Shown: positions 1 through 64,000 of the stretch, piece after piece
Position numbering within the stretch: position 1 is the stretch's first letter
How the letters are laid out: each line of letters opens with the position of its first letter
NCBI RefSeq assembly: GCF_000143415.4
Contig: NW_003314286.1
Coordinates: 201,766-265,765, forward strand
Direction: 5' to 3'
Source: Selaginella moellendorffii
Taxonomy: Eukaryota; Plantae; Lycopodiophyta
Length of the DNA: 64,000 nt
Program-made: the position numbers and the translations under genes
The notes under the pieces: generated by a model
Seen by the model: the letters and a program-made list of their open reading frames with translations, nothing else
Told to the model about the DNA's origin: nothing
Databases searched by the model: none

Positions 1-522
1 ACTCGGTCTCAGTCTCGGCCTTGGTCTCGGTCTCGGTCTCGGTCTCAGTTCCATCTCGGACTCCATCTCAAGTCCATCTCGGACTCCATCTCAAGTCCAT
101 CTCGGACTCCATCTCAAGTCCATCTCGGACTCCATCTCGGGTCCATCTCGGACTCCATCTCGGGTCCATCTTGGACTCCATCTCGGGTCCATCTCGGACT
201 CCATCTCGGGTCCATCTCGGGTCCACCTCGGACTCCATCTCGGACTCCATCTCGGGTCCACCTCGAACTCCAACTCGGGTCCACCTCGAACTCCAACTCG
301 GGTCCATTTCGGACTCCATCTCGGGTCCACCTCGAACTCCAACTCGGGTCCACCTCGGACTCCATCTCGGACTCCATCTCGGGTCCATCTCGGACTCCAT
401 CTCGGACTCCATCTCGGGTCCACCTCGGACTCCAACTCGGGTCCACCTCGGACTCCATCTTGGACTCCATCTCGGGTCCATCTCGAACTCCATCTCGGAC
501 TCCATCTCGGGTCCATCTCGGA
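1..522. repeat. Tandem satellite in LTR: GGTCTC hexamers, then mixed GGACTCCATCTC (12 bp) and GGGTCCATCTC (11 bp) units
   Basis: Directly visible. Produces the spurious repetitive ORFs (SRTPSRVHLG, MESEMDPRW). Confidence 0.95.
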
Positions 523-754
523 CACTTCCACGTGTCATGTGTTGGTCCTTTTGGGTCCCTTTTTGGAACCTCACTTATTGCTCGCTTCGTGCTCGTTCCT
601 CGAACACTTTGTTGGGAGTTCCACTCCCACTCTCGACCTTTCAAGTCGGAGCTTTTAGTACAAACGTGTTACGCTCGTTTGGCTTTTGCTTTGGCCACTA
701 CCACGTGGCACCCTTTTGGCTCCACTTTAGGGCCTAGGGATTTTGTGTCTCACA
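1..754 (-). repeat. 3' LTR of family A element (partial)
   Basis: Matches ~6030-6722. Minus strand starts TGTGAGACAC directly after the purine-rich tract. Confidence 0.85.
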
Positions 755-766
755 ACTCCACCACCC
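755..766 (-). other. Polypurine tract (PPT)
   Basis: Minus-strand GGGTGGTGGAGT immediately precedes the LTR TG. Confidence 0.65.
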
Positions 767-1264
767 ATAGACGAAGTTCGATATCCTCATCGAATAGTAA
801 AGCCTTTTATAAAGTAACACCCACATGTATTACCATTTCCATCCTTGGCACCCAGCCAAAATTTGTCTATGGTTTGACACCGAAGGCTCACCATGCCTTG
901 TCCATCCTCTAAGGAACAGAGCCTCTCCAACTTAGAGGCTCATTCGACCACTTATGGTGGTTCTCTCCTTTTATTAGTTTAGTTCTCACTAAACCTGTTA
1001 AAGACACCTTCTCTAACTCAATCCCACTACTCATTCTCGAGTGGTCTCACCTTCCATTGATATAACCCTTGCACTTTGGAACTTTTAATTCTGACTTTTT
1101 GTAGTCAATTTCCTGGGTGTCTCCGACACCTTGCATTGCACATATTGTGCAACTCCACTTCCTATCCTAGGAAGTTCTCTACTTGAGGGCAACATTATCC
1201 TTTCTTCGATTTCGTGCCACCTTTGGCACTAAGTTCCAGTTATCATAATTTGTGCTAGGGCTGT

Positions 1265-1850
1265 NNNNNNNNNNNNNNNNNNNNNNNNNNNNNNNNNNNN
1301 NNNNNNNNNNNNNNNNNNNNNNNNNNNNNNNNNNNNNNNNNNNNNNNNNNNNNNNNNNNNNNNNNNNNNNNNNNNNNNNNNNNNNNNNNNNNNNNNNNNN
1401 NNNNNNNNNNNNNNNNNNNNNNNNNNNNNNNNNNNNNNNNNNNNNNNNNNNNNNNNNNNNNNNNNNNNNNNNNNNNNNNNNNNNNNNNNNNNNNNNNNNN
1501 NNNNNNNNNNNNNNNNNNNNNNNNNNNNNNNNNNNNNNNNNNNNNNNNNNNNNNNNNNNNNNNNNNNNNNNNNNNNNNNNNNNNNNNNNNNNNNNNNNNN
1601 NNNNNNNNNNNNNNNNNNNNNNNNNNNNNNNNNNNNNNNNNNNNNNNNNNNNNNNNNNNNNNNNNNNNNNNNNNNNNNNNNNNNNNNNNNNNNNNNNNNN
1701 NNNNNNNNNNNNNNNNNNNNNNNNNNNNNNNNNNNNNNNNNNNNNNNNNNNNNNNNNNNNNNNNNNNNNNNNNNNNNNNNNNNNNNNNNNNNNNNNNNNN
1801 NNNNNNNNNNNNNNNNNNNNNNNNNNNNNNNNNNNNNNNNNNNNNNNNNN
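1265..1850. other. Assembly gap (586 N)
   Basis: Run of N. Confidence 1.
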
Positions 1851-4800
1851 TAACTTTAAGACCTCTCATGGATCTCTTACAGAGACTACTTTCCTTGGAC
1901 TTACTATGCTATTGCATTGGCATAATTTATTTCCCTTAGGTGTTCTTCCCACTTGGTCACCTTGACTAAGCCACACCATTATCAATTGTTCAAATTAACA
2001 CTTTGAACTAGGAACCTTATTCCTTACCCAAATAAGGACCTTATCCCTATTTAGCCACAAGATCACCGAGTGATCTCATCTTGGCACCTTAACAGGTTTG
2101 CCAATAGGCACTAGGTCTTCCCGACCTTTAAGTTATTCACCATGACCTCGGGGGCATCCCCCACACTTGGCGGTGCACCCAAACCAGCCCTTACGGCCAA
2201 GGGTCCATAGCAACTGAGATTAGGTGTCCCCATCTCATTCACCACGTCCTTGATGCCACTCGCACCAAAGTGTTCAAGTTAGATATGCCGAGCCACATTA
2301 AATAATCTAACTGTGCATCACGACTCCAAGGCATCCCTCGCTTGGCGGTGTGCCCAAACCAGTCCTCTCACTGAGAGTCCATGACCACTGAAAAATGAGT
2401 GTCCTCATTTTCCAAACCATCACCACACCCTAGTGATTTGGGACTCGAACCCAACCTCCGCATATGCATCTACGGATGGCATCCCTCCAGACGCCTGGCA
2501 TGACTCCCCACACCGGTGCACCAACATGTATTTAAAGCGCACTACAGATCACAAGTTAGGAACTTAATTCCTCCACACTGCCAAGTCCTCTCACTTGACA
2601 TATCTGTGATCATGCATGGACTCCTCCATGCTCGGCCCCCTGGGCCACCCCTTTGAAGTTGGCTCTTTCAACTAGGGTATTCATTCCCCCTGACTTGCCA
2701 ATCTCACTTAACAAGTCATTCGGCCACCGTAACATGGTTCATGCATAAGCGTGAAAGTTCTTAACCATTGACTTTCGTTCATAGCCCTCTCTTTGAACAC
2801 TTGGGATCTACTCCCCTAACCTTGATAGCCTCGCCTCTCGGCAAGTTTCAAGACCACGCTTCTGTTGCGCCACTCTGATTTCGCGCGCTCTATAAACCAT
2901 TTACACTTGGACGTCTAGGTACTTATCTACCTAGGAGGAACGTTCAAGGAACTTTATTCCTTATCTTGCTAAGGCCTCTCCTTTCACAAGCTTTCCAATA
3001 ACCATATAGTCTAACATGGACAATCCCATGTTTTAGACTCTCCATGGCATCCCGGTCGCTAGTAACAACATGCTTGAGCACCCACTTGATTCTCCACTCC
3101 CAACTTGTATAACCACCCTTGATCATGCCTGTCAATTCCTATGGTTCGGTTCTATCTTTATACTACTTGCCTTTTGGCTTCATACATTTCCTTCGGTTAT
3201 TCTCCTCCAAATTAGGAAGATAGCTTTGCACTTTCTACCACGCCTTGGCAAGTATTCATAGGGATGAACCTACTCGACAACCTAGGGAGTGGTTCCTCAA
3301 TCCGGGTTTGCTCACCTTGTAATCCCACACACTGGGATCACCGTTGCTACTTATGGACCTTTATATGCCCATCACTAACCTTGCCAAAATCCCTCTTTGG
3401 CTTTGTCCAATTTGGGTAGACGGACTTCTTCCGTCTCCACAACCTTGGACATTTGGATAGCACCTCCTATCCTTCATTCGCTAGAGACTTTGTCCTTTAG
3501 GCATTATCCATTGCCCTCATGACACTAAATACCCCCTTCTGGTGTTCTAGAGTGTTTGGGTGTCCCAATGATAGCATCTCTAACAATGAGCATTCCCTTT
3601 TCGACATTGACTTACTATATTGCAACATAAACAATTTATCCCCTATAAGGGTATATCAAACTTCCTTATCCCAATAAAAAGTCTTAGGTAGTTGCCTTCT
3701 ACCAGTTTACGAATTATTTTGCACCTTTTGCTTAGTTGCCTCATAGTTATCAAGTCCTACAACTCATTGTTGGTGCTTCCACACCTCCATCATTATCTAG
3801 GTCACCACACTTTAACTGCATACCTTCCAGATTAGGCTATGCTATTCCCATTTCCATTGGGATTCCTTTGGAAGGGGTTCTCATGAACCCGCCAACTTGA
3901 CCTCAAGGCAACACGCCTTGGCACCTTTGGTGTCTCCACACCATCGGCTCCACGAGCCTACCTTTATGACACTTCTTACTTGTGTCTAGGTATTTTTGCC
4001 AAGACCAATATGGTTGTCTCTTATGCCAATTATCCATTAGCACTGCACCATAGCGTTTATGCACAACTTTGTGTCAAAGTTATTTTCTTCTGGGAAACTC
4101 TTTCCCATGACTTTAGCATGGCACCTTCTGCCATCAATGTCAAAATCCTCCCCATCCTTTGTGGGGTGCCACACACCTCAATCTAAATGCTTTCCTCAAG
4201 CCTTTAAGATTATTCCTTGACTCTATTGGAGTCATTCAACCTTTTGGACTTTGTTAATCCAATGACCCACGAGGTCCTACTTTTGAGGTGCTAGCTCACT
4301 GAAATACAACTCCTTGTATTCATGTCCTACTCACAAGGACCATCTTTTGCAAGTGTTACTCCGACACTTGATTTGTTCTCTAGGGGCAACCTTTCGCCCC
4401 TTAGGATCACTTGTCCATGTGATGAAAATACCAACTCATCCTCTGAATACACCCCCAACTCCTGGGGTTGTTCCAGCATTTATTAGATGTAGCCCTGGCT
4501 ACCATTTCAAAGACTTGTGTCCTCTTCCGTTTTTGACCTTCCACGGTCATTAATTCCGGTCTCAAATTCATGAGCACCAGCCTCAACTATATGAGGGTAA
4601 TCTTGTGACTCCATTATCATCTTGGAATTTGCATCTTTTCCATGATCCCAACTATAGTTGTTTACCACAATTACGTTAGCCCATTTACTGAGTCAAACGC
4701 TCATCTAGATCACATCCTCAGCTCTCTAAGGAAACCTTATACTGTTCCCAAGATCCCAAAGTCGTTCCATTATTGGCCCTTTTCTATCTATCACATCGCA

Positions 4801-4943
4801 CCCAACTTCACGCATGACCTTGAGTGGAGAGCCATGTCTTTCCGACTTGCTACTCCTCAAGGATAGGCCCACTCCTCGGACCTTTCGATGCCAACACCAG
4901 TGGTGATATACTTGAGCACTAATAAAAGTCGGACTAAGGAACA

Positions 4944-4955
4944 GCTCCGATACCA
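4944..4955 (-). other. Primer binding site (tRNA-iMet type)
   Basis: Minus-strand TGGTATCGGAGC (canonical TGGTATCAGAGC), 3 nt after the LTR end ...CTTACA. Confidence 0.85.
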
Positions 4956-4958
4956 AGT

Positions 4959-6722
4959 TGTAAGCGACTAAATTTTCCATTTTACTTTAGTCACTTAACC
5001 ACACCTCCGACCACTTGGAGGAGTCTCATTCACAACCTCCATAAGTCCCAGTTAGGACTTGGGGCTTGCTAGCCCCGAGAATGGCATCCATGCCACTCAA
5101 CCTTTGCACTTGGTCCAAGTGCTCCACTTGTCCGATCCCATGACCGACACCCCAAGGTACCACCGACATACCAGCCCGTTACGCTAGGCCATGCCCATTA
5201 ACTTTGGTCACACCGGTGGTCTAATGCCACCTGCATCATAATCCCGTCTCTCAAAGACTGGGCCATCTGTCCATGAGTGATCATCCTTGATCTACTCCTT
5301 AGCATCCTTAGGATGCCCGCAGACATGGGGAATAGCCTTCCCCGACAACTCTTTCCTAGTCCCCACCAAGTCCCTTTCAGTCTATGGCCGTGTTCGCCAA
5401 CACTGCCACTGGATCAAGGCCTGTAGGCCTGACCGCTAAGTCCCACTATCCTTTGGGACTTCCTCACTATGTGACCGTATCCTTGGTCATTGCATTAGAG
5501 GCCTACTCCTCTTCCCTTTCACCGTTTGGGACTTTTGGGATAACATTTCGGAACACCATGGCCTTACACAAGCCTCCTAGGTACTCTCCCCACCTTTCGC
5601 CTTTAGGTGCTCTAGCCATGGGCTTAGAGCGAGGTTCCGTTGAGCCACACCAGGTATCCAAGTAGGTAGTGCCACCCATACTTTGACTGGAAGCATCGGC
5701 CAGTTGATCTCCCGGGGGAACTAGAGCCGGCTCTTGAACACTTCACCAAGCTACCCCACTTGTCGGCTTGTGTTCACTCTAGTCTTGGACTTCCCAGTGG
5801 GTAGCTCATCACCCAACACTAGGTCCAGCCTTCCTGGGCCAAACTGGCCTTTCCTGGCCAAACTGGCCTTTCCTGGCCAAACTGGCTCCACTGCAGTCCT
5901 CCCCCTTACTATACTTTTGGAGCTCACCAAACCCCCCAGGGTCTGGGAGACGAACGCTTTGGGCTTTCACCCTCTCAGACTCGAACTCGGACTCGGACTC
6001 GGACTCGGACTTGGACTCGGACTCGGGCTTGGCCTCGGTCTCGGCCTCGGTCTCGGTCTCGGTCCCGGTCTCGGTCTCGGTCTCGGTCCCGGTCCCGGTC
6101 TCGGTCTCGGTCCCGGTCCCGGTCTCGGTCTCGGTCTCGGTCTCGACTTCAGACTCCATCTCGGATTCCATCTCGGGTCCATCTCGGATTCCATCTCGGA
6201 CTCCATCTCGGGTCCATCTCGGACTCCATCTCGGGTCCATCTCGGACTCCATCTCGGGTCCATCTCGGACTCCATCTCAGGTCCATCTCAGACTCCATCT
6301 CGGGTCCATCTTGGACTCCATCTCGGGTCCATCTTGGACTCCATCTCGGGTCCATCTCGGACTCCATCTCGGACTCCATTTCGGGTCCATCTCGGGTCCA
6401 CCTTGGACTCCACCTCGGACTCCACCTCGGACTCCATCTCGGGGTCCTTCGCAGACTCCACTTCAGACTCCAACTTGGGTCCATCTCGGCACTTCCACGT
6501 GTCATGTGTTGGTCCTTTTGGGTCCCTTTTTTGGAGCCTCGCTTATTGCTCGCTTCGTGCTCGTTCCTCGAGCACTTTGTTGGGAGTTCCACTCCCGCTC
6601 TCGACCTTTCAAGTCAGGGCTTTTAGTGCAAATGTGTTACGCTCATTTTGTTTTCGCTTTAGCCACCACCACATGGCACCCTTCCGGCTCCACTTTGGGG
6701 CCTAGGGATTTTGTGTCTCACA
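4959..6722 (-). repeat. Complete 5' LTR (~1.76 kb) of family A
   Basis: Bounded by TGTAAG...CTCACA, adjacent to the PBS, and homologous to 1-754 and (inverted) to 7591-8957. Confidence 0.85.
5977..6489. repeat. Tandem satellite in LTR: GGACTC/GGTCTC/GGTCCC hexamers, then 11/12-bp units
   Basis: Directly visible. Confidence 0.95.
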
Positions 6723-7590
6723 CCGGAGTGACTTGGAATAGTCCTAGAGCAACCAGCATTCCAATGCCAAGACCAGCATGCAAAACAGAGCCAAACGGAG
6801 TCTGGTGCTATTTCGGCATACCGATGGCCTAACGCAAGGACATGGGTACTCCACCAGCTAGCATGGAATGGAACTTGGGATTAAACCCAAGCTGGATGCA
6901 GAACAAGGATAGGCACACAAGCAGGAGCTAGACTATGCCTCAAGTTGGTTGGCTATGCCTGACCTACCCACTATCCTTACTATACATTTGGAACCCCCCA
7001 CCCCACCCCCCTTGAGGAACACACGCTTTGGGCTTTCCCCCCAAGCCTCCTTTAATATCAAGAGTTAGTCTCTAGGACAAACTCAAAACTTACTAAATAT
7101 GGAATGGCACTAGAATGTGAATTTTGACACAGAACGAACACCATTGTGTTCAAACCGATCTCTACATTCCGTAAATATGCCAAATAAGCAAATTTGGATA
7201 CTTTCCATAAATAGCATTTGGGACCGAAATAAGACTAACACAAAAGGCATGATAGCAAGGGTGTTTGGCAGACACGGTAAGCTATCATCCAGTAATATTG
7301 AGGGACCAATCTCAATACTCAAGGGTTCTTGTCAAGCCAGTGCAAGACAAAGCAAAAGAAAACTAACAAGCCGGGCCAAGTATGCTTGGCTAAATAGATA
7401 CTTAGGAATTCCTTCCTTATGCTTGTCCGGCCAAGTGCAGATGCAAACTTTAGTTTACTAACACTTGAACAAGAGGGATTAATAAAGGGTCTAGCAATAT
7501 CGACCTCTTGCCATCGTGGCAATAAGGTAAGAGTGTCCGTAAGGACTAGCCGACAAGTAACTTTCAATACCCGAAGTCACATTCGCGACA
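6723..7590 (-). mobile_element. Fragment of a second LTR family (B)
   Basis: Ends in ...ATTCGCGACA (CA terminus) abutting a broken family-A satellite. Shares only the CTTACTATA..TTTGGA..CCCCC..CGCTTTGGGCTTTC block (~6975-7040) with family A. Confidence 0.55.
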
Positions 7591-8957
7591 GATGGAGTTC
7601 GAGATAGAGTCCGAGATGGACCCAAGATGGACCCAAGATGGAGTTCGAGATGGACCCGAGATGGAGTCCGAGAGACCCAAGATAGAGTTCGAGATGGACC
7701 CTAGATGGAGTCTAAGATGGACCCAAGATAGAGTTCGAGATGGACCCAAGATGGAGTCCAAGAGACCCGAGATAAAGTTCGAGATGGACCCGAGATGGAG
7801 TCCAAGATGGACCTGAGATGGAGTCCGAGATAGAGTCCGAGATGGACCCAAGATGGACCCAAGATGGAGTTCGAGATGGACCCGAGATGGAGTCTAAGAT
7901 GGAGTCCGAGATGGAACCAGTCTGAGTCTGAGTCCGAGTCCGAGTCCGAATACTAATACAGATTGTTGGGTGAAAGCCCAAAGCGATCGTCCCCGGGGGG
8001 CTGCAGGGGGGTTCCAAAAGTATAGTAAGGAGAGTGTGGGGGTTGGAACCCAATGGAGCCAATTTGGCCAGGAAAGGCTAGTTTAGCCCATGAAGGCTGT
8101 ACCTAGGTGTTGGGTGATGGGACAACCATTAGGAAGTCCAAGGCTAGAGGAATACAAACCGACAAGCAAGGTAGCTTGGTGAAGTGTTCAAGAGCTAGCT
8201 CTAGTTCCCCCAGGAAATCGAATGGTCGATGCTCCTAGTCCAAGTATGGGTGGCATTACCTACTTAGATGGCTCATCGGAACCTTGCTCTAAGCCCATGG
8301 CTAAAGTACCCAAAGGCAGAAGATGGGGAGAGTACCCATGAGGCTCATGTAGGGCTACAGTGTTCCGAAATGTTGTCCCAAAGTTCCAGACTATGGAAAG
8401 GAAGAAGAGCAATCCTCTAGTATAGTGACTAAGGATACGGTCACATGGTGAGGAAGTCCCAAAGGACAGTGGGACTTAGTGGTTGGGCCTGCAAGCCTTG
8501 ATCTAGTGGCAATGTTGGCAAACACGGCCATGGATAGAAAGGGACTTGGTGGAGATTGTAAAAGGGGTATTGGGGAAAGATATTCCCCATGCCTGCGGGC
8601 ACCCTAAGGATGATGAAGAATGGATTTGGGATGACCACTCATGGACGGATGGCCCAGTCTTGGAGAGACGAAACTGTGATGCAGGTGATATTGGACCACT
8701 AGTGTGGCAAAGATAAATGGGCATGGCCTTAGCATAATAGGCTGATATGTCAGTGGTACCTTTGGGTGTTGGTCATTGGATTGGACACGTGGAGCACTTG
8801 GACCAAGTGCAAAGATTGAATGGTAGGGATGTCATTCTCGGGGCTAGCTAGCCCCAAGTCCGAAGAAGGACTTATGGAGGTTGTGAGTGAGACTCCTCTA
8901 AGTGGTCAGAGGTGTGGTTAAGTGACTAAAGTAAAATGGAAAATTTAGTCACTTACA
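7591..8957 (+). mobile_element. Family A LTR in opposite orientation, truncated inside its satellite (3' or solo LTR)
   Basis: Reverse-complement match to 4959-~6400. Ends ...GGAAAATTTAGTCACTTACA with no PBS following. Confidence 0.85.
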
Positions 8958-11575
8958 ACAAAAATGTGACATCTTTCAAAACTTTTAAGAAGGGCATTCT
9001 TGTGTGAGGAAGCATTCCTCACTAACAGCAAAGATATAGAGCATTATGCTACTCACCAACAAGGTTAGGGATTAGAGTTGGCTCTAGCCGAGCATAGTCC
9101 AATGGATTATGCTCGAAGGCAATAGTCCTTATTTCATCAATAAATAATGCATCCTCCTTAAAACTAGGAGGGAATAGAAGAACTAGGAGATCTTCATTGA
9201 TAAAGCTAGTGGATAGTGGCTCATCTTGGCTCTATTGGGAGAAGTTATCTTTGACGAAGATCACATCTATACTAATGATCGTCTCTTTGATTGTTAAATC
9301 CCAAAGCTTGTATGTTTTACAATTGTATTTTTCATCTTGTGCATAACCAACAAAGATAAACTTTTGACTTTTCGAATCAAGTTTCTTGCGTTGTTGGTTA
9401 GGGACATGTGTAAAGGCAGCACAACCAAAAACACAAAGGTGAGATACATCTAGGTTCTTCCCTATCCACATTTCTTCAAAGGTCTTCCCACTCAAGACAA
9501 CTATTAGCAACTGATTTTGGATGTGTAATGCCATGGCAATGGCTTCTTGCTAGAATCTTTTGTCCAACTTGGCTCCTACCAAGAGGTTATAGATAGCATT
9601 CACAAATGTGTGGTTCTTGTGCTCAACAATGCCATTTTGCTGACATTCAAGTACTTTTTTCTTTCATTAATTTATATGGCCTTTAATCTTCTTTCAAGCT
9701 TTGTCTCAGCATAGAACTTATAGAATTTAAAGGGTTCAATAGCCTTATTCTTGTTTCGAAGGAAAAATATGCATATCTTCCTACTATAGTCACCAACAAA
9801 CATGAAATATCTTGCTCCAAAATAACTTAGGATCTCCATTGGTCCACCAAATATGAATGGATAAGCTCAAGTGGTTGGGAATTCCACCTCTTTGATGATG
9901 CAAAATTTTGGTGATGGTGTTTTCCAAGCATATATGACTCCCTTTTCAAGTCAAGTCCCGTAACCATGCCTTCTATGTATATTTCCCATATGGCCTTGTA
10001 ATTGGCATGACCTAAATGGCAATGCTATAAAAAGGCATTATTATTTTTGCTTTAGTCAAAGGAAGGTGTTTAACATTTATTGCATGTTGCTTTCCAAAAG
10101 AAACTTTATATAAGTTTCCCCATACAAAAACTTCATTCCAAACATCTTGAATGTGCATTTGTCAATAAACACAACACCTTTATCATCAAAGATCACCACC
10201 ATATTATTTTCACAAACTTTGGCCACTAACATGAGATTCCTTCGAAAGTTGGAATATACATTGTATTTATATTATTTCCATTTTCAAGCTTAATCTTGAA
10301 AGTTCCCATGTCATGAATTCCAAGGCAGATGTCATCTCTCAGAACAACTCCATTGCTCTAGCTCACAAACTTATACTCCTCAAACATATATTTATTTATA
10401 GACATCAAACTGGTATAACCAGAGTCCAACCCAAGCTTTATTACTCCCAAGAGTCTCACCATTTATGGCTCTCTTCTTCTATGTTAATTACATCATCTTC
10501 TTCAATGCCCAAATGAGTTATGTCTTTGGCATTAGGGCAATCACGAACCCAATGACTATGCTCCTAGCACAACTTGCATTGGTCACAATCAATGTGCCTA
10601 GATTTGCCTTGTCTACCTTGCCTATGGCTTGAACAATTACTCCCTTGCAAGCTCTTAGCAGCTCATGACTTCAAGAGCCTTCAGTAACTCCATCTTGAGA
10701 GTTTTCTACATCTCCCTTAGCATATCTATTGTAACCGCTTCTAGTTCTTGGCATCCCTTGCTGCACATTGCAACCATGCCCAACATAAGATTTGTTTGCC
10801 ACATTCAGCTAGCTGCATCTTGCATATATAGACTGATGAACCTCATGGGTTTGGGCTCTCTCTTTGTATAGCAAGGAGGTGTTTATCAATCTGGTGACTG
10901 CATCATCAATTTAGCTCTTTAATCAGCTCTTTTGCACACCCTCCCATTCTTGTGGTAGAGTCTTATAGAGCTTCACTTTCTACATTGATTCGGGAACCTC
11001 ATGCTCCTTACCTTCCGTAGCTAAATCTACAAACAGTCAGCTTAAATGCTTAGTGTGTTCCAGCATATCACCCCCATCCTGGAAAACACACGTATCTAGC
11101 AACAAATGGATCCTCATGACCTCCTTCTTCTTACTGTAGGTGTCATCTAGCCATTTCTAGATATAGGCTCCTCCTTGTCCCATATCCACCCTGATCAATA
11201 TCTCGTGACTCAAGTAAGAGCAAATGTAGCCAATAGCCTGTTGATTCCTAGTCCTCTAGTCCATCAAAACCCTTTGACTGAGTATTGGCTCTAGATTGGA
11301 GAGATCCACAATGCCATACACTCCCTAGAACCAAAGCCATGCTTCCATGAGTTTCTTCCAGAAACCAAACTCCTTACCACTGACAAACAAATGGCTTTAT
11401 GCCTCCATTAGGGAGGGCACTACTCTCTACCATGCTGTCTACAGACCCTTAGCAGTAACGGCATGGTTGAGAGTAGAGGAGTGGAGCTCCAATGTTAGAG
11501 AAAACTCAAAGGTACAAATGGAAAAACCCTAGTGTAGTTTTTGTGCTCACTTGAGTTTCAGTTTATATCTTAACA
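8958..11575 (-). mobile_element. Decayed Ty1/Copia retrotransposon (5' LTR, gag, protease, integrase; RT half not in window)
   Basis: Zinc knuckle CKLC*EHSHWVRDC (~10540-10580), protease LDSGYTS (~10410-10430), pre-integrase HCHLGH (~10005-10025), and integrase C-terminus HLCVFGCAAFTHVPNQQRKKLDSKSQKFIFVGY (9232-9534), in Copia order with many stops. Candidate short LTR TGTTAG...TTAACA at 11493-11575. Confidence 0.9.
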
Positions 11576-12930
11576 TTTCTTGTAGTTTTTAGCCAATTCA
11601 CCATGACTCTCATGTTCTCATTTTTGCTGTAGTTATATCCATGGCTCCAATTTCTTGTTAAATTGTGCCAACCTCATCTATCAAGAGCAATTGGAAGTTT
11701 TTGTTGTCCCTCAATGCCTCTCAGCCTCCTTTATGTCTTCATTAGAAGCAGTTGTTTTATCATGCAATCACTCAAACTTACAACCAAAAATAATGAGTGG
11801 AAAAAGGGAAAATAGTTTGAAAATGTGCCACCACCAAATTCAAAGAACTTTGTTAGATTTGCGATTGATTACATGTCTGGCTCTACACATTGAAAAACCC
11901 ACATATAGGACCATAAACTCCTCCACACTGTAAAATAACAAGGGGTTCTACTGTAAAACAATGCTAGGGTCAATGTTGGTATGCAATTGTAGAAGCAGAA
12001 GTTCTTACCACAATCTATCTGCATTATAGGGTTATCAAGTAAATTATCCAATTCTTCCATAAGCCATTTATTATCATTTTCCTTTGCTTCATCAGCATTA
12101 GCATCATTAGTCATAGGTTCAACATTATGTTCTTTTACATCAGCATTAGCATCATCAATCATGGGTTTAACATTGTGTTCTTTTACATTTTTCTCTTCAT
12201 GGCTTTCCTTTTCCACATATGCCCGACAAGCCACATTCTTTATAAATGTTGGTGAAGTAATTCCACTATTAGTAGATGCTCTTGAACGAATAGCAAAGGA
12301 ATATCAAGCTTCTAGAATGTTAGGAGAAAATACAAAACTTAATTACCATTAGAATCTATTTTTCTTAGCCAACATGCATAAGTTTTTTTCTAGTAGCACA
12401 GGAAATGTGTTCCGAGTGAATTGCTTATTAATATTATTGCCAATCAAAGCCCAAGAAGTTGATGCTATCTAGTAACATGGCTTGAGGGAGCTCTCACCAA
12501 ACTTGAGTACCTTAAAAATGACAACTAAGCCTGCATGTAATGGGATTGCTAAATAGAGCTTTTGGATTCTCTCCCGATAACATATTACATTATCTATAGA
12601 AGAAAGGCATTGGTCTAATATGCTCCTGCCCATTTTAGGCATTGTGGAAGCTTGATCCAAATCTCTAAGAGTTCTATGATCTTGATGCAAGTTCATTTAG
12701 TTCCTGGGCAATGAGAAAATGAAATCTCTAGTTAAACTCACTGTTCTCTAGCAGTTATGTAATGGTAAGCACCAATATATTCCTGAGATATAGTTTGAGT
12801 AGTTTGATCCAGAGAGCTGAGAGAGGTGATCAATGCTCAAATTAGCTACTTGTCCAGCGATGAAGAGGCGATGAAGAAGACACAAACTCCAGAAGCCAAA
12901 CCCAAGACTGAAGATCGAGAGCCTTCATAA
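11576..12930 (-). pseudogene. Decayed spliced gene of unknown family (copy 1)
   Basis: Exon-like frames (TK*TCIKIIELLEIWIKLPQCLKWAGAY*; ...EELDNLLDNPIMQIDC then GTAAG) with GT/AG boundaries and TAG/TGA stops. Homologous to 16460-17080. Confidence 0.45.
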
Positions 12931-13205
12931 GCTCTTGAATGTGTTGGTGTGAACGCTTGAGAATTTTTCTTTACTAATCTTGATTAAGAATGACTTTAGA
13001 ATGCAATCACGTGAGTGACCATGCCGTCTTTTTTTCTTTTTCTCGTTTTCTCTCCTCTTATCAGGAACGCTAGAAGTTGCTCTTAGGTCGCAAAAGAGAG
13101 AGTCCTATCCAGTCGACTCGTCAACTTTTCACACCCTCATCTGTGGAGGTAACAGACATCGACTCAGATGCATTAAGAAAGTATGTTCACAACCGTGAGG
13201 CCGAA

Positions 13206-14412
13206 CTAGCACCATTTGCGTGTTTTGCAATGTACTTTAGCTACGGACACCATATAATCTTGGGACCTGTAAGAACGACTCTGGTGAGTGTTTCTTTTTT
13301 GTTTTTTGGTTATATTTCTTACGTTGATCCGTAGCTACTTGCACACGCAGACATAATAGCAGACTTTGCTGGTTCAAATTCTCCCTAATTTCGTCAAAAA
13401 ACGCAGCGAAAGGTTTCGAAAAACATCACAAACAATTCGTACCAAAGCTTCGTAGTAAAGCCCAGAATACAAGGAAGCATAGAAGAATGCTTGACCTCTA
13501 TCTTCCTTTAGAAAGCTACCCAGCATCTGCTAAGAAAATAGATAGAACTTTGTGTTGATATTGTAGAGAGATACCTGTTGAGGATCACCACCTTGTTTGT
13601 AAAGCTTGTAAATTTGGTTCATATAAGCCCTGCTATCTTTACCCGTCTGGAAAAAATGAAAACCAATAGTTGAGAAATTGATAAGAAAAAACCATACGTC
13701 TGGGATTCTTTGACGAGCCTCCTCTAAACTATAAGATCGGGCCTCACAAAGGAAGCACCATAAAGCCTGAAAGAGGAGAGAGAAATCCGATGTACGTTTA
13801 TAGAAAGAAAAATTACCTCCTCGGAGTCGTTGTTCCCCAGTTTTGTATCCTCTCGAAACTGAGCAGCACCTTCTTCAAATCTTTTGCAAAGTTTTGCTCA
13901 AGCTCTCAAAAGGGAGAAGAATCCACTACTAACCTGTCGAGATAGAACAGTGAAAGTCCCCTCTGCCACAGATCTGTGTTCACAACTTCAGTTTTTCTGG
14001 TGTGTGTTTGGATCTTTAAAAATTGATTCACTCACAAGGGAGTTCTTCCGGGAAAGCATCCAACACCTTGTTGAATTGCTCCAAAGATCCAGACACATCT
14101 CCCTTTCCACCACAGAAGAAAGAAACCAAGGAAGCTCAGAGGACAAAACGAGTAAAGATGGCTACGAAGAACATATACCTGCGAGAAGAGCTCCATTCCA
14201 TGCCTCTTCCAATCCAGAGCCGACATTCTCCCGAATGGAAGCCTCGACGATGCAAGAACCACGGCTATGGCAGCAATAGCCGCTCCAGTAACACGCCTCT
14301 CCCACGCCGGCCTTCTTCCATCTCCAAACTTTACGGCTCTAGACGCTGGAATGGGCGGAGCAAGCGACAGTCGTGGAATTCTATACCCAATGGCCACCGC
14401 CTTCCACGCCAT
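13206..14412 (-). CDS. TPR/NlpI-like protein with N-terminal transit-like peptide (At3g05625-type), 9 exons
   Basis: Spliced by eye: MAWKAV...RHGMELFSQ|GDVSGSLEQFNKVLDAFPEELPY|LWQRGLSLFYLDR|FEEGAAQFREDTKLGNNDSEE|ALWCFLCEARSYSLEEARQRIPD|TGKDSRAYMNQIYKLYKQGGDPQQ|MLG..FFYASLYSGLYYEAL|GEFEPAKSAIMSACASSYGS|SQDYMVSVAKVHCKTRKWC*. All introns GT-AG. Confidence 0.88.
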
Positions 14413-14716
14413 AGCTCGGCCTCTTTGCACATCGGACTGTCACCTCTTCTTAAATTAGCGTTGCTCTCGATCGGAGCTTTTGAAAAACAAGAGATCTAGC
14501 ATGGTTGCTGGTCACGGACGCGGATGCAGCACGAAGGGATCCAGCGCCGCATCGCCGTGAAGGATGCCACGGTGCCCCGAGACAACCATGTTGGATATAC
14601 GTGCTCGCTCGCGGCGGCGTGGGCGATCGATCCACGCATGAAAGTGGGCAAGGATTCAGTGGCGTATCATCGCCGCCCACTTCGAGAATCGCCCTCGACC
14701 TTTTTAAATCGATACA

Positions 14717-15255
14717 AGCTGTGTGAGCGCCAAGATCACGGTGATGAGTTGAGATCCGGCATTGTCTCGTAGATGTCCCTGGCACTCACAAGCTGGCCTT
14801 CCTGTGCATAAGCTTGCATCATCACAGTGGATGTCACAGCGTTTATCTCTGGCATTTCGACGAAGATTTTCAATGCTTCCTCGGATAATCTGCAGCTGAC
14901 CAGTGAGAGAGTGTTGTAAGACACCAGGTTGTGGCCGGGCATTTTCTCAAGGAAATTTTTGCAGTGGTGGATGTCGGGTGTGTAGCAAGCGAACATGGTG
15001 TTCCAGGAGCCCATGTCCAGGCACGCCAAAGCATCAAACATTGCTCAAGCTTTGTGGATCTTGGAGTGATCCGCGTCTAAAACAATCATGTTGGAAGCAG
15101 CTGGGTTCATTGAGTATGGTTTCTTGCATGATCTGAAACAAATTCTCTCCATCTCCGCAAATGCTTGAAGAATCACGCTCCATCACTCTGGCATAATCGC
15201 ATCCGTGTAAGTTTTCAGCATAGTTGTCCACGACACAATATTGTGAGCAGCAAGC
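14717..15255 (-). pseudogene. PPR pseudogene fragment, duplicate of 19273-19825
   Basis: Near-identical nucleotide block (EALKIFVEMPEINAVTSTVMMQAYAQEGQL) with deletions and frameshifts. Confidence 0.85.
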
Positions 15256-16459
15256 CACTCCCCATTAAGGTCAGCACAAAACACGGTAGGTCTTTGTTTC
15301 TCTTTCTGGTATTTCTTTTTATCCCAAAACCATGATCACATAGCAGCAAAGTTCAGGATGAATACTTAGTAAACTTAAAAGAATGCATATCCTCTGGTTT
15401 ATAACAATGTCTTCATTAATATGGTGTGGTTTCTGTGATGGTTACATTTCACACTTTGTTCTTCCGACAAAAGTAAACATAAATGAAGGGCCTCAAATGT
15501 GGCACTTGTCACATGTACATTTCAGCTTCTTTCGGACAAAGGTTGTGGAAACCACTAGCACCGAAATGAGAATGTTAATTTTTAATAGAAAAAGAAAAAC
15601 CGTGGAGAATATAATACATTTTCTTGCTTGATTAGATATGGACAGAAACATGGGACTGAGAAACCATGAACACATAAAAAAAGAAAATTCTTAGTACTGA
15701 AAAGAGTTGTTAGTTGTTTGCTTTGACAAAAGTGTGATTTGAAAAAGCCATAATTAAATGTTTCTTTGGTGATTGATGATCACAACCTACAAATGATCCA
15801 TATTGAGTGTTTTGATGTTTGTAACTATCCCAATCCCAAATGTGCAGCTATGGAGTCTTAAACTGGAGTCAAGAAAAATCAGTGGATTGATGTACTTTGA
15901 TACATGCCGTTGACTCGCATAGATGTACTTCATCATAGTCCTCGCAAAGGCTCAAACTTGGAGGCTGTGATTTGAAAGAAAATAATAATCTTCTGGATTT
16001 GAGCTTTAGAGTAAGAAAAAACTGAAGCTTACAATGAAAGAGGTTTAATATGACAAGTAATTTCTTTTGGTACTGGTTATGCAAATAAAACTTTTTCTTA
16101 CAAGAGAAATGTGAAATTACTGAATGCTATTTGTAAAATAGGCATTTATATGTCTATAGAAGCAGTACTAGATTCTCTAGTATATTCCACCAATGGGTCA
16201 ATGGTTAGAGCAAACTTTTAACTTTTGTTGCTATTGTGATATGTTTTAACATGGTTTGGGTTGATTTTAAGTGTATGGTTAAAATTTTTGGTAAATTTAT
16301 TTAAATTAATCTTGATTAAAAGACTAAAGTTAGCAAAAGCTAAATTTAAATTTAGATCTATAGCATAGAGTTTTATATCATTAGCAAATAGGATTGTTTG
16401 AATGATAATCCTTTATGCTAACATCTATCGTTTTATTGACAAACATCTTTTTTGTTTTT

Positions 16460-17900
16460 CTTTCTTGTAGTTATTTTCATTACTCCAATTGCTTGTTAAA
16501 TTGTGCCAACCTCCTCTACCAAAAGCAATTGGAAGTTCTTGCTGTCCCCCAATGCCTCTCAGCCTCCTTTGTGTCTTTATTAGAAGCAATTGTCTACTTG
16601 TCATGCAATCATTCAAACCTACAACCAAAAATGGTGAGTACAAAAAGGAAAACTAATTTGAAAATGTGGGGCACCAATAAATTCGAAGAACTTTGTTAGA
16701 TTTGTGATTCCATGTCTAGCTCTATACACTAAAAAACACTATTATCATTTTCCTTTGCTTCATGAGCATTAGCATTACTAGTCATGGGTTCAACATTGTG
16801 TTCTTTTATATTTCCTTCTTTGTGGCTTTCTTATTCCACATATGCCACATTTCTTATAAATTTTTGGCAAAGTAGTTCTATTAGATGCTTTTGAAAGAAT
16901 AGCAAAGGAATATTAAGCTGGAATTGCTAAATAGAGGTTTTTAGATTTTCTCCTTATAACATATTGAGTTATCTCTAGAAGAAAGGCATTGGTTTTATAT
17001 GCTCCTCCCCATTTTAGGCATTGTGGAAGCTTGATCTAAATCTCCAAGAATTCTATGATCTTGATGCAAGTTCATTTAGTTAGCCATACTGATGTAATTG
17101 CCATGCAACTAGGATGGCAATATACTTTGTATATATTACCATTATTATTATTATTATTGCCCTAGAGTTTGAGCTATCATGCAAGCCTCTTCTTTGATTC
17201 ATGTTGTGTGTATGCCAAGGATTGCATGTTCATGTTTATATATACTTGAACACTTGCAATAACTAATGATAGAAACTACCCATGAATGGTTGTCTCTTTG
17301 AATGATAAGAACAAACATTACTAATGGCTCGGTTAGTAAAGGGCTAACAACGACAAGGTGGTAGTGGTCAATGGATAGACCTTCACATGAGGACAATGAG
17401 GCCATAAAAATGTTATGCTGTCATGAGGTGGAGTTGTGGTTTTTTAAGAGTTGAGGAGGGGTGGTGTGAAAAGAAAACCCTCAGGCAATAGCTTCAAACC
17501 AAGCAAAGAAGGCATCATTGTTCAAGTGAACTCATAGCACTTGGCCTTTTGTTTCTTGTTCCCAAGCATTAATGATGTTAGGGAGAGTGCTTTTCAATGG
17601 AGGCAGTACCAGGAGATCAAGAGGATCTTTAGAATCTGGTATCTTCCTTGTGATTCATTATTTCTTATGTGCGTGTGTCTAGATTAAAAGAGACAAAAAT
17701 GAAACTAACTTAATAAAATAAGTAAAGCAAACTTACCATCACTTCAACCACTTCCATGTATTTCTCCAAGCAAGACAGTGTTAGATAACAAGCACTCATA
17801 ACTTCTTCCTCCAAGCCAAAACTAACTTTCCTCTTTTGCTATGGAACTCAAGGCACAACTTCCCCAAAACCATCACTATAAGTGCTAACATTTTTTATAT
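16460..17900 (-). pseudogene. Decayed spliced gene of unknown family (copy 2, plus extra exon remnants)
   Basis: 16460-17080 aligns with 11576-12700. Further stop-interrupted exon-like blocks at ~17400-17680 and ~17735-17880. Strongly CpG-depleted. Confidence 0.4.
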
Positions 17901-18899
17901 ATTATCAAGATTGAGAACATTTATCAATAATAAATCAGTCCCCATGAAAGATATTTGCCTTCTTGGACTTTCCAACAAAGTTTTACAGTGTTTAAAATAA
18001 CAACACACAAAGTTAAGGAAAGATATTTGACTAGAATATTGAGAGAACCTAAAATTGGGATAAAGAACCAATGAAAGAAACCACTTAAATTCTCCACAAC
18101 TTATTTTGATTTCTTATTATGTCAATCATATAAAAACTTGATTAAACATCCCATGACTTTGTGAAAAGATATTAGTTCTAATCTTAGTTTATACTTTTGA
18201 CCTTTATTTTTACCATAAGCTTCCGTGGATTATTTATTCTATGTCAGTGGAAAGCCCAGTCTTTGTTAGCCTGATCCATGCTATTGTTTTTGTAGAAGAC
18301 ATCCCTCATCAAGCCTCTCTAGCTTGGAGACCCTTCTTCACAATCGCTAACACCTGCCTGACTTGCAAAGAAGTGTAATGTTTGGAGCACAATCCTCTAT
18401 CCTTTCTCAGGTCCTTGAAAGAGCCATCCTTGGAAAAAAGAAAGAGAGAGAAGCGTCATCTACATAACGCATTAGGTTGAGCTTTGATGGTCTCGGAAAC
18501 TTCACTGAAGAATCCAAACATTTGGAAAATACTTCAAGGCCTGGCGCCCCAAGAAATTCCAGAAAGGAAGATCAAAGAAATGTTTGCAAAAGATATCGGG
18601 CCTCCTTGGGCGCCCTGGGTACCAAGCGCTATCCGGTAGGTCACGGTGGGGTTGACCATACCGACTTAGCACTACTGGGTCACCGACGAGGGGGGCCAAG
18701 TGGTCAAGGGTCAGCGACCCCATTTACTAAGCAACCCGAGGGATGCAAGCGCCCTTTCAGGCTCTCCCGGATTAACCCTCCTTGCAACTCCATTTCTTTT
18801 ATACCGGTGTTCCTCTACTGCGCCTTGGCTGGTGGGATAGGTTTTCAGCTTACATGGCACAACATCCGCATCTCCGGGATGACTAGGATTGTCGGTTGT

Positions 18900-20400
18900 C
18901 AACCTGGCATTATCCAAGTACCAGCCGACATTTTCGACAACCTTTTCATTTCGATGGATTTTCCACCCAGAAGAATCATCCACAAGCCCGGCTGTGGAAC
19001 AAATGGCATGGATTGCTCCAGCTGACTCGCCCTGGGAGAGATCCCAAAGTCTGCGATCATGGACAAAAATCTCGGCAACACTGCTCGAGCTGGCTCGCCG
19101 CCGCTGCTAGAATTGTTGTGAAGATGGTCTCGTCTGGCTTGAAAGCCAGAAAGATGCATCTCTCGAAAGAGATCCAGTGCCTCGCTCACGCGTCCGTTCT
19201 GGACATAGGCCGCCATGATCGAGCTCCAGGCCTCAAAGGCTCAAAGGCTCAAAGGCTGTTCTCAAGGATTGGGCTGTGCGAGCGCCAAGATCACGGTGAT
19301 GAGAGCCACTGAGTTGCGATCCGGCATTGTCTCGTAGATGTCCCTGGCTCTGGCAAGCTGGCCTTCCTGTGCATAAGCTTGCATCATCACAGTGGACGTC
19401 ACAGCGTTTATCTCTGGCATTTCGACGAAGATTTTCACTGCTTCCCCGGATAATCTGCAGCTGACCAGTGAGGTAAGACACCAGGTTGGGGCCGGGCATT
19501 TCTCAAAGAAATCTTTGCAGTGGTGGACGCCGGGTGCGTAGCAAGCGAGCATGGTGTTCCAGGAGACCATGTCCAGGTACGCCAAAGCATCAAACACTGC
19601 TCGAGCTTTGTCGATCTTGGAGTGATCGGCGCAACTGGGATCGTCGAGTGTGGTTTCTCGCATGATCTGAAAAAAACTCTCGCCATCTTGTACATGCCCA
19701 AACCATACGCTCCAGGTGATTGAGCTTCGCTCTGGCATAATCGCAAACAGTCGCTTCGGCCCGTTAAGGTTACATGCATCCACGTATGTTTTCAGCATAG
19801 TTTCCACGACACAATATTGGGAGCAGGCATTGCGTCAAAGGGATCTTTCGCCATGGAGAAATCCCCAGCCTGGGCAAATGCCGAGATTATAGCGTTCTAT
19901 TCTTGCGCCGACGCTCTGGAACACAGTCATAGCCTTGCCCGTGTTGCCACTGAGAGCGTAGCGAGGAATCATAGGCGTTCACGTGTTCTCGTGGTGAGCA
20001 GGCGTGATTTGAAAGAGCTCTATGGCTTTGCTGTAATGCCCGGTCTGGGCATATGCGCACATCATGGAGTTCCACGACACCACGTTCCTCATGGGCCTAT
20101 TCTCGAACATACATTGCGCGAAATCCAAATGCCGTTCTCGGCGTAGGCATTCATCATAGCCGTCCATGTAATCACGTCCTTGGACGGCATCCTGTTAAAG
20201 ACCCGGCGCGCGTCGTCCAGATGCCCGCTCTGGGCATACACCCGGAGGAGGATATTCCGGAGAAGGAATTGGGATCTTTGATGCCAGCGAAGACGGAGAG
20301 GGCGTGCTCGAGGCTGCCACAGAGCGCATAGGAGATTGGCGAGGTAGCGATGGTCGCGGCATTGCGCGCAGTCGCGATCGAGGGTGTTGACATTGGCAAT
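18900..20400 (-). pseudogene. PLS-E class PPR pseudogene
   Basis: PPR motifs (YAQSGHLDDARRVFNRMPSKDVITWTAMMNAYAENG; NVVSWNSMMCAYAQTG; MPFVPQPGLWMILLG) scattered over several frames, indicating multiple frameshifts. Confidence 0.9.
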
Positions 20401-20479
20401 CCTGCGAAGAAAATCTTCTACTTGCTGCTCGTTTGCGCGAGAAGGAAAAGAGGAGGAATGGATCATCCATCCAAACTCG

Positions 20480-21421
20480 CCAATTCCCTCACTGTTCTTC
20501 CCCCGGGGATTGTTCTCCAGCGCTGAGATCAAGGTTCTCAGGCAGCGGATCCCCAAATATGAAGAAATGCTCGCGGCTTACAAACACCGCGTCTAGCTCA
20601 AGCAAACCAGAGCGTTGATATTTATCTTTGGATAGAAGTTTTGGATCATCTTTTCTCTCTTGTTATGACGTGGTTTCTTCCATCTCCACCGAAGAGCTTG
20701 TTCTCTGGACGAATTCGTTTTCCACCCTCGACTCTGCCAGGCCGCAGCGGAGCTCCTGGGATCAAACAGAGTCGATCGATAAGCTTTTCGTTTTCCTTCT
20801 CCTAAGATAAGAACTTCGTCTCTAGATTCGTAGTCTCTTCATCAAGCTCCCAGGATTCAGTGTCACCAAACTGGCACTCTGATCTCAACAAAATCCTTCC
20901 TCGCGTTTTGGATTCCACTCCATTCACTGTCACAAACAGACTCCACGCTCCACTTTGCGTTTGCTCTGCCGTATTGGCAATCGAATCGAACCGAGGGATG
21001 GACAACTTGGAGCGAAGGGGATACTCAATTGAAACTTACAGAGAACTCGCTGCTGGAGACGCGTAAGTAGTTTTTTTTCTCTTGACTTCCATGAGTTTGT
21101 ATCGTTGTGAATCCAGGACTCTCCACCATGGCTGGACCTTGCACTTTGCGCCCGAGCAACCGGCTAGTAGCTCGCCGTCTCGTCTTGCATGGACAGTGAG
21201 CTACTTTGGCGATGGAGCACGCTTGCTCAGCACAAAACACGCAAGGTCTTTGGTTTTTGTTTGCGGTGTTTGTTTTTATCTCAAGATCACGCAGGAGGAA
21301 AGTCCAGGATGAAGACTTTGGAGGCTGGTTCAAGGACGTAAATTCACGGTGGAAGAAAAACTATGGAAAATTCCTTTCCTTGTCTCGAGTAAATATGGCC
21401 AAAGACAAACACTCAACTTGA
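20480..21421 (+). pseudogene. PhyH-family (phytanoyl-CoA dioxygenase-like) 2OG-Fe(II) oxygenase pseudogene
   Basis: RGLFSSAEI..AAYKHRV*, FVFHPRLCQAAAELLG, LFIKLPGFSVT/(+1 frameshift)/NWHSDLN (HxD motif), ELAAGDA|TLHHGWTLHFAP..RLAWTVSYFGDGARL (distal His/Arg). GT-AG introns at ~21064-21116 and ~21246-21293. Confidence 0.7.
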
Positions 21422-21889
21422 TGCAGCATGGGGACTCTCCATTTACAAGTGAGAAGCCGTGGCACATGAAGAAAGTAAATTCCTAGTACCGCCAATCACT
21501 TTGACATACGAAAAATCAATAAACAAAAGGATGATCAGAACTTACAAATGATCCATACTGAGCATTTTTTATGTCTGTAAAAATCCCAGTTGGTCTGGAT
21601 GTCCAACCGTGGGGCCTTAAAGCCGACCCAAGGAAAATCCAGTCAGAAGCATAGGCCACGCGACAGCTGCTTACACAAAACAAAATACAACCAACAATGG
21701 TGGCTTGCTTTATCAGCGTAACATTTTATCATCCTGAAGCGTACCTTTGGCTCAAAACTATAACTCCTACCGATGATGCCTAGCAGTGATGACTGTGGCT
21801 GCAATCAAACCAGGAAAAGGGGACGATCCAGAAACGAAATGAGTTTGGATTCAATAGATAAGTTAAGAAAAATCACAGTCCAAATTCAT

Positions 21890-23758
21890 TCAAGCCAAAT
21901 CGTTCAAGCGCTTTGATCTTGGCAGCCAGGGTTTGTCTTCTAGTGTTTGTTTTTCTTTATGAATTTCCCGGACTAGGGAAGTCCAATGTTCAAATTCTGG
22001 AATAAATGGCATATTATCAAAGAGCTCTTTTGCCTCCTCTAAGTTCCCAGCTCTTGCCAAGAGGTCTATCATGCAACCAAATTCTTGCCTCGTCCAGGGA
22101 GTACCATGGTTTGCGCAAATCGACTGGAAGTAGCGTCGACCGGCCATAACATCGCCCGAGTGGCTACAAGCGTTCAAGACACTTATCATCAGCACCTCAT
22201 TTGAATCTAAGCCATTCACACACATGCTCCAAAAGGTGTCAAGGGCATCTCCAATAGATTCTCCAGATTTGGCTTGGAAAGCTGAATTCTGCACGATGGG
22301 ACTGTCCTGTTCCAGAGATCTTTCTGAGTTTTTTGTGGCTTTTGATGAGAATCCGGCCTGCCTGAGAGATGTTAGCAAGACTGTCGTGGAGAAAGAATCG
22401 TGGTGCTGATGGTGGAAGAGCTTGAGAGCTTCGTGCTGGTGGTTATTATCAGCGAGTGCTACTGCAAGTGTTGTCAATGAAACAAGATCATGCTCAGGCA
22501 TTCTACAGTTGAAAAACTCCTTTGCAAATGCTAGATCTCTGTTCTGCACAAGTGCTTCCAGCATTACGTTAAGCGAGACAAGGTTACGGCTAAGCATTGT
22601 GTTAAATGTGGTCTCAGCTTCCAAAAACAGCCCGTTCCGGGCGTATACTGCAACGAGAGCTGTTGCCGAGAAGAGGTCATGGTGCGGCAATTTTGCTAAG
22701 ATAAAGCTTAGAAAACTAGAATCAAAGTCGGTTTTACTAGCAGAAAGCAAGGTAGAAAAAGACATGGGAGTAATTTCAGGAATGTAATAAAGTAAATCAT
22801 TACAACGATCCATATGCCCGGTTCCGGCGTAAACTGCAAGCATAGCGTTCCACGAGACAGAATCTTTCTCGCACAGTTTTGAGAACAAGTTTTCAGCTTC
22901 GTCAACTTTTGAGTTTCTCGCATAAACATAAAGCATTGCATTTGATGATATTACATCGTGATACGGCATACCATCAAAAACGTCTTTCGCTACATCAACT
23001 CCGCCTCTTTGGGCATATGCTGCAAGGAACAATGTTGTCGACGGGATATCATGCTCCGGCATGGACTCATATATTCTTCTGGCTATCGCCCTGGATTCAT
23101 TTTCCTGGAGGTGGAAAGAAAGGAGGAGTGTCCAAGTGATGATATCATGGAGCTCCATCCAGTCAAAAAACGATTTTGGGACAAAAGAATGCCCGAGAGA
23201 GGCAAATTTCTTGAGCACAGAGTTACCAGATACAAGATCATACTCTGGAAGTCTCTTTAAGAAATCAATCACACTTTGAAAATCTCCGGATTTCGCAATT
23301 GCATCCAGTATTGAGTTCCACGAGAAGAGATTTCTAGCAGGCATCCCGTCAAAGATTAGTGCCGCATTTTTCAGATACCCTGATTGGGCATATGCAGAAA
23401 CGAATATCGTCCATGAAACCAGACTTTTCTCCAGCATTGAATAAAACATCACGGAAAGAGCTTCTAGATTTTTCTGCCGAGCGTACGTCCCTAGCATCAG
23501 ATTGAAGGAGACGAGATTCCAGCCGGGCATTCGATAAAAGAAATCAATAGCCTCACTAAATTGCCCGTGCCTGGCAAGTGCCGTAAGCATCGCGTTCCAG
23601 GAGACAATGTTCTTGGCAGGCATCGTATCAAAAACGCTCTTGGCATTGGCCAGGCTCCCATCTTTGGCAAGCGCGCTGATCAACTTGTTCTGCCGGGAGA
23701 CGATATCATCGAAAGTGTTGTGACACAAGAACTCGAAGTTCCTTAGCGCTACTGTCAT
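21890..23758 (-). CDS. PLS-class PPR protein with truncated E domain, no DYW
   Basis: Intronless 622-aa ORF of tandem P/L/S motifs ending ISVLNACSHSG...CMIDLLARAGNLEEAKELFDNMPF. Confidence 0.9.
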   Translation of the reverse strand: MTVALRNFEFLCHNTFDDIVSRQNKLISALAKDGSLANAKSVFDTMPAKNIVSWNAMLTALARHGQFSEAIDFFYRMPGWNLVSFNLMLGTYARQKNLEALSVMFYSMLEKSLVSWTIFVSAYAQSGYLKNAALIFDGMPARNLFSWNSILDAIAKSGDFQSVIDFLKRLPEYDLVSGNSVLKKFASLGHSFVPKSFFDWMELHDIITWTLLLSFHLQENESRAIARRIYESMPEHDIPSTTLFLAAYAQRGGVDVAKDVFDGMPYHDVISSNAMLYVYARNSKVDEAENLFSKLCEKDSVSWNAMLAVYAGTGHMDRCNDLLYYIPEITPMSFSTLLSASKTDFDSSFLSFILAKLPHHDLFSATALVAVYARNGLFLEAETTFNTMLSRNLVSLNVMLEALVQNRDLAFAKEFFNCRMPEHDLVSLTTLAVALADNNHQHEALKLFHHQHHDSFSTTVLLTSLRQAGFSSKATKNSERSLEQDSPIVQNSAFQAKSGESIGDALDTFWSMCVNGLDSNEVLMISVLNACSHSGDVMAGRRYFQSICANHGTPWTRQEFGCMIDLLARAGNLEEAKELFDNMPFIPEFEHWTSLVREIHKEKQTLEDKPWLPRSKRLNDLA

Positions 23759-23919
23759 TGATTAAGGTTGCTAGAGTTATCCAAAACCTTGAATCTTCTT
23801 TACATATTGTGCATCTTATCAACAGTTTCACAAGGTCGGACGATCGATCTTTAAGGTATTATAAGAGTAAAGTAGATTATTAAAGGTTGATTCATTGCAA
23901 AAGATTAGTGCCACTACAA

Positions 23920-24070
23920 AGATTGTCTACGTCGCTTGATCAAGGAAATCAACAACTTCACTAAATTATCTGTGCTTCGCGTTCTATAAGATAATGTTCT
24001 TGGTGATCGAGGTCTCATCTTTGGCAATAAATTTGTTCTTAGTTGTGACAAGAACTCGAAGTTCCTAAGC
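23920..24070 (-). pseudogene. Deleted remnant copy of the 5' end of the adjacent PPR gene
   Basis: Collinear patches (GAAATCAA..TCACTAAATT, AATGTTCTTGG, CATCTTTGGCAA, GTTGTGACA.AAGAACTCGAAGTTCCT) match ~23480-23750. Confidence 0.65.
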
Positions 24071-24126
24071 TGGTCTCGTCCCAAGCAAAAAAAATCTTGG
24101 TAGAGCACTCAAGGATGGCACTTATT

Positions 24127-26879
24127 TCAAGTTTCATAGACCATGGAGAGCTCGAGAAGGCGCGACGATGGGATGCGAAAGGTGGACACGGCCGAGCGGC
24201 AGGAGCTATGGAGGAAGCGATAGATCTTGTTCACGACCATCCTCTTGAACCAGCTGCGGCTGCCCGTGTCGAGAATGCTGTGACCCACGACGTGAACAGC
24301 GCCCCTCCGCTTCGCAACATCCAGCTCCACCATCTCCATCTCAGCCGCGCACTCCATCACGCAATGCGCCGCCGCCGCCTCACCGCTGCTCCTCCCCTCC
24401 AGCTCCTTGGACTTCTCCTCGTACTCCGATCGAATGAGGTCCACCAAGCTGGCGATCACTTGATCCACGAACTCCTCTTTCACCATGTCGACGTGATCCA
24501 GGTAGCCGTAGCGAGCAACGCAGCGATAGAGTCCCTTGACGCCGCTGCCACGCGCGACGAACAGCCTCTCGCTCTCCAGGACCGTCTTGACGGGCACCAC
24601 CCGGATGGTGAGGAAGATGACCACCTCGTGCAAGGATCCCACCGCTCGCATGTAGTGTCCCATGAGCGGAGGGAGGCCTCCGCCGTGGATGAGGTTGCTG
24701 TAGAAGAGGCAGAGGCCGGGAACTCGTGTGACTTCCAAGCTCGAGCACAAGTTCTTGAAGTCGTGCGAGCTGATCCTGTTCTTGGCCTCGAACTCGTATT
24801 TCATGCGCCTGCCGTAGTTCCAGCTGAGGCTCACCACCACGAAGAAGGACGAGATGGCGAAGGGAACCCATCCTCCCTTGGCCAGCTTCTCCGCAGTGGA
24901 TGACAGGTAGATCACCTCGACTGCCCCGAAAACGATCAAGAAGAGGATGATCCACAGCACCGATGTTGTCCACACGACGAGCATGACCACGGCTACGAGT
25001 GCGGTCGTGATGAGCATCACCCAGATCACGGCAACTCCTGTGAAGAAAACATATTAGAACTCCGAGGAGAATTGAAAGCTTTGTTACCGTATGCGTTTCC
25101 AATGCCATCACTGTCCTGGAAGCCGATCACGACTGCCAAGCAAAGTCCCAGCAGCAGATAGTTCACTTCCGGGGAGTAGATCTGACCCTCTTGGCTGGCT
25201 GAAGTATGGACCAGCTTGATCCTCGGAAAGCAGCCGAAGGACACCGACTGCTTGAGAACGGAGAATGTCGCTGTGATAAGCGCCTGGCTAGCAACTATCG
25301 CTGCCAGAGTCGCGACTACAAAGACAGGCCAGAACACTGGACTGGGAACTGACTTAAAGAAAGCGTCGATGCGATGTTCTGGGTGTTTGATCAGAAAGGC
25401 CGTCTCTCCAGCGTATGTGATGATAAGAGAGGGGTATACGACGGCTATGAAGGCTATCTGTCCAAGGAAAGTGTGTATAAGCATGAATTCGATCTCTCAT
25501 TCTTGCACCTACTTGAATGGCTTTTATGTTGAAGTGGCCCAAGTCGGCAAACATCGCTTCGGCTCCTAGAGAAGTAGGAAGTTACGCTTGGAAACTAAAG
25601 ACTCACGTAAGCAAACAACGAACCTGTGATACAGAGGACTATTGAATTGAGCATCTCCCATCCATGTCTCTTGTTTCTGACAAAAAAGCGGATGGCATAG
25701 TGCGGAGACAAGGCCTTTAGAACCGTCGGGTAGTAATTCATGATGTTGTAGATGCCTATGACAGTCGTAGAAGCGAACCACGTAGCCATGATCGGCGAGA
25801 AGATACAACTCACTCTATGCGTGCCAATGCTTTGCAAGAGAAATAGTGCCGAGATAATCACACAGGAGATGGCGATCACCACCGCTGCATGCACTGTTTA
25901 GCGACAAAGAAAACAAGAAGACGCTCACATCTATATACTTTGGCTGATTGCGGGGACTTGAGAGCGAAGTCCACCAATAGATGAAAGGACTGCAAAGAAA
26001 AAGGAGAGCATCTCAAAGTTTCTGGAAAGAAAACTTGTGTACCTGAGATTGCTGGAGTCAAAACACCATCTCCTATGACCATGCAAGTTCCAAAAGTCAC
26101 GCAAACGAGCAAAATCTTCTGGGCAATCTCGCTCTTCTCCAGGAACATCTTTGCTCTCGTGTGCACCCTGACACGCTCGGCATCTCCGAAATACGAGAAC
26201 TCGGTGTCCGACTCCAGCCTTCCATAGTGTTTTCCAGCATGCCGTCCAACGTTTGCGTGGCGGCACAGCAAAGAATAGAGCGCAAAAGTTCCACCTAGAA
26301 CAAAGCCAGTGTGAAGTTCTTACTCTCTAACATCTCGGAAGAAGTGGAGAGCGTACCTTCGCCATGATCATTGGCATGGAGCACGATGAGCACGTACTTG
26401 ACAACACCGATGAGCGTGAGCGTCCAAAAGATGACGCTCAAAACCCCCAGGTACTCTCGCTCGTTTCGCGAATCTATCTGCGCTGTGGGATACACGTAGA
26501 GCGGAGACGTCCCCAAGTCGCCATAGACCACACCGAGGGTCTGATAAGCCAGCCATAGTGTCTCCCGGCAGCCAAAAATCTGAGCAAGAAAGAGAAGAAA
26601 CCACGCGAGAAATCGCCTAACAGAAGAAAGAATCACTCTCCTTACCTCTTGATCCTTGTAGAAGGAGTTAATCCGAGAGCTGAAAGACCTAGAAGTCCTG
26701 GAGAGAGACCTCCTGATATCCGCCTTGGACGATAGACGCAGCGGCAGCGGGGGCGGCGACGGCTGGCCTGGATCGTCAAGAACTTGCACGCATTCCTCGA
26801 AATCCACGGCGCGAGCAGCAGCTCGCGCGCCTTGATCTCGATCGGGCGACGATTGGCAAGGATGGGCATTTCCCTCCAT
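24127..26879 (-). CDS. HAK: HAK/KUP/KT potassium transporter
   Basis: [81 protein letters not shown]. Multi-exon. Confidence 0.96.
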
Positions 26880-27172
26880 TTCGCGATCGAGATAAAGAAT
26901 TAGGGTTCTTGGTGGCCCCTTTATTTATTAAAGGAAGGCCCGACAAACGTTTTAGTAAGCGTTGACTCACGAGTTTAAAGTGCTTGTCTGATACCAATGC
27001 AAACTCGCTTTTCCATTTGACAAGTATCATACATAGCTTACATTTTTCGTCAACTCCTAGTTGACTAAAACTTCTAAGAATCGTCCATCACGAGGTTACA
27101 GAGTTGGCTCGAGTATAGGCTCGAATGGAGGAGCGATCAATCTCTTGATAAATAGTAGATTTTTTAGAGCGC

Positions 27173-29272
27173 TTACACTCTGTCCAGTATTTCCTCGTCG
27201 CTGGATTTTTGCGTTCCGTTTAGAATCGTGTATTTCACTGTGCCAATCTCGATTCCGGACTGGTCTTGCCTGTCTTTCTTCTGAATGTGAGCTTCGTACC
27301 TGGAAAAAAAAAACGAAAAACGAAAAAATCGAAGATGGAACCGAGCGAGCACGAGAAAGACTTACTTGAACCAGTTGTAGAGGGCTACTCCCACAACAAT
27401 AACGAAGAAGCCGATCCCTTTGAGCAATGTAAACTCGTCTTGGAAGCAGATGATCGCGGCCTTGAAAGACAAGATGTGAGCAGTGAATTAGTTTCTAGAC
27501 GAAATGACGCCGGCTTACCACGACGGTGACGACCTCTTTCACCACGCCTGCGACAGTCATTGTGACAGCACTTGTTTTGATGATTAGGAGATACTCTGCA
27601 ATCACCTGAATCCAGAGGAGAGTTAGGTTTTAAAAAGGACACAAGAGAGGTACCATAAAGAACGCAAGAGTTCCACCAAGTAGCATCACAATTGTGCTTT
27701 CCATGACCCGAGAACGCGAATCAAACCATGAAGTTTCAGCAAGCTCGTGCCAGGGTTCTAGAATGAGTGAGAAGATAGCAGTGATCAGTGCCATTATAGG
27801 CGTGAATTGGCTCATTGCCGCTAAAGGATTGCTCAAACCGTATTCTTCTTTCTGCAGTTAAAGAAAAAAAACGAGTTTCAGCAAGTAAAGAACAACAACA
27901 AAAGTTGTGCTTCAGACCTGTAGAAGAAGCTGGGTGACGACCCACCGAAATCCAGAACTTAATGCAGCTAACATGACTAATACAAATCCCGCAAAAATAA
28001 AGTGTGTTTCTTGCGCAACTGAAAAAAAAAGGGGGTCAAAACAGAAAAACCAAAACGTGGAGCACAAAACTCACCAGTTAATAGTACACCGCAAGAAATA
28101 ATAAATATGATCCCAAAAAGTTTGAAGCTGGGAGTCTCTAATCTGCCACAAGAAAACATGAGCACAACAACCATGCAACCGGCAACGCTTACTTAAATAT
28201 GAAAGCAAACAACAGAAGAAACACCGGCGTCGCGGATTTGCACTGGAAAAAGAATGTTAGCATGTTTGTGAAAACAAGAAAAAATAATAATAATAAAAAA
28301 AAAATTCCACTCACCATTGTCGCGAACGTAACCGGGATGAAGACTAGGGACGCATTCGTGAGATCCACGTCTAGCGCAGTAGCCACGCCGGTAGGAACCA
28401 CTGTGAACCAAAAAAAGAAACGAAAAAAAAGAGTAAACTTTAATGGTTTTGGAATACGAGCGAGCTCACATTACCCCTCACGAAGTAGTCCTTCCATGAC
28501 ATGGAGACGGTCGTCGCCATCGAAGGAAAGCAACATCGTAGCAAAAGCGACGATACGATGGCTTGCATAGAGAAGTGTATCGTGTTCATGAGCAGCGGAG
28601 CTGGGAACTTGCCATATTTTTTTCCCAGCAGCAACTTATTGTACCTGGAATGAAGATCGCAAACAATGAGAAGAAAGTGGTAGCAAGATCTTCCAAAGAA
28701 CAAGAAAGAAAAAACTATGCAAAGAACACGAAAAAAAAAAAACCCAAGGAGAGCAAGAAATGGTGGAAACTTAACAGTGTGAGGCAAGTGCTAAACGTAT
28801 ACCACAGTAGCACGTAAAACAGCGTCTGGAGAACAGTTCTTATCAGTGACGCGGCGTCACTGCCATCCCCGGAAGATCGAATTTCGTCCAGGAGCTTCTC
28901 AAAGTCGGTCTTCTTGGCAGTGGATTCGCAATCGCTGGCACCATCACTCCCCTCAAATCCATCCACTTTGAGCGCCACAAGATCCGGAGCTCCCGCTTCG
29001 TAGTGGCTCGATCTCCTCTGGAAGAGCTCGTGCTGGCTGAAATCGTCTACGCTAGCAAAGGTGAATGCCGCATCCACAGTGGAATCGCAGGAGCTGGATC
29101 TATTGGACGACGATTCATCCCTGTGGTCCTCCCCCCTGGCGCCTGCTCCACAGGCGCTCGCGATCCCATTGGAAAAAGAGAGTACCCTGTCCATTCGACA
29201 GCCGGCGCCTAGCGGCAGCTCCTCGAAGCCCTGCAGCTTGAGCGATTCGCCCAAAGGATTGTCGATCCCCAT
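27173..29272 (-). CDS. Nucleotide-sugar/triose-phosphate transporter family protein (SLC35C2/At1g06470-like)
   Basis: LWYTFSTCLTL|YNK.LLG...GKFPAPLLMNTIHFSMQA, VVPTGVATALDVDLTNASLVFIPVTFATM|CKSATP, AEYLLIIKTSAVTMTVAGVVKE, GVALYNWFK. Last exon ends ...EEILDRV* at 27173. Confidence 0.9.
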
Positions 29273-29371
29273 CTTCCCCCCGGCCCTTTTCTTGGGCGAC
29301 CTAACCCTCTGTTTTAAGTGCCAATCTAACCTTTTGAAATGATTGAGATTTAGGGTTCTTGGGAAGAGAGA

Positions 29372-30346
29372 ATGTGGGCGGGATCGAATTGCGATGTCGC
29401 GCTGTGCCAGGGCGCAAATTTCTTGAGCTCCAAGACACCCCGCAGCAGCGGCAGCGGTAGCGGCGGCTCTGGTGCGGTCTCCAAGAGCGTGCGCCGGCTG
29501 ATTCTCTTGCGGCACGCTCACAGCTCTTGGGCCAATCGATCGCTCAAAGGTAGGGTAATCGCTCGCCCTCGTCTCGTCTCTGGCTGAAAATCGAGATGGA
29601 ATTGGCTCGTTCAAGATCACGAGAGGCCTCTCAGCGGTCGTGGGCGGCAGCAAGCAGCCAGCATCGCGGCCAAGCTCCGGGAACTAGGCTGGCTTCCCGA
29701 GCTCGTTCTGTGCAGGTATTTCTCTCTTCTTTTCCTTCTAGGCATTGATTGATCGAAGAGATGATAGAGCGATTATATTGATCAACACATCTAAGGAAAA
29801 ATTTCTTTTTTCTTATCGCAGTGACTCAACGAGGACTCGAGAGACTCTGGAGATTATCAAGAGACACACTGTTGAGTTGCTCCAGGTCGAGACCCATTTT
29901 CTAACGACTTACTATTCAGTTGCAGCCATGGACGGCCACACTGCGCAGCATATAAGAGAAACCATTTGCAAATTCGCCAAGGATGACATAGCCACAGTCC
30001 TGTAAGTTCGTCAAACGCTCGTCTTCCAAAGTTTAGTCATCTTGTTTTTCTTTTGGAGAAACTTTCAGGTGTATGGGACATAACAGGGGATGGGAAGAAG
30101 CGGCCAGTATCCTCTGTGGCCGACCGCTGGAGCTCAAGACCTCCAATGCGGCACTCCTCGAAGCACACGGTTGTTCGTGGCAAGAGGTTTGTTTTGTCTA
30201 AAGTTTTCATTCCTTTCGCTCATTCGAGCAAAGCTCTTGTCCAGACTTTTGCTAGCGCCGGCGCTGGCGGATGGAAGCTCAGAGAGATTTTGCAGCCAGC
30301 AGCGGTCGCGGAGTCAAGTAAGCTTGACATAGATTTATTGACGTGA
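29372..30346 (+). CDS. SixA-like histidine phosphatase / phosphoglycerate mutase family (At3g52155-like)
   Basis: RRLILLRHAHSSW...|DHERPLS, SDSTRTRETL, YSVAAMDGHTA, CMGHNRGWEEAAS, GGWKL. Confidence 0.9.
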
Positions 30347-30620
30347 GAGAAAGATCACGGAGAGCGAGAGAGAGATAGACGATTGTAAATTCGTCCCCGA
30401 CAGGAAAAAATCGAAGACTACCTACTCATTTGAGCTGTTACCATGAAAATCTAAGCGAAGAACTTACAGGTTTTTCTTGACAAAAGAAGAAAGATGAAAA
30501 CCAAAGAAGCTCCAGAGTTCTTCCACTGAAAAGAAACGAGCACAAGAGATTTTAGCTTGAAGGAAAGCAAGGATTTGCGAACCTTGTTTGATCTGGAGCT
30601 GGAGAGCAGCAAAAACGTGG

Positions 30621-30920
30621 TCACTTCTTCTTTGCTCCCCCACCTTTGCCGGGAGTGGCGCCTTTGCCTTGATTCGATGCCCCGGAGCTCTTGCGCAGGT
30701 TTTTGATCTTGCGAGTGCACGCAAACTCGCCAAACTTGTGACCCACCATGTCCTCGGTGATCTTCACTCCCAGAAACGTCTTACCATTGTGGATCTGGAC
30801 CATGAAGCCCACGAAGTCCGTCAGGATTGTGGACCTCCGCGAGTAAATCTTTGCTCCGTCCACGATGGCCTTGACTGCCTCGTCCACGAACGGACCCTTC
30901 CATTTGGACCTCGGTGACAT
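30621..30920 (-). CDS. RPS19: Nucleus-encoded mitochondrial-type ribosomal protein S19 (uS19)
   Basis: MSPRSKWKGPFVD, IYSRRSTIL, IHNGKTF, ITEDMVGHKFGEFA. RSxWKGxFVD is the mitochondrial/alpha-proteobacterial form. Has a Gly/Lys-rich C-terminal tail. Confidence 0.92.
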   Translation of the reverse strand: MSPRSKWKGPFVDEAVKAIVDGAKIYSRRSTILTDFVGFMVQIHNGKTFLGVKITEDMVGHKFGEFACTRKIKNLRKSSGASNQGKGATPGKGGGAKKK

Positions 30921-31019
30921 TCTCTCCTCGAACCCTACACAGTGAAGGAGAGAAATTAAACAAAAAAAAAAATCCAAACTTTAGCTCATCAACATACCTT
31001 TTAGTCGAGGATTGTTTTT

Positions 31020-34000
31020 TCACCGGGGAACTTCGAATCTCTTCTTGCTTCTCCGCTTGTCTGGAACGAGAGTTTCTCATCGAATGCCAGGATTTCTTTC
31101 ATATACAGAAGACTGACCTCGGAGAAGCTGGTTGTTGGCTGCCTCGTCTTTCGAGGGTCTCTTCTTGCTGCAAGCTTTCATGAATAGCTTCACGGTTTTC
31201 TCGTTCTTGAAGCCCCTGCGATGGAGATGAATGCGAGTCACTCAAACGAAGCGAAACGATGAAGCTATTACCAGTCTTTCGCTATCTCAGACATGTAGTC
31301 CTTTTTCTTCTGCTGCTCCGTCTCAGTAGCATTGCAAGCTGGAGGGTGATCTTGGTGGTTTTCGTGTTGCTGTGGAGGAATAGCAACCTGAAAGAAAAAA
31401 CGAAAACATAAAGAAATCCATGAGGAACTTTAAATGATTGTTCCACCTGGTCCTCTACGCTGTCCGAGAATGTTGGCGTTGTTTGATGTACTGGAGTAAG
31501 TTCTTCCGCGTCGATTGGTGTTGTTCCTGAGCTTTCAAAGTCTAGATCTATCACCATAGCTGCAGGGGCTGCTGCACAAACGGGAGTCTTCGCATTCGCC
31601 TCCCAGACCTGTGACTTTTTCTCCTGTTCCTCTTTAGCGGGATACGATACTAAGTTTGCCTCATCCTGAACAGAGGAACAACAAGAATTAAGACTTGATC
31701 AGATCCAATGAAAAACATCACCTGATCATAAGTGCGAGTGTCCTCCATGGCAAAGAGAATGCAGTCGATGCATTCGTAATCGATGTCGTCGTCGTCAACG
31801 TACTTGATCTTTGCAAGAGCTTTGTTGAACCGGATCCTGACGTCGTAGCCCCTCCACAGCGCCTGTACCTTTGTCGCGGACTCACGCTGTACACTCTTCA
31901 AGGTTCTAAGTCCCGGCAAAAGTTGAAGACGTCGAACTCTCGAGCCTCTCCACAGTGCTTGTAGCCGGCATACTGATTCATGTTTTTTGTTCTCCCGGAG
32001 CTGACGATACTGCTTTCTGCAGATATGGCCTCTCACAAGCGCTTGGATCTTTCCAGCCTTCACCCAAGGAAAAAACACACTTCGTCAGCTGACAGTAAAA
32101 AGCAAAGAGAGAATAAGCAATCACAAAAGCAAAACAAAGAAACAACTGAGCTCAGACGTGTCTACAACCGCTGGCGACTTGATCGAATTCAAATCGCGAG
32201 GAACGAACTCCTTTATCGGATAGAAGTCAATACCTGTAGTTTGAAGTTGTCTATCCAGATATTACGGCCAGTGACAAGAGAACAGCTCTCCGCTTCTTCC
32301 TCCCATTCGTCTTCAGAGTACAAGTCTGTTTCTTCAGGGTCAAGGAGCTGTTCTTCCCAAGATTCCACTTCATCTTCCTCCCATCCTTGTTCGGAGTAAG
32401 TCTCAACCTCTTCTGCGTGGTTTACGTGAGTGCCAAGACTTAAAGTTTCTCCTTCTCGATGCTCGACAATAGATGAAGTTATCGCAGTCCGTCCAGTGTC
32501 TGCCTCTTGATGCTCGGCTGCGCTATTGCTAGAGCTGTCCAGTGAAATTTCTTGATTTTTGGCTGCATGCGTTAAAGATGATGTTCCAGCTCCATCTTGT
32601 GATTGTGAGTCTTCAAGCAACTTGTCTCGAGTTTCTGCTTCTTGATACTCGGCTGCCTGCGTACAAGATGATCTTTCAGCGGCCTCATGCAACCTTTGAG
32701 TTCCATTTCCTTGACCACCGCACGGTGTGTCACCTTCATCTTGAGAACTACCATCAATCTCGGAGCCAACTATATCCTTGTGACTCGGGACAAGTAGAAG
32801 CTTCTCTTCAGAACTAGCTTCCTCGTCGACCTGTTCTAAGCAGCAACTCTTTTTCGTCTCAAACGTCTCCCAGCTTTTTTTCACTTGATCGAGTTGGACT
32901 TCCTCATTTAGCTTGAGCGAGCCTTCGATCATTTTCGAGTTGCCACCCAGGTTTTCAAGCACACGGCCCCGAAGATCTAGCTTGAAAGCTGCCACTACTT
33001 TGCCGTTTATAATGATCGACGTTGCTCCCTGGTTTTCCAGCACGCTTTGTCGAGCATGATGAACCAAGGCTAGCTGCGCTCCAACCTGTTTTGCTTCCTT
33101 CCCCAAGCCTTTCCATTTGTGAGCAAGTGGGACGCTGCTTCCAGCCATACTGACGGAAAGCTTAAGAACCTTTCCTATAAGCCGAGAAACTCTCTTCTGC
33201 ACGATAGCAGCTCTCTGTTCCTTGGTTGCAAGATTCTCGCAGCTCGGGCCAAGCTTTTGTGATAGAAGTTTGCCAACGTCGTAACCGCTGTTTACTTCAC
33301 ATACTAAAACCCGATGCATGTTTTCCACTACTTTCTGTAAGCCGGCAGGAAACTGAGAGACCACCGAGCCAATCCCGAACCTTTCTATGTTTCTTATGCA
33401 ATCCTGGAAGATGCTGCATAAGTCGTCTCGAGAAGCCCGTGAAAAATAGTCGTCTATGCTTTCAGGCAAGCAAGCAAGCGCAAGATCCTCAGAGATTGTC
33501 GGTTCAACTTTTAGTGTTTTCACCTCCTCCCTGGTAAGTTCCATCTTTCTGGATTCCTTAAGCATTTTTTCTTCCCCAAGAGCTGTAGCCTTGCTTTCAT
33601 CTACCTTTAATGTCTCTTCAGTCTCACAACTGATCATCGCTTCTTGAACGGCTTTCGGAAAACCTTGATAGCCATGTAAAAACTTTCGCCAGACTCTTCC
33701 ATTCTGCAGGGTGGAGACTAGCGTCAAGAGTTTGTAAACTGAAAAACATACCGGATGGGTAGTATGAACAAGATCGAGTAGATTCTTGTGTTCGGCTTCA
33801 GAAAGTTCCTCAATCAACCTGGGACGGTCAATGCATGAGAACCTCGATTGTTAAAAACAGCATCTCACTTCAACGCCATTTCTCCTTCTTTTCCAATCTC
33901 TTCCAGCTTTTTTCGCTGCTCAATCTCCATTTCTTTCTGAGAGACAAACAAAAACGTAGTAAGGTCTGTAAGAACGGAGGGAGATTCTTTCTACCTGGAA

Positions 34001-35007
34001 TGTTATTTTGTGTTCTTCGATGAAAGCCAGCTCCCTGGTCACATCTTCATTCTTTTGCTGCCTGCAAGCTTCCTTTTCAATGCGCCTTTCGAGGTCGTTG
34101 ATCTTGAATTCTTGCACCAAACTTCTACGTTGCTGTGCTAGAGAAAATACGGGATCGTCGAGAAGCATTTCATCCGTAAAATCCTTCCCCTCATTCTCGG
34201 AAAACTTTACAGAAGAATACTTCGTCCGTCTTTCGCATGTGTCAAGCAAAGCTTTCGCTCTTTCCAAGACACGGCTGCCGTCATCCCCCTTGGAGCACGC
34301 ATAGTTTCCTATGTCGAATAAATTCACATTCGACTCTTCGTGAAGTGACTCTTCAAGGTCCTTGAACTTTTTATCTCTGGCTTCCAGCCCTTTAAGAACC
34401 TGCTCAAACGGATCCTTGTTGGGTTGAGCATCAGAAAACTCAAGCCTCGTACCTGCATAGAAACACTGTTAAGAAAATCAGTGCAAAAAGCTTCGATACT
34501 CGCATAGAAACTCATCTAAAGTTTTCCACACATCTAAAAAAATTTACCAAAGAACGCTCGTCATTCAAGAAGAGAAAAGGAAACAAAGAGCGTTCTACAA
34601 TGTTCCATTCACGGACACATAAAACGAAACTTTCATCTCAAAATGGCCAGGAAAGCGCTCGTAGCTCGAGAAAAACTCACTAAACTGCGCGTGATCTTGA
34701 ATGAAACAAGGAGAGCAATCGAAAAAACACCCGCATTCTACACTAGATTCTTATTTGCTTTGTTGAGCATTCCCTTCACGGACACACAAAACGAAAATTT
34801 CATCCCAGAATGACCAGGAAAGCTTTCTTAGCTCCAGAAAACTCACTAAACTTTCACATACGACACAGCTCAAGGAGAGGATCGAAACAAAGCGATCAAC
34901 CAGGAGAAAGAACCCGCATTCTACACTAGAATCTTACTTGCTTCGTTGATCATTTCAAGCATAGCTAAATCCCTGTCCCATTCGTCGTCATCGTCTTCCT
35001 CCTCCAT
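31020..35007 (-). CDS. IQ-motif coiled-coil protein, LRRIQ1-like C-terminus
   Basis: Three IQ motifs (IQALVRGHICRK, LQALWRGSRVRR, VQALWRGYDVR), then ALAKIKYVDDDDIDYECID and IAKDWGFKNEKTVKLF. Acidic start MEEEDDDDEW at 35007. Exon model approximate. Confidence 0.7.
34606..34954. repeat. Diverged tandem duplication (~170-180 bp units) at the exon 1/intron 1 boundary
   Basis: TTCACGGACACA.AAAACGAAA...CCAGGAAAGC...AACTCACTAAACT...CCCGCATTCTACACTAGA occurs twice. Confidence 0.8.
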
Positions 35008-35105
35008 AGCTCCTGCCCTAAAAGCTTTGAAAAAGTGTCTACGTGGCGGTTACATTCAAACGAGCTCTAGTGATTTAGGGTTCTTCTTCCTCTAGTGCCA
35101 GAGCA

Positions 35106-38100
35106 ATGAAGGAGCGTCGAGTGACAAATCGAGGCGCTCCGGCAGCTCCAGCTGCTGCTGCTGCTGCTGCTGCGTCCCGGCGGAGAAAGAAGCCGGCATT
35201 TGATCCATCCGGCGGCTTCTTCTCTGGCGTCCGCATTGGAGCTGTCGCAGCATTCGCGATTTTTGTTCTCACTGCGATCACTCTCGTCGTTCTTCTCTCT
35301 GCTCTCTATCCTCGCGAAACTCCGAGATCCATCACGCCGGTGGCGCTTCCAAAGATCATGGATTTGCCTCAGGTAGGCGTGAATTTCCACAGGTTTTTGC
35401 CTCAAATGTTTAGTTTCAATGAAGTTTCAAGGCGAGCACAAGGAGCGACTCTACTGGGGAACCTATAGACCGCATTTATATCTTGGAATTCGATCCAGGT
35501 AGAAAGTCCCAGCTCTAAGTTTGAGTGCTCTTCACGAGTAACTTATAACATACTAGAACACCAAAATCATTGTTAGCTGGACTCATGTGGCTTGGTATCA
35601 AGGATGGATACTACGCTCTTCGTCACACCTGTGAAGACTCTGATGGACTTAAACGTTATGGTTGGGTTCGACACGATGGGATCTCTTATGGTCGCCAGGT
35701 ATGCTGATAGTTATTGAGGCTTCTCTTGTTCTAACTATCTATTCAGGTGATTCTAGATCAAAATATGAATATCACCACTTTTTTCTCTAAGAGTTGGAAT
35801 GACGGAAGTGGCTATGGAGGTGATTGGTCTGTCCGCGTGAATCTTCATGACAGCAGGTTTTGGTTTTTTCTAAAGAAAACCAGTTCTCATGCAGAGACTC
35901 GTTGTTCTGCAGTGAAATAAGTCGACTTCCGAATGGAGAGTCGTCTCTTTACTTTTACATTGCGGAGGAGGAAGGCAGCCAAATAAGAATATCGAGAAAT
36001 GACGCATCTGGACTAGCTGCTTCGGGGCACAGACATGATATTGGACACTGGCAGATTCACATCAGTGCCGAGGTGGTCTTTTCTTTTCGTTTATATCATT
36101 CGTCTTTATGCTCTTCGCGCAGAACAATACTTTTTTTCATTACGCTGGGTTCCGGACGGGAAACATGCACAATATAACACAGCTTGTCCAAAATTCATTA
36201 ATCGTTCAGGTTTTTCGTCATTTTTTCTTTTTTCTTTTCCTCAAACACTCGCGCAGGAGCGTAAATTGCAACTACCTGATACTTATGAAAAATCTTCAAA
36301 TATAGTAGTTTTTCAGGTACGTAGTGTATGCATCCTCTATAAGTTCTCTGATTCCTCTATGATACTTTCAAGGTTTTAGGCCGCAACCATCTTCAGCTAG
36401 ATGTGACTTTTCTAGCTGGTGTCGACGAGAAAAAGTTCTCGGTACAGTCTCGTCTTGAGCGTTTATCTGGTGGGCAAACACTTTAATTTCTTCTCGCTAC
36501 CTGTTCTTATACTGAATTTTAAAGGGATTCGATTGGATGAAACGTTAAAAGTGCAAGAGCAAAGTTTTGATAAGCGTTTTGAGAACGCGTACAAGCTTGA
36601 TAACAAAGAGGTACTGGTAGTGATAAGAGCTGAATACACAATCTTATGCTTCCTTTACATAGCTTTCTAGCTTTGGTGCTACCAACGCAGTGGAAATTGG
36701 CAAGGCTGCCCTCAGTAATCTTTTGGGAGGAATCAGCTACTTCTATGGCCAGTCGCTTATTTCCATACCTTCAAAAGAGCAGGTACACGCTTCTTTCTCC
36801 ATGTTTTATTATCTAATACATCACATTTCAGAAACACCACCGAGAAAGTTTTTGGAAGTACTGGCCAGCTGCATTGTATAGCGCTGTTCCATGCCGCTCT
36901 TTCTTCCCTCGAGGTTTTTTGTGGGATGAAGGCTTTCATCAAATAATAATAAGGTACATTGATACAGCCCATGCAAGAAATAATCTTTTTTCTGAAAGCA
37001 GTAGATGGGACCGGAACCTGACATACGATATCGTTGGGCACTGGTTAGACTTACTTAACGTCGACGGCTGGATTCCAAGGGAGCAGATTCTAGGAGAAGA
37101 AGCCCGAGTGTACTCCCTGTTTTGAGACGTTTCAAAATGCTAACTCTTTACCTTGCAGAAGGGTTCCCGATGAGTATATTTTGCAGCACACGGATAACGC
37201 GAACCCTCCAACGTTGTTTCTACCCTTGCATGGTCTGAAAACTTGTTATCTCTATTGTGACTTCTTTCTCTGCCCTGCTGCAGATATTGCGTTAGCATCA
37301 CTAGAAAGTGGAAAAGAAAATAACGCTGAGAGGGCCTTCTTGGAAAAAACCTTCCCAAGGCTACAAGCTTGGTTTGGGTGGTTCAATAGAACGCAAGCAG
37401 GTCTGTGTATTGTAATTTTCATTTAAGCTGAAGCTTTTTGTTGCCAACAGGTACATTTCCTGGGACTTACTATTGGCATGGAAGAAGTATTACCGATAAG
37501 GAATTAAATGCCAAGGTAGGCACGTTTCATTCTGTGATTAACGCTCTAGACACCGGCTTCGTTAGAGTTTGTCGTCTGGTTTGGATGACTATCCACGAGC
37601 TTCACATCCAAGTGCTGATGAGCGACACGTTGATTTACGTTGCTGGATGGCCTTGGCAGCGAAATCTATGGTTATGATTGCCAAAATCATCGGGGCACCA
37701 CATGAAGTAAGGAAAAACTGGCACAGATGGCTCGCAGTAACGATTTACTTTTTCAGGAATACGAGGCTATGTCACAGGTTTTGTCAGACTTTGATGTTCT
37801 TAACCAGGTAAGTGTCGATCCGTCCTCATGACCGAACTCACTCTATTGTTCTTAGCTCCACTACGATCGCAAGAGAGGACGTTACTACGATTACGGCAAT
37901 CATACTGAAAAAGTATCACGATAACATCTCGATGATTTCAGCTCATTCTGTCCTCGACACAGGTGAAGCTGGAATGGGACAACTTCTTCGACCCAAGAAC
38001 CGGACAAGTACAGCAAGTTCTCCGCAGAGTCGTATCTGGACGTCCAAAGTTGCAGCTGGTTCCACAATTTGGCTACGTGAGCCTCTTCCCCTTCATAGTG

Positions 38101-38754
38101 AAACTTATTCCCGCGGTAAGCTCTTCGTCCATACTGCGTCATACAAGTACTAACGATTGGTTCTCAAAAGGACTCGCAAATCTTGGAAGCACACCTCAAC
38201 CTCATCCAGAGCGAAAAGCTCCTCTGGACGAGCTACGGGTTGCGCTCGTTAGCAACAACAAGGTAGCGATTTCTACGTTTTTGTTGGAACATTTCATCGA
38301 CTCTTTCTTCGTTTCCAGCTCTATTTATAACAGACGTAACACCGAGCATGACGCTCCTTACTGGAGAGGCCCTGTATGGATCAACATGAACTATCTCGTC
38401 CTTTCATCCCTTCACTACTACTCGCAAGGTAACGCGTGTGACTTTTGGCTGCAAGCGTTTATTCCATCCACTGTGTGTGTTTCTAGAGCCAGGCCCATAC
38501 AAAGACGCTGCTGCCTCTGTCTACAAACAGCTTCGTGCCAATCTGATAAGGTCGGCATCAAAAACAAAATGTGTTGGTTGAATGATTGATTGCTGTTGTT
38601 TGGGCACAGCAACGTTGCACGGCGCTACAACGAAGTGGGATACATCTTTGAGCAGTATGATCATACAAAAGAAGGCGAAGGTAAAGGAGCCAGGCCGTTT
38701 ACCGGTTGGAGCTCCTTGATACTACTGATCATGGCAGAGCAGTACCAACGCTAG
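35106..38754 (+). CDS. GCS1: Mannosyl-oligosaccharide glucosidase (alpha-glucosidase I, GH63)
   Basis: N-terminal [71 protein letters not shown]. About 20 short introns. Confidence 0.96.
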
Positions 38755-38871
38755 AACGAGGCGTCCACACTGCTCTCACAAGTTAGTATGTGGTAAAAAC
38801 GTTGGATACTAACCTACTTTAATCGGTCAATCCTCAAGTGTTTACCAGAGGAATTCTTCCCAGACAAGGCA

Positions 38872-40353
<1,482 letters not shown>

Positions 40354-40488
40354 CCCGGAACTAAAACCCCCCAAGTTAAAATCAAATTAAACCTCATCTT
40401 CGCGGTCCCAGCCGTTGGATCCTACCGACGGCCGCGATCGCTTCTAGGGGTTTTCCATTTTGCGAGGGAGATCCCATTTGTTACATCG

Positions 40489-40498
40489 ACGTGGCCCA
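40489..40498 (+). promoter_or_regulatory. ABRE-type ACGTGGC overlapping site-II GGCCCA in the divergent kinase/sHSP promoter
   Basis: Motif match only. Confidence 0.35.
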
Positions 40499-40753
40499 AA
40501 GGTCACGGCCAGGGTTCCTATTATTTCTCCCTCTCATTCCCAGCGCCGGGGGATCCAAGAACAGCGCTAGGGCTAGCAGTAGATCGATCGCGCCACGGCT
40601 CCTGGAAGAAATCGCGGCCTAGAATCACAGCAGCAGCACGGTGAGTTCTTCTCCTTCTTCCTCCTCCCCCTCTTCCGGGATTTCTTGGAGAATCACAGTA
40701 GATTTTCAAGGCCAGGGCCTCCCCAGCAAGGGCGCCCGGGACGAGCCGCCACA

Positions 40754-41062
40754 ATGCGGGTCTGTCTCGTAGAGCAAATGGCTAACAGTCAGGAAAGGAG
40801 TTGTGTAGCCAATCTGGAGAGTCCTAAGGGAAGAAGCAGCGACCGTGTGGGTCGTGCCAAGAAGCCGCCCTGGGATCGTGATGTTCACGCTCCTCGTCTC
40901 TTCTCAGACATTGAGAACTATAAAGGGAAGCCATCTTCGCCATCGCCAGTGAGGCGCCTGGAAAGATTGGTGCGTCGGGTCTCTTACTGCCCCAAATACC
41001 CCCAGCCAGATACACCACACTTACACACTTATGTGGTCATTCGGCACTTCGCTGATTCCTAA
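40754..41062 (+). CDS. 102-aa upstream ORF in the spliced leader of the sHSP gene (unknown peptide)
   Basis: GCCGCCACAATG start context. Lies between acceptor CAGTAG (40696-40701) and donor TAA|GTAAGC (41063). Confidence 0.55.
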   Translation: MRVCLVEQMANSQERSCVANLESPKGRSSDRVGRAKKPPWDRDVHAPRLFSDIENYKGKPSSPSPVRRLERLVRRVSYCPKYPQPDTPHLHTYVVIRHFADS

Positions 41063-41232
41063 GTAAGCTGGATTTTTCTTCACTTTCTTCTTCTTCTTCG
41101 TCTTCTTCCGTTTTGTTCTTCTTGTTCATTGCAACTGTTTGGTCTTTTTACAAGCTTTGTTTGTTTCCTTGTTTTGTTTTTCCTTTTATCATCTTCTTGT
41201 TTCTAATAGACTGTCGTTTCCAGGATTAAACC

Positions 41233-41696
41233 ATGACGAGCACTTGTGTAGATGTAAAGGAGCTTCCTAATTCTTACATCTTTGTGGCCGACGTCCCCGG
41301 CCTGAAGAACACGGACGTGAAGGTACGAGCGCTCTCATCCAAGTCATGCATAAAGTTTTAACACAAAACTCTCGCTCAATCACCCAACAAACAGAGGATG
41401 AGCGTGGGTGCTACTTGCAGGTACAAGTTGAGAACGATAGTATTCTAAAGATCAGTGGAGAACGGAAACGAGATGACAATCCCAACCATGACATAAAATA
41501 TGTTAGAGTTGAACGCTCGTCCGGCAAATTCATGCGAAAGTTTAACCTTCCGGCCAACGCCAATCTGGAAACCATCTCGGCTACTTGTCTCGACGGCCTT
41601 CTCACTGTTGTTGTGCCAAAGATCCCAGCGCCAGAGAGCCACAGGCCAAAGACTTTTGATATTGCAGTTGCCAACATCAACTTCGTCTACAAGTGA
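41233..41696 (+). CDS. Small heat-shock protein (HSP20/alpha-crystallin, class II-like) lacking the N-terminal arm
   Basis: MTSTCVDVKELPNSYIFVADVPGLKNTDVK|VQVENDSILKISGERKR..YVRVERSSGKFMRKFNLPANAN..DGLLTVVVPK. Intron 41323-41420. Confidence 0.93.
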
Positions 41697-42103
41697 TGAG
41701 CTCGCAATCGTTCTTGTTACTTGGCGGTGGTCGTGGAGGCAGAAGTTCTCTGGTCTTTTCATTTGCTTTTTTCTTTCCTCGGTGGATAGCTACTTGAGTA
41801 AGACTTTTAATTTGGCTTTGCATTGTGAGACTGACTTCTCTGTTTTAAACAAGGGAGAATTTGATCCATGGAACTTAAAACCAAAAGAATCAACGAGCGT
41901 CCTGTTTTGGATGTTCCGGGATGTTTCATCAGAGAACGAATAAGAACCTCAGAGGTTGTCAACAAATTGAGTGGAAAAGTCGAGCTTTATCGATGTAGCG
42001 CATGGTAGTGGTGGCGGTGGTGGTGGTCGCGCTGATCGATAGCTAAACCATGGTGGCCATGTTTTGGTGGGGGGGACTAGCGGTAACTTTCTTCGGTAAA
42101 GCA

Positions 42104-42110
42104 TATAAAA
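42104..42110 (+). promoter_or_regulatory. TATA box of PLD-alpha
   Basis: TATAAAA followed by two apparent 5'-UTR introns (~42165-42230, 42301-42351) before the ATG at 42354. Confidence 0.55.
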
Positions 42111-42353
42111 AGGGAGGCAGGAAGGGGGAAAGGTCTTCTCTGTGGGTCATTAAACACGTGTGAGGTACGTGTTGAGGACTGCAGCGATGTTACTGTTAGC
42201 GACCTTTCCGTGGCACATCTCTTCTTTCAGGTAGCAACATAGGGACCGAAGTTTGCTGCCGATCCAAGTTCGTCGACTACTGTGTGATCTCTCACATCTG
42301 GTGAGTGCTTCCTTTGCTTCGAAAGATCGTGGTGGGGCTTTGGGTTTCCAGGA

Positions 42354-45238
42354 ATGGCACAGATTTTGCTCCATGGAACACTTCACATCACGGTCTATGA
42401 GGCCGCATCATTGGTGAACGAGAATCGGGTCTCTGGAGCCTCTCCCAAGTTCATGAGAAAAGTAAGTCCTAGGCAGGAAGTTTTGTAGCTTGTTAGAAGA
42501 ACTTTACTCTTGGTACTCGATTCTTACTGCATTTCTAGTTGTAGTGGAAGTTTCTCAAGTTTGCTCACTCTATTTGTATTTTCTTTTTTTTCTAGATGGT
42601 CGAAGGAGTGGAGGACTCCATTGGTATTGGTAAAGGCGTGAGCTCTCTCTATGCAACTATCGACCTCGAGCGGCAGCGAGTGGGACGCACTCGCCTCATC
42701 CGCAAGGAGCCTACTAAGCCTGTGTGGAACGAGTCCTTTCACATCCAGTGCGCGCACAACATTGCCAACGTCGTTGTGAGCGTCAAAGATGACTTGGCCG
42801 TCAGCGCCTTCCTCCTCGGCCGAGCGAAAGTCCCCGTGAAGCGTATCATGTATGGTGAGCTTGTTGAAGGCTGGTTCGAGCTCTACAACGACAGCGGCAA
42901 AAAACTCGGCAACTCTCGAGTCCGCCTCCGTCTCCAGTTCTTCGACATTACCAGAGATCCTCGCTGGGGACGCGGCCTCGTCGATGGAACGAAGTTCCCT
43001 GGTGTTCCATTCACGTACTTCCCGCAACGCAAAGGCTGCAAGGTCACGCTCTACCAGGACGCTCATATGACTGACAACTTTCTTCCGAAGATCTATCTCC
43101 AGGGCAACGCTGTCCGGGAGCCGACTCGCTGCTGGGAGGACATGTACGAGGCCATCGCAAATGCTCAGCACTTTATCTACATCACCGGCTGGTCGGTCTA
43201 CGCGGAGATAGCGCTTATCCGAGACTCAGCCAGGCCCGTCCACGGCGGTCTCAACGTTAAGCTCGGGGACCTCCTCAAGAAGAAGGCTGACCAAGGCGTA
43301 AGAGTTTTGATGCTCGTCTGGGACGACCGGACGTCCATGTCGGTGGTGAAGATGGAGGGACTTATGGCGACTCACGACCAGGAAACTCTGAACTTCTTCT
43401 ACGGTTCCAAAGTCAAGTGCCTGCTCTGCCCGAGAACTCCCGACAGCGGCCTGAGCTACGTCAAAGGTTTCCAGATCGGGACTATGTTCACTCACCACCA
43501 GAAGACGATCATCGTCGACGCCCCGGGAAGAAGCCACCAGCAGCGGCGAGTCGTGAGCTTCGTTGGTGGACTGGATCTCTGCGACGGCCGCTACGACACG
43601 CAGTTTCACTCCTTGTTCCGGACACTCGGGACTGTTCACAAGGAGGACTTCCACCAGCCAAACTACGCGGGAGCTACCATCGACAAAGGTGGCCCGCGCG
43701 AGCCATGGCACGACATCCACTCCAAGCTCGAGGGGCCCGTGGCTTGGGACGTTCTCCGCAACTTTGAACAGCGGTGGCACAAGCAGGGTGACGGCAACCA
43801 GCACCTCGTCTCGCTCGGGAACCTGGAGCCGCAATCATCTCTAGTCGAGGACGAGCACGACGAGAACACCTGGAACGTCCAGCTCTTCCGCTCCATCGAC
43901 GGGGGAGCAGCGGCAGACTTTCCAGAGAGTCCGGAAGCAGCAGCAGCAGCGGGGCTCGTCAGTGGAAAAGACTCGACGATCGACCGCAGCATCCAGGACG
44001 CCTACATCCACGCCATCCGGCGAGCGAAGGACTACATCTACATCGAGAACCAGTACTTCCTCGGCAGCTCGTTTGCCTGGGAGTCGGACCACGACGCGGA
44101 GGCTCATCACGTAATTCCTCGCGAGCTGGCGCTCAAGATCGTGAGCAAGATCGAGGCTGGCGAGCGCTTCTCCGTCTACGTCGTGCTTCCGATGTGGCCC
44201 GAGGGAGTCCCCGAGAGCGGCCAGGTGCTGGCCATCCTCGACTGGCAGAAGAAGACGATGCAGATGATGTACAAGGCCATAGCTCAAGCTCTCGACGCAC
44301 AGGGGATCCGCGGCGTGTCCCCCCGCGACTACCTGGCCTTCTACTGCCTCGGCAACCGGGAACGCCGCCTCGGTGGAGAGTTTCTACCGCCGAGCACTCC
44401 CGACGCGAACTCGGCTGGCTACCGGAGCGCTCAGGAGAATCGCCGGTTTATGATCTACGTCCACTCCAAGATGATGATAGGTACTCTCTCTCTCTCATTC
44501 TTTGCTTTGATCGCATGGTTTTACTTCCTTTCCTCGATGCTTTTCTTCTTCCGGTTTGAGTTACTCTCACTGGCATTTCTTCCTTTCTTTTCTTCTTCCA
44601 GTTTTAGTTTACTCTCACCTACATTCTTTCCTTTGATCGCTCTTCCTCACTCTTTTGATCTCATGGTTTCCTTTCCTCGACGCTTTTCTTTACTTTACTC
44701 TCATTCACATTCTTTCCTTCGATCGCTTGGTTTGATTCCTTTCCTCTATGCTTTTCTCCTATCATACTGGTTTCGTGATATCTCACTGGAAAAAACTCGT
44801 TTTTTTCTCCTTGTAGTGGACGACGAGTACATAATCGTTGGATCCGCTAACATCAACCAGCGATCAATGGACGGGGGGCGCGACACGGAGATCGCCATGG
44901 GCGCGTACCAGCCGCTCCGTACGTGGCCCACGCGCGGCCAGATCCACGGCTTTCGTATGTCCCTGTGGTACGAACACATGGGCCAGCTGGACGACCTCTT
45001 CCTCCGCCCTTCCAGCCTGGAATGCATGCGCAAGGTCAATCGGACGGCCGACCAGCTCTGGCACATGTACGCCGCCGATGAGGTGGTGGATCTGCCCGGC
45101 CATCTCCTCGCCTATCCCGTCGGAATCGCCAGCGACGGTTCCGTGGCGGAATTGCCAGGGTGTGCCAAGTTCCTCGACACCGACGCTAAGATCCTGGGCG
45201 TGAAGTCCGACGTTCTGCCGCCAATCCTTACCACTTGA
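42354..45238 (+). CDS. PLDalpha: Phospholipase D alpha (C2 + two HKD)
   Basis: [42 protein letters not shown]|[27 protein letters not shown]. Introns ~42462-42595 and 44481-44816. Confidence 0.97.
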
Positions 45239-45374
45239 CGCAAACCATCATTCGCAATAATGCTTGTATCATATCAAACCTTTGTTCCAACTTTATAAGA
45301 ATTTGAGCCGTGGTCAGTAAAATAAGACTATTACAAATTTGACAGTGAAATTTTTTCTTTCTACACAATCACGA

Positions 45375-47892
45375 TCACGACTCGGCCATCACCTCGTCTC
45401 GTTGAGCCTTCTCGCTACTCTCCTGGCTTTTCTTCTCGCCATCAATCTCTCCCTCGGGCTTTGCTGCTGCTACGTCCGGCTTTGCTGCTGCCGGTGGCTC
45501 CTCCTCCTCTACTTCTTTCGCTGCCTCGGCTCCATCTTCCTTCTTCTCCTCCGCAGCTGGCTCCGCCGCGTCCACCATCTCGGTGTCTCCATCGCTCTTC
45601 TTGGTCCCCGCCTTGGCTTGGGACTTCTCCTCCTCGGCCTTGGCAGCCACTTTCTCTTTCTCGTCGGGCTTTGCCTTGTCCTTGTCGACCTCGTCGTCGG
45701 TGTCGGGGAGCTTTCTCAACTCCTCCCGTATCAGAGCCTTCGCCCGGGATTTCATGGTTCCGTCCGTGCAGTCGATGTTTAACCTTTCGCCTGTGACGTT
45801 AAACGGTGTCAGCATCTCTCTTTCAAAACCGTATGAAGCTAAACTAGATCGCTTACCAAGTTTCTTGATGATAACAGTGAAAGAAGCCTGCAGATCGCAA
45901 ACAAGAGAGAATGAACTGAGACGAGCCTTCTTAATAACCAGCACAGCCATACCTTCTTGAGGTCGAGAGTTTGGAGTAGCTCCTTGACATGAGTCCGAAT
46001 CTCCTCGTCCTTCGAATGGTTGGACTGAGCTTCATCGCCTCCCTCTGGAACCATCAATACAAATGGTTAGAAATGCAGCCAAGAAATACGCCCAGCGAAC
46101 CTTTGTCGATCGATTTCTCTTTGCCCTTCGTGGACTTCTTCGCTGACTTGGCCGGAGTCTTTTCCTTCTTCTTGGTTTTCTCCTTCTCGGTCTCCTTTTT
46201 CTTCCTGGTAAAAACTTTCGTATCCGTCTTCTGCTTCTTAGGTGGCGGCCTTTCGCCAGAGTCAGCTTCTGTATCGTCAGCGGACTCGCTCGCATCTCCT
46301 TCTTCATCTGACGTTTTCTTTTGCTCGATCTCGTCGTCGTCATCAGATTCCTCCTCGTCGTCCTCTTCCACCACCTGCTTTCTTTTTCTGCCGCTGCGTT
46401 TTGGTGGCTCGTCTGAGTCCTGCTTCTGCACATGATCATAAAGTGAGATTTATGCAAGTTGCCAGCACAAATACTACCTTAGGCCTTCCCGGGCTTTTCC
46501 CCTTGCGTTTCTTTTCAGCCTGGAAAAAATAATACAGTAAAATGCATCTGTGGCAAAGCTACTAATACCTGCTCTTTTTCTGTGTCTTCCAATTTTATAT
46601 CTGTTGTCGCGTGTGGAGCTGCTAGGAACTCGAAGACCTTCGCAACCAAGTCCTCCTACATTTGAAAGGTCATTAGTATCAGAAGCACAAGCTCGCTGCT
46701 ATCAACAAACCTTTTTCCCCTTCATATTTAAATCCAAGATATCTATAAGCTCGTTTAGCTCGTCCTTATGGCACTTTTCAAGCCGCTCCCTCGCTTTAAT
46801 CTGGTCCTTTTCCTGATTTATTTTGGCAGCAGCCAGTCAAAACCATCACGAGCACACTAAAATAATACCTTCTCTCCCCAACAATGGCCCGAAAACTGGA
46901 GAAGATTTTGCTTGACAGTAGCCGCCTGCGAGCAAAGACATCAGAAAAGAACAAACAATAAATGATGCGGTTACCTTAGACCGCTGAGCGAAGAAGACGT
47001 AGTGGAGAGTCTTCAATACAGGATCGTTCTTGTTAATTTTACTTAGTTTGTAAGCCACTGCATCACCGAAAAGCAAACTAGCGAGTAAGCACCAGGCGAC
47101 AGCGAAAGGAATAACGCAGATATACCATTCGGGATTTCTTTCAGAGGAGTGCCGCCTCCCTGCCAACGTGCTTCCGACTTAGTCACGCAGCCGAAAGAAA
47201 CACAAGCGATAAAGAAGATGTACCTTTCTGATATAAACGTCCTTCGACTTTGGCATATCCAGAGATCCTGCTCCAAACCTCTCAATCGATTTCTTCTCCC
47301 GTGAAGGCCTGTCAATCGGAGGCGAGAACTCGGCTTTCTTCCTGCCCCGCTTCGACTTGGGTGTTTCCTCGGACCCCTCACCTTTCTCAGGCTTCTCGGT
47401 CGGAGTCGAGGGTGTGGCCACTTCCTTTTCCTTGGCCTTGCTGCTATCTTTCCTGGGCCGTCCCCTCTTCTTTGGTTGCGGCTTGGACGCCTCAGCCTCG
47501 CCGTTCTCGGCATCCTCTTCGGCCTTTTCATCCTTCTCCTCAACACCTTCCATGGCCGTGGCATCACCACTCTCACCCTCTTTCTCCTTCTCTTTCTCCT
47601 TCTCATCTTCCTTCTCGTCGCTCTCGGCTTTCTTGTCCTCCTCCTCCTCGGCGGCCTTGGCCTTACTATCACCGTCCGCTCCTTCCTTCTCTTGGCCCGA
47701 CTTACCTGGAGCTTCTTCCGGTGGCGCCGGAGCGGCTTCTTGGGTCTGGACGCCCTGGATAGACTCCTCGCCCTTCACCTCCTCCTCGCTCTTCTTCTCC
47801 GTCAAATCTTTCGCTTCCTTGGCGGGCGCTAGATTCTCTTCGGCCGCCGCCGCCGCCGCCACGGGCGCAGCGTCGCCTTCCTCCGTCGCCAT
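45375..47892 (-). CDS. DEK: DEK-domain chromatin protein
   Basis: Acidic/Lys-rich N-terminus, DRPSREKKSIERF, GGGTPLKEIPN, AYKLSK..DPVLKTLHYVFF, SAP-like region, DEK-C EEIRTHVKELLQTLDLKK|ASFTVIIKKL..KALIREEL. Confidence 0.9.
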
Positions 47893-48344
47893 TCCTATCA
47901 ACACTAGCCCAACGGATTTCTTTCGAGCCCTAAAACAAAGAAGAAGAAGAAGAAGAACCCTAACCTCGAGAAACAAGGGCCACTACTACTTTTTTAGACG
48001 CGCATTTCCTTGTCCTCCTGCCACTGGGAGAAATCCAAGAACCCTAGCCCCGAACGAGAAAGAAGCGAGCTTTAGAGACGCCCTAGCCACTGGAGACGAT
48101 GCGGACTCCAAAGCTTTTGTTGGATCACGTTGAATGCGCCTTCCGGATCCCAGGCACTTATCCAATCCGACCCAAGGAATATATTCCCGCAAATTAAAAA
48201 AAGATGCCAACGGTGAGAAAACAAAATGGAAATTTAGGGCTCTTCCTCTTCCGCGCTAGACTGAAATTCACAAGAAAGCTCTGATCTATCGCATCCTCGC
48301 TGGGAGCTGGGCGCGCTACCCTAACACACTGATCCAGGGATGAT

Positions 48345-48788
48345 CTAATAAGCGTAGAACTCGACGAGCTCTTCCACCGCGCCAATTGAATTGCCATTGC
48401 CGCTGTCTAGCATCCACAGCAGGTGCTCAAACATGACGATCTCGCAGGGGACGAACAGCCCACAATCTCCGGCGTCTTGCTGCTCGGCGCTGGTGGAATT
48501 GGGCTTGGATTTGTCGAGCAGGGATCGAAAGAGGGGCATCTGGAGGTAGTGCTCGCCAAGAACATACCGCCGGCGCTCCTTGCCCACGTACACTACGAAC
48601 GTCCCCTCGTATGGGAGCTTGTGGCTGATCATCTGGTGGTCATGGGCTTGCTCATCGTCCAGGCTCGCGATGGATTTCTTGTTGCGCGCGAATCGTTGCC
48701 AGGTGCTCACGATCCTCCTGATCTTGTTGTGCTTGTGTATGGCCGACGAAGACGACGACGAAGAAGAGGAGCTGACAAGAGTGGACAT
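48345..48788 (-). CDS. SAUR: SAUR-like auxin-responsive protein
   Basis: EGTFVVYVGKERRRYVL..YLQMPLFRSLL..GLFVPCEIVMFEHLLWML..EELVEFY. Intronless. Confidence 0.9.
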   Translation of the reverse strand: MSTLVSSSSSSSSSSAIHKHNKIRRIVSTWQRFARNKKSIASLDDEQAHDHQMISHKLPYEGTFVVYVGKERRRYVLGEHYLQMPLFRSLLDKSKPNSTSAEQQDAGDCGLFVPCEIVMFEHLLWMLDSGNGNSIGAVEELVEFYAY

Positions 48789-50965
48789 AACTTCTACAAA
48801 GAAGAAAGAAACAAACCAATGTGGTGGTGATCCAGCTCTGGCAATCACGAAGAATCCCTCGAATCTCTGGGCCGATTCAATCCAGAAAGCTTGAATCGTG
48901 GTCAAGAGCGCTAGCGTGGGCGATTTCCGATTGTGGAGAAGATCATCCACATCCAAGCGAGGAGCAAAGCACCGGCGACCCAGAAAATCGCGGGGGATCT
49001 AGCGCAATTGCCATGATATCTTGGCTAGCAAGGAACTGGAAGAACAGCTCAAAGCTCCTCGCAATGCCTCTTTTTTGAAGGGAATGAGACGTGTCCTTAA
49101 GCCTTGGCCCTTGCTAAGGACACCATGTCCCTCATCCTTGTCAATGACGGTAGTGAGGTGGTGGTGGTGGTCCTCCAGTTTTGTGGAGGTGGAGACAAAA
49201 TATTTGGAGTCTTGATCGTCAATCCTACTCTAGCCTACGCACATAAATGTTTCATGTTCCATTCATTAACACTCAACATTGTAAACTCTGGTTTTTAGTT
49301 GTATTTTTATATTTCTTATTATATGGTTAGCTTTATTATTATTATTAACTCATTAATACAATCATTTGATCTAGTCATGGTCGTGTTGGAACACGTCTCC
49401 ACAAGTCTTAGAGACGATCCCACACGGTTTCCGGCATTGGCAAAATCAACTCCTCCTCGAATTGAATGTTTCATATCGCTGGAGATCGAGTTGGACCCCA
49501 TTGGTTTCAATCTCTTTTTGTAATACCTGCGCATGCATGCTGGAAGTTTCTTCGAATTGGATTGAATCACTTGACCACTGCATAAATTAATGTATAGCTT
49601 GTGAGAGACTCAGCTACGATTCCTGTCCTAGCAGCTGTTCTTTCGAGTCCAAGAGAAATTGATAGAAGCAACATTAAGATTGGATGGATGTTTGCCACCA
49701 AAAAAGTCTCCAATGGTACATTGCCAGGTATTTTGACGATATGAGATACAAGCTTACATCTTTGATCATGGATTTGTTTTGGAAGAGAAAATTCAACCAG
49801 CGTTGAGCCACTGTGGCTTTTGCCAGCACCAAGGAAGGACAAAGAAAGTGATAAGTGAGTCCAACCAAGGCAGCCACAAATAATAAATTAGGACCACATC
49901 AAATGAGAAAATCCCATCAGGAATCAGCCATGTATGTGCAACTGCAAGGCTAGTGTAGACATATGATCTGTGCTTTATTTCATTGTTGCTGCCTGTTTTT
50001 CCCCTGCCACACTTGCCTGTTGGTACTGACTTGGTGGAGTGTAATAAAAGTAGTGGGAGAGATGGGAGAATGAAATTGATGTTATACTCTGCACTTTTGC
50101 TTGTCTTTTTGAAAGAAAAGAAAGAGAGAACCTCAGCAAAAACTTCCTCAGAGCCTTGCATCTGCTGTTTGAGCTTGCAAAAGCTGATAATGGGGGAGCA
50201 CCCTTTCAATTGGGATAGATTTCACATCCCTGTCACAGTTGGTGGGCTTCTCTAGTTGCACATTTCACACAGCTAGCTGCACATACTGGTGTGCAGATCA
50301 AATGGGACAAGCAACTCCACTGTCTCAGGAGGCCCACATAGTTGCAGTGTACAGTGCTCTTTTACCTTTCACCTCTCAAGGATGAAGTGTTTTCTTGCCT
50401 TAGCTGCTGCAGTTTTGGAAGTTGGAGTCAGAGAGGGGAGAGGAAGGGTTTGGAAGAATGCATACATGTTCAACCATACATGTTATCCAATTTGTCTCCA
50501 TGCAGAGCTCAAGTTGCTGCTACACAAAATGTTGGGCATGTCCAAAATTCTGTACAGCTTCACTCTCTGTTGAGTCCAAAATTATAGCAAGGATCAGCAC
50601 AAGATGATGATCCTCGTGGGAAGTTCAGCGACCAAACAATAAGAAAGTTGACAACCTTTTTCTCAAAAAGAAATTATGGTTCCAGGGTGCACATGAGAGT
50701 GTTTTGGAGGTCTGGAAGACACAGTTGGCCACCAACATTCAGAATTTCCGCTGCTGCACGTGTGGCAAGGACGAGAACCCTGATCAAATGGTGGTGGCCA
50801 GAAGATCGAAACGTACCCACACCTTCACGATTCGGTTCCAGAGTACAAAACCAAAAAAACAAAATGGGGAAAAGAAAGGTCAGCCATGTTTCATGTATAG
50901 CAGCTTTTTCTCTCTTTTCCTTCTGAGAAGAGCACATGAAGGCCACAAGGTCTAAGCATTCTTAC

Positions 50966-53056
50966 TTACAAACTAAACAACCTCTCCGTTTTGCTAAATC
51001 CGCCATGGAAACCGCCAGCGTTCGAGCAGTGCAAGTTAGCGAGCAGAACGTATGCTGCTCCATACCCCGGATCCATCCCGAGGATTTGCCTGGTAGCACC
51101 AAGGCCGCCATGGATGCTGCTATGACTCCTTGACGCTCCAAGCAAGCACATCCAGTCCAAGGCATCGGCCTCGAAAGGCATGGTTTCGACGAGCTCCCCC
51201 GCCTTGGTAAGGCGCCCGGCACGAGCGAGCAAGTCCACCATGCATCGGTAGTGCTGCTTCGAGGGCTGAATCCCAAAGTCCACGCTCATCGACTGGAAGT
51301 ATGATCTTCCACTGCCGAGATCGCCCTGGTGGCTGGAAGCGACCAACACCGACGCGAAGCACGCATCGTCCGGGGCAAAAACCATCTTCATCCCGTGGAA
51401 AGTTTCGAAAGTATGATTGCAGTGTTGCCTGCTTTGAGCTGACGCTGCAAGCACCGCATTGCAAGACACTACGTTTCGTTCCGGCATCTCTTTGAAGATC
51501 TTCCTGGCGTCTTTCACGAGCCCGTGTTGGATCGCACACGTCCAGGAGACGACGTTCTTTTGTGGCATGGAGTTGAAAAACTCCTTTCCTTCAAAAATGC
51601 ACCCGTTTAGCGTGTACGCAGCAAGCATGACGTTCCCTGTAACTACATTCCGCTGAGGAAATCTAAGGTAGAACTTTCTAGCCTCGTCCACGAGTCCACA
51701 GCGTGCATAAGCTTCCAGCATAGCGTTCCACGACACCACGTCGTGCTGTGCCATGTCACAATCGAACAGCTTCTTAGCCTCCTCCAAATGTCCAGTTCCG
51801 GCAAATGCCGCTAGCGTGGAATTCCACGTCACCAGATCCTTTGCTGACATGGACTTAAAGATTCCCAAAGCTCCGTGCAAGTCCTCGACATTAGCGTAAG
51901 CACTAAGCATAGCGTTGTGCGAGAGTATAGTATGATGTGGCATGCTATCGTATAACTTCTTAGCTTCGTACAGATCCCCGTTTTGGGCAAATGCAAAGAG
52001 CATCGTATTACACGACACTACGTTCCTATACGGCATACATTTGTACAGTATTTTAGCTTCCTCTAAGTTGAAAGCTTGTAGAATTGCAGCTATCATTGTA
52101 TTCCAAATAATAATATTTACAAAGGGCAAGCTACAAAACAAGAGTCTTGCTGCCTCTAGATACCGGTGTTGGGCATAAGCGGCTAGCAATGCACTCGCTG
52201 TGATTAAATCCTGCCAAGGCATACTATCATAAACTTGCTTTGTTTGCTCAAAATCTCCAACTAGCGAGAAGGCACACAGCATACAAGTAAATGACACGGT
52301 ATCTTTCACAGGCATCTTACTAAATATCACCTTCGCGAGAAGTATATGCCCGCTTTGAGCATAGGCCGAGAGCAGCACATTCCACGAGATAATATTCCAC
52401 ATTGGCATCGACTCAAACAGTGACTCCACTTCTACCACTTGATCCTTGCGCGCGTAGCCAGTCAAAATCGTGTTCCACGAGAATAAATCCGGGCCGTCTA
52501 TCTGTCCAAATATCCTGTGGGCCTCGCCCAGATTCCCTTCCCGGGCATATGCCAGGATCATCGCATTGCAGCACACAACGTTGTGAAGCGGCATCGCGTC
52601 GAAAAGATACGCCGCATATTCCACCCTCCCTTCAGTGGCGCAGGCAAAGATCATGGTGGTCCAAGAGAAGACGTCTCTACGCGGCATCGCATGGAATATC
52701 CTCTGGCACTCGCAAAGATTCCCTTGTTGGGCAAATGCGTCGAGCATCGCATTCCAGGCAATTAGATTCCATCGCGGCATGGAATCGAAGACCTGCTTGG
52801 CTTGCCGCACAAATCCATTGCGGGAGTACGCGCAGAGCATGAGAACCCAAGAGAAAGAATCCCTCGTCGCGGCAGCCATGCCGCAAAAGAGCTGGAACGC
52901 AAGATTGGGGCTCCCGCACCGCCCATACATCTCGATCAGCTTGTTACACACGAAGACATCGCCGATTAGCGCGGGATCCATGCGGGAGTGGATCAATCGC
53001 GCGTCGCTCAGGCTCCGGCAGCTACGCATGAGCTCCAGCCATCGAGTCCTGTCCAT
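50966..53056 (-). CDS. PLS-E class PPR protein, no DYW
   Basis: Intronless ORF of PLS motifs ending HYRCMVDLLARAG..MPFEADALDWMCLLGA..AAYVLLANL. First ATG at 53056 (ORF track starts at GTG 53104). Confidence 0.92.
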   Translation of the reverse strand: MDRTRWLELMRSCRSLSDARLIHSRMDPALIGDVFVCNKLIEMYGRCGSPNLAFQLFCGMAAATRDSFSWVLMLCAYSRNGFVRQAKQVFDSMPRWNLIAWNAMLDAFAQQGNLCECQRIFHAMPRRDVFSWTTMIFACATEGRVEYAAYLFDAMPLHNVVCCNAMILAYAREGNLGEAHRIFGQIDGPDLFSWNTILTGYARKDQVVEVESLFESMPMWNIISWNVLLSAYAQSGHILLAKVIFSKMPVKDTVSFTCMLCAFSLVGDFEQTKQVYDSMPWQDLITASALLAAYAQHRYLEAARLLFCSLPFVNIIIWNTMIAAILQAFNLEEAKILYKCMPYRNVVSCNTMLFAFAQNGDLYEAKKLYDSMPHHTILSHNAMLSAYANVEDLHGALGIFKSMSAKDLVTWNSTLAAFAGTGHLEEAKKLFDCDMAQHDVVSWNAMLEAYARCGLVDEARKFYLRFPQRNVVTGNVMLAAYTLNGCIFEGKEFFNSMPQKNVVSWTCAIQHGLVKDARKIFKEMPERNVVSCNAVLAASAQSRQHCNHTFETFHGMKMVFAPDDACFASVLVASSHQGDLGSGRSYFQSMSVDFGIQPSKQHYRCMVDLLARAGRLTKAGELVETMPFEADALDWMCLLGASRSHSSIHGGLGATRQILGMDPGYGAAYVLLANLHCSNAGGFHGGFSKTERLFSL

Positions 53057-53145
53057 GCCATTCAAAATGCCCAAGAACCCTAGTTTAGACGGTGGAGATT
53101 TCACCGCGTGGGACTAGTATCGCCAATTGTATGGCTGCGATGTAT

Positions 53146-53655
53146 TTACAGTGTCTTTCCATGAAGAATGAGCTCAGTCGCTTCCTTGCTCTGGATCCAC
53201 GGATCATTGCGCTGGAGGAGGCGGAGGAGGTACTCGAACAGCGCGACCGGGCAGGGGATGAGAAGCCCGCCGCTGTAAGCGTAGCCAAATTCTTCCTCGG
53301 ATTGCTGGAGCAGCGCCCCAAACACTGGATGCTGGAGGTAGCGCGTCTTGAGGACGAAGCGCTTGTGCTCCGGGCCGACGTAGACCGCGCAAGATCCTCG
53401 GTGGACGTCGCGCGGGATCGAAGGAGGCGATCTCCTGGCGATAATCTTCCTGTTCTTCGGCGACGCAGGGGAGGGCAAGGCGCAGCTCCTGGACGACGCC
53501 ATTGCGCAAGAGAGGCGCTCGAATTTGTGGCACAGCCGCTTCAAGAGATTGGTGTGGTGATGGTGATGATCGTCCTGGTGGAGCTTGTGGTAGCGCGAGT
53601 GATAATGCCGCCGGAAGAGTAGCGCCTTGAGCTTGATCTTCTTGAGCATCTTCAT
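53146..53655 (-). CDS. SAUR: SAUR-like auxin-responsive protein
   Basis: IPRDVHRGSCAVYVGPEHKRFVLKTRYLQHPVFGALLQQSEEEFGY..GGLLIPCPVALFEYLL. Confidence 0.93.
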   Translation of the reverse strand: MKMLKKIKLKALLFRRHYHSRYHKLHQDDHHHHHTNLLKRLCHKFERLSCAMASSRSCALPSPASPKNRKIIARRSPPSIPRDVHRGSCAVYVGPEHKRFVLKTRYLQHPVFGALLQQSEEEFGYAYSGGLLIPCPVALFEYLLRLLQRNDPWIQSKEATELILHGKTL

Positions 53656-54843
53656 CCTCTCCCTGGAGAGAAATATCGATCCTGCTCCTCCCCCTAGAAA
53701 TATTTCGTCGCCATCGCGGCTCCTCTTACCCTTCCCTCTCGATTCGGCACGATTTCCTCTCGATTCCTTGCGGGAAATCGGAGGCCGTGCTAGAACGCGC
53801 GTGAATCGACCCCAGGCACCTTGAGGAGGCCGCCAAACCAGAGAAGCACCGACAGGATCCGGAGCGACCACAGCAGCCAAGATCTCTGGAAGAAGCACAA
53901 GATCACAGGGTCCATGAAATGGAAGAAGCTAGAGAATCTAGAGCGAGCGATTGAAATGCGAGCGATCGCGACAAGGCACAGCAGAGATTCTCACGGGGAG
54001 TGGAGAGGGAAGGAGAGAAGCTGGAAGAACAACGCCATGATCGAAGCTCTTGCTTGCTCTTTCCAAGAAATAGGGCAAACCCGGGTTTAAATTGGCGTGC
54101 GCCGGACTCGAACAGGGGACCGTTTCATGCAAACCCGGTCAAAAGGGGCGTTGCATCGTATGAAGCGGCGCGTTGAAAAACGTGTTAGTTGTGGGTTCCT
54201 CTTTCGGGACGAACTTGTTTGATTAAAATTCCCCAAGGTTTAGTTCGCATGGATTCATAGTTAAGTGATATATCATACATTGTGTTAGATCAACTCGATT
54301 CTATAAGGTTATAGATCTTCTCAAAGCCAGAGCTCCCAGAGACAGTGAAGGACCATTGAGAGAGTGAGTGACACGGTTGATCCATCCACGCACGAAGGCA
54401 ACTTTTGAGCTGAAGAAAAGAAGAAAACGACCACTTGCGACCAAATTAAAATATAAAATAAATGAAGAATAAAAGCCAACAATAATATAACATTAAAAAA
54501 ACAGTGTTAAAAATAATATTTTGGCTGCGGTCGACCAACACCACCACGATTTCGAGGATATTTGGTTTTCCCATTGCAGCAAAAGGACTACAAAGTACAG
54601 TGGTACAAACAATATATGTTTTGTTTCCTTAGAAGCTTTGGTGGACCTTTGGATTCCCGCCACTCCTTTTCAATCAATCGACATAGCTTAGCTTGTGCTC
54701 GGCCGGGCCGCTGGCAAGTTTTTAAAGTTGAAAAGCAAGATCAAAAGGGACCTGTCACATAGGGGCGCACGATAGATCGAGACGAGCACGAGAAAAGTGA
54801 TAGAAAACTCTGTGACAATAGTACCTGGAGGAGAGCTCGAATT

Positions 54844-56523
54844 CTAAGTAGATTTTGCCGCTGGCCAAAGTGGATTCTCTAGCAAGTGTGATGAGGCTTG
54901 GACACTCCTTACCACCACCTTGCAATCGGCATCAACTGTGTAGGAGATCTTCAGGCCCTCGAGAATCACATTGTAAAGCACGAGCTTTTCATCCCCTCCT
55001 CCATTATGGAGCTCGGAAGAATCGCCATAGAGTGGCTGCGCGATCTCGCTGACCACTCCATCGTGCGGCCTCTGCCGCTGGCTCAAGGAGCGAATATCGC
55101 GAGAGAGAACCTGCGCTATGAAATCATGTAGCTCTCTGGAACTGGAATAGAGTGAGAACCTTTCCTGCCGTTTTCCAACAGGAGACGCTTGTCAACGACA
55201 AAGCAAACAAAAGAAGGAAAGATAACTGCAAAGTGGTTTGCGTAAGGACTACGAGTGCGTACCATTTTGTTCCAGCACTCATCGAGGCCATTTAGAGAAG
55301 CTTCAGTGAAGGTGACGGAAGCCACGGCGAGTGGATCGTCCTCTCCGCCGGCCTGGAACAAAAGAGAGAAAAGATAAAATCTTGACAATCTTTCGCAAGT
55401 GATCACAGAATAAAATCGGGAAATCTTTGGCTCTTACATTGACCCACGTTGGTGCCGAAGCTTCTCTCACGGAATCGCAATATGGAAGATAAGGCTTTAT
55501 GTCAATCACGGGCTACAACATCACAAATACGACAAGCACCATAAAACTTGGGTAGAAAAGGAGGTCGAAGAATAGTATACCGTGCCATCAACGAGATCAG
55601 CTCCGGAAAGCATTAGAATTCCATGCTCCAGACGTTCCACCTGAAGAACAAATTTTTAAGATCAAACACGACAAGAATTTCAGGGAAAAAGATAGAGACC
55701 TTTGCAACTGTTAAGCCGATAGGACACGGTCGATGTGGAGTTCTAGTCGCAAAAACTCCGAGCTTGGCACCATTGAGCCTTGGCACTCGTACCTTTTACG
55801 CAAAGGAACTAGCTTAGCGCTGGAAATACAAAGAATGTGTTTTGTCACCTTAGCCTTGAAGTCTCGATGGCTCGATAGCTCCCACAAGTTGTGTAAGTCT
55901 GTGTTCTCGTGAAAAACGTAGATTAACCAGCAGTGTGAGTACTGCTCAATCCCGTCCAGGGCCGCGGCAGGCACCCCGGAGGACAAAACCAAGCGCGATT
56001 TAGCAAGTGTTACGAGGAGAGGTTGACGAGGAGTTCCATTTCTTCACAAAAAAAGAGAGAAAAACTTTTGTTCTCAAATAGAACTTAGATAGAGTTTTGA
56101 GTACCTTGTTGAATAACATGATCTCATATACCCGATTGGTGTCATGGGAAAGGACGATGTGGGAGTTTTTCCAATGACATTGCATTGCATCAAGTTTTTT
56201 CGCAAGTCCTGAGGAATGGTCAAAAGATTAGAAAGGAAAACAAAAGGAAAGGAACGAAAATACTCACACGCTGTGCACGAATTCGGCCCGTTCTTTCTTC
56301 GGCTCTTTGCTTCTGGGATATTTGCAAAGCGTCGTCTGATTCAACGAGCTTGAGCTCCAGTTTGACACACTTTCTTTTCAATCTCCAAACTATATGATAT
56401 GATCACACCAGAGAACGAAATTTAATCCTTTAGACACCCATCTTCCAAAAGAATTCGCGTACCTTGAATAAGCAAAGCTGTCGCAGTGGAAACTGAAACC
56501 ACCGCTATAGCCCATCTCATCAT
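54844..56523 (-). CDS. TRMO: TrmO/TsaA (YaeB) tRNA m6t6A37 methyltransferase family
   Basis: RNGTPRQP, LDGIEQYSHCWLIYVFH, VRVPRLNG..GVFATRTPHRPCPIGLTVAKV, GADLVDGTPVIDIKPYLPYCD. N-terminal hydrophobic helix plus coiled coil. Confidence 0.92.
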
Positions 56524-56576
56524 TTCCGTGGCCTAGAGCTTAGGGTTCTAGCCTTTCTCGTGTCACTAACGTTGAC

Positions 56577-58542
56577 TTATGCGTTGACTAGTTGACTTTT
56601 CAGCCAGCTACTGCCCGATCGAAGCGTTCGCAGCTCGCCATCTAAAATGGCCTTGGCCATTTCTCGTCGCGGTTCGTGCACAATGCCGTGGACATCTCCT
56701 GCCTACAAGGAAAACAGTGATTGGATTTTAGCAAAGCTTTGCGAGAAAACTTTACCAAGTCCGCTGCTACATATTTCTCGATAAGATTGTCGAGCTGGGA
56801 GAGGATTTCTAGTAGAGCACATCGATCTTTGTGTTGGTTATCTTGATCCCAGGAAAAATTGCCGCTCCCAGCGGAGCTCGCGTCCAGTCGCTCAAGTTCT
56901 GCCGAGAAAACTTGAATTAGTAGCAAAAGGAAGAACAGTACCTTCGGGGGTTTTTGCGCAAAGAACTCGAGCAAAACTGCGAAGGCCGGGTGGAATTCCA
57001 TTCGGATTTGAGTTCATATCCCTGAAGAAACAAGAACAAAAGACAAAAGTGGGACTCCGTAAGAAGATGCTCTTACTGGATGACAAAAGCTTTTCCCATA
57101 CTGCCATCTTCTTCCTCTGTTATTTTGATCTTGTTCCTGGAGAAGACGTCAAGTTTTGCGTCGTAGAGCGGATCGTCTGGGGAGATGGTCACCCAGATTT
57201 CCGCCTGCGAGCAAAGTTTTAAGTGGCAAGATGACAGTTGGTGTGAAGTTTTACCTCGTCAAAGGGATTGTAAGAAAGAGCGAATCCATAGTCCACAGCC
57301 AGTGTAACATTTGGAAGCTGGCCATAGCTGATGAACACCTATACTTGAGATTAATTTCGGGACAACAGTGATGCAAAGTAATCTTACTTCATCACCAGTA
57401 GCGTAATCTCGATCTGCTATAACCTGAAAGATGCAAGGGTTAGTACATTGCTTTCAGAGAAAAAGGCGAAGGAACCATACTACGACGCAGTTTTTATCGG
57501 GGTCATGCGAAAGAATAGACTCGCACTTCCAGTCGTGATTGATGAGATCAACGTAAGGAACCTGGTAAAAAATTCCATAGATGAGAAAGTGAAACTCTAT
57601 CGAATGAGATCACCATTCCCAGCTCGCAGATGTCCGTCACTCGCCAAGAGCGCGTCGCCACTGTAAAAAACTTGCTCGAGAAATCAAGAAGAAAAAAATT
57701 TACGTACCTATCGAGTATGCGTGCTTGAAGGCATCGTAAGACGCAGTTTCTCCAAAGATATGGCGACAACGAGAGATTGCCTGCGAGAAAAAACATAAAA
57801 ATCCACGAATTTGAGTTAGCACCGAAAGAAGATGATCCATTTGTGATACAAACACTCTGGACGTCCGAAAATTCCATATCCAGCCACCTCTCGCGTTGCG
57901 TAGTCTTGAAATAAACCGGACTGTGCCTCACACATTGAAGCTCTTCCTGCTTCCAAAACACCTGGAGCGCTACAAAACTAAGAACACGAGGAAGAAGAAA
58001 ATGGTAGACTTAACTGTGTTGTTTAGTTCAACCAGCGAGGGAAGAATTCCCATGTAAGGATCCCAGGCTGAGTTCTAGGATAGTTTCTTAGCTCTCGACT
58101 TTGCGATGAATGAAGAACACTAGTACCTGGCCTTTGTTCCACTGGGCGAGGATGAAAAGAGCCAGCCGCGACCATTCTGTGGCCTGCGCAGGCAAGAATC
58201 TCGCGACTTCGTGTTGCAGGCTTCGAGAAGTGATCATCTGCCAAAGGAGGTAAGCAATGCACATGTGTAGAACAAGCGAGCATCTTACAAGACTAGGTGG
58301 AACTTCCAGCATGCGCTCTCCAGCTCGAATTGGACGAGACGCAAACATTCCACTGCAAAGCATTGATCTTGCTATCAAATGGGGCAAAGAAAAACGAGTG
58401 AAAGATCGCGATGCTCTCACCGCCCGGAAGAACAAGCGCCAATCGAGAGCGCCGATTGCTGCGCATTGCTTAGGGCGCCTTGCGTCCTCAGCCACGAGAG
58501 GAAATGGCTCGTCTTCGAGCCAAGCGCCTTTGAATCGAGCAT
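56577..58542 (-). CDS. SET-domain protein lysine methyltransferase (Rubisco LSMT/SETD3-like)
   Basis: FLSWLR..GR|GMFASRPIRAGERMLEVP, EWSRLALFIL, FWKQEEL, ARSW, INHD, IADRDYATGDE, C-terminus RREMAKAILDGELRTLRSGSSWL..NA*. Start codon uncertain. Confidence 0.82.
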
Positions 58543-58680
58543 TCCTTGCTCACAACCCTCAGATCCTCCGTCATCCACCGGCTCAAAAGCAGACACGTGG
58601 AACGATCTTACGGTCGGAATCCACCCTATCCAACGGCCGCAGGGGTTTTAGATCCGACGGCTAGAGCTCCAGTGAAGGCA

Positions 58681-58706
58681 TTAGGGTTTTACGATCTTTA
58701 GGGTTC
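58681..58706. promoter_or_regulatory. Two telo-boxes upstream of RPS2
   Basis: TTAGGGTTTT and TTAGGGTTC, typical of plant ribosomal-protein leaders. Confidence 0.65.
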
Positions 58707-58724
58707 TTGGAGGGCGGCCGCAAA

Positions 58725-59622
58725 ATGGCGGAGAGGGGAGGAGGAGGAGGAGGCGAGCAGCGCGAGCGCGGTGGATTTGGCCGGGGCTTCGGCGGTCGCG
58801 GCAGGGATCGCGGCCGTGGCGATCGCGGCCGCGGCCGGCGCTCGAGGCGCGCGGACGAGGAGGAGAAATGGGTGCCGGTGACCAAGCTCGGCCGCCTCGT
58901 CAAGGACGGTAAGATCAGGAGCCTCGAGCAGATCTATCTCTTCTCCCTCCCCATCAAGGAGCACCAGATCGTCGAGTTCTTCCTCGGTAGCGCGCTCAAG
59001 GACGAGGTGATGAAGATCATGCCAGTGCAAAAGCAGACGCGCGCCGGGCAGAGGACGCGATTCAAGGCCTTCGTGGTGGTGGGAGACAACAATGGCCACG
59101 TTGGTCTGGGCGTCAAGTGCAGCAAGGAGGTGGCGACCGCGATCCGAGGCGCGATCATCCTCGCCAAGCTCGCGGTGATCCCAGTGAGGCGAGGCTACTG
59201 GGGAAACAAGATCGGCAAGCCACACACCGTCCCGTGCAAGGTCACTGGGAAATGCGGCTCGGTGACTGTCCGGATGGTGCCAGCGCCCCGAGGAGCTGGG
59301 ATCGTTGCCGCTCGCGTCCCCAAGAAGGTGCTCCAGTTTGCCGGGATCGAGGATGTTTTCACCTCGTCGCGCGGATCGACCAAGACACTCGGCAACTTCG
59401 TCAAGGTGAGGATTGGTCTGATCGTTCTTTCATTCTCGACGAGTTTTTCTTGGTCTTTCGCAGGCTACGTACGACTGTCTGTTGAAGACGTATGGGTTCC
59501 TCACCCCGGATCTGTGGAAGGAGACCCGGTTTACCAAGTCGCCGTTCCAGGAGTTCACGGACTACCTGTCCAAGCCTACCAAGTTGGTGATCGAGGACGT
59601 CGAGAAGGCCCCGGTGTACTGA
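58725..59622 (+). CDS. RPS2: Cytosolic 40S ribosomal protein S2 (uS5)
   Basis: RGG N-terminus, [45 protein letters not shown]|[18 protein letters not shown]. Intron 59407-59463. Confidence 0.98.
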
Positions 59623-59833
59623 GTAGCACTACTACTATTCCCTGTTTCATCTTTTTGGAGCTTGAATACCAAAGTTTTTGATTTGCTCAGTGATATCGAG
59701 TAAGATGATCTTCTAGACAAGCTGCCAGACACGAAGAAAGAGAGATCAGAGTTTTAGATCGAGCTCATGTTCTTTCTTACATCGAGAACTGGAAAGCCTG
59801 GAGTTTTCTCGTAAGCGTTTGGGAGAAGTTGGA

Positions 59834-60576
59834 TCATCCGGCGAGAGGATTCGAGTGCATGGTGACTCTGTTTAGCCTGATCTCCGCCAAGGGACGATCT
59901 CCAGCACCCGTTTGTGTCTGTAGCGAAGAAACTGTAAGACCACTATCGATCGAAAGCAAGAAAAGTGTGTTAACCTTCTCCATGAGGTCGAGAACTTCGA
60001 AGCCATGGATGACTTTGCCAAAGACGGTGTAGAGGCCGTTTAAGTGGGGCTGCTTGGCATACGTGACGAAGAACTGGCTCCCATTCGTGTTTGGTCCGCT
60101 GTTGGCCATGGCAAGGATTCCTCTCGCGTTGTGCTGATACAAGAAAGAGAGTAAGAACAATCGCTCAGCTCAATCTTATCATCCAAGGAGAAGAAGAAAG
60201 AAAGAAAGAAGAAAATTTTCTACCTTGAGAGACTCGCGAATCTCATCGTTAAACTTGCGACCCCAAATGCTGGTACCTCCGCGCCCAGTTCCAGTGGGAT
60301 CGCCTCCTTGGATCATGAATCCTTTGATGTTGCGGTGGAAGATTGTGCCGTCGTAGTAGCCGCTCGCGCACAGCGCCAGGAAATTCTACATCTCCAACAT
60401 GAAAATCTTTCAGTCTCTCTCGCGCTCTCTCTTCTAAGATTTTACCTCGGCTGTCTTTGGGACCTCGTCGCAGAAGATCTCGCACTTGATATCTCCCAGA
60501 TTGGTGTGCAATGTGATCGACTACAATGAAACAACAAGATTTCAGCTCCAATCGCAGCAGAGACTCTGCTCACCAT
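59834..60576 (-). CDS. CYP18-1: Cyclophilin PPIL3/CYP18-1
   Basis: M|[25 protein letters not shown]|[30 protein letters not shown]..|[27 protein letters not shown]. First coding exon is ATG only. Confidence 0.95.
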
Positions 60577-60650
60577 CGTCTCCCTCCCAAGAACCCTAGA
60601 CTTGGGTTTTAAGTTAATTCTTTTACACAAAGCTCTTTAAACTTTAAAGA

Positions 60651-63600
60651 CTATGTTGTGGCTTTCTCTCGCAAATAGCTTTCCCAGCCCATGGCTTCCA
60701 ATCTCTCTGCCTTCTCGATCACCTTCCTTTCTAGCTCCTCTTTGTAGGATATCATCCTGGAAGAGAAGAAACGAGATCGTTTTAATGGGTGAAACCATTG
60801 CAAACTCACTTGTCAAGCATTCTCGGGTCCCAAACTTGCAAGAACCTCGCAGCTAAAATCCCTGCGTTTGCTCCATTGTCCACTGCAACCCACGCAACCG
60901 GCTCTGGCTACGATCACACAAAGTGACAGTTGGTCGAGAGCGCATTGATTCTTTCAGCTGAACTGGCAACTTACTTGCACAGCGATTGGAAGTTCGATTC
61001 CATGCTTCGATGAGCCTTTGCTGGTCGGAACCCCGATCACTGGAAGTGGCGTGGCACCGGCAACAATGCCTGCGAAAACAACGAAAATATAAGCATACGA
61101 GTAGAAGATCACCAGGGACTGACCAGGTAACTCGGAGTAGCCGATCGATACGACAACGAGAACTTTGAGACCTTTCGCGTGAGCATCTCTCACATAGTTG
61201 CTGGATACTGCTACGATCTAACCACGCACAAGAATAGAGTTAATGCTTCCATCATATATAACAAAACGATATTTAATACCTCACAAGGCACACCAAACGA
61301 TTCCAGCGCTGCGGCAGCAGCCTTCTCGGGAGTCCCCGCGCAAGTCGTCAAGATTCCCACGACAGGAGGAGCAGCTGCGGAGTTACATTCGCTCGGTAGT
61401 CAATCGTAGAATTAATCACAGTACCAGATTCCTTTGCATTGTACTGCTTTGTGATGTCGCTGCCAACAAACGCTTCCAGCTTTTCCAGACACTGCGATCT
61501 CCTCTCTTCTCCTTGGTGTGCGATAACCCTGTACAAAAACAACGTTTGGAAAAACCAAGAGAACGGAAACACCTCGACGTACTTCGATTGGAGGTGTTCG
61601 TCGGAAGTAGCCAGTATCCTCACGGCCAGAAGTCCTGCGTTCTCTGCATCATCGACGGCTACAGTAGCAACAGGAATTCCCGTTGGCATCTGCCGTGAAA
61701 AGAATTGCCTTCTCTTTCTAACTGCGAAAGGCAAATGGTTTACCTGAGCAATCGACAAGAAGGAATCCAGTCCTCTTAATGCTGTGACATCGACCGGAAC
61801 ACCGATAGCTGGGAGAGGCGTAATGCTGCCAACCATTCCTGAACCAAACCTCGAAAAGTCGAGAGAGAAAACAGAAGAAAAAATTCTACAAAAAGAATTG
61901 ACTAACCGGGAAGGTGCGCAGCACCACCAGCTCCAGCGATAATCACATTGAGATTGTCAAGGTGAGCATTCGATGCGTAGCTATACATTCGTTCCGCGGT
62001 CCTGTGAGCCGAGACAATCGTCATCTACGCACAAACGACTTAGCTAGAAAAACGGCATACTAATTCACAGACCTGGTACTTTACACCAAAAAGATCAAGA
62101 AGTTTTCCGGCGTGTCTCATGGTAGAAAGATCTGAATCCGAACCCATGATAATTCCCACTGCCGGTTTTTCTAGCTTTGAGAAAACTATATATTAAGTGA
62201 AACAGGGAAACGAAAACAAAAAACCGATGTTACCTGTCGGATGTTTGCATTCAGCTTCTGAACCATCCGTGATTTGACGCATTCTTTGTTTCACGGTGGC
62301 CATCGATGGCCCCACAACTGTGACATGACCCATTTTTCGTTGTCTCCGAAACTCTACGCTCAGTGTGAAGCCTAAGTCGCACTACTCAATAATGATAGCA
62401 AACCTCGCTTGTGGTACCAATGTACACTAGCACCTGGAATGCTAAATGCCTTGTTCATTATCTTTTGTGCGATAGATGCACCGAGCTCACCCTGAATGCT
62501 CGCAAACAATGAGCTACAACACGAAGAAATAAGAACGTTACCTCTTCAGCCAAAATGTTATACATTCCTGCTGCTGAAACTTTCATGGAAGTGTCACCGA
62601 GTGGCAAGCCTAGGACAGCACGAAGGTGCTGTTCAAACTGCGAAACGTAGCATGCTTCGATAGTAAGATGGCCACTGTTATGCGGTCGTGGTGCAACCTC
62701 ATTCAGCAAAATCTACAAGAAAAGTTAGAAACAATCAAGAGGCAAAAAATGTATACCAGATTATCAGAAGCCAAAAACTGCTCGACGCAAAAAAACTCCA
62801 GCGCCACCAAATGAAGCGACAGCTTTTGCTGCTAGGTCCAGTGCTGTCTTCTCGGCAGCTTTCGGAATCAGGGCCGGTGATAGCACTGTATGGCAGATGC
62901 TCCTCCTGGACGAATCAGAGAAGTTCTGAATACAAAGGAAAACGAGTAAGCTAGCCTTGCCTTTGAGTAGTCTCCACCAGTTGATAGCACCGTGTTGTTC
63001 CATCTATGCCACGGGCAACCATCACTGCTAGTTCCTAAAAGAATGGATCAGGCAAACGCAGAAAAACTACAAACCTTCTCAAAAGACACCCACTTCTCCG
63101 CAAACAGACCTTGCTCAAAACCTCCCAATGCTGCGGTGACAAGAGAAGAACCACTTAGCGAGCAGTGAACACGGAAGGGCTATCTTACCTTTCACAGACG
63201 GAAGCAAGTCACTTCTGCTTCTCACTGCGATGTTCCCGCGGCCATCGTAAGCAAACCGGCGGCATTTTAGCATGAACGGGTATCCCAGAACAGAAGCTGC
63301 ATCCTCCAAGCTTTCTAAGCCAGTAACCTGTGAACTAATGTCGATCAAACATTTCAAAACTGTAGAGCTCTAGACAAACCTCCACGAACTCAGGAACTGG
63401 AACACCATACTTTATAAAATGCAGCTTCTGGCGATACTTGTCCTGCAAGAAGGAAACAACGATTACCTACATTTGCTCGGAAACTGCTAACCTGAATCGT
63501 CTTAATAGTACTCGAGCTCGGTTCCACGCGAACTCCCTGCTTTTCAAGCTCGTCAAGTGTTCCCGCATCAACATGCTCTATCTCCATAGTCACGACTTCA

Positions 63601-64000
63601 CACCTGAAATGACGAAACGAAGTTTAGCAACGAAAGAACAAGAAAAGCTGGTATACGCTTTGGCGAACTCCAAAACAGCATATCTATCGTCAAACTCCGC
63701 AACAACATGACGATGAGCAAGAGCACTGGCAGGACAAATCGCCGAAGGGTCCAGAACCGCGACTTTGACACCCATCGCCGAGCCAGCTTCGCACAGCATT
63801 CGGCCCAATTGCCCCCCTCCCAGGACTCCCACCACAGCATCGTCTAGCCAAAACCTCCTGCCAGAGCAAATTCTTCTTCTAGAACGAAAGAAAGACTAAG
63901 AGGATTTACCCCGATGAAAGCTGCTGCTGCTGTAAAGCCGCTTCGTTCAGCGCTCTCGCAAAGGAGATCCGAGCGGCAGTGCTCGCCTCGCCGATCCGGA
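60651..64000 (-). CDS. ADE2: Phosphoribosylaminoimidazole (AIR) carboxylase PurK-PurE with an extra degenerate PurE domain; 5' end outside the window
   Basis: [73 protein letters not shown], then a second PurE-like block ending [11 protein letters not shown]. Confidence 0.93.

Follow-up and report, generated by a model that had tools for sequence, protein, structure and literature searches.

A 102-codon open reading frame, most likely fortuitous, in the alternatively spliced leader of an arm-less small heat shock protein gene of Selaginella moellendorffii

The window, that is, the whole stretch of 64,000 nucleotides of Selaginella moellendorffii DNA analysed here, carries SELMODRAFT_80181, which is annotated as a small heat shock protein (sHSP) of 121 aa and 13.5 kDa (XP_002963232.1 / XP_002974535.1) on scaffold GL377590.1; the window sequence is identical to L002, and a kinase gene and a PLD gene flank the locus. 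The CDS model is the same on both haplotype scaffolds, with no stop or frameshift in either, and annotated CDS exon 2 shows 100% identity to P0001, the 121-aa database protein, which carries a precomputed PF00011. RNA evidence was taken from four runs (X1, X5, X6 and X23), in the form of contigs, which are not equivalent to single molecules, and of stranded raw reads for X23. The features of the locus are the following, splice joints being written as the last and first exonic positions:

40488..40640, + strand: leader exon 1 (5'UTR, without AUG); contigs X1 40488-40641, X6 from 40542.
40641..41223, + strand: main 5'UTR intron, 583 nt, GT..AG, holding the whole ORF; joint 40640/41224 in four of four runs.
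40754..41062, + strand: 102-codon ORF ("uORF"), on mRNA only in the long-leader isoform (alternative donor 41063).
41063..41223, + strand: minor long-leader intron, T-rich, 161 nt, GT..AG; joint 41062/41224 in X6.
41224..41322, + strand: sHSP start exon with ATG 41233, codons 1-30 and the first strands of the alpha-crystallin domain (ACD); annotated CDS exon 1.
41323..41394, + strand: ACD intron as spliced, 72 nt, GT..AG; junction 41322/41395 in four of four runs (X23: 7 raw reads).
41395..41420, + strand: retained 26-nt stretch, intronic in the annotated model, kept in the observed mRNA, where it shifts the frame.
41421..41696, + strand: annotated CDS exon 2, with ACD positions 25-101 followed by a C-terminal tail of 24 aa; stop 41694-41696.
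41798..41853, + strand: 3'UTR intron, 56 nt; joint 41797/41854 in X1 and X5, with 6 raw reads in X23.
41854..42020, + strand: last exon and transcript 3' end; contig X1 stops at 41999, and depth in X23 is ~0 over 42024-42097.

Residues 7-30 of the sHSP, encoded by exon 1, correspond to positions 1-24 of the Pfam HSP20 (PF00011) profile, and exon 2 continues with positions 25-101 (E = 8.8e-17, 61.5 bits against a cut-off of 20.8), which bears out an earlier note on this DNA in its view that the protein begins at the ACD. Among solved structures, PDB 5DS1 is the best relative: this construct, made of only the ACD of a class II protein, matches at E = 1.7e-30 and is aligned from residue 3; the sHSP start thus lies two residues ahead of the first residue of this crystallisation construct. 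In the spliced leader, in-frame stops are found directly 5' of the sHSP ATG.

This protein is a member of an ancient class II-like clade, whose arm-less sHSPs measure 119-124 aa and occur from liverworts to Ginkgo. In the tree, the arm-less group has a support of 88/97 and is nested in class II at 100/100, apart from class I. SELMODRAFT_80181 has the length of ~120 aa, the M-A-x-T-x-V-D-V-K-E start and the phase-0 K30/V31 intron that mark the clade. With the other arm-less proteins (P0002-P0023) it shares the length range, a start of the M-A-T-T-A-V-D-V-K-E-L-P type and the tree group, and the intron position is identical where it was checked (Selaginella paralogues, Diphasiastrum, Marchantia and Ceratodon). 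In contrast, this copy is the only one for which splicing of a 5'UTR intron that ends 9 nt ahead of the ATG was established, and the Selaginella paralogues have no pyrimidine tract with an AG acceptor just upstream of their ATG. The Selaginella genome holds at least four further arm-less paralogues; in a length-limited search, the clade was not found among the flowering-plant matches. Physcomitrella PpHsp13.4, a protein of 121 aa listed in Table 1 of PMC4228350, is possibly another member, placed by its length alone.

When compared with class II sHSPs (pea HSP17.1-CII, PDB 5DS1; Arabidopsis HSP17.6/17.7-CII), the protein is similar in its ACD, in its tree grouping and in a C-terminal motif of the I-x-V type (D-I-A-V) at the place of I/V-x-I/V; however, it lacks the N-terminal arm of ~45-55 aa, its start Met aligning with the internal Met of K-A-M-A-A-T-P, and the gene differs in having a phase-0 intron inside the ACD and no upstream heat-shock element (HSE). 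A scan of 40200-41300 gave neither a GAAnnTTC/TTCnnGAA dimer nor an 8/9 trimer, in agreement with the earlier note, where no clear HSE array had been seen, and 8/9 trimers are likewise lacking from the 1-kb upstream regions of the paralogues and of the Diphasiastrum gene. The sHSP CDS has been under purifying selection (dN 0.155-0.196 against the paralogues, with dS saturated), and its terminal branch, at 0.31 where the median is 0.24, is of ordinary length. Substitutions at sites conserved elsewhere include an L replacing the Q of the C-Q-D-G motif and PAPES replacing PPPEP.

Upstream of this gene, the 102-codon ORF starts at ATG 40754, which sits in GCCGCCACAATGC and has a strong start context (GCCGCCACAATG). 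Its stop TAA (41060-41062) directly abuts the GTAAGC of donor 41063, and the acceptor AG lies at 41222-41223. Joining 41062 to 41224 gives TCC TAA GAT TAA ACC ATG, so that the ORF shares its frame with the sHSP ATG 41233, with a 9-nt spacer and two stops between them. No ATG occurs in 40369-40753, and in the long isoform the ATG of the ORF is the first AUG. The ORF, its strong context, its stop flush with the donor and its arrangement with the sHSP after splicing had all been described from the letters alone, and we find them as described, the junction itself being seen in X6.

An ORF of at least 102 codons arose in 191 of 3000 dinucleotide shuffles (6.4%) of the 518-nt long leader, and unrelated ORFs of 94-135 codons are found upstream of other Selaginella paralogues. 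The ORF region has a GC content of 52-60%, which is exon-like, against 33-44% in the flanking T-rich intron. Its codon-usage score is intermediate between those of coding and of non-coding sequence and so favors neither; this was obtained with a stop-free null, used instead of an initial null that stop codons had biased toward coding. The haplotypes differ at one site of the ORF, a synonymous one, which is too few sites to serve as a proxy for Ka/Ks. The strong start context, the exon-like GC and the synonymous nature of this sole difference are points counted against a fortuitous ORF. A hidden RNA gene in the leader intron was considered and rejected, since an Rfam E-value scan of 40300-42200 gave just one chance match of 10.8 bits.

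The RNA data show how the leader is spliced. Transcripts start at ~40488-40545, one X5 contig extending back to 40369, and according to the stranded raw reads of X23 the RNA is of the + strand and begins in bins 40470-40617. The joint from 40639/40640 to 41223/41224, which removes the whole ORF, has contig depths of 18, 31.2 and 4.3 and is covered by 5 raw reads in X23. The alternative joint 41062/41224 was seen directly only in X6, where a contig joins 40690-41062 to 41224-41253 and includes ATG 41233; for X1, X5 and X23 the long form was deduced from the coverage of 40641-41025 and its drop to zero in 41063-41209, the stretch 41062-41209 being uncovered in all runs. As a share of the transcript, depth over the ORF is roughly 8% in X5, 18% in X1, 25% in X23 and 64% in X6, the long isoform being the better-covered form in X6. 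Its recurrence in four runs, and this better coverage, make a further point counted against a fortuitous ORF. Haplotype indels cluster in the 41063..41223 intron.

A different leader intron, 40641-40698/40701, had been proposed in the earlier note. No 40640/40699 joint is present in any of the four runs, and contigs read through the proposed intron (X1 40612-40736; X6 from 40690); donor 40641 is real and is paired with the acceptor at 41223. Of the accompanying claim that the ORF lies on the sHSP mRNA, the existence of a long form stands, as the X6 joint shows, but the main mRNA splices the ORF out within the 583-nt intron.

No relatives of the 102-aa peptide emerged from the searches. It has no Pfam match, no match in a word search of 5.8 billion clusters, no PDB match and no usable protein-atlas match, and its language-model recognition score is low. 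An exhaustive HMMER search of 1.84 billion representatives returned two matches only, a C2H2 zinc-finger protein, judged spurious (pairwise BLASTP E = 3.4), and a bacterial GAF histidine kinase, judged unrelated on its Pfam content and its marginal E of 9.7e-4. The comparison suggested earlier, a tblastn of the peptide against related sHSP loci, was made on eight family loci (four of Selaginella, together with Diphasiastrum, Marchantia, Ceratodon and one Logan contig) and gave no counterpart, the best match having E = 0.88 on the wrong strand. A 121-aa gene called upstream of the paralogue SELMODRAFT_81204 was also examined as a possible counterpart and is an unrelated, low-complexity ORF rich in S/T/A/R. 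A relic N-terminal arm was rejected as well: when the peptide and three frames of 40545-41223 were compared with 48 sHSP arms, the best E was 0.59 in what is a tiny database. The suggestion that the peptide is a partner replacing the missing arm fails on the same absence of likeness to N-terminal arms, and the other loci of the arm-less clade manage without such an ORF.

Downstream of the sHSP ATG, the observed splicing departs from the exon model of the annotation and from that of the earlier note. The sHSP frame needs a 98-nt intron, 41323-41420; the acceptor used in the RNA is the AG at 41393-41394, 26 nt upstream of the annotated one, and bin depths in X23 fit a near-exclusive use of this acceptor. 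Because the upstream AG is used, the frame is broken after codon 30 and runs into a premature TAA at 41446-41448, so that the product of ATG 41233 has 47 aa in the observed isoform against 121 aa in the annotated model. None of the four runs lists the productive junction 41322/41421; a joint is listed from 3 reads upward, and rare variants are lost from contigs. In the ACD intron, this copy has AGs at -26, -24 and -18 that none of the three Selaginella paralogues looked at shares; competing AGs are present in Diphasiastrum too, at -32 and -30. The 3'UTR intron begins 101 nt past the annotated stop, and with acceptor 41394 the premature TAA lies ~350 nt upstream of the next junction, 41797/41854, well over the 50 nt of the NMD criterion. 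The transcript shows good expression and complete processing. The annotated SELMODRAFT_80181 protein model is unsupported by the sampled RNA, and most transcripts of either leader type are unable to make the sHSP under the sampled conditions.

Taking into consideration that (i) the peptide has no relatives anywhere and (ii) the ORF is intronic in most transcripts, the ORF looks incidental. We therefore think it probable that the locus has an ordinary alternatively spliced leader, with a fortuitous ORF rather than a conserved peptide inside the 583-nt intron, and a main mRNA that is frame-broken; for the ORF itself, the most likely account is that it is fortuitous and lineage-specific, in a GC-rich leader. 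The choice between donors 40641 and 41063 decides whether the ORF reaches the mRNA, only the minority long leader retaining it. Once retained, an ORF that is long, begins at the first AUG, whose context is good, and ends 9 nt before the sHSP AUG may act as a generic translational block and as a trigger of NMD, which is plausible from the general rules of plant uORFs.

In plants, alternative splicing of the 5'UTR is known to include or remove inhibitory uORFs, and NMD can be triggered by a uORF or a premature stop codon, as with the Arabidopsis PIF3 and HCS1 leaders and the HsfA2 intron. Here too, an alternative 5' splice site sets a long uORF before the main AUG and an alternative 3' splice site makes a premature stop far upstream of a further junction; unlike in those systems, the productive form was not observed in the four runs. 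CPuORFs, such as the sucrose-control peptide of bZIP11 or that of SAMDC, are defined by amino-acid conservation among orthologues. The present ORF resembles them in that one mRNA isoform (the minority form, in the X6 contig) carries it ahead of a main ORF related to stress, but it is not conserved in amino-acid sequence among orthologues or paralogues and, with 102 codons, is much longer than typical CPuORFs. The earlier proposal of a dicistronic unit acting through reinitiation, peptide stalling or NMD is thus retained in part. Since the ORF ATG is the first AUG of the long form, an inhibitory or NMD-coupling effect is plausible for that isoform, whose sHSP AUG follows 9 nt downstream as had been claimed; however, this is not the standard leader, and since the sequence of the peptide is not conserved, nothing supports a conserved peptide that stalls or regulates.

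Of the other explanations, the one that survives best, to which we give a low probability, is that two splice choices gate the gene post-transcriptionally. Donor 41063, as opposed to 40641, would insert a repressive uORF, acceptor 41394, as opposed to 41420, would break the ACD frame that the latter restores, and the 3'UTR intron would add to the effect; translatable mRNA would be made only in particular tissues or under particular stresses (heat, desiccation, ABA), in place of HSF-driven transcription. A CDS that has been under purifying selection, sits on an ordinary branch and is intact in both haplotypes implies that productive splicing must be going on or must have done so until recently. 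The long leader also makes up a widely varying share of the transcript among the runs, the roughly 8-64% given above, the K30/V31 phase-0 intron is conserved from Marchantia to Selaginella, and the lack of an HSE within 1 kb makes another level of control plausible. Against this, the productive junction appears in none of the four runs, and the competing AGs are missing from the paralogous introns examined, so the gate would be specific to this gene and not a feature of the family. In its full form, with stress or development moving the donor from 41063 to 40641 and the acceptor from 41394 to 41420, this would be an HSE-less, arm-less sHSP switched on by splicing, which we regard as possible though unlikely. 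If it were true, a uORF-blocked or frameshifted, NMD-prone RNA would be converted into a translatable sHSP mRNA, and the ORF would be one of two "off" states.

Still less likely, in our estimate, is a young pseudogene or non-coding transcript that is dead by splicing, in which the new AGs captured splicing, the sHSP ORF, though still intact, has ceased to yield protein and the leader variation is noise. The frame-breaking junction is indeed the only one seen in the four runs, the AGs that cause it are unique to this copy, the substitutions in the C-Q-D-G motif and at PPPEP fall at conserved positions, and the presence of at least four other arm-less paralogues means that a loss would be tolerated; however, the CDS has no stop or frameshift in either haplotype, its dN and branch length resemble those of the paralogues, and the transcript is well expressed and completely processed. 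Finally, it is very improbable that the ORF is a functional cistron whose product, a new micro-protein or a peptide with a regulatory or stalling action, controls the sHSP through reinitiation or NMD or cooperates with it, because the strongly placed first AUG, the in-frame arrangement with a double stop, the real and recurrent long isoform, the exon-like composition and the synonymous haplotype difference are set against a main mRNA that splices the ORF out, a peptide with no homologue found and none at the relatives' loci examined, a low recognition score, the chance expectation calculated above, a clade that does without the ORF and a downstream sHSP ORF that is broken in the observed transcripts.

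Had the original proposal held, an unusual chaperone would have had a long uORF of its own, which is rarely seen; on the evidence, what is left is commonplace, a facultative intron of the 5'UTR in which a frame happens to be open, as in the ordinary alternatively spliced leader that we favor. The clade to which the protein belongs, consisting of an ACD and a C-terminal tail, is little studied and is a natural counterpart of the ACD-only constructs of structural work. Within it, SELMODRAFT_80181 has transcripts that use the frame-breaking acceptor, so either splicing gates the gene or its inactivation is recent, and both possibilities are cheap to test.

The sHSP gene considered here, which encodes a small heat-shock protein without an N-terminal arm, was identified by a protein collection search, where its translated exon 2 (41421-41693) was a 100% match to the 121-aa Selaginella moellendorffii protein SELMODRAFT_80181 (P0001; EFJ24055.1, EFJ35103.1, XP_002963232.1, XP_002974535.1), named '17.3 kDa class II heat shock protein' in RefSeq. 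Two scaffolds of GCA_000143415.2, one for each haplotype, encode this protein, and GL377590.1 (locus L002) is identical to the window. The neighbouring genes and the last intron are as follows:

CDS start 40353, minus strand: protein kinase gene, on the upstream side of the sHSP
41798-41853, plus strand: 56-nt intron in the sHSP 3'UTR, observed in RNA, starting 101 nt past the annotated stop and ~350 nt past the premature stop
downstream of the sHSP, plus strand: C2-PLD gene

Minus-strand kinase transcripts reach 40421 and the plus-strand sHSP transcript begins at ~40488-40545, with one contig from 40369. The two genes stand head to head (40353-40545) with a gap of at most ~120 nt and a possible overlap, an arrangement suggestive of a compact bidirectional promoter that lacks heat-shock elements (HSEs). 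As the earlier note had remarked, there is no HSE array upstream: 40200-41300 holds no GAAnnTTC or TTCnnGAA dimer and no 8/9 trimer, and no HSE trimer was found within 1 kb upstream at the Selaginella or Diphasiastrum arm-less loci. On the other side, a single gapless 1669-nt contig of set X5 runs from the sHSP 3' exon (41854-42162) through junction 42162|42229 into the PLD gene, which could reflect read-through or overlapping UTRs; depth is close to zero at 42024-42097 in X1 and X23, and an adapter-tagged contig end at 42106 points to a separate start of the PLD gene at that position.

The earlier note had proposed that a long uORF in the sHSP leader controls translation of the gene, or that its peptide is a partner replacing the missing arm. 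The ORF itself is present as described, with 102 codons from ATG 40754 in GCCGCCACAATGC to a TAA at 41060-41062 that is directly followed by the donor GTAAGC. With the acceptor AG at 41222-41223, the 41062|41224 join reads TCC TAA GAT TAA ACC ATG, and the ORF is in frame with the sHSP ATG (41233), with a 9-nt gap and two stops within it. No ATG occurs between 40369 and 40754, so that of the ORF is the first AUG of the long form.

RNA from four different studies (contig sets X1, X5 and X6, and the stranded raw-read run X23) was mapped onto 40100-42300; contigs prove presence, not absence, and junctions are those with at least 3 reads. First mates in X23 map to the minus strand for the sHSP and for PLD, a plus-strand gene, and to the plus strand for the kinase, a minus-strand gene, which places the sHSP transcript on the plus strand. 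The leader junction 40640|41224, which removes a 583-nt GT..AG intron, was observed in 4/4 runs (contig depths 18, 31.2 and 4.3; 5 raw reads), and the entire 102-codon ORF is thus intronic in the main mRNA. The junction 41062|41224 was also seen directly, in X6 only, on a contig that spans 40690-41062 and continues for 30 nt into the next exon; ORF and sHSP can therefore share one mRNA, as had been claimed, but the main mRNA removes the ORF. The other runs show reduced depth across 40641-41025 and zero across 41062-41209, a pattern that in X1, X5 and X23 fits the long-leader isoform better than unspliced precursor. The share of the long leader, from depth, is roughly 8% in X5, 18% in X1, 25% in X23 and 64% in X6. 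The proposed leader intron 40641-40698/40701 found no support: contigs read through it (X1 40612-40736; X6 from 40690), so the long form results from an alternative 5' splice site (41063 in place of 40641) and not from a cassette exon. Alternative 5' splice sites give the gene two leader isoforms, with the ORF in the minor one only. We think it probable that the ORF is incidental, an open frame within a facultative intron of the leader, in a gene that is an ordinary arm-less-clade member.

Splicing within the alpha-crystallin domain (ACD) breaks the sHSP frame. The annotated 121-aa protein requires an ACD intron of 98 nt (41323-41420), whereas the intron spliced in 4/4 runs, with 7 raw reads, is 41323-41394 (72 nt; AG at 41393-41394). 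Depth in X23 is 4.14 in bin 41358-41431 versus 7.89 in the following bin, which fits near-exclusive use of the upstream AG, since the annotated acceptor would give a depth of about 1 in that bin. The 26 nt kept shift the frame after codon 30, and the observed mRNA encodes from ATG 41233 a product of 47 aa, 30 ACD residues and 17 unrelated ones, with a stop at 41446-41448; the RefSeq and JGI protein model is thus unsupported by the sampled RNA. This premature stop, ~350 nt upstream of an exon junction, would be a feature of nonsense-mediated decay (NMD); by the usual 50-55-nt rule, the 3'UTR intron would make even the productive mRNA a candidate NMD substrate. Among the ACD introns compared, only that of SELMODRAFT_80181 has AGs at -26, -24 and -18 relative to the productive acceptor: in three Selaginella paralogues the nearest 58 nt are free of AG, and in Diphasiastrum AGs occur at -32 and -30. 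Some 15 nt upstream of the -26 AG there is a CTCAA-type candidate branch point, from which this AG would be the first encountered, in line with the RNA. A real splicing gate controlling the sHSP, with the productive acceptor used in other conditions, would accommodate an intact CDS in both haplotypes; given the same frame-breaking acceptor in all four runs, we consider it unlikely.

The sHSP begins at the ACD, as the earlier note had read it, because Pfam HSP20 positions 1-24 fall on exon 1 residues 7-30 (positions 25-101 on exon 2). This is a clade and not an anomaly of SELMODRAFT_80181. The search recovered 119-124-aa proteins with the common start M-A-T/S-T-A/S-V-D-V-K-E-L-P from Selaginella (at least five genes), Diphasiastrum, Marchantia, Calypogeia, Ceratodon, Sphagnum, Adiantum, Ceratopteris and Ginkgo. 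A maximum-likelihood tree unites them in a single group (88/97), which clusters with canonical class II sHSPs and apart from class I (100/100). In the alignment the arm-less start Met corresponds to the Met inside the class II K-A-M-A-A-T-P motif, and the nearest relative of solved structure is pea HSP17.1-CII as a 95-residue ACD-only construct (5DS1; E = 1.7e-30, alignment starting at residue 3). A 121-aa PpHsp13.4, listed uncommented in a Physcomitrella sHSP inventory (PMC4228350, Table 1), may belong to the clade, to judge by its length. Every locus checked, from Marchantia to Selaginella, has a phase-0 intron between K30 and V31, of about 914 nt in Marchantia (L009:3094-4007) and about 183 nt in Ceratodon (L010:3094-3276); a number of Logan and ENA protein calls (P0009, P0015, P0018) carry translated sequence of this intron ahead of exon 2. 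Between SELMODRAFT_80181 and its paralogues and Diphasiastrum, synonymous sites are saturated and dN is 0.155-0.196, much as among the other paralogues; the terminal branch is ordinary (0.31), and both haplotypes keep the CDS intact. Purifying selection has acted on the gene through most of its history. That it is a young copy, recently inactivated by splicing, would suit its unique upstream AGs but sits poorly with the ordinary branch and intact CDS, and seems improbable.

The 102-aa peptide had no match in Pfam or in a word-based search of 5.8 billion clusters, nothing below E = 0.59 in the PDB, and no usable match in the protein atlas, where its recognition score was low. An exhaustive HMMER search (1.84 billion representatives) returned two weak matches, a C2H2 zinc-finger protein, rejected at a pairwise BLASTP E of 3.4, and a bacterial GAF histidine kinase, judged unrelated by family content and its marginal E of 9.7e-4. 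A tblastn comparison of the kind proposed in the earlier note, here against eight sHSP-family loci (four Selaginella paralogue or haplotype loci, Diphasiastrum, Marchantia, Ceratodon and one Logan contig), gave a best E of 0.88, for a downstream match on the wrong strand. N-terminal arms taken from 48 armed sHSPs show no resemblance to the peptide or to any leader frame and, the arm-less state being common to the whole clade, no gene-specific partner peptide is needed.

ATG ORFs of at least 102 codons arose in 191/3000 (6.4%) dinucleotide-preserving shuffles of the 518-nt long leader, and the 64-kb window holds 55 of them. Unrelated ORFs of 94-135 codons occur in the 1-kb upstream regions of other Selaginella paralogues, one of them called as a gene. 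This annotated 121-aa gene (L004:2576-2941) ends 59 nt before the ATG of SELMODRAFT_81204; it is low-complexity, S/T/A/R-rich, without a Pfam match and unrelated to the 102-aa ORF, and is probably spurious, an open frame of GC-rich leader or promoter DNA. Codon usage, against a null of stop-free non-coding frames, does not discriminate: 26% of these score at least as high as the ORF, and 27% of true coding chunks score at or below it. The ORF region has an exon-like GC of 52-60%, and the haplotypes differ within it at one synonymous site, too few to weigh. A functional uORF, for all its position and first AUG, is very improbable for a frame removed from the main mRNA and lacking recognizable relatives in these searches.

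From general knowledge of plant translation and NMD, the uORF of the long isoform, with its 102 codons, its good context and a stop only 9 nt short of the main AUG, would block most downstream translation and would also mark this mRNA for NMD.

What the first reader, a model, noticed from the sequence alone, without database searches (positions are those of the whole stretch)
60651..62170. AIR carboxylase with a tandem, catalytically degenerate second PurE domain (PurK-PurE-PurE*)
Seen: after a motif-complete PurE (~62170-61425: [37 protein letters not shown]), the frame does not stop. It splices through a 50-bp GT-AG intron (61424-61375) into five more in-frame exons: [31 protein letters not shown]|[32 protein letters not shown]|[19 protein letters not shown]|[24 protein letters not shown]|[28 protein letters not shown]. 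Intron positions and phases mirror the first PurE. Copy 2 has lost the GSxSD loop, the SAHR catalytic His and GxAAHL, but keeps the structural TPLPVIGVP/NAGxLAxR segments and the canonical GWExYL end, which copy 1 lacks. Established: plant and fungal ADE2 have one PurE; PurE is an octamer with intersubunit active sites. Inference: an internal exon-block duplication was retained without stops, giving a pseudo-enzyme domain that may act as scaffold or regulator (for example a tetramer of PurE-PurE* pairs with half the active sites).
Basis: partly seen in the sequence, partly recalled or inferred. Interest (0 to 1): 0.85.

Follow-up and report, generated by a model that had tools for sequence, protein, structure and literature searches.

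The report
Spikemoss ADE2 with dead second PurE
A spikemoss purine-synthesis gene does splice a working-looking PurE domain and an old, catalytically dead PurE copy into one mRNA, as some methane-making archaea do, but this allele has a one-base frameshift upstream and the plant also keeps a normal copy of the gene.

Summary
On the minus strand, five PurE exons (62185-61425) are followed, across a 50-nt GT-AG intron (61424-61375), by five more in-frame exons (61374-60651). These form a second PurE-like block with the same intron phases. Spliced contigs from four public runs remove every intron as predicted.

The genome is Selaginella moellendorffii. RefSeq already models the other allele as a 771/776-aa PurK-PurE-PurE* protein.

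PurE* lacks the GSxSD, SAHR and GGAAHL motifs and keeps 26 of 57 near-invariant PurE columns. It still scores as PurE and is predicted to keep the fold. It has stayed open despite saturated synonymous divergence from copy 1.

The predicted two-domain model superposes (TM 0.78) on the predicted model of the known double-length PurE-PurE' of Methanobacteria. That is the closest precedent.

Three points temper the finding:
- This window's allele has a T7/T6 frameshift in the PurK part, and the frameshifted form is also seen in RNA contigs.
- One PurK intron is often retained.
- The plant also has a canonical single-PurE paralogue.

Multi-PurE ADE2 also occurs in a moss-like environmental cluster, where both copies are intact, and in a mango gene model.

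Verdict: real, and a new eukaryotic variant of a known kind. Its function is untested.

The parts
62234..63858 (-). PurK part of the gene (preATP-grasp, ATP-grasp, PurK_C), in 11 exons. The 5' end runs off the window. It includes the T7 run and the often-retained intron listed below.
   Evidence: Exon frames match P0001. Joints appear in spliced contigs. Pfam domains were found on the allelic protein. 79 of 82 near-invariant PurK columns are kept.
62789..62795 (-). T7 homopolymer, where the other allele has T6. It shifts the frame in the ATP-grasp exon, giving stop TGA at 62766-62764.
   Evidence: Alignment to L002. ORF ending at 62764. RNA contigs X1 record 3 and X5 record 13 lie on 62757-62904 with no gap.
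62354..62403 (-). 50-nt GT-AG intron. It is retained in the main contigs of three of four runs, and an in-frame stop lies inside it.
   Evidence: Continuous pieces 62234-62490 in X5 and X11, and 62255-62446 in X1. Spliced loose ends appear only in X13. ORF 62372-62509 ends inside it.
62073..62185 (-). PurE1 exon 1, carrying the GSDSD loop. The acceptor is 62185 in RNA. Other acceptors are 62170 (RefSeq X2) and 62174 (frameshifting, seen in X5).
61907..62024 (-). PurE1 exon 2, carrying SAHR and [11 protein letters not shown].
   Evidence: AIRC 50.6 bits. Joints.
61744..61838 (-). PurE1 exon 3, carrying TPLPAIGVP.
   Evidence: AIRC 28.1 bits. Joints.
61583..61689 (-). PurE1 exon 4, carrying QMP...PVATVAV...NAGLLAVR.
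   Evidence: AIRC 45.3 bits. Joints.
61425..61528 (-). PurE1 exon 5. It corresponds to the C-terminal helix exon but is degenerate and now serves as the inter-domain linker. The other allele has a 9-nt in-frame deletion here.
   Evidence: No Pfam hit. z = 1.8 against exon 5'. Deletion at 61444-61452.
61375..61424 (-). 50-nt GT-AG intron joining copy 1 to copy 2.
   Evidence: The joint 61374>61425 is present in all four runs.
61280..61374 (-). PurE* exon 1'. The GSxSD loop is replaced by TTCAGT, with a 2-residue deletion.
61124..61217 (-). PurE* exon 2'. SAHR is lost, with an 8-residue deletion. GGAAHL is replaced by SIGYSEL.
60975..61069 (-). PurE* exon 3'. TPLPVIGVP is kept. The SLLSIVQMP loop is degraded and has low pLDDT.
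   Evidence: AIRC 18 bits at profile positions 71-91..
60810..60907 (-). PurE* exon 4', carrying PVAWVAVD...NAGILAAR.
   Evidence: AIRC 20.7 bits at profile positions 107-134. z = 9.8.
60651..60756 (-). PurE* exon 5'. It holds the canonical PurE C-terminal helices ending in GWESYL, followed by stop TAG.

Best explanation
The window holds one allele of a fast-evolving Selaginella moellendorffii paralogue of plant ADE2 (PurK fused to class I PurE). In this gene the five-exon PurE block was duplicated in tandem long ago.

The two copies then decayed in complementary ways. The upstream copy kept every catalytic loop, while its last exon became a linker. The downstream copy (PurE*) lost the phosphate loop, the catalytic His loop and the class I GGAAHL loop, but kept the core of the fold and the canonical C-terminal helices.

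Shown here:
- One spliced mRNA carries both copies.
- The catalytic motifs of PurE* are lost.
- A PurE fold is predicted for PurE*.
- The PurE* frame has stayed open under weak purifying selection.

Inferred:
- PurE* is a catalytically dead structural partner that packs against PurE1 as a neighbouring protomer would.
- Four chains would then build a PurE-type ring of eight domains with only four catalytic centres. This is the role proposed for the PurE' half of the methanobacterial double-length PurE.
- The window's own allele is probably a null for the full-length protein, because a T7/T6 frameshift stops translation inside PurK. The allele on GL377568.1 is intact.
For: Splicing: every predicted joint is present in contigs of four runs.

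Identity: the only hit among 1.84 billion representatives for exons 2'+3' is XP_024524038.1 of S. moellendorffii. Its locus is 97.9% identical to the window and has the same downstream neighbour.

PurE* derives from PurE. It scores 120 bits against a plant PurE profile, against 236 for copy 1. It is 40-45% identical to genuine PurEs.

PurE* is catalytically dead. It keeps 26 of 57 near-invariant columns and all three catalytic motifs are absent.

The fold is predicted to be kept. The AF2 model of PurE* alone has pLDDT 84, and its Foldseek hits to PurE structures reach E = 3e-12 with probability 1.0.

Domain pairing: the tandem model has pLDDT 85 and pTM 0.86. It superposes on the ESM-Atlas model of a 335-aa Methanobacteriota double PurE with TM 0.78 over 286 residues.

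Constraint: the allele-to-allele pN/pS is 0.35 for PurE*, 0.10 for PurE1 and 0.24 for PurK. Synonymous divergence between the copies is saturated (dS about 1.8). Only 0.8% of neutral simulations at that divergence stay stop-free.

PurK looks catalytically intact, keeping 79 of 82 near-invariant columns.

Background: PurE is an octamer whose active sites sit where three protomers meet (PMC10484210). The precedent and the structural-role idea for PurE-PurE' come from PMC3261824.
Against: - No protein-level evidence exists.
- The window allele is frameshifted and its RNA carries the frameshift.
- One PurK intron with an internal stop is retained in the main contigs of three runs.
- A canonical paralogue could cover the housekeeping function.
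- PurE1 itself has lost 9 of 57 near-invariant columns and sits on a long branch.
- The pN/pS test for PurE* alone is not significant (p = 0.06).
- Both superposed structures are predictions.
- No orthologue from another species was found, so long-term retention across species is not shown.
Confidence: 0.55

Rival explanations
1. This is a decaying, redundant paralogue. The whole gene is drifting towards a pseudogene because the canonical ADE2 paralogue does the work. On this reading PurE* is a relic with no role of its own.
For: - The window allele has a T7 frameshift that is also present in RNA.
- An intron with an internal stop is retained, and a frameshifting alternative acceptor is used.
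- Branches are long: PurE1 2.5 and PurE* 6.4, against a median of 0.35.
- Only one haplotype has annotated proteins for this gene, while the canonical paralogue has them from two scaffolds.
- PurE* shows a higher pN/pS than PurE1.
Against: - pN/pS is well below 1 in PurK (0.24, p = 0.005) and in PurE1 (0.10, p = 0.001).
- PurK keeps 79 of 82 near-invariant columns.
- The 731 window codons examined are otherwise free of stops.
- PurE* has stayed open and its four introns have stayed spliceable despite saturated divergence.
Confidence: 0.2
2. PurE* is an in-frame spacer only. Selection acts on the canonical C-terminal helices in exon 5', which serve the catalytic PurE1. PurE* must merely stay open and spliceable so that those helices are translated.
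For: - Copy 1 has lost the GWxxY tail and copy 2 keeps it.
- The open frame is maintained while residue-level constraint is weak.
Against: - PurE* keeps core motifs of the fold (PxIGVP, NAGxLAxR).
- It is predicted with high confidence to fold as PurE and to pack against PurE1.
- A simple deletion joining exon 4 to exon 5' would be in frame, as in the old JGI model P0033. Such a deletion has not occurred.
Confidence: 0.15
3. The PurE* exons are cassette exons. The productive mRNA skips exon 5 to exon 4' and encodes a canonical single-PurE ADE2. The long form would then be a minor or regulatory isoform.
For: - Exon 4 and exon 5' have compatible phase.
- GenBank EFJ35501.1 (P0033) is modelled exactly this way.
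Against: - All four runs' contigs carry the long form.
- The joints listed and the four not shown are all accounted for by constitutive introns.
- The JGI model may be driven by homology only. Contigs can hide rare forms, so the skipped form is not excluded.
Confidence: 0.07
4. The tandem is an assembly or annotation artefact.
For: None found.
Against: - Two independent genome sequences carry it, the window and GL377568.1.
- Spliced RNA contigs from four studies carry it.
Confidence: 0.01

Closest known systems
Double-length PurE-PurE' of Methanobacteria (M. smithii, M. thermautotrophicus and others), described in PMC3261824
   Same: Both have two PurE-like domains in one chain, with the first class I-like and the second more divergent. 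A structural role in assembly has been proposed for the second domain. The predicted two-domain arrangement superposes with TM 0.78 over 286 residues, and it is the nearest look-alike by language-model features.
   Different: The archaeal protein has no PurK. It complements both purE and purK mutants, and its second half is required for that (paper's statement). Here the tandem is fused behind PurK in a eukaryotic gene with introns, and it arose by duplication of an exon block. Origin is almost certainly independent. I did not examine the motif state of the archaeal PurE'.
Canonical plant and fungal ADE2 (PurK-PurE), including the S. moellendorffii paralogue SELMODRAFT_121407 (P0054)
   Same: Both share the PurK domains and a class I PurE with all motifs. 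PurE1, PurE* and P0054 share the rare VAVD residues.
   Different: Canonical proteins have one PurE with its own GWxxY tail. All 148 other ADE2-like or PurE-bearing proteins scanned have a single PurE domain. P0054 keeps 54 of 57 near-invariant PurE columns, against 48 for PurE1 and 26 for PurE*.
Moss-like environmental ADE2 cluster P0035 (nine members from ENA, JGI and Logan; P0279 is the longest member, 894 aa)
   Same: It is PurK followed by two PurE domains in one open frame. It sits next to Physcomitrium in the PurE tree.
   Different: Both copies are motif-complete and nearly identical to each other, so the duplication is recent and there is no pseudo-enzyme.
Mangifera indica XP_044482131.1 (P0034, 1071 aa, RefSeq model)
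   Same: It is PurK followed by several PurE blocks, some with degraded catalytic motifs.
   Different: It has three blocks, and the degraded ones come first. It is a computational model only and I did not check it against RNA.
Human PAICS (class II PurE fused to PurC)
   Same: A PurE octamer core carries a fused partner enzyme (PMC10484210).
   Different: It differs in PurE class and in fusion partner, and it has a single PurE domain.

Membership tests
Class I PurE (N5-CAIR mutase, Pfam AIRC PF00731) | Profile match to AIRC and a PurE fold | tested here: met
   PurE1 exons score 28-51 bits each, and PurE* exons 3' and 4' score 18 and 21 bits. There are two AIRC stretches on P0001. A plant PurE profile gives 236 and 120 bits. 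Foldseek hits to PurE structures have probability 1.0 for both.
Class I PurE (N5-CAIR mutase, Pfam AIRC PF00731) | Phosphate-binding GSxSD loop | tested here: not met
   PurE1 has GSDSD. PurE* has TTCAGT with a 2-residue deletion. The feature is therefore met for copy 1 and not met for copy 2.
Class I PurE (N5-CAIR mutase, Pfam AIRC PF00731) | Catalytic His in SAHR | tested here: not met
   PurE1 has SAHRT. PurE* has VSSN followed by an 8-residue deletion. The feature is not met for copy 2.
Class I PurE (N5-CAIR mutase, Pfam AIRC PF00731) | Class I signature G(G/M)AAHL | tested here: not met
   PurE1 has [11 protein letters not shown]. PurE* has [11 protein letters not shown]. The feature is not met for copy 2.
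Class I PurE (N5-CAIR mutase, Pfam AIRC PF00731) | Octamer with 422 symmetry | not testable with these tools
   Only single-chain predictions were possible. The octamer is taken from PMC10484210.
Plant/fungal ADE2 (PurK-PurE fusion) | preATP-grasp, ATP-grasp and PurK_C domains followed by AIRC in one chain | tested here: met
   All four domains are found on the allelic protein P0001, and the window exons match it.
Plant/fungal ADE2 (PurK-PurE fusion) | Uninterrupted reading frame in this window | tested here: not met
   The T7 run at 62789-62795 shifts the frame, giving a stop at 62766-62764. RNA contigs carry T7.
Methanobacterial PurE-PurE' | Two PurE-like domains in one chain, the second more divergent | tested here: met
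Methanobacterial PurE-PurE' | Same relative arrangement of the two domains | tested here: met
   TM is 0.78/0.79 over 286 residues at rmsd 2.3, comparing a predicted model with a predicted model.
Methanobacterial PurE-PurE' | Stand-alone protein in an organism without PurK | tested here: not met
   Here the tandem is fused behind PurK.
Methanobacterial PurE-PurE' | Common descent of the duplication | tested here: inconclusive
   PurE* sits on a branch of length 6.4 and its placement is unreliable. A PurE1+PurE* clade is not rejected (p-AU 0.147). The shared introns and the Selaginella-only VAVD residues point to an origin within the lineage. No archaeal sequence was in the tree.

The most novel reading that the evidence does not exclude
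PurE* is an obligate dead partner that turns the PurE octamer into a ring of four PurE/PurE* pairs with half the active sites. It would have been reached independently of the methanobacterial PurE-PurE'. The moss-like tandem with two intact copies and the mango array would represent earlier stages of the same path. The single-chain PurM-PurM noted elsewhere in this genome acts at the step just before PurK and PurE. Together these would point to a lineage-wide shift of consecutive purine enzymes towards fused pseudo-dimers.
Probability: 0.3. Interest if true: 0.65.

Novelty: new variant of a known kind. Interest (0 to 1): 0.45.

Why it matters
The role of the divergent second half of the archaeal double-length PurE is still described as unresolved in the 2011 archaeal review (PMC3261824). 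An independent eukaryotic case would give a comparative handle on how a homo-octameric enzyme tolerates or exploits dead subunits. The case has a clearly dead second domain, complementary decay of the two tails, and related 'early-stage' tandems in other plants. It is also a clean example of intragenic exon-block duplication followed by partition of structural and catalytic roles within one chain. Its weight is limited for now. The gene has a canonical paralogue, the allele in this window is frameshifted, and nothing is known at the protein level.

Tried and rejected
- The first paper search matched 'pure' and 'Purkinje' and was useless. Later searches found no paper on a plant double PurE.
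- Pfam on single exons gave nothing for exons 1', 2', 5 and 5'. A weak KNOX2 hit on exon 5' (E = 0.16) is noise.
- The exact-sequence lookup for P0001 found no locus, but the lookup for isoform X1 did.
- The exact lookup of the ORF that would start at the internal Met (P0001:407-771) was not in the collection.
- The tree could not place PurE*. Its grouping with chlorophytes looks like long-branch attraction and I rejected it as evidence of origin.
- Searches for PurE* relatives covered lengths of 95-301 and 424-1349 aa. The 302-423 aa range was not searched.
- No other lycophyte ADE2 appeared among the hits. The absence of PurE* orthologues therefore says little about its age.
- I considered ribosomal or transcriptional slippage on the U7 run as a rescue of the frameshift and set it aside. 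It would need a +1 shift and nothing supports it.
- The alignment built for the tandem fold (A1) was ragged at 741 columns. The second half of that model therefore rests on few rows, and the separate PurE* model (A2) was made to compensate.
Full report
**What is in the sequence**

The gene lies on the minus strand. I re-derived all exons from the sequence.

Copy 1 of PurE is made of five exons:
- 62185/62170-62073
- 62024-61907
- 61838-61744
- 61689-61583
- 61528-61425

A 50-nt GT-AG intron (61424-61375) follows. After it come five further exons:
- 61374-61280
- 61217-61124
- 61069-60975
- 60907-60810
- 60756-60654, with stop TAG at 60653-60651

The intron phases 0, 1, 0, 2 are the same in both blocks, and every intron has GT..AG ends. 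The 335 codons of the PurE region contain one stop, the terminal one. If the bridging intron were retained, the frame would stop at 61350-61348.

Pfam AIRC matches copy-1 exons 1-4 at 28-51 bits. It matches copy-2 exons 3' and 4' at 18 and 21 bits, at the corresponding profile positions. Exon-by-exon alignment of the two copies scores z = 5.4-9.8 above shuffles for exons 1-4, but only 1.8 for exon 5.

**RNA evidence**

Contigs from four public runs were laid on 60600-63900. The runs come from four studies and carry three coded organism labels. Their library type is not on record, but the contigs are spliced, so they derive from RNA.

All four runs show the joint 61374>61425 and every other predicted joint in the PurE-PurE* region. 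One 3158-nt contig runs from PurK through to the end of PurE*.

One correction is needed. The acceptor of the first PurE exon in the contigs is 62185, which adds five residues as in RefSeq isoform X1. It is not 62170. One run also shows a frameshifting acceptor at 62174.

**Identity**

I searched the read-through of exons 2' and 3' against 1.84 billion cluster representatives. The single hit was P0001. This is XP_024524038.1, 'phosphoribosylaminoimidazole carboxylase, chloroplastic isoform X2' of Selaginella moellendorffii, 771 aa. Isoform X1 has 776 aa.

Pfam finds preATP-grasp, ATP-grasp, PurK_C and two AIRC stretches on it. Its locus on GL377568.1 (L002) is 97.9% identical to the window over 3462 aligned bases. 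It has the same cyclophilin gene downstream. The window is therefore the other allele or haplotype.

The older GenBank model EFJ35501.1 (P0033) joins exon 4 directly to exon 5'. It omits the linker exon and exons 1'-4'.

The same genome has a canonical paralogue, SELMODRAFT_121407 (P0054). It has one motif-complete PurE.

**Nature of PurE***

- Against a profile built from ten canonical plant, algal, fungal and bacterial PurE regions, PurE1 scores 236 bits and PurE* 120 bits.
- 57 columns are at least 95% conserved in 140 single-PurE sequences. P0054 keeps 54 of them, PurE1 keeps 48 and PurE* keeps 26.
- PurE* lacks GSxSD, SAHR and GGAAHL, with deletions of 2, 8 and 4 residues. It keeps PxIGVP, NAGxLAxR and the GWxxY tail. 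PurE1 has all catalytic motifs but no GWxxY.
- The AlphaFold2 model of PurE* alone has pLDDT 84. Foldseek returns PurE crystal structures at E = 3e-12 with probability 1.0.
- The two-domain model has pLDDT 85 and pTM 0.86. Confidence is low only in the linker and in the degraded loop.

**Selection and age**

Between the two alleles, pN/pS differs by region:

| Region | pN/pS | Note |
|---|---|---|
| PurK | 0.24 | binomial p = 0.005 |
| PurE1 core | 0.10 | binomial p = 0.001 |
| PurE* | 0.35 | 6 nonsynonymous against 6 synonymous, binomial p = 0.06 |
| Last exon (5') | 0.45 | |
| PurE* plus last exon | not computed | p = 0.049 |

Copy 1 and copy 2 are 37% identical in protein and 49% in DNA. 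Their synonymous sites are saturated (dS about 1.8), so the duplication is old. In neutral simulations at that divergence, only 0.8% of sequences stay free of stops, and this ignores indels and splice sites. The frame of PurE* has therefore been kept by selection. Residue-level constraint is weaker than in PurE1.

A third genotype (run X13) also has PurE* open.

In the PurE tree PurE* has a branch length of 6.4 and PurE1 2.5, against a median of 0.35. The placement of PurE* is unreliable. A PurE1+PurE* clade is not rejected (p-AU 0.147). PurE1, PurE* and P0054 share the VAVD residues, and that Asp occurs in only 2.9% of other sequences. This points to an origin within the Selaginella lineage.

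**Distribution**

I searched both PurE halves against 5.8 billion proteins of 424-1349 aa, which gave 3344 hits. Only two other entries cover both halves:
- P0035, a moss-like environmental protein.
- P0034, a Mangifera indica RefSeq model.

All other plants cover about half of the query. These include Marchantia, Physcomitrium, Adiantum, Ceratopteris and many angiosperms.

The P0035 cluster has nine members from ENA, JGI and Logan. All have two motif-complete PurE domains. The mango model has three blocks, and the first two have degraded motifs.

Searches with PurE* alone found nothing closer than 45% identity. No other lycophyte ADE2 turned up at all. The absence of orthologues is therefore uninformative.

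Outside plants, the four Methanobacteria studied by Brown et al. have a fused purE-purE' gene whose second half is less similar to known PurEs. That half is required for complementation of E. coli mutants. It was suggested to be either catalytic or structural (PMC3261824).

The Selaginella tandem model superposes on the ESM-Atlas model of a 335-aa Methanobacteriota double PurE with TM 0.78 over 286 residues. These archaeal clusters are also the nearest by language-model features, at a score of 0.84, which is a lead only.

**Problems of this allele and of the transcripts**

The window has T7 at 62789-62795 where L002 has T6. This breaks the frame between two conserved stretches of the ATP-grasp domain and gives a stop at 62766-62764.

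Two RNA contigs from different studies lie on that exon without a gap and with window-type substitutions. The frameshifted allele is therefore real and transcribed. A third contig appears to have T7 too, judged by its length, which is weaker evidence.

Annotated proteins for this gene come from one scaffold only. The canonical paralogue has them from two scaffolds. This fits a broken second haplotype but does not prove it.

Separately, the 50-nt intron 62354-62403 has an in-frame stop. It is retained in the main contigs of three of the four runs, and it is seen spliced only in the fourth.

On the intact allele PurK keeps 79 of 82 near-invariant columns. The gene as such still looks like an enzyme.

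**Mechanism**

PurE is an octamer with 422 symmetry. Its active sites lie where three protomers meet, and substrate contacts come mostly from one chain (PMC10484210).

The best-supported reading is that PurE* is a dead protomer. It would pack against PurE1 in the position of a neighbouring subunit and supply the C-terminal helices that copy 1 lost. Four chains would then make an eight-domain ring with four catalytic centres. This is inference from motif loss, predicted fold, predicted domain pairing and the archaeal analogue.

The rivals are:
- a decaying redundant paralogue;
- a spacer kept open only so that exon 5' is translated;
- a cassette of exons that the productive mRNA skips.

None of these is excluded. 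The first is favoured by the frameshift and the noisy splicing. It is opposed by the purifying selection on PurK and PurE1 and by the old but still open PurE*.

**Verdict**

The architecture is already in RefSeq as a model, has an archaeal precedent and has independent plant parallels. It is therefore a new eukaryotic variant of a known kind rather than a new kind.

Exons were searched by reference, and the public protein of the other allele stood in for the whole. Joining across exons was done only inside scripts, to keep codon register when counting substitutions.

Only one reads call was allowed, and it returned contigs. Isoform ratios and allele ratios could therefore not be measured.

Earlier notes of this scan (s1-392232, s1-421932) named the species, which I confirmed. 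They also report a single-chain PurM-PurM in the same genome, which I did not test.

Noticed in passing
window 62789-62795: A T7 run where the other allele has T6 frameshifts the PurK ATP-grasp exon, giving a stop at 62766-62764. RNA contigs of two studies carry T7.
   Followed up: partly
window 62354-62403: A 50-nt intron with an in-frame stop is retained in the main contigs of three of four runs. An ATG at 62333 opens a frame that would run through PurE and PurE*.
   Followed up: partly
window 62170-62185: There are three acceptors for the first PurE exon. 62185 is seen in RNA and matches isoform X1. 62174 is seen in run X5 and is out of frame.
   Followed up: partly
window 62906-62960 and 63035-63074: A GC-AG intron of 55 nt is spliced in all four runs. 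A very short 40-nt GT-AG intron is inferred from the match to P0001 and from contig lengths.
   Followed up: partly
window 62905-63188: Contig X1 record 3 holds about 10 fewer letters between its pieces at 62904 and 63189 than the exons predict. It may reflect an alternative splice site and remains unexplained.
   Followed up: no
L001 1909-4068: A moss-like ADE2 with two motif-complete, nearly identical PurE domains sits in one intron-free open frame on an ENA metagenome contig.
   Followed up: partly
P0034 (Mangifera indica XP_044482131.1): A RefSeq model of 1071 aa has PurK followed by three PurE blocks. The first two have degraded GSxSD, SAHR and GGAAHL motifs. I did not check it against RNA.
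   Followed up: partly
window 59830-60580: A cyclophilin-type peptidyl-prolyl isomerase gene lies directly downstream on the same strand. One RNA contig (X1 record 1) runs on some 800 letters below 60600, towards this gene.
   Followed up: no
L003 2001-4587: This is the canonical single-PurE ADE2 paralogue of S. moellendorffii on GL377630.1, with an allelic copy on a 981,669-base scaffold. It is 61% identical to P0001 in PurK and closer to other land plants than P0001 is.
   Followed up: partly
same genome, other windows (earlier notes s1-392232, s1-421932): A single-chain PurM-PurM with complementary motif loss is reported in the same genome. PurM acts at the step just before PurK and PurE.
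   Followed up: no
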